A DNA stretch of 32,000 bases from Planctopirus limnophila DSM 3776 (GTDB lineage: Bacteria; Planctomycetota; Planctomycetia; Planctomycetales; Planctomycetaceae). The stretch is taken from NCBI RefSeq assembly GCF_000092105.1, contig NC_014148.1:300001-332000 (forward strand), in the 5' to 3' direction. The notes under the pieces are model-generated. The model had not been told where the DNA came from and did not search any database. It worked only from the letters and a program-made list of their open reading frames with translations. Positions 1 to 32,000 of the stretch are shown in pieces. The translations under genes and the position numbers were made by a program. How positions within the stretch are numbered: the stretch's first letter is position 1; every line of letters begins with the position of its first letter.

Positions 1-3000
1 ATCAGAAATGGTCGAGGTGATGCTGAATTGCCCCGGGAGCACATCGCGAATCCGGATTAAAGGCACACTTTCGAGCAGCTTTCCACTTCTGGCATCGAGC
101 ACATGCCATTCAATAGAGACGGCATCGCTTTCCACTGGTCGTTCGACGATCACTCCCAGTCTCGAAAAGAGGTACCAGCCATCGGAAAGCACACTGACCT
201 TACGGTCTTCACTCCCTTCGTTGCCGCCGCGATATGTCCAGCGGATTTCACCACTTTCGAGATCGAGTGCTGCCAGTTCTACACCCTCTTTGACGAGACG
301 TCGCACATACAGATGTGAGCCCGCCTGCACCGGGTTAAAGGGAAGGTGCGAGTAGGCAATGGCTGAGCCTGGTTCTTCATTGGCATCGCTTTGCCACTTC
401 CGATTCAATGTGGCTCGATCCAAGGCCACCGTTCGCGAGCGATGATGAAGAATGAGCTGGTGGTCCGTCTCAAGGCAGGCTAACTGACGTGTCCACAGAT
501 CGCCCTGTCGATACTCTGAACGATCCGCATCTTTTCCAGCGGGTGGATCAAAGGGAAAAACGACCTGGCTTTCCCAACTGTTGGCCACTGCCGGTACAGG
601 CTGAAGAGCCACGTTTCGAGCTGTAGTTTCTGCTTCACCCCAGACATTCTGCTTGAGGAATTCGCGCGTCTGTACCAAACCCGCCCATGAAGTTCCCTGA
701 AGTGCATCATCACGCAGGCGGAGTAGCGTTTTTTCCGGGTCAAAGCGATCTGGAAGTTTTGCTCCCAGGAGCCATTGCCGCAGTTGGATGGCATCCTCCA
801 GTGTGGAATCCGGAATAGCGCCCGCCTTGGCAAAGTGCTCAATGGCATCCTGCCACTGGCCAGCCGAAAGTGCGCGATCACCCAGCCATAAATGGGCCTG
901 AGCAGCAGCCATAGTTTGTGGAAACTGCAGCGTAATATTGCGAATGGAGATGATGTTGCCATCGGCCATGGCCTGACGAATACGCACATCGCCTGTGCTT
1001 CCCATCTGGTCACGCATCACTGCCAATAGTGACGGATATTGCTTCATGACTCGATCAATCGCCGCGGGTAATGAAACAAACAGATCAGGATCTGTCGCCA
1101 CGGGCAGGAGTTCTCCCTGATCTGTCGAAACCAGACTGGCAATGACCCGGCAACCATCCAGAAACGCTTCACCATCCAGAGCCGCCTGAAGTTCGGCACT
1201 GGCGTTGTATCCCTCTTTGCTCAATTGCAGCAGGAGTGGGTGCCGCCAGCTGCGTGACAGAACAGGAGCATCGCCAGATGTTGACGAGAGGGCCTGTAAC
1301 CATCTCATCCGCTTGACCAGCATTTCATATTGATAGGGTGGATTCTGATCCGGATGTGTCAGATCCCAGCGAGCCAGAAGTTCGTGAGAGGTTTTCAGTT
1401 GCTCGCTGGCTGAGCCAAGAAGTGCTGCGGTATTCAGGGCTTTGGAATCGCGCCGCACGAGACCATTCCATAGGGTGGTATGTGTCCAGAGTGGTGTGTT
1501 GGCCCAGAGAATCAGCGATTCATCGAGGTCGGGCCAGGCGGGTTGATCCACCGTATCAGCAGCAATCTGTCCAAATTGACCAGCCAGTTCTCGGGCACGC
1601 CATTCATCCCAGGCATGCTGTAATGGCAATAACCAGGCCATGGCTTTCAGACGTTCAACCGCAGGTCTTCGCCCCATGACGATTTGATTGATCAGCCGGC
1701 TCTGGAGCTTTCGAGACAGTTCTCGATAGATGGGCTGAGTTAATGACCAATACGCGTTGGCGAACCACCACTCTTCAGGATTGGTGCCGACAGGGCAATT
1801 CGTTTCCACCTGCTCGGACCACTTGGCTTCAGAGAGTGAGGGAGTCAACTCAGGTCGCGGCCCTTCATTGGCAAGTTTTGCCAGCAGGCTCCGATCGACA
1901 ATCGACTCGATATGAATCGCTGGCCGGATAATGAGTTGACCAATTTCAATGGCACGTGCTGCTTCTCCTCGCAGGCATTGCAGACCAATCGTGGCGACCG
2001 GCTCGAGGGGCAGATCCTGAGTATAGCCATCCGGCACAGGCGACCATGTTCGCCCATCGGCACTGGTGAAGAGCATCACCCCGGCGGAATGACCAATCAG
2101 TCGCCACCACTGTTTTTCGCCCAGGTGCAGTAGAGGTTGATGCTGCGGATCGTAATCCACTTCGTCGTGACCATGATGAGGATGCCCCAGTTGTACCACA
2201 TTTCGACCAGTGCGCCGGTTGTGATGCACCTGTATTGTGACGACGGGTTTTCCCGCACTGTTACCCAGATAAATGCCTGTGCCGCGGGTGGCCGAGTTGA
2301 GCTGCACACTGACATCAAAAAAACCTTGATATGGGAGTTTTGCGAAATGCTCTGCGGGTTGTTCGCGTGAGTTGCCGGTCAGCAGAACAGCACCACTCTC
2401 AAGCTGTTGCAACTCGCCTCGAGAATCTTTGGTCGGTTCCCACTCCAAAGTTTTAGGCTGCACAGCCTCCATATCCGGGAGAGTGGCGAGCACACCGAGT
2501 GGATCACGCCGGGGGACATCTGTCACTCGCAGGTAATCCAGTCCACGCAATCGATATTGACCATCGAGTTCAATCTGCTCGGGACAATTCTCGAAGGGAA
2601 CTTCCAAGAGAACTGCACGTTGTTTAATGAGAAGAAGTTTTCCCTCGTGCCAGGTCAGGTCGATTGTTCCCTGGCCTAATCGAGACCAGGCGGAGCCGTC
2701 AGTCCCCAGGAATTGTTCGCCAGCCGCCTTGCGGTCAATCGCCTCATCAGGCCCGGAACGTTTGACATCCACAGCAACCCACATCGCGGGCTGCCGATGA
2801 GGGAAGTATCGCAACTGGATTCCTTTTTTCCCTGACCAGACATTGATCGAAAGTTCGTTGACATCGAACATTGCGAGCCTGAGACAGCTATTCGTGAACC
2901 AGGGGGCCTTGAGCCTGGCCAGACCATTGACCTGCACAGTCCGGGTTTTCTGATGATTATGTTCGTGCAGATCGGCCCGGCGACCGGCCACGGGCCCCAA

Positions 3001-3783
3001 CCAGTCATTGAAGCGGTTCTGCTGAAGGCTATCGAGTTGCATGGTCGCCAGATCGGCAGCGAAAACTGATTCGCGGTAGCTCACTGGCTGTCGCTCGATG
3101 GCTGCTGGATGTTCCGGATCGGGCAGAGAACTGTTCGGCAGCCATTCGCTCCAGGGAGGCGGGGCAGCCACGACGACTTCCGCTGCAGGTACTACTGGAA
3201 CTGTCTGAGCTGTTGTCATCGCCCCTTCAACCGGTTGATTCGGGGTGGTCATCGCAGGATCTGACTTGCCCGTTGCGGACTTCGGATCAACTCCTTGAGG
3301 CGAGGTGGTATCGAACTTTTCACCTCGGTTTTGTGCGAGAAGTTGTGCTTCGGAGGCCTTCGCAGCATCAATGGTGGCCTGTGTCTGGGGAGTAGGTTCT
3401 GCTGGACGATCTTCTGGTTGACCTTCTTCGACCAGAAGATCGTTGTTCGCCAGTGGATTCCTGACTTTGGGCCAGAAGAGAGCACCGGCACCGACCAGCA
3501 TGGCAATTGCCAGAAACCCCACCAGCAGCTTCAGTTGACGGACATTCTGGCTGGCAGCATTCTGCCTTTTGTCCGCAGCCCGTAACAGGATCTTTTCGAC
3601 GGAGAGATCAATCGATGCATAATGTGTGCTCAAGGCTTCCTGCAACGAAAGATTTGCACTCAAGGCCTGCTGCAATTCGGGTGAGAAAGGCAGACGCTGC
3701 CTGAGCAATGCAATCTCAGCCGCAGTGAATTCTTCAGCGGTTTTTTCCTGGACGAGCTGCAGAAGTTCTTGATCACTCGCCAT
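1..3783 (-). CDS. Partial CDS (3' end beyond the window). Large single-pass membrane protein, anti-sigma-like, with a very large extracytoplasmic region ending in PQQ/beta-propeller-like repeats.
   Basis: Not in the supplied ORF track. I read the minus-strand frame codon by codon (plus-strand triplets starting at positions 1,4,7...) and found no tta/cta/tca triplet from 1 to 3780. ATG is at 3783-3781 and an in-frame stop sits two codons upstream (3789-3787). The N-terminus is MASDQELLQLVQEK... One hydrophobic helix (LKLLVGFLAIAMLVGAGALFW) occurs about 90 aa in, followed by a Pro/Thr/Gln-rich linker. A TPR-like stretch (AQAHLWLGDRALSAGQWQDAIEHFAKA) and a C-terminal 'LDLESGEIRWTY' propeller-like repeat follow. 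It lies 81 nt downstream of the ECF sigma gene on the same strand. Confidence 0.72.
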   Translation of the reverse strand, partial: MASDQELLQLVQEKTAEEFTAAEIALLRQRLPFSPELQQALSANLSLQEALSTHYASIDLSVEKILLRAADKRQNAASQNVRQLKLLVGFLAIAMLVGAGALFWPKVRNPLANNDLLVEEGQPEDRPAEPTPQTQATIDAAKASEAQLLAQNRGEKFDTTSPQGVDPKSATGKSDPAMTTPNQPVEGAMTTAQTVPVVPAAEVVVAAPPPWSEWLPNSSLPDPEHPAAIERQPVSYRESVFAADLATMQLDSLQQNRFNDWLGPVAGRRADLHEHNHQKTRTVQVNGLARLKAPWFTNSCLRLAMFDVNELSINVWSGKKGIQLRYFPHRQPAMWVAVDVKRSGPDEAIDRKAAGEQFLGTDGSAWSRLGQGTIDLTWHEGKLLLIKQRAVLLEVPFENCPEQIELDGQYRLRGLDYLRVTDVPRRDPLGVLATLPDMEAVQPKTLEWEPTKDSRGELQQLESGAVLLTGNSREQPAEHFAKLPYQGFFDVSVQLNSATRGTGIYLGNSAGKPVVTIQVHHNRRTGRNVVQLGHPHHGHDEVDYDPQHQPLLHLGEKQWWRLIGHSAGVMLFTSADGRTWSPVPDGYTQDLPLEPVATIGLQCLRGEAARAIEIGQLIIRPAIHIESIVDRSLLAKLANEGPRPELTPSLSEAKWSEQVETNCPVGTNPEEWWFANAYWSLTQPIYRELSRKLQSRLINQIVMGRRPAVERLKAMAWLLPLQHAWDEWRARELAGQFGQIAADTVDQPAWPDLDESLILWANTPLWTHTTLWNGLVRRDSKALNTAALLGSASEQLKTSHELLARWDLTHPDQNPPYQYEMLVKRMRWLQALSSTSGDAPVLSRSWRHPLLLQLSKEGYNASAELQAALDGEAFLDGCRVIASLVSTDQGELLPVATDPDLFVSLPAAIDRVMKQYPSLLAVMRDQMGSTGDVRIRQAMADGNIISIRNITLQFPQTMAAAQAHLWLGDRALSAGQWQDAIEHFAKAGAIPDSTLEDAIQLRQWLLGAKLPDRFDPEKTLLRLRDDALQGTSWAGLVQTREFLKQNVWGEAETTARNVALQPVPAVANSWESQVVFPFDPPAGKDADRSEYRQGDLWTRQLACLETDHQLILHHRSRTVALDRATLNRKWQSDANEEPGSAIAYSHLPFNPVQAGSHLYVRRLVKEGVELAALDLESGEIRWTYRGGNEGSEDRKVSVLSDGWYLFSRLGVIVERPVESDAVSIEWHVLDARSGKLLESVPLIRIRDVLPGQFSITSTISD

Positions 3784-3864
3784 GGCTTACCTACCCACTT
3801 CAACATCAATTGGGAGCAACGTTGATTGTTTCAATTCACGACGCATCATTTTGCCTGCTGATGA

Positions 3865-4419
3865 TCACATTTTTTTCAGTTTTCGTTCGAGACAACTTTT
3901 CAGTGCCAGTCTGGCTCGATGTACCAGCAGTTTGATAGCGCCTTCGCTGCGGCGAAGAACGTGCCCGATATCACACAGTTTCTGCTCCGAGCGATACTTG
4001 AGTTCAATGGCCTGGCGGGCACTTGGCCCTAACGCTTCGAGGCATTGAGGAAGGTTTTCGAGCACATCGGCATCCAAGGTCCCTGCAGCTCCCCCGGTTA
4101 ACGATTCCAGGTCGAAGCAAAGCTCTGTCCAACCCACCTCCCGGCGGCGGCGGACACTTCGTGTCCACTCCCGCAGGACATTGCGGGCAATGCCCAGAAG
4201 CCATGGCCTGATCAATGACGTCGAATCGAACCGCGTGCGTGCTTCGTAGAACCGCAGAAACACTTCCTGAACGAGATCATCCGCATCGGCCGCCTGTGCC
4301 AGTCGTGCCCGCAGAAAGCCATAGATGGCACGCTGATGCAGTTCAATCACCTGTGAAAAGGCTGCTCGATCTCCTTCGAGAACTCGCTGCATCAATTCCT
4401 GGTCAACGGCTGACACCAT
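3865..4419 (-). CDS. ECF-type RNA polymerase sigma factor (sigma-70 family, regions 2 and 4)
   Basis: 184 aa. Region 2-like DDLVQEVFLRFY...RPWLLGIARNVLREW and region 4-like LPQCLEALGPSARQAIELKYRSEQKLCDIGHVLRRSEGAIKLLVHRARLALK. Size is typical of ECF sigmas. Confidence 0.9.
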   Translation of the reverse strand: MVSAVDQELMQRVLEGDRAAFSQVIELHQRAIYGFLRARLAQAADADDLVQEVFLRFYEARTRFDSTSLIRPWLLGIARNVLREWTRSVRRRREVGWTELCFDLESLTGGAAGTLDADVLENLPQCLEALGPSARQAIELKYRSEQKLCDIGHVLRRSEGAIKLLVHRARLALKSCLERKLKKM

Positions 4420-4468
4420 CCGCCAATGTTCATTATTTGAGAAAAGCTGCTGAGAAGACCACTGCCCA

Positions 4469-5206
4469 TCATTGATCGAGCGACTCGAATCGTTTCGCCA
4501 ATTTCTCGATCACACCGCCGGGTATTTCATGTTGCCCGCCAAAGGCCCAGAAGTCCAAGGGAATTCCGCTGGATTCGAGTAACTGTCCCAGCATTTGGGC
4601 CCCCGCAAAAGGCAATACAGGATCGTATTTTCCATGCGATTGAAAGACATTCAGCTTCTGGCCCAGATCCGGATGACTGGAAAGATATTCTGTCCAGGCG
4701 GGTCGGCAAATGAGTGCTCCAGAAAACAAAACCAGCCATCGCGGCTGGAGTGCTCCTGTGAGAGTCAGATGGGTCGAGACCATGGCTCCTTGAGAAAACC
4801 CTCCCAGAATCAAACGATCCTCCGGAAGATCGAGGGCCTGCAGACGAGCCTTGATTCCGCTCTGCAATTGCCGGGAAGCCTCTTCAATGCCCGGGGGAAC
4901 TTCATCAACCAGTTCGAGCAGGCTCCCGGCCTGAGTGAGCGAAAGAAGCCTCTGCATATTGATCGGCCACCACGCGCGACCACCGGGAATGCCCCACTCG
5001 GCCATATCGATCGGCGCTTCCGGGAAGAGAAATTCCATGCGGCCAGCCACTTCTGGCGCTGCCTCTTCGATGGCTTCGGCCAGGCCCACGAGATCTGTCC
5101 CTGAGGCTCCATAACCATGGCAGAACACGACCAGCCATTGTGGCTTTTCCGGCGAAAAAGCGACGGCATTCAGCGGGCCAAACGAAACAGCCTGTGGATC
5201 ATTCAT
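4469..5206 (-). CDS. Alpha/beta hydrolase, phospholipase/carboxylesterase family
   Basis: 245 aa. Contains VVFCHGYGASGTDL, the nucleophile elbow GFSQGA (GxSxG), an HGKYDPVLP acid-residue segment and a C-terminal GGQHEI His segment. Confidence 0.8.
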   Translation of the reverse strand: MNDPQAVSFGPLNAVAFSPEKPQWLVVFCHGYGASGTDLVGLAEAIEEAAPEVAGRMEFLFPEAPIDMAEWGIPGGRAWWPINMQRLLSLTQAGSLLELVDEVPPGIEEASRQLQSGIKARLQALDLPEDRLILGGFSQGAMVSTHLTLTGALQPRWLVLFSGALICRPAWTEYLSSHPDLGQKLNVFQSHGKYDPVLPFAGAQMLGQLLESSGIPLDFWAFGGQHEIPGGVIEKLAKRFESLDQ

Positions 5207-5306
5207 TCAAAAAACTCATCAGAAAAAATTGGTATGGGAACACAAAGGCAATCGACGAATTTTCAAAGGGGACAGTCTGGGGATGTTCGACGGGAACTAC
5301 GTCGCG

Positions 5307-7118
5307 TCAGCCATCGACCAGAGTGCGCATGCCAGGCATTTGCGTTTCATCTTCGAGTCGCGGCCACGTGAGGACAAACCGCGATCCTTTGCCGATCTGC
5401 GATTCGACCGTGATGTCGCCACCATGCTCGCGAATGATTTTTTGGCTCACAGCCAGGCCCAGGCCCGTCCCACGGGCTCCTTTGGTCGATTCGAACATCA
5501 GAAACATTTTGGACAGATTTTCCGGCGCGATTCCTGTGCCATTGTCTTCGACCGAGACCCACAACAGATCCCGGGGCTCATCGAAGCCTGTCTGCACGAC
5601 CACGCGAGGATCATCGGCATGTTCGACGGCATCCATGGCGTTACTGACGACGTTCAAAATCGCCCGGTGAATCCCCTCGGGATCAAACGTGCTGGTCGGT
5701 AATTGAGTGGCGGGCTGAAAAATCAGTTTGGTTTCGACTTCACCCGCCTGAGGCTGCATCAACTCGACAACATCCTGGGCCACATCGTTGAGTTGTGAAA
5801 GCTTCATTTCGGGCTGACGCTCTTTGGAGAAGGTCAGCATATCCATCACGAGGTTATAGATTTTGCCCTGGTTCTTATCGACGATCCCCCAGCCTTTGCG
5901 AATCAGTTCGGTGTCTGTCTTCCCCAGACCCAGGTCAATCAGATAACTCCCTCCCCGCACACCCTGCAAAATGTTCTTAATATGATGGCTCAACGTGGCG
6001 ATGGTCTGGCCCATAGCCGCTAATCGTTCCGACTTGACGAAAGCCTCCTGGAAACGCTGATTCTCCACAGCCAGTGCTGCCTGCCGACCGATGGCCGCGA
6101 GCACACGCAGTTGCTCTTCGCTGAATCGCGGCTGATCTCCTAACAGAATCATTTCTTCAGCCGACGATGTGATATCAAGATAAACCACACCCATCAGTTC
6201 GTGGCGGGCCTGGAGTGGGACACACATCGCTTCGCGGATACCGGCCCTCACAATACTTTGACCGGTTTCAAAGCGGCTGTCGTGCCGGGCATCGGATGTC
6301 CTGACAGCCTGCAAACTTTTGACAACATAATCGACGATGGTTCGAGAAACGGGAATTCTGCCCGTTGTCTTTTCTCCAGGGTCTTTAGCTGCTGAGGCTT
6401 CTTTAGTTGATGTTCCCTCTCTGAATGATGCACCCAGAGAGGAGCTTTCGTCCTGAATGGTGCTTTCCTGCCCGCGAAAACCGACTGCGACCGCTTGCAG
6501 TGCTTCCGTCTCTGCATCCCGCAAGAGGACACAGCCTCGATCCGCTCCTAAGGTTTCAATCGCAAGATCCAGCATGCGTTGCAGAATCTGCGTCATCGAT
6601 GACGACGGTCGAACGGCTTCCTCCGAAATGCGATAGAGCATCTGCAGATTCATCGTCGCCTGGAGTCGGGCATCGGTATTGTTCGAAACAGCAGCAGGCA
6701 AATCCTTCAGGGGCAATCCGCCCGTCAAAGCCATTTGCCCCACAATGCTCGATCGATCCGTCCCATCGGCCTGATGCAATAACTCGACACGATCTGCCGC
6801 CCGTCTGGAACCGACATGATCTCCCTGAAGGAACTGCAGAATTGTCCGGCCAATCTGGATCTGATCACCGGGTTTAAGTGTTCGCGACTTGACCTGCGCT
6901 CCATTAACAAATGTACCATTCGAACTGTTGCGATCCTTGAGCACGAACTTGTCGCCTTCGCGTTCGATGGCGGCATGAGTGCGCGAGACCTCGGTGTCGA
7001 GCAACCGCACAGGATTATGCAGACTGCGACCGATCGTGATCGGAACATCCCCGAGTTCAAAACGGGTTCCCTGATCCGCCCCCTGAACGATCAGAAGTGA
7101 GGCTCTCGCGATGGGAAT
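5307..7118 (-). CDS. Sensor histidine kinase with N-terminal FHA domain and central GAF-like domain (FHA-GAF-HisKA-HATPase)
   Basis: FHA signature ITIGRSLHNPVRLLDTEVSRTHAAIEREGDKFVLKDRNSSNGTFVNG. H-box ATLSHHIKNILQGV, N-box ILNVVSNAMDAV, G1 VEDNGTGI and G2 GTGLGLAVSQKI. The track starts at GTG 7010, but the frame is open to 7133 and encodes the missing FHA strands. The end at 7118 assumes an ATT start 9 nt after GGAG (see findings). The minimal safe extent is 5307-7010. Confidence 0.85.
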   Translation of the reverse strand: MPIARASLLIVQGADQGTRFELGDVPITIGRSLHNPVRLLDTEVSRTHAAIEREGDKFVLKDRNSSNGTFVNGAQVKSRTLKPGDQIQIGRTILQFLQGDHVGSRRAADRVELLHQADGTDRSSIVGQMALTGGLPLKDLPAAVSNNTDARLQATMNLQMLYRISEEAVRPSSSMTQILQRMLDLAIETLGADRGCVLLRDAETEALQAVAVGFRGQESTIQDESSSLGASFREGTSTKEASAAKDPGEKTTGRIPVSRTIVDYVVKSLQAVRTSDARHDSRFETGQSIVRAGIREAMCVPLQARHELMGVVYLDITSSAEEMILLGDQPRFSEEQLRVLAAIGRQAALAVENQRFQEAFVKSERLAAMGQTIATLSHHIKNILQGVRGGSYLIDLGLGKTDTELIRKGWGIVDKNQGKIYNLVMDMLTFSKERQPEMKLSQLNDVAQDVVELMQPQAGEVETKLIFQPATQLPTSTFDPEGIHRAILNVVSNAMDAVEHADDPRVVVQTGFDEPRDLLWVSVEDNGTGIAPENLSKMFLMFESTKGARGTGLGLAVSQKIIREHGGDITVESQIGKGSRFVLTWPRLEDETQMPGMRTLVDG

Positions 7119-7387
7119 TTTTGTCGTCTCCAGCTACTCAGAGGGCAGATTCATGGGGTCTTTATCAGAGATTGAAGTGCGAATGGGCCAAAGTCAAACT
7201 GGCACAATCTCTCGAAACCAAACGTAACCTGTTATGCAGAAAGAATTTGCAATCTGTTCTTGCGAAGTTGCATTTTCTCTCTCTGGCGACGAAACTATGT
7301 GTTCGCTTTGCAGATTTCAACAACAACCTGCAGTTCGGGGCAAATTGGCCCTGAGTCTGCATCTCGCACGAATGAGGATGAATTGTC

Positions 7388-7651
7388 ATGGCACATAAGA
7401 AAGGCCAAGGATCCAGCCGTAACGGTCGCGATTCGAATGCCAAGCGACTGGGTGTGAAGAAGTTTGGCGGCCAGCTGGTTCTGGCTGGAAATATTCTGAT
7501 CCGTCAGCGGGGTACTCGCTGGCATGCCGGCAAAAACGTCGGCATGGGCCGTGATCACACCCTGTTCTCCCTTGTTGAAGGCACAGTGTTCTTCGACCAA
7601 GAAGGACGACGTGTGAACATCAAGCCTGTGGAAGTGGCTGTCGCCAGCTAG
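7388..7651 (+). CDS. rpmA: 50S ribosomal protein L27
   Basis: 87 aa. [29 protein letters not shown]...IRQRGT is the canonical L27 N-terminus. GAGGA lies 9 nt upstream of the ATG. Confidence 0.97.
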
Positions 7652-7929
7652 TCGACTATCAACCCCTGCCGTCTGATCATCTCGGCGATGCAGGGCATTG
7701 CCTGTACATTGAGGCCCAGTCAGCATGGAGAGAACTGCTCGAGCAGTGACTCTAGTTGCTGGCTGGGCCTTGCCATTTCTGCCCATGTTCAATTGACCAA
7801 TACTCAATCGCGTAACGAGCACGCTTTCGATGAAATTCTGGGACTGTGCGTGACATGCTTGCGGCTCCGAGCTGTCTATTACACACAACTTTGCTTGCGT
7901 ATTGATTTGAGATGAGGCTGGAGACTGGG

Positions 7930-8086
7930 TGGCTGGGGTCAAACGTCCTCGTTTGCCCCCAGGTCATTGGACGATTGCTGATGGCGAACATGCTTGAAAG
8001 TCATGAAAGCATGGCTCGGATGCATCTTTGCTGGGATCGCTCTGTTACTGGGGGCGGTTGAAGACATCCGACCCTAGCCACCCCGG
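7930..8086. mobile_element. MITE-like palindromic element, copy 1 (~157 bp, ~36-bp imperfect terminal inverted repeats)
   Basis: The left end TGGCTGGGGTCAAACGTCCTCGTTTGCCCCCAGGTCA (7930-7966) is identical to 18864-18900. The right end GGGGGCGGTTGAAGACATCCGACCCTAGCCACCCCGG (8050-8086) is the imperfect reverse complement of the left end and nearly identical to 18980-19015. No ORF of transposase size is present. Confidence 0.6.
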
Positions 8087-8316
8087 TAAAGACCACGCCC
8101 TTCCGCAAAGCCTCCAGGGACGTGCCACCCTTGGATAACAGTTGTGTGTAAAAGACAGCAGCTCTAGGAAAGCATGTTTCGCAACCAACACCGTGCCGTT
8201 ATCTTCTGGGAGACGCATAAGCTGCCAGGAGTCGTTGAGAGCTGGTGGTTCTGCTACACTACTAGCAACTATTCTTCTGCAACGACCTGCACTCACAGTC
8301 CTTTTCGGAGATTCTC

Positions 8317-8640
8317 ATGGCTGCCGTTGATGATGCTTATGATGCTGCCATTCGGCTCAAGAACCAGGGAGATCTGGATGGAGCTGCCAAGAGCCTGGAA
8401 GCCATTCTCGTAGAGTATCCCGAGCATGTGCTGACCTACTCGGCACTGGCTGTTATTTTGCAGAAGCTGGGGCGCCACGATGAAGCGATTGCTCACGCCC
8501 GCAAGGTGACGGAGTTGGAGCCTCACGACAGTTTCTCGTACACACAGATGTCAGTCATCTGTCAGCGCTGCGGACGGATCGCCGAGGCCGAAGAAGCTCT
8601 GGCCCGCATGCGCATGATGCAGGCGAGTGGAATGCATTAG
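8317..8640 (+). CDS. Small tetratricopeptide-repeat (TPR) protein
   Basis: 107 aa with about three TPR-like units (e.g. AIRLKNQGDLDGAAKSLEAILVEYPEH and AVILQKLGRHDEAIAHARKVTELEPHD). GGAG lies 6 nt upstream of the ATG. Confidence 0.75.
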   Translation: MAAVDDAYDAAIRLKNQGDLDGAAKSLEAILVEYPEHVLTYSALAVILQKLGRHDEAIAHARKVTELEPHDSFSYTQMSVICQRCGRIAEAEEALARMRMMQASGMH

Positions 8641-8860
8641 GCTGTCAGACGTCGATCAGTCTGCATTCATGTAGATTGCTTAGCACTCAGCATACAACAC
8701 GCTCTACGTCGCATGATCTCATCTCAATCGCAATCTCCATCAGTATGTTGACACGCTTGTTCGAGAATTGCCGAGCTTGCCAAAGCGTGAAGTCAAGAAC
8801 GATCCGGGCATGATGACCACGCCCGGACCGTTGTGACTTGAGCCAATAGGAGAGGCTGGC

Positions 8861-11722
8861 TTACTCCTTGGCCAGATCTCCCGCGATCACAGTGAGGATC
8901 TGGTTGGGATGGATGTGCCTGCGGACGGCTTCCAGAACCTTTTCCGTCGTCAGGTCGCCAATTGCTGTTTCAAGTTTGGCGACATACTGCATGGTGCGGC
9001 CAGCGTAAAGGTTTTCTTCGAGCAGCCGGGCGATCTTGGGGTCTTCTGTACGACCAACCTGCTGGGCTTGCAGATAGCCCTGCTTGGCGGCGTCCAGTTC
9101 CTGCTGCGTGACCCCTTCCTTCAGCAGTCGGGCGAGTTCTTCGTTGACCGCAGCATTCACCTTTTCCATGTTCGCCGGATTGGCAATGGCATAGAGGGAA
9201 AGCGTGGCCCGCTGGTCGAGCATGGCTGCCCGGAAGGCGGAGCCCACCCCATACGAGAGACCTTCCTTTTGACGAATGCGGTCACCCAGCCGCGAGGAAA
9301 GTGCGCCAGCTCCGAGCACATAATTGCCCACAATCATGGCTGGGTAATCGGGGTGATCGTCACTCATCGGCATGACGGCACCACCAAAGTAGAAGGCATT
9401 GGCTTTATCGGGAATCTGAATCCGCTTCACTTCGGCTGTGATCGGAACAGACCCGGTGCGGCTAATGCGTTCGTACGTCTGATCGGACTTCCAATCGGCC
9501 AGTACTCCCTTGAGAGTTGACTCGACTTCGGCTGGATCGAAGTCGCCCACAATCGCAATCTGGCCGACTTGAGCACTCAGAAAATCGTTGTAGAGCAGCT
9601 TGAGGCCTTCCACTTCAATTGCTTCGACGAGTTTGAGTTCTTCTTCCACGGTAGGAACTGAGCGAACATCGCCAGCAGGGTAAGGCGAAAGAGCCTTTGA
9701 GACCGTTTTGACAGCCAGTGTCTGAGGATCTGTCAGACCCTGTTCGAGATTGGCTCTGACCTGCTGCTTGATGACAGCCAGTTCACTTTCCGGGAACGCA
9801 GGCTCTCGTAGAACCTGCTTCAATAAGCCCAGGACTGCCACCAGATTCTGGCGTTTGGTCTCAAGGACAAACGTCGCTTCGCCCGCATTGCCACCAGCAC
9901 TGAGTGAAGCAAAGTTCTTGTCGAGCGCATCCTGCAGTTGCTGCCGGGTGAGTGACTTGGTGCCGCGGAGCATCATCGGGGGCAAAAACTCGCAGGCCTT
10001 AGCGAGGCCAAAGAGTGATTTTTCGTTGCCATAGCGGAGGGTTAATCGCAAGACGACAGTTGAAGAACGGGTCTTTTTGGGGAGCATGGCAACCTGGACG
10101 CCATCAATCCTGGTGCGAAGGGTACGCTCTTCGATCGCCAGCGGGCTGACGTCGAACGCTTCGCCCACGGAGGTTTCTTCGCGGCCCTTGTAATCCCCAA
10201 TCATCTTGGCGAGTTCGGGAGTCGCAGGAACCGAAGTGCGTTCGGGCTTTTCGGTGGGAATATACAGGCCCACAGTTCGATTGGATGGCTGGAGATACGC
10301 CTTGGCCACGCGGTTGACGTCTTCGACAGTGACGGCTTCGAGGCGATCACGATAGAGGAAGTACAATCGCCAATCCCCCTGGGCGGCCCACTCACTCAGT
10401 TCGATGGCAATCTCGGCAGAGTCTGAAGCTCCCATTTCCCGCTGCTTGAGCAGACGCAAGCGAGCGCGTTCGAGCTCTTCCTGAGTGACGCCTTTTGATG
10501 CGGTCTCATTGAGGACATCGAGCATGGAATCGAGGACGACCTGTGGATCGTTACCAGCGGCGACTTCGGCCATAAATCGAAGCACACCGGGATCATGCAG
10601 GGCATAGGCGGCACCGGAAACACTGGCGGCTTTCTTGCCTTGAACCAGAGCTTTGTACAATCGACCCGAGGGCTGCATGGTAAGGATCGATTCGAGAACG
10701 TCGATGGCCACGAAATCCGGGTGAGCCCCGGAAGGAATGTGATAAACCGCACCGACGACAGCGACATCTCCCACCCGGCGGAGAACGACCTGACGCTCAC
10801 CATCTTGAGCAGGTTCTTCGGTGTAAGTGTTATCGAGCACGCGCGTGGGCCGAGGAAGCTTGCCGAATGTTTCGCCGATAATCCGCAAGGCTTCTTTGGG
10901 TTCAAAGCGGCCCGCGACGACGAGCATGGCGTTATCAGGCTGATAGTACTTGCGATAGAACGATTTCAAACGTTCAACCGGGACTCGTTCAATATCGGCC
11001 CGGTTACCAATGGTTGATTTGCCGTAGTTGTGCCATTCGAAGGCCGCAGCCATCATGCGTTGACCAAGGATGGAAGCAGGGCTGTTTTCACCACGTTCGA
11101 ATTCGTTACGCACGACCGTCATTTCGGAAGTGAGGTCTTCTCCTTTGACATGGCTGTTCATCATGCGATCGGCTTCGAGGCGAATGGCAAACTCGAGGTT
11201 GTCGCCTTGGGCCGGGAGCGTTTCAAAGTAGTTGGTGCGGTCGAGCCAGGTCGTGCCATTGAAGTCGGCACCGCGTTCCTGCAGGGCTTTGGGGACACTG
11301 GGAACATCTGGTGTCCCCTTGAAGAGCATGTGTTCGAGGAGGTGAGCCATGCCGGCTTCGCCATAACCTTCATGACGCGACCCGACGAAGACCGTCAGGT
11401 TGACTGTCACAGTGGGTTTGGAAGGATCTGGAAACAGGAGCACGCGCAGGCCGTTTTCGAGTTTGTATTCGCTGATCCCTTCGATCTCAGTAACTTTCAT
11501 GGGCATTTCGGCTTTTGAACTGGAGGAACAGAAGATGATCTGGCTGACAATGACCATCGCCAGCAGGGAGAGGCGGGCAGCACCAGATAAAACAGATTGT
11601 CGAGAGGTCAGACCCTTCCGGGTTAAAAACATCCGGGTCGATAACACCGGGGCCAGAACAGCCTGTGCTGTCACTTGATTCAAGAGACGCATCGTCCTGC
11701 GGATCATCCGGTTCCACTCCAT
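8861..11722 (-). CDS. M16 (pitrilysin/insulinase) family zinc metallopeptidase, double-module with signal/anchor
   Basis: 953 aa. Inverted zinc motif HLLEHMLFKG (HxxEH) with a downstream glutamate region (RNEFERGEN). A second, inactive M16-like half follows. The N-terminal hydrophobic segment is LSLLAMVIVSQIIFCSSSS. The true start may be an internal Met. Confidence 0.9.
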   Translation of the reverse strand: MEWNRMIRRTMRLLNQVTAQAVLAPVLSTRMFLTRKGLTSRQSVLSGAARLSLLAMVIVSQIIFCSSSSKAEMPMKVTEIEGISEYKLENGLRVLLFPDPSKPTVTVNLTVFVGSRHEGYGEAGMAHLLEHMLFKGTPDVPSVPKALQERGADFNGTTWLDRTNYFETLPAQGDNLEFAIRLEADRMMNSHVKGEDLTSEMTVVRNEFERGENSPASILGQRMMAAAFEWHNYGKSTIGNRADIERVPVERLKSFYRKYYQPDNAMLVVAGRFEPKEALRIIGETFGKLPRPTRVLDNTYTEEPAQDGERQVVLRRVGDVAVVGAVYHIPSGAHPDFVAIDVLESILTMQPSGRLYKALVQGKKAASVSGAAYALHDPGVLRFMAEVAAGNDPQVVLDSMLDVLNETASKGVTQEELERARLRLLKQREMGASDSAEIAIELSEWAAQGDWRLYFLYRDRLEAVTVEDVNRVAKAYLQPSNRTVGLYIPTEKPERTSVPATPELAKMIGDYKGREETSVGEAFDVSPLAIEERTLRTRIDGVQVAMLPKKTRSSTVVLRLTLRYGNEKSLFGLAKACEFLPPMMLRGTKSLTRQQLQDALDKNFASLSAGGNAGEATFVLETKRQNLVAVLGLLKQVLREPAFPESELAVIKQQVRANLEQGLTDPQTLAVKTVSKALSPYPAGDVRSVPTVEEELKLVEAIEVEGLKLLYNDFLSAQVGQIAIVGDFDPAEVESTLKGVLADWKSDQTYERISRTGSVPITAEVKRIQIPDKANAFYFGGAVMPMSDDHPDYPAMIVGNYVLGAGALSSRLGDRIRQKEGLSYGVGSAFRAAMLDQRATLSLYAIANPANMEKVNAAVNEELARLLKEGVTQQELDAAKQGYLQAQQVGRTEDPKIARLLEENLYAGRTMQYVAKLETAIGDLTTEKVLEAVRRHIHPNQILTVIAGDLAKE

Positions 11723-11932
11723 TTGTTAGAATTGTGTTTATCGCAGGGAAGCCGGCCTGAGCAGTTCAACTCGTGAGTGATTGGCCGGGCCAGTTCAGAG
11801 ATTGCTCATCCAGTGAACATCCCTCAGCACTTTATGATCCTAACACTCCAACCGAGCTTCGCCAACGAATCCTGATAAATGTGACAATGTCAATATAATG
11901 ATTCCTGTGGCAATCCCGAGTGTCGCTGAACC

Positions 11933-13867
11933 CTATTTCCCATCATGAGCGGGATTCATATCCGGTTGGCGAAGTTGCTGGAGCGAGCGTTCTTTGGGGT
12001 CGGCCAGCCAGAAGCTGCGGCCCGGGAACGCTGCGGCCAGTTCATCCAGGGCGGCTTTATTTTGCGGATCGAGGATTTCTGGCCGATAACGAGCTCGAAT
12101 CACTTTCGCCTGCCAGCCAGGTTCGTTGGTGACATGATCAATGGCAATCTCTCCCGCATCCTGCTTGATCAGCACCAGGACTGGTTCATCGGGTAATGCG
12201 CGAGTGAGCCAGTCATCGAATTGCTGGTAGACTCGCACTTTGGGATACTCAATCGAACCATAAGCCAAGGCCCGTCGGCTGTCCCAAAGACCGGGAATGG
12301 AAGCGTTTGCGCCCAGCCCGGCCATAATGCACATGACCAGCAGCCAATGGATGGCGACGGGACGTTGTTCCTTCGCCCAGCGATCTGCCAGTGAGATGGC
12401 CATCTGTGCCATGGCTAATGCGATAAGCGGTGCCGATTCGAAGACATAATGCCACCCCATGATGCCCGGGTACCAGTAAGGAAAATGCACGAGGTGAATG
12501 GTGAGGATGCCCGCCATCAGCCAGCGCCAGCGCGAATCCGGAGGTGACCAGAACCAGTAGAGCAGACAGGCGGCCCAGGCGAAGAGGGGGTCGAAAGTCC
12601 AGAGCAGGCTCCCGAAGAATCTTGTGGTGAGATTCTGCAGGGCCAATGGCCACGTGAGGTTATCGGCCCATTGATCGTAGGCCTTCCAGATCTTGGGACT
12701 GTTCGATTGATCGCCGCGAATTCCGTTGTTGAAACCATAGACATGCCGCGGCGTGTAGGTGGCTGTGTAGAGCTGATATGGGGATTGCCAGGCGGAGCCC
12801 GTGGTAGCGTGATTGTAGGACAGCATGATGCCCCAGCCTGCCACGATGGGAATCAACATGGCCAGAAGAGAACTGGCTTTACGAGTCAGTGTTGATGAGG
12901 GCGAATTCTCGGTGGAGCGACGGAAGAGCCAGGCCAGTACGGGAATGGCAAATGGCAAGCCCATGGCAAAAGCCGTGGCCGGTCGGCAAAGCATGGTAAA
13001 AGAGAGGCCCGTTATTGCGAGCAGGGAATCGAGAGGCTGGTGAGTGCGGAGCCAGCGTAACATCATGAGCCAGAACAGAGCCAGACCTGCCAGTGTGGGA
13101 TGATGGGAGAGCAAGAGGTTGCCAAAAGTGGCCAGTCCCGGCGAAAGTGCCAGCATCAGCGCGGCGAGAAAACCCGTCCGGGGTGCCCCAAGTTCGCGTC
13201 CGATCAGGTTGGTTGCCAGCACGAGCCAGACTTGAGCCAGCCAATGCCCCAGTATCGGAATACCGACCATCACCCAGGGCCATATCCATAAGCTTGTGCC
13301 CGGATAATACCGGCTCGCCATCCGGCCATCGGGAGGTGTCCCTTCGTTGAGGACATGGACCTGATCAAACAGTGCCGGGAATGCAGGTGGCCCTGGTGCT
13401 GTCCAATGCCCGCCAGCAATGGTTTGGGCACCGAAGAGATAGCTGTATTCGTCGTGATAGCACGGTGGTGTTCCCAGGAGCTGCGTTCCGAAACTGCCAA
13501 TCATGGCGAGAGCGATGAGAGCGAGAATGGTCTGGCTGAACCACAGGGGGTAGACCCTTTCGAGAGGAGTCCATTTGGCGAACATCGACGGAGTGGAAGC
13601 AGGCGAAAGTGGGCTGTTGGTCTGGGAGCCTTTGACATTCAGGACGAAAGGCAGAATGAGCAACAGGCCCGCTTGCAGCAGTGCCAGATTGGGTTGCCAG
13701 GTATCGACGAGAAAATCGAGTCCAGCAGCAATTGAAGCCAGCAGGCACATCAGCCATGCCATCATGAGACCGACCCGCTCCCGAAGATCGACTTCTGGCA
13801 GATTTTGCCCACTCTGGGCTTTGACTGTCGATTTCTGGCGTCGCTGCGAATGAGATTCGATCGTCAT
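11933..13867 (-). CDS. Polytopic membrane protein, probably a GT-C fold glycosyltransferase (ArnT/PMT-like)
   Basis: 644 aa with more than 10 hydrophobic segments. It has a DE-x-x-Y type first-loop motif (CYHDEYSYLFGAQ), as in PMT_2/ArnT-family enzymes, and a C-terminal soluble domain. The assignment rests on motif recall only. Confidence 0.6.
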   Translation of the reverse strand: MTIESHSQRRQKSTVKAQSGQNLPEVDLRERVGLMMAWLMCLLASIAAGLDFLVDTWQPNLALLQAGLLLILPFVLNVKGSQTNSPLSPASTPSMFAKWTPLERVYPLWFSQTILALIALAMIGSFGTQLLGTPPCYHDEYSYLFGAQTIAGGHWTAPGPPAFPALFDQVHVLNEGTPPDGRMASRYYPGTSLWIWPWVMVGIPILGHWLAQVWLVLATNLIGRELGAPRTGFLAALMLALSPGLATFGNLLLSHHPTLAGLALFWLMMLRWLRTHQPLDSLLAITGLSFTMLCRPATAFAMGLPFAIPVLAWLFRRSTENSPSSTLTRKASSLLAMLIPIVAGWGIMLSYNHATTGSAWQSPYQLYTATYTPRHVYGFNNGIRGDQSNSPKIWKAYDQWADNLTWPLALQNLTTRFFGSLLWTFDPLFAWAACLLYWFWSPPDSRWRWLMAGILTIHLVHFPYWYPGIMGWHYVFESAPLIALAMAQMAISLADRWAKEQRPVAIHWLLVMCIMAGLGANASIPGLWDSRRALAYGSIEYPKVRVYQQFDDWLTRALPDEPVLVLIKQDAGEIAIDHVTNEPGWQAKVIRARYRPEILDPQNKAALDELAAAFPGRSFWLADPKERSLQQLRQPDMNPAHDGK

Positions 13868-14406
13868 GCGTAAGGTTGCTTCGCTGGTAGGGTATTTCTG
13901 ATGAGAGCCCTGCTCAATCGGATGCGTTGAGTATCTGTGATTTTGGAGCTGTGAATCGAATAATCATAACAGGATGGGCGGAGCGATCGGATCATCCCCC
14001 AGGCAGATTGCATGGGGAATTTGCAGAATGGAACCGATCGGTTGCTGGGAAGAAACGATTTGGCGGTAGTGGCTCGCGTTTTTGTTGATCAGGCAAACGG
14101 GGCAGCAGGTCTCTCCAGTTGCAGCAGGAGCAGCGAATTGACAGTATCTTGTGTGAACCTATACTTCAGCTTAAGGGTCGTTTCGTGACGCGAAGTGACC
14201 ATCAGGCGGGAGAGATACTGATTCACCAGTTTGAAGTTCATGCCGAAGGTGATTGCCCACAACTGAGTAAAAGTTTTTGGCGTCACCTGAGTGATAAAGT
14301 TTTGATCGAAACAACAGGGGCTGGGTGGCCCTTTTTATGAATCAATTCCGTTGAGTGTAAATGTTGGCAGGAAGTGACCGGCCGACAAGTTGAAAGGAAG
14401 ATGCAC

Positions 14407-14736
14407 ATGGCTGGCGATCACGTTCTCGAAATTACCGATGCAAACTTTCAGTCCGAAGTTCTCGACAGCAGCACGCTGACTCTGGTCGACTTCTGGGCTC
14501 CGTGGTGCGGTCCTTGCCGCATGCTGGCACCAACCATTGATGAACTGGCCACGGAATACGCTGGCAAAGTCAAAATCGGCAAGCTGAACACCGATGAAAA
14601 CCCCCGCATTCCTTCGATGCACGGCATCAGCTCGATTCCGACCGTGCTGATGTTCAAAGGTGGGATTATTGTCGATAAGTTCGTGGGTGTCGTTCCGAAG
14701 GCCAAGCTGGCGGGATCGATCTCAACCAACATGTAG
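14407..14736 (+). CDS. trxA: Thioredoxin
   Basis: Contains the WCGPC active site (DFWAPWCGPCRMLAP) and the cis-Pro region GISSIPTVLMFKGG. The track ORF starts at GTG 14374. AAGGAAG lies 6 nt before ATG 14407, which gives a canonical 109-aa protein. Confidence 0.95.
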   Translation: MAGDHVLEITDANFQSEVLDSSTLTLVDFWAPWCGPCRMLAPTIDELATEYAGKVKIGKLNTDENPRIPSMHGISSIPTVLMFKGGIIVDKFVGVVPKAKLAGSISTNM

Positions 14737-14769
14737 TTGACTGCTCGGTATTGACTGAAAGATCCATAG

Positions 14770-14810
14770 ACGACCCGTGCCAGCTATTGGCCGGGTCGTT
14801 CTTGCATTTG
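14770..14810 (+). terminator. Candidate intrinsic terminator downstream of trxA
   Basis: The hairpin ACGACCCG(t)GCCA-gctat-TGGC CGGGTCGT (14770-14799) is followed by TCTTGCATTTG. The T-tract is only moderate. Confidence 0.45.
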
Positions 14811-14838
14811 CAGGGACGCACTCGCTGAATCGTGGTGC

Positions 14839-14913
14839 CTGAGAGTTAATGCCCGTGCTTGGCCAGAGGCTTAGTGCCCATGTTTGGACCGCAGGTTAAT
14901 GACCATGCTTGGG
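14839..14913 (-). repeat. Tandem 25-bp repeat x3 covering the stop codon of the small membrane-protein gene and its 3' flank
   Basis: Minus-strand units are cccAAGCATGGTCATTAAcctgcgg, tccAAACATGGGCACTAAgcctctg and gccAAGCACGGGCATTAActctcag. The stops (plus-strand tta) are at 14896, 14871 and 14846, giving an exact period of 25. Confidence 0.9.
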
Positions 14914-15156
14914 AAGTGCCGCCGCATAGAGCATGGTGACACAGCCGACGGACATCAGCACGAACGCACTCCACTCGGGGGGATCAAAGACATCTTTGGT
15001 GCGTTCGTGGATGGTTTCTGGAGAGGTGAGCATGCCTCGAAAGCCTTTGGCCCGCTCTTCGTGCTCGCCGCTCATGACGAATTTATCGACAACGAGAAAC
15101 GAGTAGCCCGTCAGAGCCACAAAGGCGCCCAGCCCAAAGAAGGCGGCTCGCATCAT
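14896..15156 (-). CDS. Small two-helix membrane protein, unknown function (86 aa, ends ...LPKHGH)
   Basis: AAGGAG lies 10 nt upstream of ATG 15156 (MMRAAFFGLGAFVALTGYSFLVV...SAFVLMSVGCVTMLYAAALPKHGH). The longer track ORF extending to 15288 has no ribosome-binding support. Confidence 0.55.
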   Translation of the reverse strand: MMRAAFFGLGAFVALTGYSFLVVDKFVMSGEHEERAKGFRGMLTSPETIHERTKDVFDPPEWSAFVLMSVGCVTMLYAAALPKHGH

Positions 15157-15303
15157 AATTCGCCAGCTCCTTATCAGATCGTCGTGGTTCGTGCCCGACG
15201 CCAGAACCCACCACTCCTTAGCGCATTTCGGTCGTGAGCACCATCTGTGATCACTGCCACTATGCCTCATCAGCAATTTCGGCTGCACTGCGGAAGAGAA
15301 TAC

Positions 15304-16470
15304 TTAATCTGCCGATTGTGAGGCGATCTCGTCGGCATCCTCGGAATTGCCAGCAGAATCGGGAGACTCCGCTGCTTCCAGGGGCGACTTCTGAAACTCG
15401 TGCAGCAGAACCGTTAGATAGGCACCAGCAGGGAGTTCGACGGAAACGCGGAGGTCACCGCGAGGCGTTTCGTGATCTGAACTGTTGGCGGGCAACAATT
15501 CGCAGGTCAGGCCTGCAGGCAAGAATCGGAAGGGCCGCCGGGTTCCTTCCATCAGCGAGGAGAATTTCTGAAAGTGCTCGATCGTCAATACTAACTTCTG
15601 CAGGATCGCCAGTTCGCGAGCATGAACTTCGCCCCCAGGCGAACGCATGCGCACACCAAAAATGGGTCCGGTGGTGGAGATTTCCCACGAGTCGAAGCGC
15701 GGCTGATCAGCAGCGGCATCTGTGACCAGAAACTTCGCACCAGCGGGGAGAATTTCCATCAGGTCGCCGCAGAGAACTGTCGAGAAAAGCCCGTCCCGCA
15801 GTCGCTGAGCCAGCACCTCGTTAAACAGCCCGGATTGGACAGCAGAGAGAGCGAGTCGGAGCAGAAACTTTCGCCTGGGGGCGGGAATATCTTGTGGCGA
15901 GATCTGGCCCAGCAGCAGTTGCCAGCCCAGCTTCCACGTCGAGTGCTGGTGCCCAAATCGCTGCATGCCGAAGTAATTTGGGCAGCCTTGAGCCTGCAGT
16001 TGCCGGGTAATGGCATCGATTTTGGAAAGATCGGGTTCAACGCCCCTCAAAATAGCGACAAAACGATTCCCTTTTAAGTGGCCCGTCTTGAGCTTGTTGC
16101 GATGTCGTCTGGCTTCGAGCACCTGTAAATCATCGCTCTCAACAGCTGGTACCAGCTTTTCAGCCCGGGTGGGGACAGAAACCCATTGCCTGGTAATGGC
16201 CTGCCTGTCTTTCAACCCCGCCATGCCAATTTCTGAGCGGGGAACGGCGAGCTGTTTCGAGAGCTGTGCCACTAGCATTTCACTCGAAAGATTTCGCTTC
16301 TCGATCCAGAGAAACAGATGCTCACCTTCTCCGCAGGGAAGGTAAGCCGGGATTTCTTCGACAAGAAAATCTTCGGGGGATTGTTTCCAGACACCGCCCA
16401 CCCCTGCCGTTTGACTGGTCAGCTCCGGCCAGGCAGAGGGAGCAAGCAGTGGGACTGGCTGTTCGGTCAT
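15304..16470 (-). CDS. truD: tRNA pseudouridine(13) synthase TruD
   Basis: PEDFLVEEIPAY..GEGEHLFLWIEKRN, catalytic GLKDRQAITRQW (GxKD), RHRNKLKTGHLKGNRF and CPNYFGMQRFG all match my recollection of E. coli TruD. Met54 of the track ORF (MTEQPVPLL, ATG 16470) is the likelier start. Confidence 0.9.
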   Translation of the reverse strand: MTEQPVPLLAPSAWPELTSQTAGVGGVWKQSPEDFLVEEIPAYLPCGEGEHLFLWIEKRNLSSEMLVAQLSKQLAVPRSEIGMAGLKDRQAITRQWVSVPTRAEKLVPAVESDDLQVLEARRHRNKLKTGHLKGNRFVAILRGVEPDLSKIDAITRQLQAQGCPNYFGMQRFGHQHSTWKLGWQLLLGQISPQDIPAPRRKFLLRLALSAVQSGLFNEVLAQRLRDGLFSTVLCGDLMEILPAGAKFLVTDAAADQPRFDSWEISTTGPIFGVRMRSPGGEVHARELAILQKLVLTIEHFQKFSSLMEGTRRPFRFLPAGLTCELLPANSSDHETPRGDLRVSVELPAGAYLTVLLHEFQKSPLEAAESPDSAGNSEDADEIASQSAD

Positions 16471-16689
16471 GGGAACGCTTTTCGAGGACGATTGCCACAG
16501 ATTCGCTGAGAGATGCCATCCTGATGCTCCCCTCGCTTCGATTCGAGACAAACTCCGATTACAATACGAGGTTTCCAGAAATCTCGCAGCCCTCAAAGAC
16601 AATGCCAATATGATCGAGAGACCGAACAAGGGTCTTTGGCATTGAGACCAATAAGACTGTACAGCAGACCTTCAGCGGATATGCGGAAC

Positions 16690-17280
16690 ATGGCTTTGGA
16701 AATTGTGAAGTATGGACATCCGGCTCTCCGGCATAAGTCCACCCCTGTGACCGAAATCAACAGCGAACTTCGCAAAGCGATTGCCGAAATGTTTGAACTG
16801 ATGTATGCAGCCAAAGGGATTGGCCTGGCCTCGAATCAGGTGGCCATTCCAAGGCAGTTTTTCATTTTGAACCTCACCGGTGATGCCGCTGAAAAAGACG
16901 AGGAAGTGGTCTTTATCAATCCGGTCATTCTCAATCGCAAAAGCTCATGCGAAGGTGAAGAGGGCTGCTTGAGTTTTCCAGGGTTATATGGCCCGGTGAA
17001 ACGTGCTGGTGAGGTGCTTATCGAAGCGTTCGATCTGGATGGGAACTGCTTTGAGATGACACTTTCTGCGAAGGAAGACGATCTGGCGGTGCGAGCTGTC
17101 CAGCATGAATCCGATCATCTCGATGGCATGCTGTTCATCGACCGCATGACAGATCGCGCGCGAAAAGAGCGTCAGGTCGAGATCGATCAGTTCGAGCAGG
17201 ATTTTCTGGCGCGACAGGCGGCTGGCGAAATCGAATCGATGGACGTGCTCAAAAGAAAGCTGGCAACATGGCCCAATTGA
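16690..17280 (+). CDS. def: Peptide deformylase
   Basis: The three PDF motifs are present: GIGLASNQV, EGCLSFPG and QHESDHLDG. The start is taken at MALEIVKYGHPALR (ATG 16690). The track ORF begins at 16636. Confidence 0.95.
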   Translation: MALEIVKYGHPALRHKSTPVTEINSELRKAIAEMFELMYAAKGIGLASNQVAIPRQFFILNLTGDAAEKDEEVVFINPVILNRKSSCEGEEGCLSFPGLYGPVKRAGEVLIEAFDLDGNCFEMTLSAKEDDLAVRAVQHESDHLDGMLFIDRMTDRARKERQVEIDQFEQDFLARQAAGEIESMDVLKRKLATWPN

Positions 17281-17504
17281 ACGCTCAACAGTCGCCAGGA
17301 GAGATTGTTGTCACAATCAACTCGCAGGAACGTTCGCTGCCAGCGGAAATGAACCTGACACAGCTCATTGAAGTGCTCAAGCTGGAGCCTCGCTATCTGG
17401 CCATTGAACTCAACGGGCAAGTCATTTCCCGGAAACTGCACGCCACCACGAGGCTCACCGAGGGCGATGTTCTCGAAGTGGTCACACTGGTCGGTGGGGG
17501 TTGA
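17268..17504 (+). CDS. thiS: ThiS/MoaD-family sulfur-carrier (ubiquitin-like) protein
   Basis: 78 aa. VTINSQERSLPAEMNLTQLIEVL...AIELNGQVISRK...LTEGDVLEVVTLVGGG with a C-terminal Gly-Gly. It overlaps the def stop by 13 nt. Confidence 0.8.
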   Translation: MAQLNAQQSPGEIVVTINSQERSLPAEMNLTQLIEVLKLEPRYLAIELNGQVISRKLHATTRLTEGDVLEVVTLVGGG

Positions 17505-17520
17505 AAGTTTTCGCCACGAA

Positions 17521-18204
17521 CTACGCCCAGGCGAGTTCTGTCTGTCGATCCGGGCCTTTTTTGTGAGCCTGCTCGAATCGGTGTTTTTCGATCTGCTGCC
17601 ACAAGTCGTGGCTGTCAAACAGATCGAGCAAATGTGCCAGACCTGCATCCGCCAGTTCTCTTCCAGAAAGGAAGCGGCCTGGTCGGGACCACTCGGTAAT
17701 CAACTCGACACTGCAGTTGAACAAACGAGCCAATAGCTGATCCTGATCCGACTCCATCCAGCGGAAATGTCGGGCCCATTCGACGGCTTCTTCCAGCTTG
17801 AGCTGGTCATCGGATTGCCAGCGAATGGGATGAAACAGCAGCGAAGCATGGGGCGTCACATAGCGTTCCCGGCAGGCCGCTAAGGGCATCAGTGCTGCCG
17901 AACTGCATTCCCCTGTGACCACGGCCGCCGCCCGGAGACCGCGTAAGCGAATGATCGAAGCGAGTGCCAGGCCCACATACGCATTCCCGCCGCACGAGTC
18001 GATGTAAATGAGGCCTGCTGACCGCCGGGGAAGTTCGACCAGTTTTTCCAGCAGTTCGGTTTGCTGTTCGAAGAGATCACCCGCGATCGTCATTTCCCAT
18101 TCCGGGTTGGGAACAATGGGCGACCATGAAATCGAGGGCCCGGGATAAGCCGGCAAAGGACGAAATGGACTGGGCTTAGAGGGTTTCTTCGACGATTTCG
18201 TCAT
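17521..18204 (-). CDS. ClpP-like (S14/clan SK) protease homologue, solitary
   Basis: LIYIDSCGGNAYVGLA...VVTGECSSAAL...LLFHPI aligns by eye with E. coli ClpP IYLYINSPGG...GQAASMGA...MIHQP, so Ser and His are conserved. The C-terminal RFLSGRELADAGL resembles RDRFLSAPEAVEYGL. The start is taken at MTKSSKKPSKP (ATG 18204). The N-terminal 93 aa of the track ORF look non-coding. Confidence 0.7.
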   Translation of the reverse strand: MTKSSKKPSKPSPFRPLPAYPGPSISWSPIVPNPEWEMTIAGDLFEQQTELLEKLVELPRRSAGLIYIDSCGGNAYVGLALASIIRLRGLRAAAVVTGECSSAALMPLAACRERYVTPHASLLFHPIRWQSDDQLKLEEAVEWARHFRWMESDQDQLLARLFNCSVELITEWSRPGRFLSGRELADAGLAHLLDLFDSHDLWQQIEKHRFEQAHKKGPDRQTELAWA

Positions 18205-18452
18205 TTCTGCCTGAGATCCGTGAGAGGAGCCGCAATTTGCCAGATGACTTGGCTGACGCGAAGTGGAATGACTCGAAAGTTTATCGCTTTGCGGCTGATA
18301 TGTCGCTGATTCTCTGAAGGAATACACTGTGGAGCAGTGAAAAGTTGTTCCGATCAGGTGTTGCCCCAGTGCATCCACTGATCTCACGCGATACGATTTG
18401 GTTGCTGAATAAAAACTTGAAGATCTGCACAGATAGTTTGTGAGGTTGGGCC

Positions 18453-18725
18453 ATGACCAATTCAAGAACTGTTCACCCGGCAAACCAACGACCCAAAAGT
18501 GCCCGGTTGATATTCCGTACGGGATTTCTGTGGACGGCAGTGCTCATATTCCCGGAGATGGGCGATTTGCCATCGGCAGCGTGGGCCCAGCCTGCAGCGC
18601 CTGCTCAGCCTACGGCTCCAGTGGCCAGACCAGTGGCCACCATCAGCTGGCTGGATGCTGGGATCTTTGCCGCTCTGGCCGGGGGTGCACTCTTCGCAGT
18701 CTGCCGTGCGAGCAACCGGATGTAG
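18453..18725 (+). CDS. Small secreted/anchored protein: signal-like N-terminus, Pro/Ala-rich linker, C-terminal hydrophobic helix plus basic tail
   Basis: 90 aa. LIFRTGFLWTAVLIFPEMGDLPSAAWA then QPAAPAQPTAPVARP, ending WLDAGIFAALAGGALFAVCRASNRM. GAGG lies 7 nt upstream of the ATG. No family was recognised. Confidence 0.5.
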   Translation: MTNSRTVHPANQRPKSARLIFRTGFLWTAVLIFPEMGDLPSAAWAQPAAPAQPTAPVARPVATISWLDAGIFAALAGGALFAVCRASNRM

Positions 18726-18726
18726 T
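18705..18726. repeat. 22-bp perfect direct repeat, copy 1 (CGTGCGAGCAACCGGATGTAGT). Contains the stop codon of the 90-aa ORF.
   Basis: Identical to 19017-19038. Confidence 0.9.
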
Positions 18727-18863
18727 GATGAGATGCTGTTTGTCTTGATCCGCACCTGATACGAATCGCAGTGTGCTATAGCGATTTCACGACTGCATAA
18801 AACATGCTTGCCCAAAGCTGCTGTCTATTTCACACATCTTCGCTGAAGTGCTCATGAGATGCG

Positions 18864-19015
18864 TGGCTGGGGTCAAACGTCCTCGTTTGCCCCCAGGTCA
18901 CAGGGCGTTGAATGTTCATGGCAATCATCATGGCAAGGGACGTTACAGGTGCAATCGTGCTTGCGAACATTGATGACCAGGGGGCGGATGAAGACATCCG
19001 ACCCCTGCCACCCGG
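18864..19015. mobile_element. MITE-like palindromic element, copy 2 (~152 bp)
   Basis: It has the same 37-nt left end as copy 1. The right end is GGGGGCGGATGAAGACATCCGACCCCTGCCACCCGG. The interior is different but is itself palindromic (AATGTTC...GAACATT and GCAATC...). Confidence 0.6.
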
Positions 19016-19016
19016 T

Positions 19017-19038
19017 CGTGCGAGCAACCGGATGTAGT
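19017..19038. repeat. 22-bp perfect direct repeat, copy 2, abutting the right end of MITE copy 2
   Basis: Identical to 18705-18726. Confidence 0.9.
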
Positions 19039-19066
19039 CAGCAGTGACTGGTGAATTGTCGACTCG

Positions 19067-20392
19067 TCATGGCTTGGGTGCTTCAATCCGATACAGATGA
19101 TGATCGGTTCGCAAGTAGATCGATTGATCAACTGGTGCAAGAGTGGCCAGCGTGCGGCCTGGAAGTGGGTTCTCGGCGAGAACTTCAAACTCGGTTCCCG
19201 GTCTCACGACTGTGGTGAGACCGGCTTCATTGGTGATGTACAGCTTGCCGGCTGCAAAGACCCAGGAGGCTGAGTAGTTCCCGGGGATCCGCTGCTGCCA
19301 GTGAACTTTCCCCGTCTTCATATCAACGCAACTGGCAATGCCGCCGTCACTGATGAAGTAGATTTCGTCACCCACTACGACGGGCGAAGGATTGAGTGGA
19401 GCTCCTTTTTTCATCTGCCAGCGCACGTGTGTTTCTGTGATATCGCCTTGACCTGTGGGATCGATCGCAAAGACAACCGGTGTGTTATAGCCCGACGAAA
19501 CGACGACGAGACCATGGGCATAGACTGGCCGGGGTACATTGGAATACCCTTTGGGGTATCGCACTTTCCAGATTTCTTCGCCAGTTTTTGGGTTATAGGC
19601 GATGACCCATTCTCCGCCCGGGCACACGACCTGTGCCTGCTTTGTGCCATCCGGTAGCGGCACTTGAATGAGTAGCGGAGTGCAATAGGCCATGGCCCCT
19701 TCGCGACTGGTACGCCAGACTTCCTTGCCGGTCAGTTTATCGAGTGCCACGACGAACTGTTTGTCGTCGCCATCGCAACTGATGATCAGCAACTGATCGA
19801 CCACCACTGGTGATGCCGCTGGCCCGTGCCGGTGATCGTATTCGAGTTTGGTCTTCCAGAGGATCTTCCCGGACGGGTCGAGACAAGCAGTGCCATGAGC
19901 ACCAAAGTGGACATAGATGCGATTGTCTTCAATCCAAGGCGTGGGTGAGGCATGCGAGTTTTTGGAATGAATGGCACCAGGATCGTCGAGTTCAAAAACG
20001 AGGACATCGTGCAGAATCTGGCCCTGGGCGGCATCGACGCAAATGGCCCGCAACTGCTTGCCGTCATCGACGGCGGTTGTCAGCCAGATTTTGCCATCAC
20101 GCAGTGCGGGGGAACTCCAGCCACGGCCAGGGATCTCGGTTTTCCAGCGAATGTTCTTCTCTTCGCTCCATTCGATGGGGAGCATCGTTTCGGAACTCAG
20201 GCCTTCGCCCGAAGGACCACGGAACTGCGGCCAATCCGCTGCCAGCACCCTGGTCTTTGAGAAAGAGACACTCAGCATGACCAGCAGACTGGCCACACCT
20301 AGAAACTGGCACAAAGAGCGGGAAGAGAAACTGGCGGACAAGCGAAGGCGGGCAGTCAAGAGACAAACCATGGGCAGGCACTCGATCAACAA
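19067..20392 (-). CDS. Secreted PQQ-like beta-propeller repeat protein (paralogue 1)
   Basis: 441 aa. A signal-like N-terminus is followed by ADWPQFRGPSGEGLS...IRWKTEIPGRGWSSPALRDGKIWLTT and repeated 'G(K/E)xxW' blade motifs. It is clearly paralogous to 27445-28767. Confidence 0.8.
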   Translation of the reverse strand: MLIECLPMVCLLTARLRLSASFSSRSLCQFLGVASLLVMLSVSFSKTRVLAADWPQFRGPSGEGLSSETMLPIEWSEEKNIRWKTEIPGRGWSSPALRDGKIWLTTAVDDGKQLRAICVDAAQGQILHDVLVFELDDPGAIHSKNSHASPTPWIEDNRIYVHFGAHGTACLDPSGKILWKTKLEYDHRHGPAASPVVVDQLLIISCDGDDKQFVVALDKLTGKEVWRTSREGAMAYCTPLLIQVPLPDGTKQAQVVCPGGEWVIAYNPKTGEEIWKVRYPKGYSNVPRPVYAHGLVVVSSGYNTPVVFAIDPTGQGDITETHVRWQMKKGAPLNPSPVVVGDEIYFISDGGIASCVDMKTGKVHWQQRIPGNYSASWVFAAGKLYITNEAGLTTVVRPGTEFEVLAENPLPGRTLATLAPVDQSIYLRTDHHLYRIEAPKP

Positions 20393-20509
20393 TGGAACGT
20401 CTAAATCTGAGTATCGATCAACTTAAACACTGGCAGATGCACAGGCGGGGATACTCGAATCTTTCGCGTCAATGCGAGCTGTTGCTGCAAGAGGTTCGAG
20501 TGTCAGGTG

Positions 20510-20540
20510 CAAAAACAACATGAAAACTTCTTCATGTTGT
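20510..20540 (-). terminator. Candidate intrinsic terminator of the yjbQ-cassette transcription unit
   Basis: The minus strand reads ACAACATGAA-GAAGTT-TTCATGTTGT followed by TTTTGC. This is a 10-bp A/T-rich stem with a 6-nt loop and a short U-tract, so it is orientation-specific to the minus strand. It lies 20 nt after the relic stop. Confidence 0.4.
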
Positions 20541-20558
20541 GAAGAATCGACACAGGTT

Positions 20559-20792
20559 TCAAGCACCTGCTGCGGGCGAATTCCAGTGAATCGCACCTTT
20601 TTCGACTTCCCGGCCCATGATCTGCCGCTTCATGTGAGCGTCGGGATTGTCTTCACCGATCCAGCTATACGCGTTTCGCCAAGATCAGGCATTAAAGTCT
20701 GCGAGGCCCGGAACGACCTTCGGTTCAGGACTCGCACTGGCAAGCTCAGGCGGCACCATCAACAAATCGTGAAACACCTTCGTTCTTTCCAT
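20559..20792 (-). pseudogene. yjbQ-like relic (C-terminal-half fragment with an in-frame TGA)
   Basis: A single frame reads MERTKVFHDLLMVPPELASASPEPKVVPGLADFNA-[TGA 20687-20685][41 protein letters not shown]. [18 protein letters not shown] matches [18 protein letters not shown] of the intact YjbQ. The N-terminal half and the conserved C-terminal G-x-L-x-x-G-x-W-Q/E block are missing. Confidence 0.5.
20605..20660. repeat. Direct repeat (downstream copy) of yjbQ coding sequence
   Basis: ACTTCCCGGCCCATGATCTGCCGCTTCATGTGAGCGTCGG is identical over 40 nt to 22021-22060. After 2 mismatches comes a 12-nt identical block, TTGTCTTCACCG. The offset is exactly 1416 bp. Confidence 0.9.
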
Positions 20793-20818
20793 GGGGCCAA
20801 GTCAGGCTGCCGAACCTG

Positions 20819-21112
20819 TTATGAGGACTCTCCGATGATCTCATCAAAGCGTTCCGCCAGTACGAGGAACTCATCGGCCCAGCCGTTGCTCATGGAAGTT
20901 TCCTGTAACGGGCCAGTTACCACAAACAGAAACCTCAATTCATCAATCTTGACCGTCAAGGATTGCTCCAATCGTCGAATTGAGTGATCGAGACGTTCAA
21001 GGATGTCCTTAGCATCCATGCACGACCAGTCTGAGTCCTCCGACTGGGCCACTATGTCACGGCATCGTTGAAGGACTTTTAGAAGAGCAGATTCGTCGAA
21101 AACTGATCGCAT
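20819..21112 (-). CDS. Small acidic cytoplasmic protein, unknown function (cassette gene C, 97 aa)
   Basis: GGAG lies 6 nt upstream of ATG 21112 (MRSVFDESALLKVLQRCRDIVAQSEDSDW...LFVVTGPLQETSMSNGWADEFLVLAERFDEIIGESS). It starts 14 nt after the stop of gene B. No TM segment or signal peptide. Confidence 0.6.
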   Translation of the reverse strand: MRSVFDESALLKVLQRCRDIVAQSEDSDWSCMDAKDILERLDHSIRRLEQSLTVKIDELRFLFVVTGPLQETSMSNGWADEFLVLAERFDEIIGESS

Positions 21113-21125
21113 ACAAATCTCCACT

Positions 21126-21509
21126 TTAGGCAGGTGAGTCATCCCAGTCCCATTCATCAGGTCGAAAGCCCTTGATCTCTTGGCCGTGGAACATCATCCC
21201 CGTGAATACTGTGTTCGTTACAACTGCCCCCTTGAATGCTGCATGTTCTATCAGGACGTTCTCGAAAACGGCGTCTGTCAAATCCGCTCCTCTGAAGTCA
21301 GTGCATTTGAGGTTCATGTTGCGAAACGTCACCCCTTGAAGATTTGTTCGTCTGGCATCGATATCACTGAAGAACCCATCCTGAAAGGTCGTTCCTTGTA
21401 GATTTGCACCCTCCAGCACTGAACCATCCGCGAGGCAGACTCCCACAAATACTCGTTCCCCGTTCGAGTATCTCCTGAGTAGTTCTTCACCGTCGATGTC
21501 ATCGTTCAT
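21126..21509 (-). CDS. Pentapeptide-repeat protein (cassette gene B, 127 aa)
   Basis: Consecutive A(D/N)LxX-type pentapeptides: GANLQGTTFQDGFFSDIDARRTNLQGVTFRNMNLKCTDFRGADLTDAVFENVLIEHAAFKGAVVTNTVF. Its start overlaps the stop of gene A (ATGA). Confidence 0.85.
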   Translation of the reverse strand: MNDDIDGEELLRRYSNGERVFVGVCLADGSVLEGANLQGTTFQDGFFSDIDARRTNLQGVTFRNMNLKCTDFRGADLTDAVFENVLIEHAAFKGAVVTNTVFTGMMFHGQEIKGFRPDEWDWDDSPA

Positions 21510-21892
21510 TTGCGGGTTAATCCATCTACAAGATCAATACTCAGTTGCTCGAACATGTAAGACTGATCGCTCACGGAACGGGGCGACACTTCAATCACGT
21601 CCCTCCCTGACAGTTCGTAGTAATCGCCAAACCTCTCAATGCAGTCCATCCAGTCGCCCAAATGGTTTGTAGTCTTGTGGAGCAGGTCTGAATAAAGTTT
21701 GTCGATTGGCTCGAAAACCTCTAGATTTATCAATCGCCCTTCACATCGTGTGAACTCAATCGAATCGAGGATCAGGTGCATCCGAAGACAGATATCCGGC
21801 AAGTGCTCGCTGGTAAGTTTAGATGGATTAAGCGGAGGACGAACGAGTCGCCCCTTAGACACCAAACTAGCTGCAAGCCAATCGATCTTCAT
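21506..21892 (-). CDS. Small acidic cytoplasmic protein, unknown function (cassette gene A, 128 aa)
   Basis: GAGGTGA lies 8 nt upstream of ATG 21892, which is 14 nt after the yjbQ stop. MKIDWLAASLVSKGRLVRPPLNPSKL...HLGDWMDCIERFGDYYELSGRDVIEV. No motif recognised. Confidence 0.6.
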   Translation of the reverse strand: MKIDWLAASLVSKGRLVRPPLNPSKLTSEHLPDICLRMHLILDSIEFTRCEGRLINLEVFEPIDKLYSDLLHKTTNHLGDWMDCIERFGDYYELSGRDVIEVSPRSVSDQSYMFEQLSIDLVDGLTRK

Positions 21893-21905
21893 TTAAAGAC
21901 TCACC

Positions 21906-22328
21906 TCACTCCCCAATCACTTTCACCAGCACCCGCTTATCCCTACGTCCGTCGAACTCGCCATAAAAAATCTGTTCCCACGGTCCGAAGTCGAGTTGGC
22001 CTTTGGTAATCGCCACCACCACTTCCCGGCCCATGATCTGCCGCTTCATGTGAGCGTCGGCGTTGTCTTCACCGGTGCGATTGTGAGCGTAACGCTGAGG
22101 TGAAGCGTCGAAGGGTGCGAGATTTTCGAGCCACTTTTTGTAGTCGCTGTGCAGACCCGGCTCATCATCATTAATGAACACGCTGGCGGTAATGTGCATC
22201 GCGTTGACCAGCACCAGCCCTTCCTGCACGCCGCTGGCCCGCACAATGGCCTCGATCTTCGGCGTGATGTTCTCAAACGCCATGCGAGCCGGGAGGTTGA
22301 AGGTCAGGTATTCCGTGTGGGATTTCAT
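21906..22328 (-). CDS. yjbQ: YjbQ/UPF0047 family protein (secondary thiamine-phosphate synthase family)
   Basis: 140 aa. [36 protein letters not shown]...[61 protein letters not shown] matches the family pattern I recall from E. coli YjbQ (...HTSASLT.NE...YEHDYEG.DDMPSHIKSS..G...G.WQGI.L.E.R). Confidence 0.88.
22021..22076. repeat. Direct repeat (upstream copy, inside intact yjbQ)
   Basis: See 20605-20660. Confidence 0.9.
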
Positions 22329-22513
22329 CGAACGAATTGTTCCTTACACCTGAGAAACAGGCTGGAGTTTTTCCAGCTCTTTGGAACGGAAATCTTGCGC
22401 ATCACTTCTACATTATCAAAATCTCCCACGAATGATCGGTCGATCCATTACGTGAGGAAGTGGTGATGGGGACTGAGGGAATCCATCGTTCCAGAACTCG
22501 CCAAACGCCGCAA

Positions 22514-22534
22514 CTTCGCGAAATTTTCGCGAAG
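22514..22534. promoter_or_regulatory. Perfect 21-bp palindrome (10-bp arms, 1-nt centre) in the divergent yjbQ / 840-aa-protein intergenic region. Candidate operator.
   Basis: In CTTCGCGAAATTTTCGCGAAG every position i pairs with position 22-i. It lies in a 367-bp divergent promoter region. Confidence 0.35.
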
Positions 22535-22695
22535 CCGCCCAGAGGAAAAGCCGTTCTGTTCGTAATCGGTCGTGTTCTCCGATACCATCATTTCCAGTAA
22601 GTCAGCATCCGATTTTCTGATTGTCTTTCTGGAAATCGGATTGCCATGCTTGTCATGACTCTACCGCTCTTCTGTGAGAAAGTCGGTTTGGGCCG

Positions 22696-25218
22696 ATGCC
22701 TCCGAGACCAACCTTGAATTGCTTTCACTTCGTATCAATCACGCCGGTTGCGAGTCTACAAAGTTCCTCGACATCGAGTGATCGAGGGTCAGTCACGGAT
22801 CGACCAACGCCACCTATTGCGATCATCCGGAAAGTCAGTCGAAACGTCTGGCTCTGCCTCACCATGGCATGTTGGACGATTCTTTGCGGAAATAGTCTCT
22901 GTTTGATCGAGGCTCGGGGAGAGAACACCACAGCTCCCGAAATCTCATCAGCCGCGATCTCAGGCACTCCTGCACGCCCCTGGGCCACGCTGGAAGTGGG
23001 TGTAGCAGGTTTCTGGCAGCCAGGAATCTGGGCTCCCTGCCGACTGAGTTCGAGCGATCTTCTGCCGGAAACGACATCTGTTCAACTGGCGACTCCCGAT
23101 GTCGATGGCTCACCCGTTTCGCTCCGGCTGGCACGGCAAGCTTCTCTCTCTGGAAAGAGGCCGGTTCTTTGGAGTGGCTTTATCAAGCTGGCCAGCCCTT
23201 CGGCTGCAATCACGATTTCGCAGTTGGATGAGGCTGGTAAGCTGCTCAAAACGGATCGTATTGAAGCTGGTTTCGCACCCGGTTTTCAGTCAGGCCACGG
23301 ATTGGAAGAAAGGCTTGTCGCGACGATCGGGTTGCCCCAGGCCACGCGAAACCTGTTGAATCAGCTCAAGGGCATGGCAGCTTCTCGAACTCGCGGCCCG
23401 CTCCAGGTTGTCCATCTCGAGAGTCCTGCCGAATTGCCGCAGGATCTCGCAGGGTGGTCAGCCATAGATTACCTGCTCGTGGGGGGAACAGCCACGTTCC
23501 AGGATGTCGAAAGCCAGAAGCTCAAAGCGTGGGTCGAAACCGGTGGCACACTCTGGACATCGCTGCAACTGGTCACCGATGCGGAAGCCACAGGCTTATC
23601 ACCAGAAGCTCGTTTAGCCCTGGTATCACGTGGTCTTGCCAGTTGGCTACCTGCCGATCTGACAACAGAAGTGACTATTGTTCGCGAACTGGGTTCACTG
23701 GAAAAACTCGCCCAAAGCGATAAACGCATTCCACAAAGTGGCCGCATCAGCCTGCCTCGCTTTCGCATGCGGCAAGGAGAACTGCTCGCTGCCAGCCGGG
23801 ATGATCAACTGCTGGTCCGCTCCGCTTATGGGCTGGGAGTCGTAACGATTCTGGCGCTGGATCCTGCGAAGACACCGCTGCAGAACTGGGAAGCGCAGCC
23901 GCGATTATGGCAGCAGCTGGCGGCGGAATCTGTCACTCGATCGGAATCCTCTTTGGAGTCCTCACGTCAACTGGTTTCAACGGGCGTAACAGATCTCGCG
24001 ACACAGTTATCTGGAGTGGTCGAAACGTTTCCCGGGGTGCAGCGGATCACACCTGGTCTATTGATGGCCACCTTACTGGTTATTGTGCTCCTGGTCGGAC
24101 CGATCGATTATCTGATTGTCCATCGTCTCCTTAAGCGGCCAGCACTTACGTGGATCACGTTTCCTGCGATGGTCGTACTCCTGGTGATGGGGATGAGTCT
24201 CTGGGCAGCGAAAACCAATGGTATTGAAGCCACCAGCCAGACCATCAGCGTGGTCGATCTTGACCCTGTGGCACAGGTTGGTCGCACATTCTCGCTGCAT
24301 GCGATCTATGGTGCGGAACCTAATCGTCTGGTGGTGAAGGCCAAATCCCAATGGCCTCAAGCGCAGAGGGTGACCGGTAGCGAGGATGATCTGCCCATTC
24401 TTTCGTGGTGGGCTCCGCCAGAAGGTTCGCTGGGTGGGTTGCTGCGTCCGGGCGGCAATTTCTTTGCGGCTGCACCCTACGAACTGGAACCACAAAAATC
24501 GATGCTCAATGGGCTACCTGTCGAACATTGGGGAACCCGGTTACTGCAGAGCGAAAGTCGCTATCGCATCCCGGAGCCATTGTTCGAAGCCAACCTCGAA
24601 ACCAACGGCTTAGGAAAGCTCACTGGCACAATTCGCCACAAGCTTCCAGCGCCAATTACCGATTGGGTGCTGGTGCATGGCAACCGACTCTATCGCTGGC
24701 TGGATCGAGGCGATGAGGAACGGATTGTGCCGTTGGAAGCCAATTTCGTCTGGCGTGTCGATCAACCAGGCATTACACAGCGAGAGTTGCGCGGCTTTAT
24801 GACCGGTGCCCGGGCTCGAACGGTCAAAGGGGATGCGTCCGGTGCTGGCGGCACAATTGCTGTTGAGCAGGCGGCCTACAATGCCCTGGGGAGTGATCCC
24901 GTCGATATTGTGCGCATGATGAGCTTCCATGAGGACATTGGCGGTGCCGGCTATACGGGCCTGACGAGCAAGTTGATCTCGGGTGCTGATCTTTCGATGC
25001 AGCTTCGGCTCGGAAAAGCCATCCTGGTGGGCCGCATTGCTCAGCCAGCGACGAGTCTGGAAATTGATGCGGATAACTATTTGAGACCCAGCAAAGGTTC
25101 CAAGGGGCCGACACAAACGAAGTCAGGAGAAGTCATCACGATCATTCGCTGCATTCTGCCTGTCACCAGTTCCTCCGGCGGTGAACTGGCACCTTTGCCA
25201 AAGTTGAACTCGAAATGA
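22696..25218 (+). CDS. Large exported/membrane protein of unknown function with two central TM helices
   Basis: 840 aa. The N-terminal hydrophobic segment is VWLCLTMACWTILCGNSLCLIEA. The central helices are LLMATLLVIVLLVGPIDYLIV and LTWITFPAMVVLLVMGMSLWAA. The segment LLVGGTATFQDVESQKLKAWVETGGTLWTSL is reminiscent of GATase1-like 'ABC auxiliary/BatA-type' domains, but that is weak recall only. Confidence 0.75.
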   Translation: MPPRPTLNCFHFVSITPVASLQSSSTSSDRGSVTDRPTPPIAIIRKVSRNVWLCLTMACWTILCGNSLCLIEARGENTTAPEISSAAISGTPARPWATLEVGVAGFWQPGIWAPCRLSSSDLLPETTSVQLATPDVDGSPVSLRLARQASLSGKRPVLWSGFIKLASPSAAITISQLDEAGKLLKTDRIEAGFAPGFQSGHGLEERLVATIGLPQATRNLLNQLKGMAASRTRGPLQVVHLESPAELPQDLAGWSAIDYLLVGGTATFQDVESQKLKAWVETGGTLWTSLQLVTDAEATGLSPEARLALVSRGLASWLPADLTTEVTIVRELGSLEKLAQSDKRIPQSGRISLPRFRMRQGELLAASRDDQLLVRSAYGLGVVTILALDPAKTPLQNWEAQPRLWQQLAAESVTRSESSLESSRQLVSTGVTDLATQLSGVVETFPGVQRITPGLLMATLLVIVLLVGPIDYLIVHRLLKRPALTWITFPAMVVLLVMGMSLWAAKTNGIEATSQTISVVDLDPVAQVGRTFSLHAIYGAEPNRLVVKAKSQWPQAQRVTGSEDDLPILSWWAPPEGSLGGLLRPGGNFFAAAPYELEPQKSMLNGLPVEHWGTRLLQSESRYRIPEPLFEANLETNGLGKLTGTIRHKLPAPITDWVLVHGNRLYRWLDRGDEERIVPLEANFVWRVDQPGITQRELRGFMTGARARTVKGDASGAGGTIAVEQAAYNALGSDPVDIVRMMSFHEDIGGAGYTGLTSKLISGADLSMQLRLGKAILVGRIAQPATSLEIDADNYLRPSKGSKGPTQTKSGEVITIIRCILPVTSSSGGELAPLPKLNSK

Positions 25219-25342
25219 CATTCCGCCAGTCATGGCAAGTGTTTGAGAATTGTCCAGAATTTGTCTTCCTGACTTCGATCAATGACTCTAGGTACCACAT
25301 AAGTCCATCCTATTTTTGCATATCACTGAAAGATGATCTTCC

Positions 25343-26269
25343 GTGATTGAAACGAAACAACTGACAAAACGTTATGGCGATCTCATTGCGGTCAACGAGA
25401 TTAACCTGAGCCTGCGCGAAGGTGATGTCTTTGGCTTCATCGGGCCGAATGGTTCGGGTAAAACGACGACCATGCGCATGCTCGCCACGCTGTTGAATCC
25501 TGATTACGGCGAAGCTTACGTCTGCGGGAAGTCGATCTATACGAATCAGGAAGAGATTCGTCGACTGGTGGGCTATATGCCCGATTTTTTCGGTGTCTAT
25601 GACGATATGACGGTGCTGGAATACCTGGAATTCTTCGCCGCCTCGTATCGGATTTCCGGGCCCGCTCGCCGCAAGATTTGCGAAGAGAAACTGGAACTGG
25701 TGGACATGAGCTTCAAACGTGATGCCATGGTCAACCAGCTTTCACGGGGACAGACGCAGCGTATTGGTCTGGCGCGTGTGCTCCTGCATGAGCCCCAGGT
25801 GCTGCTGCTCGATGAACCCGCCAGTGGTCTCGATCCACGCGCTCGTATCGAAATTCGAAATCTGCTCAAAAGACTCGGTGAACTCAATAAGACAGTGATC
25901 GTCTCGAGCCACATTCTGCCTGAACTCGCCGATGTCTGTACCCGCGTGGGCATGATTGAAAAAGGTCATCTGATTGTCGATGGCTATGTCGATGAAGTCA
26001 TGCGCAAAGCCCGCCAGCAGATTCTTCTGCAGATTCAGGTGCGGGAACGACTGGAAGAGGCAGCTAAGCTTCTCGAACAGCATCCGCAGATTTCAAAAAT
26101 CGAAATCGTAAAGGGCCAGATCCACGCGACACTCGCACTGGAAGTTCTTGATTACAGCTCGATTCCCAGTACTCTGATCGAGAATGGCTTCAAGCTGACG
26201 TTGTTCCGCGAAGAAGAAGTGAATCTCGAAACGGCCTTCCTCTCATTGACTCGTGGACTGGTGCAGTAG
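25343..26269 (+). CDS. ABC transporter ATP-binding protein (ABC-2/CcmA-like) with a C-terminal extension
   Basis: Walker A GPNGSGKTT, Q-loop, signature LSRGQTQRIGLA, Walker B LLLDEPASGLD and H-loop SSHIL. GTG start. Confidence 0.93.
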   Translation: MIETKQLTKRYGDLIAVNEINLSLREGDVFGFIGPNGSGKTTTMRMLATLLNPDYGEAYVCGKSIYTNQEEIRRLVGYMPDFFGVYDDMTVLEYLEFFAASYRISGPARRKICEEKLELVDMSFKRDAMVNQLSRGQTQRIGLARVLLHEPQVLLLDEPASGLDPRARIEIRNLLKRLGELNKTVIVSSHILPELADVCTRVGMIEKGHLIVDGYVDEVMRKARQQILLQIQVRERLEEAAKLLEQHPQISKIEIVKGQIHATLALEVLDYSSIPSTLIENGFKLTLFREEEVNLETAFLSLTRGLVQ

Positions 26270-26314
26270 TGGAGCCTGCCCGAAGAAATCCGATCCACAC
26301 CGGCCCAGTTTAAG

Positions 26315-27367
26315 ATGAGCAACTCTCACCCAGCGATTGTGGGCTTGGATGTTGGGGGTGCCAATCTCAAGGCGTGGCATGCTGGGGGCCAGGCTCTCGC
26401 CATCCCATTTGCACTCTGGAAATCGCCGCAGGAATTGTCGAGCCAGATAGCGGCCATGTTGCAGCAATTACCAGCGGCAGATCGCGTGGTTGTTACCATG
26501 ACTGGCGAACTGGCGGATTGTTTTGCCACCCGCGCGGAGGGAGTCGAGTTTATTGTTCGTGCGGTGGAGCAAGCCGTCCGTTCGGTTCTGCCAGATTCGA
26601 TCATCCAGTTCTGGCAGACACACGGGAAATTTGTTGCTCCGAACGATGCAGTGGCGAGTCCTCTGTTGACCGCTGCTTCCAACTGGCAGGCATTGGCGTC
26701 GATGGTGGGATTGCTGTTTCCTCAAGATGATCTGCTGTTGCTCGACATCGGGAGCACGACGACTGATCTGATTCCCATTCTGCAGGGCCAGGCGAGTGCT
26801 GAGGGCCGCACAGATCTCGAACGGCTCGCTGCCGGCGAACTGGTCTATACCGGTGTTCGCAGAACAGTTGTCTGCCATATGCTCCCCTCTTTTCAGGGTG
26901 AACTTGGCCGATATGGCCATGTTTCGATCCCTTTGAGCAGTGAACTTTTCGCCACGAGCCTGGATGTCTATCTGCTCCTGGGGTTGATTGAGGAAGAGCC
27001 CGAAAACTGCGAGACGGCTGATGGTCGGCCCGCCACGAAAGAGTTCGCAGAGGCGCGGCTGGCCCGGCAGATCTGTTCGGATCAATCGGAACTGACGACT
27101 CACGACGTGATCAAACTCGCCATGGCCGCCGCCGCTGCTCAGCAGCAGCAGATTGTTCAGGCGACGCGAAGAGTCATTAATTGCGCATCGCGGCCTATCA
27201 AGAAAATTGTGCTCTCGGGCTCGGGAGAGTTTTTAGGCCGGCAGGTCGCAGTGCAGGCGTGCTTTCCGATGGAGGAAATTCTCTCTCTCAAAGACTATTG
27301 GACGACTGCAGGCTCCGAAGTGGCCTGTGCACGGGCACTGGTCGAACTGGCTCTGCAGGGATTCTGA
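26315..27367 (+). CDS. Hydantoinase/oxoprolinase-like ASKHA-fold protein of the 'probable H4MPT-linked C1 transfer pathway' type
   Basis: IVGLDVGGANLKA (phosphate-1 motif), VVVTMTGELADCF, LLLDIGSTTTDLIPI (phosphate-2 motif) and GELVYTGVRRT. This pattern matches my recollection of the TIGR03123-like family found in methylotrophs and Planctomycetes. Confidence 0.65.
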   Translation: MSNSHPAIVGLDVGGANLKAWHAGGQALAIPFALWKSPQELSSQIAAMLQQLPAADRVVVTMTGELADCFATRAEGVEFIVRAVEQAVRSVLPDSIIQFWQTHGKFVAPNDAVASPLLTAASNWQALASMVGLLFPQDDLLLLDIGSTTTDLIPILQGQASAEGRTDLERLAAGELVYTGVRRTVVCHMLPSFQGELGRYGHVSIPLSSELFATSLDVYLLLGLIEEEPENCETADGRPATKEFAEARLARQICSDQSELTTHDVIKLAMAAAAAQQQQIVQATRRVINCASRPIKKIVLSGSGEFLGRQVAVQACFPMEEILSLKDYWTTAGSEVACARALVELALQGF

Positions 27368-27444
27368 AATATCAATTCCTGAACCCGCACGAATGGTCTC
27401 GATCAAGTTGACATCTGCTTTTCTGGCAACCGCCAATACATTGA

Positions 27445-28767
27445 CTATGGCGTGGCGATTTTCCACAAGTGGGCATCGCTTCGCAGATAGAGAGCACCAT
27501 CAGAAAGCGATGGCGTGGCCAGGATCGTTTCATCCAGAAGACTCTCAGCGACGATGGTGCCTTTGCTGCCAGTGAGATCGACCACAAAACATTTACCCGA
27601 TTCATTGACGCAATAAAGCTTACGGTCAGCAATGACTGGAGAAGCACTGAAAGGACCTTCGAGCCTCAACTGCCAGAGGAGTTCTCCCTTATCGACATTC
27701 GCACAGAGCAAGACCCCCGCTCCTGAGAGACAATAAACTTTACCTTCCGCAACCACTGGCGTGGCTGTTCCAGGTTTGAGTTTGTTCTCCTGCCAGAGTT
27801 TTTCGGGAGGCGTATTCGAGTTGGCAGGCCGGAGTGCCACCAAGCCATTGGATGGAATGAAGATCGTCTCGCCTTCCCGTGCTGAAGAAGGAATGGTGGC
27901 GGCCCCTTCACCAAATGACCACAGGATGTTTCCTGTTCGGGCATCGACAGCATCGGCGCCTTTGGAGGACTGGAGCAGCACTGTCTGGCCATCGGCCAGG
28001 AGGAGTGGCGATGTCCAGTTCGCTCGCCTGGGGCGGTCCAGTTTCCAGAGGGTTTCACCCGTTGAGGTGTTGAGCCCGGTCGTGAGCGATTCGCTGTCAT
28101 TCTCGACCTGTGTCACCAGGACATCACCCGCCACCACCGGAGAGGAAGACATGCCCAGACTGTTACTGGCATTGGGGTAATCGAGTGTCAGGCCGCGCAT
28201 CCAGAGCAACTGGCCCGTAAGGTCGAGACAGATCACATCGTTGCTGGAGAAAAAGGCGAAGATCTTCTCGCCATCACTGGCGGGAGTGGGAGCTGCATTG
28301 CAGGTTTTGGGATGCGTCAGGCTGCGGCCTGTCGCCAGAAATCGGCGTTCCCAAAGTAATTCTCCTGTACTCGCTTTGAAGCAGAGGATGTGCAGATTGT
28401 CCTGCCTGGGGCCGGAACTTGCTGTCACGACGACCCGGTCATCGATAATGATCGGGCTGGAAAGGCCACGGCCGGGAAGATCGACCTTCCATGCCACATT
28501 TTTGCCACTGCTGTCAAACTCGACGGGTGGTGCGGCACTGCGGGAGATTGCCGTACTGGAACTCCCGCGAAATTGCCGCCAGTCTTCGGCAAGCAGTCGA
28601 TGATTCGCATGGATCCCCAGCGCCAGAATCAGCCCTGCACTGAGCCAGCCAACGGAAAACAGTGGCTTCACCGGAGAGATGTTCGCACGCGTTAATGGAC
28701 GGACCATAGAAGGCTCAATTCTGCTCTGGTGGCAACAGGATCCGTAATTCTGGCAATAATGTGCCAT
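27445..28767 (-). CDS. Secreted PQQ-like beta-propeller repeat protein (paralogue 2)
   Basis: 440 aa. EDWRQFRGSSSTAISR...VAWKVDLPGRGLSSPIIIDDRVVVTAS with repeated 'TG(E/N)xLW' blades. The likely start is an internal Met (MVRPLTRANISPV...). Confidence 0.8.
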   Translation of the reverse strand: MAHYCQNYGSCCHQSRIEPSMVRPLTRANISPVKPLFSVGWLSAGLILALGIHANHRLLAEDWRQFRGSSSTAISRSAAPPVEFDSSGKNVAWKVDLPGRGLSSPIIIDDRVVVTASSGPRQDNLHILCFKASTGELLWERRFLATGRSLTHPKTCNAAPTPASDGEKIFAFFSSNDVICLDLTGQLLWMRGLTLDYPNASNSLGMSSSPVVAGDVLVTQVENDSESLTTGLNTSTGETLWKLDRPRRANWTSPLLLADGQTVLLQSSKGADAVDARTGNILWSFGEGAATIPSSAREGETIFIPSNGLVALRPANSNTPPEKLWQENKLKPGTATPVVAEGKVYCLSGAGVLLCANVDKGELLWQLRLEGPFSASPVIADRKLYCVNESGKCFVVDLTGSKGTIVAESLLDETILATPSLSDGALYLRSDAHLWKIATP

Positions 28768-28841
28768 GATGGATGATCGACTGTGTCAATTAGTCATTTT
28801 GTAGAGGCAAATTCCAACAAAGTGCGGAATGGGGATCAATG

Positions 28842-30053
28842 TTACTCGGCTGGCAGGATGGCTTTACCTGAACTGTCAGTAATCCGCACTTTGAAAAACC
28901 ACTTCTGCGCCCAGTCTTCGGTTTGTTCATTCTGGCAGATCTTGAGCAGGATCTCATTGTTACCTTCCTGAAACGTGACGGGAATCACATACTGGTCGAA
29001 CATGGATCCGCGATGATATTCATCTCGTGCAAAGACCAGCTTCCCGTTGACCCAGACTTTCCAGGCATTGGGAGTCGTCAAGCGAACCTGGGCCGGGCCA
29101 GCCTTCGCAGCTTTGTAGTTAGTGACTGCGTAAGCGAGCGAATCGCGATAGTTCTTGAAGATGGGAATGAGATTGACTTCGCACATCTTGTCGGTCGAAG
29201 TGAATGGCTCCCATTTGACTTCCCCTTCTCGACCTTGCAGAGGAACTGCCAGATCGCGTGAGGCTTCAGGCGGATAGGTTTTAGCAAAGCCTTCTCTTCC
29301 GGAGTTGTCAAAAGGCCCGATCAGATTCCACTCCAGCAGATAGCCAAAATGTCTGGCCAGATCGACAGTGACACCCGCTGCTTTCAAATGATCGACCAGC
29401 ACTTTGACCTGATCTTCATCCGTCGCACCAGATAAACCCTTTTTCCAAAAATCCAGTCGCTCGGCATCATCTTTCGATGCATCGGCAGCAGCAATGAGCC
29501 GGGCCACTGCGAGCCGACGAAAATCGGCGGAAGGATCGTCAAGCATCCCGGGGATCAGTCGATCCTGGGCAGCAGGATCAACCTTGACGAGCCACTCGAA
29601 AGCCAGAAGCCTTGGGGTGGCCGATCGCGTGCGATCCAGCAGCACTTTCTCAAATGCGACCGCAGGAATCCCGGCTCCCGATTCCTGGCTGACAGCACCG
29701 GCTCGAAGTGAGCGGTCGGCAATGGTGTCGAAAGCCCCGGCCAGCCAGTTCATCGCCAGTGGCGAAGCCCCCTCCATGGCATCGAGCAGCGGCAGTAAAG
29801 CTTCTGGCCCTTGCGATGACAATTCTTTCTGGGCAGCGACAGCCGCTGGATAACCTTCTCCCTTTAGGCCAATCGATTTGATTCTGGCAACGAGATCGGC
29901 GAGAGAAGCGGTTTTGTCATTCGCCCAGGTTAGCGGGGTGAATAGCAACAGAGCGGCAAGCGTGAGCCCAATTCGATAGATCGAAGGCTTGATGGCATCG
30001 CCGGGTTGTGAAGTCGTTCTGCTGCAAAACGGAGACTGTGCACGAAACACCAT
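28842..30053 (-). CDS. Secreted protein: helical (HEAT/ARM-like) N-terminal half plus C-terminal beta-sandwich-like domain, unknown function
   Basis: GGTGAGGT lies 7 nt upstream of ATG 30053 (MVFRAQ...). The signal peptide is IGLTLAALLLFTPLTWA/NDK. The helical region is EALLPLLDAMEGASPLAMNWLAGAFDTIADR. The C-terminal region is WNLIGPFDNSGREGFAKTYPPE...WKVWVNGKLVFARDEYHRG...NEILLKICQNEQTEDWAQKWFFKVRITD. It lies 74 nt upstream of PQQ paralogue 2 on the same strand. Confidence 0.7.
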   Translation of the reverse strand: MVFRAQSPFCSRTTSQPGDAIKPSIYRIGLTLAALLLFTPLTWANDKTASLADLVARIKSIGLKGEGYPAAVAAQKELSSQGPEALLPLLDAMEGASPLAMNWLAGAFDTIADRSLRAGAVSQESGAGIPAVAFEKVLLDRTRSATPRLLAFEWLVKVDPAAQDRLIPGMLDDPSADFRRLAVARLIAAADASKDDAERLDFWKKGLSGATDEDQVKVLVDHLKAAGVTVDLARHFGYLLEWNLIGPFDNSGREGFAKTYPPEASRDLAVPLQGREGEVKWEPFTSTDKMCEVNLIPIFKNYRDSLAYAVTNYKAAKAGPAQVRLTTPNAWKVWVNGKLVFARDEYHRGSMFDQYVIPVTFQEGNNEILLKICQNEQTEDWAQKWFFKVRITDSSGKAILPAE

Positions 30054-30080
30054 AAAACTTACCTCACCTGCCACTGCCAT

Positions 30081-30116
30081 CGGATGATCATGTTTTATCG
30101 GATGATCATGTTTTAG
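30081..30116. repeat. Perfect 17-nt unit repeated at 18-bp spacing (CGGATGATCATGTTTTA x2), each carrying the 8-bp palindrome ATGATCAT. Candidate operator pair.
   Basis: The units occupy 30081-30097 and 30099-30115, which is 28-63 nt upstream of the preferred start (30053) of the HEAT/beta-sandwich gene. Confidence 0.85.
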
Positions 30117-30321
30117 AGTGAAGCCGTGTGCTCAAGATTTGAGAGAACTGCTTCAGGTAACTGATCATCTCAGTTCAACAGGTGTGAATCCAGTAGGAAA
30201 CTGCAATTCTAGTGATGGTGTCAAGTCAGCTGGAGGTTTGCTCAACATTAGCGCTTGTTAAGTCGTCAAAGCCATCAGATCGACATACAGAAAGTTCCTT
30301 CGTACGTTATCTAAACTAACC

Positions 30322-30936
30322 ATGAAATTTGTGCACCTGACACCTCAGCCAAGCATTTCCCGTGTCAAACGGAGTGGTATTCGTACGGGCCAGGGACGAC
30401 GAGGACGTGGAGTTTATGCCGTCCCACTTATGCTCTTGCCACAAGTCGCGTACATCGATGACGAGACTTTTGTCGCCGCTGATCCGCGCTCGTCGACAAC
30501 ACTATGGACTTGGCTTGCCAGTTTGAGAAGTCGCCACCGCAATCTGGCGGTCGTCACTTTTCGGACAACACCAGACCATTGGCCGGCCGACCTTTACATA
30601 GAACTCAAAGCTGGAGTCGGTACAGATTGGCTTTCAACTGTTGATCCAGAACTCGCTTTTATTGCCGAAGAAGATTTGCAATTTGTGCGAGAAGCTCACA
30701 GTCAAGGCTTTGTGGCGGATCTCAAACTCTCCGTTCGAAATGAAGCGGCGCTTGGCAAGATCTTACACACCGTTCAATCCCATGGCTTCAGAACATTGGA
30801 TCAATACGATGAATCCATCGAAATCATCTTCTCGTCTCCTATTCCATCAAAATTGATTGATCGTGTGACACCGCTCTATCGCACAAATATTAACTTCAAA
30901 GAGAGTCGAGATCAGGATCGCGACATTGGCAATTGA
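30322..30936 (+). CDS. Hypothetical protein (204 aa), no recognisable motif
   Basis: A clean ATG ORF in an otherwise ORF-free interval that is visibly more A+T-rich. MKFVHLTPQPSISRVKRSGIRTGQGRRGRGVYAVPL... No TM segment or signal peptide. Confidence 0.55.
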   Translation: MKFVHLTPQPSISRVKRSGIRTGQGRRGRGVYAVPLMLLPQVAYIDDETFVAADPRSSTTLWTWLASLRSRHRNLAVVTFRTTPDHWPADLYIELKAGVGTDWLSTVDPELAFIAEEDLQFVREAHSQGFVADLKLSVRNEAALGKILHTVQSHGFRTLDQYDESIEIIFSSPIPSKLIDRVTPLYRTNINFKESRDQDRDIGN

Positions 30937-31070
30937 TGGCTTCAAATCCTAATCTCAAACCACCGTTGATGAACTCGTTTTTGACAGGTACGAGTGATCC
31001 AAACGTCACGTAATCTATGGATGGATTTCAAGTCTGAAAAAATTCCAGTCGAGTCTCATCATGGGCGATC

Positions 31071-31715
31071 TCATCGAGCTTTGGCACGACTGGTCATTTT
31101 CTCACGGCTGGCGGTCTTTGAGTGCCCTGAAGATTTTGACTTTTGACGGCCCGTCGTCGTCGAGATGAATTTGGGTTCGGGCACCTGGCACTTTGTTGTG
31201 GCAGGCACAGGTGTTGCCCCTTGTGAGGTCCGGGAAGTCGTCGTGCGACGACCTTTGGTTTTCGAGTTTTGTGCAGGTTCGACATGTGTTTCGACTTCGA
31301 CCGTACTGGCCGCCGTATGCGGTGCATCGACCCGGAGAATGAGGCATAACCTCAAGATCTCAAAACGGGAGACCACGCCCACGAATTGACCCTTTTCAAC
31401 CACGGCGGCCCGCGAGCAGTTCCCTGCGCGGAACAGGTTGGTGGCGATCGCCAGATCAGTTGTTGGCGACAACGTCTGCACGCTGGTCACCATCCAGCGT
31501 TCAACTTTGGCGTCAGGATCGGTTTCTGCCAGTTGAGCCTTCAGCAGTTCATAATCCGGAAGAATTCCCAGCAGTTTTTTGCGTGGCCCTACCACATACA
31601 ACTCCTGAGCTTTCGAACTGATCAGCAGCTTGAGTGCGGCTGTCAAAGTCGCCTGAGGGGAAATCGTCACGGCAGTCGTCATCAGGTCGGCAACAGTCAA
31701 ACGCATGGCCAGCAA
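31071..31715 (-). CDS. CBS-domain pair protein with a basic, Ser/Thr/Lys-rich low-complexity C-terminal tail
   Basis: LTVADLMTTAVTISPQATLTAALKLLISSKAQELYVV...LLGILPDYELL and VERWMVTSVQTLSPTTDLAIATNLF...AAVVEKGQFVGVVSRFEIL form two CBS units. The tail is ...KTKGRRTTTSRTSQGATP...RQKSKSSGHSKTASREKMTSRAKAR. Confidence 0.8.
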   Translation of the reverse strand: MLAMRLTVADLMTTAVTISPQATLTAALKLLISSKAQELYVVGPRKKLLGILPDYELLKAQLAETDPDAKVERWMVTSVQTLSPTTDLAIATNLFRAGNCSRAAVVEKGQFVGVVSRFEILRLCLILRVDAPHTAASTVEVETHVEPAQNSKTKGRRTTTSRTSQGATPVPATTKCQVPEPKFISTTTGRQKSKSSGHSKTASREKMTSRAKAR

Positions 31716-32000
31716 TCCTTTGAAAGGACCAGTCGATAGAGTCGCAGCACCGCTGGCCCTGAGGGTTAGCCTGCGCGCTGCCGGAGAAACAGCTCTCCGC
31801 TTTCAAACGTAGTTCAGGAAAAGTCCCCGTGACGAAAAAAGACAACGCATGTTTCCAAATCGAAACACCACCCGCCCTTACAGACGGCAAATTCGCTAGA
31901 ATCAGAACTTTCCTCGCTGGTAGACTCCCTGTGTGGCCGCATTGTCGTATAACCCTTTAGGCTCAGAACATTTGTGATGTCCATGTGCTGATCTCACAGT

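Follow-up and report, generated by a model that had tools for sequence, protein, structure and literature searches.

The window, a 32,000-nucleotide (nt) stretch of the genome of Planctopirus limnophila DSM 3776 (NC_014148.1, positions 300,001 to 332,000), contains an intact yjbQ gene that is followed on the minus strand by three small genes, termed A, B, and C, in that order, with a remnant of yjbQ lying downstream. The features of this region are as follows.

20511-20539, minus strand: possible terminator of the yjbQ-A-B-C transcript, an inverted repeat CAACATGAA-N6-TTCATGTTG followed by TTTTT (direct reading of the sequence)
20605-20705, minus strand: displaced yjbQ 3' remnant (psi-attR side), of which 20605-20658, corresponding to codons ~86 to 103, is the robust part
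20667-20801, plus strand: psiD, a truncated and degenerate serine-recombinase remnant from the C-terminal HTH segment (tblastn)
20819-21112, minus strand: gene C, 97 amino acids (aa), an acidic helical bundle with the motif TGPLQETSMSNGW (homologues)
21126-21509, minus strand: gene B, 127 aa, a short protein of pentapeptide repeats that ends in an acidic tail; it overlaps A by 4 nt (PF00805, E = 4e-15)
21506-21892, minus strand: gene A, 128 aa, acidic (open reading frame [ORF] and homologues)
21906-22328, minus strand: yjbQ (UPF0047), intact (PF01894, E = 4e-37; TIGR00149, E = 1.8e-30)
22194-22205, minus strand: the core AACGCGATGCAC, yjbQ codons N42-A-M-H45, the putative attB crossover region as judged from fragment end points

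The three minus-strand ORFs of 128, 127, and 97 aa that the initial annotation had described behind yjbQ were recovered unchanged. Its spacings of 14, -4, and 14 nt were right for the ATGA overlap, but the two outer gaps are 13 nt each. Similarly, A and C possess the ribosome-binding sites ascribed to them (GAGGTGA and GGAG, respectively), but B lacks a clear Shine-Dalgarno sequence, such that its translation start would depend on the ATGA overlap. The genes are probably cotranscribed from the yjbQ promoter, and the 13-nt gaps and ATGA overlap point to translational coupling. A consensus scan returned no promoter- or terminator-like sites inside the block, and its list does not include the downstream inverted repeat, which is at best a weak terminator candidate. 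There were no Rfam matches in the window. A mechanically called ORF of 112 aa for C was rejected, as 29 homologues begin at the ATG of the 97-aa form.

All three products are net acidic, as first proposed (charges at pH 7 of -6.2 for A, -11.3 for B, and -9.4 for C), and their low peak hydropathies (0.6 to 1.1 over 19 residues) indicate that none contains a transmembrane helix. The block is richer in A+T than its surroundings, with 49.0% G+C compared to 54.3% for the window (the 1.5th percentile of same-size windows); the 23 G+C positions previously counted among the 60 nt at 21501-21560 were obtained again, and GC3 is 0.54 to 0.55 in A, B, and C and 0.72 in yjbQ. Relative to the orthologous block of a close relative (L097), A, B, and C have dN/dS values of 0.19, 0.14, and 0.11, respectively, denoting purifying selection and indicating that they are more than chance ORFs; across all comparisons, the values range from 0.15 to 0.19 for A and from 0.11 to 0.25 for C. 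A, B, and C are real, selected genes.

Pentapeptide repeats are recognizable in the middle gene alone, as originally stated: those of B span about residues 20 to 105 and also match PF13599 (E = 7e-15), and neither A nor C has a match in Pfam, NCBIfam, PADLOC, or PHROGs. The nearest solved structure to B is Np275/Np276 (2J8K; E = 2e-12). B resembles these proteins and the Alr5209 family (NF052603) in size and in having a short right-handed beta-helix, and they are its best sequence matches, but it falls below the family cutoff (E = 1e-8; 35 bits versus 125) and bears an acidic C-terminal tail. B is not a protein of the Qnr or MfpA type, the gyrase-protecting DNA mimics to which the initial annotation had drawn attention. 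It shares the tandem pentapeptides of Qnr/MfpA/McbG-type proteins (a right-handed quadrilateral beta-helix), but its 127 aa are too few compared to the ~180 to 220 aa of proteins that form a DNA-sized rod as dimers. B scores 24 bits against the Qnr model (cutoff, 240) and 19 bits against the MfpA model (cutoff, 360), and Np275/Np276 is a better match to it than either QnrB1 (E = 4e-7) or MfpA (E = 9e-5).

The A family is small and largely restricted to Planctomycetes, and the model of A is a confident alpha/beta structure with no known fold match, searches of PDB and BFVD having returned nothing significant. The C family is large (1,380 relatives) and includes single-gene, attC-flanked integron cassettes beside an IntI-like integrase in Alteromonas. 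Nothing significant emerged from the fold search of PDB with C or from profile searches of PDB with A and C, and a resemblance of C to the pediocin immunity protein PedB (TM, 0.54 to 0.59; match probability, only 0.35) was discarded as noise. C has no match in a plasmid collection. The confident models of A and C, lacking known fold relatives, make these proteins good targets for structural and functional study.

The duplicated piece of yjbQ reported to bracket the block is present, with 20605-20705 being 78% identical to 22021-22121; its best-kept stretch, 20605-20658, is identical at 52 of 54 positions and includes an exact run of 40 nt. Convergent with C lies psiD, which was recovered by tblastn with the 63-aa ORF D of L097 (residues 19 to 63, 62% identity, E = 3e-13). 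D matches the PF07508 Recombinase domain and the phrog_95 integrase; in viral contigs, there is one distant match each for C and D. The initial annotation had found no toxin, ATPase, or integrase nearby. No intact one occurs in the flanks that were scanned, and no IntI-type tyrosine recombinase lies there, but the recombinase C-terminal remnant had been missed. Positions 20695 to 22205 are collinear with the L097 cassette, the shared homology beginning at 22205. Neither a yjbQ 5' fragment nor a P-arm motif is present in the window, where D survives as a short, degenerate remnant. The window is best explained as carrying one decayed relic, yjbQ-A-B-C-psiD-psi-yjbQ', that was further eroded by a deletion.

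Arrays occur behind yjbQ in related Planctomycetes, and their unit consists of a yjbQ 3' fragment (yjbQ', from codon ~42 on), zero to three highly variable small genes, and D as a convergent ORF. Fragments of the yjbQ 3' end follow a full yjbQ at 10 other Planctomycete loci, and D as the query retrieved 18 metagenome loci, 16 of which have yjbQ or yjbQ' adjoining. About 15 of the 3' fragments start at the core AACGCGATGCAC, and 5' fragments end at it, after the full core in L112 and after AACGC (GTCAACGC) in L013 and L015. Junctions fall at identical nucleotides in two sequence classes; some yjbQ fragments begin elsewhere, at codons 84 to 124. Copies within one array are 77 to 93% identical in nucleotide sequence and thus stem from diverged donors. 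The D frame is open from the core through a conserved linker of ~30 codons in 13 of 14 relics. Folded recombination sites resembling attC were considered and rejected, since junction DNA folds no better than shuffled sequences (z scores of -1.2 to +0.7).

The position behind yjbQ is a hotspot, with three loci (L001, L099, and L121) having common flanks and different cargo. A-B-C as a unit occurs only in the close relative (L097/L098), and dS between the window and L097 is 0.24 to 0.37 for the cargo as opposed to saturated in the adjoining yjbQ. The atypical composition, the confinement of the unit to L097/L098, the lower cargo dS, and the hypervariable position bear out the proposal of an acquired accessory module. 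The cargo pool of the arrays comprises 80 ORFs, 50 of them singletons, with a median length of 141 aa and a median pI of 5.1. Only ~10 of the 80 match any cargo-type family, the Pfam domains being CdiI_3 (three cases), DUF4241, pentapeptide, and HEAT_2 (two each), DUF4303, DUF7660, and DUF2281; the HEAT_2 and DUF4303 members were not located among the ten larger cargo ORFs scanned and are thus assigned to no particular ORF.

Just one apparently intact element was found, on a metagenome contig (L112), and it lacks A, B, and C. It contains a yjbQ 5' fragment (aa 1 to 45) abutted by a large serine recombinase of 688 aa (PF00239 Resolvase, PF07508 Recombinase, and PF13408 Zn_ribbon), a full yjbQ, a 186-aa cargo gene, D, and yjbQ' (aa 40 to 140). 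The 12-mers GGAGTATCCCAA/GGAGCATCCCAA are present in exactly two copies (expected, 0.04), which are inverted, complementary at 11 of 12 positions, and set 26 nt apart around the core. A shared core with inverted arms in a dyad-symmetric attP of ~50 bp is the arrangement of a large-serine-recombinase element, and the reconstructed 50-bp attP of L112 reads GGAGTATCCCAA-N26-TTGGGATGCTCC. When attL and attR are joined, the result is a 770-aa ORF in which the recombinase is fused in frame to D. There is no detectable similarity between D and the recombinase's own Recombinase domain, the recombinase has no homologue in the other 29 of the 30 array loci, and it has no match in viral contigs. A reading of D as an independent regulator under its own selection (dN/dS of 0.05 to 0.25) was superseded by its being in frame with the recombinase across attP, and independent expression of D in relics is possible, some copies having their own ATG. 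The in-frame ATG before yjbQ', once taken to start a truncated YjbQ, is better read as the antisense of the recombinase linker.

From these sequence comparisons, we consider it probable that one decayed serine-recombinase element, of a kind that inserts into yjbQ, brought in A, B, and C as its cargo; the initial annotation, which overlooked both such an element and the recombinase remnant after C, had left the arrangement unexplained. It is strongly indicated that elements of this family encode a large serine recombinase, which would integrate them at yjbQ codon ~42 within the core, and that they supply their own copy of yjbQ followed by cargo genes. Equally strongly indicated is that, because attP would lie inside the recombinase gene, the last ~90 codons (a basic linker and the HTH segment D) would be left at attR, where D would adjoin the displaced 3' part of the host yjbQ. 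The recombinase module may later have been lost, probably by recombination between the duplicated 5' parts of yjbQ, leaving yjbQ-cargo-D-yjbQ', and repeated rounds could have built the arrays. The role of yjbQ would be that of promoter donor and integration target, and the portion from codon 42 onward would be that carried by cassettes.

Cassettes might instead be exchanged by RecA-type homologous recombination alone, acting through direct repeats in the ultraconserved yjbQ, with D as a passenger or regulator. The length of the repeats (~300 nt, with exact runs of 30 to 40 nt even between diverged copies), the 29 of 30 array loci without a recombinase, and the fragments starting at codons 84 to 124 are consistent with such exchange. 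However, breaks are nucleotide precise on both sides, with 3' fragments starting and 5' fragments ending at AACGC..., and array copies that differ by up to 23% are poor RecA substrates. The recombinase, inverted half-sites, and in-frame D of L112 also argue against RecA alone, and the odd starts can be ascribed to secondary deletions, as when a D cut short at residue ~10 is joined to codon 113, all of which renders this explanation unlikely.

Considerably less likely still is a role in core metabolism, with A, and perhaps B and C, serving YjbQ as functional partners or regulators and the adjacency being ancient and vertical. The yjbQ-A adjacency recurs with a spacer of 13 to 16 nt in diverged lineages (the window, L003, L004, and L121), A and yjbQ are similarly diverged between the window and L004, and in 5 of the 6 contexts of A, the gene is located directly behind yjbQ or yjbQ', a placement that could also reflect a functional tie to YjbQ. 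Yet genomes whose flanks agree differ in the gene immediately behind yjbQ, the best 80 yjbQ loci from species genomes all lack A, B, and C, and the composition of the block is atypical. Moreover, yjbQ' opens every cassette, such that the adjacency follows from the structure of the element. No YjbQ-A fusions were seen, and the longer A-family proteins, examined for such a sign of functional linkage, have unrelated N termini. That YjbQ is itself a polymorphic toxin, with the fragments and small genes as orphan toxin-tip/immunity pairs, is effectively refuted: the layout bears a superficial likeness to that of CDI/Rhs orphan arrays, with CdiI_3 homologues behind yjbQ fragments, but the fragments retain the conserved, nonpolymorphic YjbQ C terminus, one of them being 100% identical in protein sequence to the full copy despite 11% nucleotide divergence. 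YjbQ also has no secretion or trafficking domain and is 72 to 91% identical across phyla.

Within the serine-recombinase element, each of A, B, and C would most likely act as an independent small cytoplasmic binder that neutralizes an incoming toxin or other hostile protein, B as a short beta-helical decoy; this is the least certain part of the model. The immunity-type role first suggested for the block is plausible because the cargo of sister arrays includes three CdiI_3 proteins and DUF4303, which has been reported as an Rhs immunity domain, along with DUF4241, HEAT, and pentapeptide proteins. Like the members of immunity arrays, A, B, and C are also small, cytoplasmic, and highly variable between related genomes, but neither A nor C matches a described immunity family or a known fold. 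A toxin partner was identified for none of the homologues of A or C, and the window has no toxin gene or displaced toxin tip beside the block.

The ATGA overlap of A and B, the intact triad of L097/L098 with dN/dS of 0.11 to 0.19, and the pairing of A with a B remnant in L004/L005 might suggest that A-B-C is one obligate three-component system, such as an undescribed form of defense or protection, riding on the element. This is improbable, and the initial view of the triad as a single system was not upheld, since A is found apart from B and C (in L003, L121, and L001), as is C apart from A and B (in L008, L009, L010, L099, and L006). In addition, B is decaying beside an intact A in L004, relatives of C are single-gene attC-flanked cassettes, no enzymatic domain is present, and yjbQ, A, B, and C had zero matches to known antiphage defense systems in PADLOC-DB 2.0 at E of ≤1. 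As a more tentative extension of the element model, the locus may represent an undescribed family of Planctomycete serine-recombinase elements, with a spare yjbQ and with attP in the recombinase gene, such that integration would sever the C-terminal DNA-binding segment and could thereby act as a built-in switch between free and integrated states, and whose successive relics form integron-like archives of small toxin-neutralizing genes; A and C would then be new immunity folds and B a new minimal pentapeptide decoy.

With yjbQ codon 42 as a defined landing site, candidates for the recombinase and attP, and a pool of very diverse small cargo genes, an orphan gene trio becomes a testable case. 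If the element family is real, its integrase would be a new site-specific enzyme that uses a ~50-bp site within a gene that is conserved across phyla, and it would be encoded by a gene that is itself split upon integration. The arrays also point to where accessory and possibly immunity genes may be stored in Planctomycetes, a group in which little is known of mobile elements and interbacterial conflict systems.

Among known systems, SCC elements (SCCmec and its relatives) insert into the 3' end of rlmH/orfX in staphylococci by means of a large serine recombinase. The putative yjbQ element resembles them in directing such a recombinase to one conserved housekeeping gene, in tandem accretion, in recombinase-less relics bounded by repeats of the target gene, and in variable accessory cargo. 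In contrast to SCC, whose site occupies the last few codons and whose repeats are ~15 to 20 nt, the yjbQ element would use an internal site at codon 42, with repeats of ~300 nt, and would carry a whole replacement yjbQ and an attP inside the recombinase gene. Integrons likewise hold promoter-proximal, one-directional arrays of small, mostly unknown, and highly diverse genes, but the yjbQ arrays have no IntI and no structured attC, the L112 recombinase is of the serine type, and the array unit, a gene fragment plus a recombinase tail, would be the relic of a whole element rather than a cassette. Orphan immunity arrays comprise the CDI/Rhs orphans, the auxiliary T6SS clusters of Vibrio, and the AID clusters of Bacteroidales. 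The yjbQ arrays resemble these in that small cytoplasmic proteins, CdiI_3 and DUF4303 among them, accumulate behind a conserved gene and displaced gene fragments are left as scars, but the fragments derive from a housekeeping gene instead of a toxin, and no toxin gene is present.

In Vibrio cholerae, yjbQ is an insertion hotspot for defense-carrying mobile elements (PMC12082036), and it serves as the landing site for small accessory islands there as here, although the phylum and the yjbQ subfamily differ. This was the only report recovered from the literature linking yjbQ with immunity, hotspots, or integrases or UPF0047 with islands. Finally, mycobacteriophages of clusters G, N, and P exhibit integration-dependent immunity, with attP in the repressor gene, a tyrosine integrase, and a tRNA target (PMC9262239). 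Their attP, as proposed for the yjbQ element, lies in a coding gene from which integration removes the C-terminal part, so that the free and integrated forms differ (PMC9262239), whereas in the yjbQ element it is apparently the serine recombinase gene that is split, with a DNA-binding HTH segment as the part that becomes detached.

Six features make up the yjbQ locus of the window.

Features of the yjbQ locus
21906-22328, minus strand: yjbQ (PF01894 and TIGR00149)
21506-21892, minus strand: gene A (Plim_0253), 128 aa
21126-21509, minus strand: gene B, 127 aa, a pentapeptide-repeat protein
20819-21112, minus strand: gene C, 97 aa from the start common to C homologues
20667-20801, plus strand: truncated, degenerate D (a convergent ORF), after C and before the yjbQ remnant
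20605-20705: yjbQ repeat piece matching 22021-22121, with a 40-nt exact run

The initial annotation, made from sequence alone, had placed three small acidic genes behind yjbQ with a yjbQ duplicate downstream, and the ORFs, their charges and the 40-nt run confirm this arrangement. All three proteins are acidic, with net charges of -6, -11 and -9 (the middle value had been put at about -10), and none contains a hydrophobic segment, in agreement with the stated absence of transmembrane helices. Of the reported gaps, the -4-nt overlap stands and the two 14-nt gaps become 13 nt (13, -4 and 13 nt in order); this spacing suggests translational coupling. Because the genes are so spaced and no promoter- or terminator-like site occurs between yjbQ and C, A-B-C is likely expressed from the yjbQ promoter. 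The block is indeed A+T-richer (49.0% G+C versus 54.3% for the window, the 1.5th percentile), and its GC3 is 0.54 to 0.55 versus 0.72 for yjbQ. The flanks contain housekeeping genes (TruD, deformylase, M16 peptidase, ABC ATPase) and no recombinase; as had been noted, no integrase lies nearby, the degenerate D remnant after C being the only trace of one.

Two other features adjoin the locus. A terminator-like hairpin (GCTGGAAAAACTCCAGC; 22361-22377, minus strand), followed by a T-rich tail and situated some 30 nt before the yjbQ start codon, could be the end of an upstream transcript or a leader structure. Two paralogous PQQ-type beta-propeller proteins of about 440 aa (PF13360; 19067-20392 and 27445-28767) share a strand and are separated by 7 kb, one on each side of the locus.

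A, B and C are real, selected genes, with dN/dS values of 0.19, 0.14 and 0.11 against the orthologous block of metagenome locus L097/L098. Searches of Pfam, NCBIfam, PADLOC and PHROGs gave no match for A or C; the family of C is large (1380 relatives) and that of A small (55 representatives among 1.84 billion proteins). Their AlphaFold models are confident (pLDDT 88 for A and 90 for C), and the fold searches that had been proposed as a check returned no significant PDB match for either and no significant BFVD match for A. B had been likened to Qnr and MfpA, a comparison that fails: it falls far below both model cut-offs, and its best matches are Np275/Np276, small proteins of cyanobacteria. 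One relative of A, P0169, joins the A domain to a C-terminal extension ending ...LPILADALEEAGCDNADILSHCR...CWVVDLILGKE, which may resemble TIGR02996, a repeat-companion domain that is frequent in Gemmata and in myxobacteria.

The three genes had been proposed to form one module; judged by their distribution, A-B-C is not a three-part system. The intact triad occurs only in the close relative L097/L098 (84%, 90% and 94% amino acid identity). Elsewhere, A stands alone behind yjbQ (L003, L121), beside a frameshifted B remnant (L004/L005) or deep inside an array (L001), and C stands alone behind yjbQ (L008/L009), with other neighbors (L010, L099) or distant from any yjbQ (L006). An Alteromonas homologue of C is a single gene with 118-nt attC-type repeats on each side, beside an IntI-like integrase, and a Microbulbifer homologue lies in a similar small-ORF array adjoining IS110.

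What recurs is the surrounding architecture. N-terminally truncated yjbQ copies that keep the natural stop codon follow full yjbQ in many Planctomycete loci (three copies in L001; also L010, L008, L009, L016, L017, L018, L043, L071 and L097) and in none of the 34 non-Planctomycete yjbQ loci retrieved. The conserved stretch downstream of C is D, a convergent 63-aa ORF with matches to a PHROG integrase family and, at E 1.8e-6 (above the cut-off), to the Recombinase domain of Pfam; most array units end in it. Used by itself as a metagenome query, D brought up 18 loci, and since yjbQ or a fragment of it adjoins D in 16 of them, the array unit is yjbQ' (the 3' fragment from codon ~42), zero to three cargo genes and D facing back. 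The order in the window (C, degenerate D, yjbQ remnant) fits this unit. Copies within one array share 77 to 93% nucleotide identity and so came from diverged donors. Fragments starting at codons 84 to 124, among them the window remnant (codon ~86 onward), look like products of subsequent deletion.

Reading the fragments as toxin tips was ruled out, because they are not polymorphic: one differs from its full copy at 11% of nucleotides and encodes an identical protein. Members of this yjbQ subfamily in species genomes (L011-L090) share 72 to 91% protein identity with the copy of Planctopirus. They span many phyla, among them Myxococcota, Gemmatimonadota, Acidobacteriota and even Thaumarchaeota, implying either unusually strong constraint or frequent transfer.

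A single metagenome contig, L112, carries what looks like an intact element.

Order of features in L112
1: yjbQ 5' fragment, aa 1-45
2: 688-aa protein (domains: Resolvase, Recombinase, zinc ribbon)
3: small resolvase (224 aa, with HTH) and 278-aa ORF with a weak Rep match (REP_ORF2-G2P), within 9496-12302
4: full yjbQ, 8777-9196, minus strand, core altered to NSLH, not NAMH
5: 186-aa cargo gene
6-7: D, then yjbQ'(40-140)

The junction between the DNA upstream of D and yjbQ' falls at the same nucleotides in two sequence classes, just before AAYGCNATGCA (codons N42-A-M-H), and L013 and L015 contain independent yjbQ 5' fragments that likewise break off directly after GTCAACGC. Within the 16 kb of the L112 locus, the 12-mer GGAGTATCCCAA, counting its one-mismatch copy, is present exactly twice (chance expectation, 0.04). 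The two copies are inverted, at distances of 12 nt and 2 nt to the shared core, and together give a dyad-symmetric putative attP of about 50 bp centered at codon 42. When the ends of the element are joined, the recombinase ORF is fused in frame to D (770 aa), and in 13 of 14 relic junctions the D frame is open from the core across a basic linker, about 30 codons long and conserved. On this evidence, D appears to be the detached C-terminal segment of the recombinase, with attP inside the recombinase gene. Junction DNA showed no attC-like folding. The small resolvase and Rep-like ORF hint at a plasmid-like free form.

The att core of the element's own yjbQ reads L-C-N-S-L-H instead of L-V-N-A-M-H, which may make this copy a poor target for the element's recombinase; array-head full copies in L097, L108, L013 and L015 read L-C-N-A-M-H. 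In L013 (3147-3845 and 10474-10614), the C-terminal HTH of a 232-aa small serine recombinase resembles D (32% identity), and an inverted yjbQ 5' fragment lies tail-to-tail with full yjbQ, perhaps as an inversion product.

Such an element could lose its recombinase module through recombination between the duplicated yjbQ 5' parts, and repeated integration into the restored yjbQ would then build arrays, the newest unit nearest the promoter. Comparison of L001, L099 and L121 shows the position behind yjbQ to be a hotspot: their flanks are orthologous (64 to 76% amino acid identity; an FAD oxidoreductase upstream, a 296-aa gene and arginine decarboxylase downstream), and the content between yjbQ and the downstream flank is completely different. 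The cargo block is of more recent common ancestry than its anchor, since A-B-C of the window and L097 share 87 to 97% nucleotide identity (dS 0.24 to 0.37) versus about 77% (dS saturated) for the adjoining yjbQ part. Hotspot position, more recently shared cargo and atypical composition uphold the view of A-B-C as acquired and accessory. About 1.2 kb upstream of yjbQ, L097 also has genes for a tyrosine integrase and for ArdC-like and RuvB-like AAA proteins, one of each (557-5722), possibly a second, unrelated mobile element.

The 80 ORFs sampled from 30 array loci form 50 singletons and 12 small clusters, with a median length of 141 aa and a median pI of 5.1. Pfam matches are to CdiI_3 (three ORFs), DUF4241, pentapeptide and HEAT_2 (two each), and DUF4303, DUF7660 and DUF2281 (one each); three housekeeping-family matches are flank genes, not cargo. 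DUF4303 reportedly acts as an immunity domain cognate to Rhs toxins. This composition, with the integron-cassette life of C, would fit A, B and C as immunity-type accessory proteins. The immunity role first suggested is thus possible, favored indirectly by CdiI_3 and DUF4303 in sister arrays and weakened by the failure to find a toxin partner for A or C and by the mostly unassigned cargo. The cargo also includes a related pair of proteins, 277 and 303 aa long (L100, 8956-9786, minus strand; L102, 8765-9673, minus strand), one of which matches a GIY-YIG nuclease below threshold (E 0.008). Should this match be genuine, toxin-like enzymes may be carried by some cassettes, and not only small binding proteins. 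An odd cargo ORF in the variable region behind yjbQ-A of L121 (8114-8464, 116 aa) matches an isolated EF-Tu domain 3 (PF03143, precomputed).

The literature searched gave no description of this Planctomycete arrangement; yjbQ has been described as an island hotspot in Vibrio cholerae too (PMC12082036). The closest known systems are SCC elements, which use a serine recombinase and accumulate at rlmH; integron arrays; orphan-immunity arrays; and those mycobacteriophage systems that have their attP within a gene (PMC9262239).
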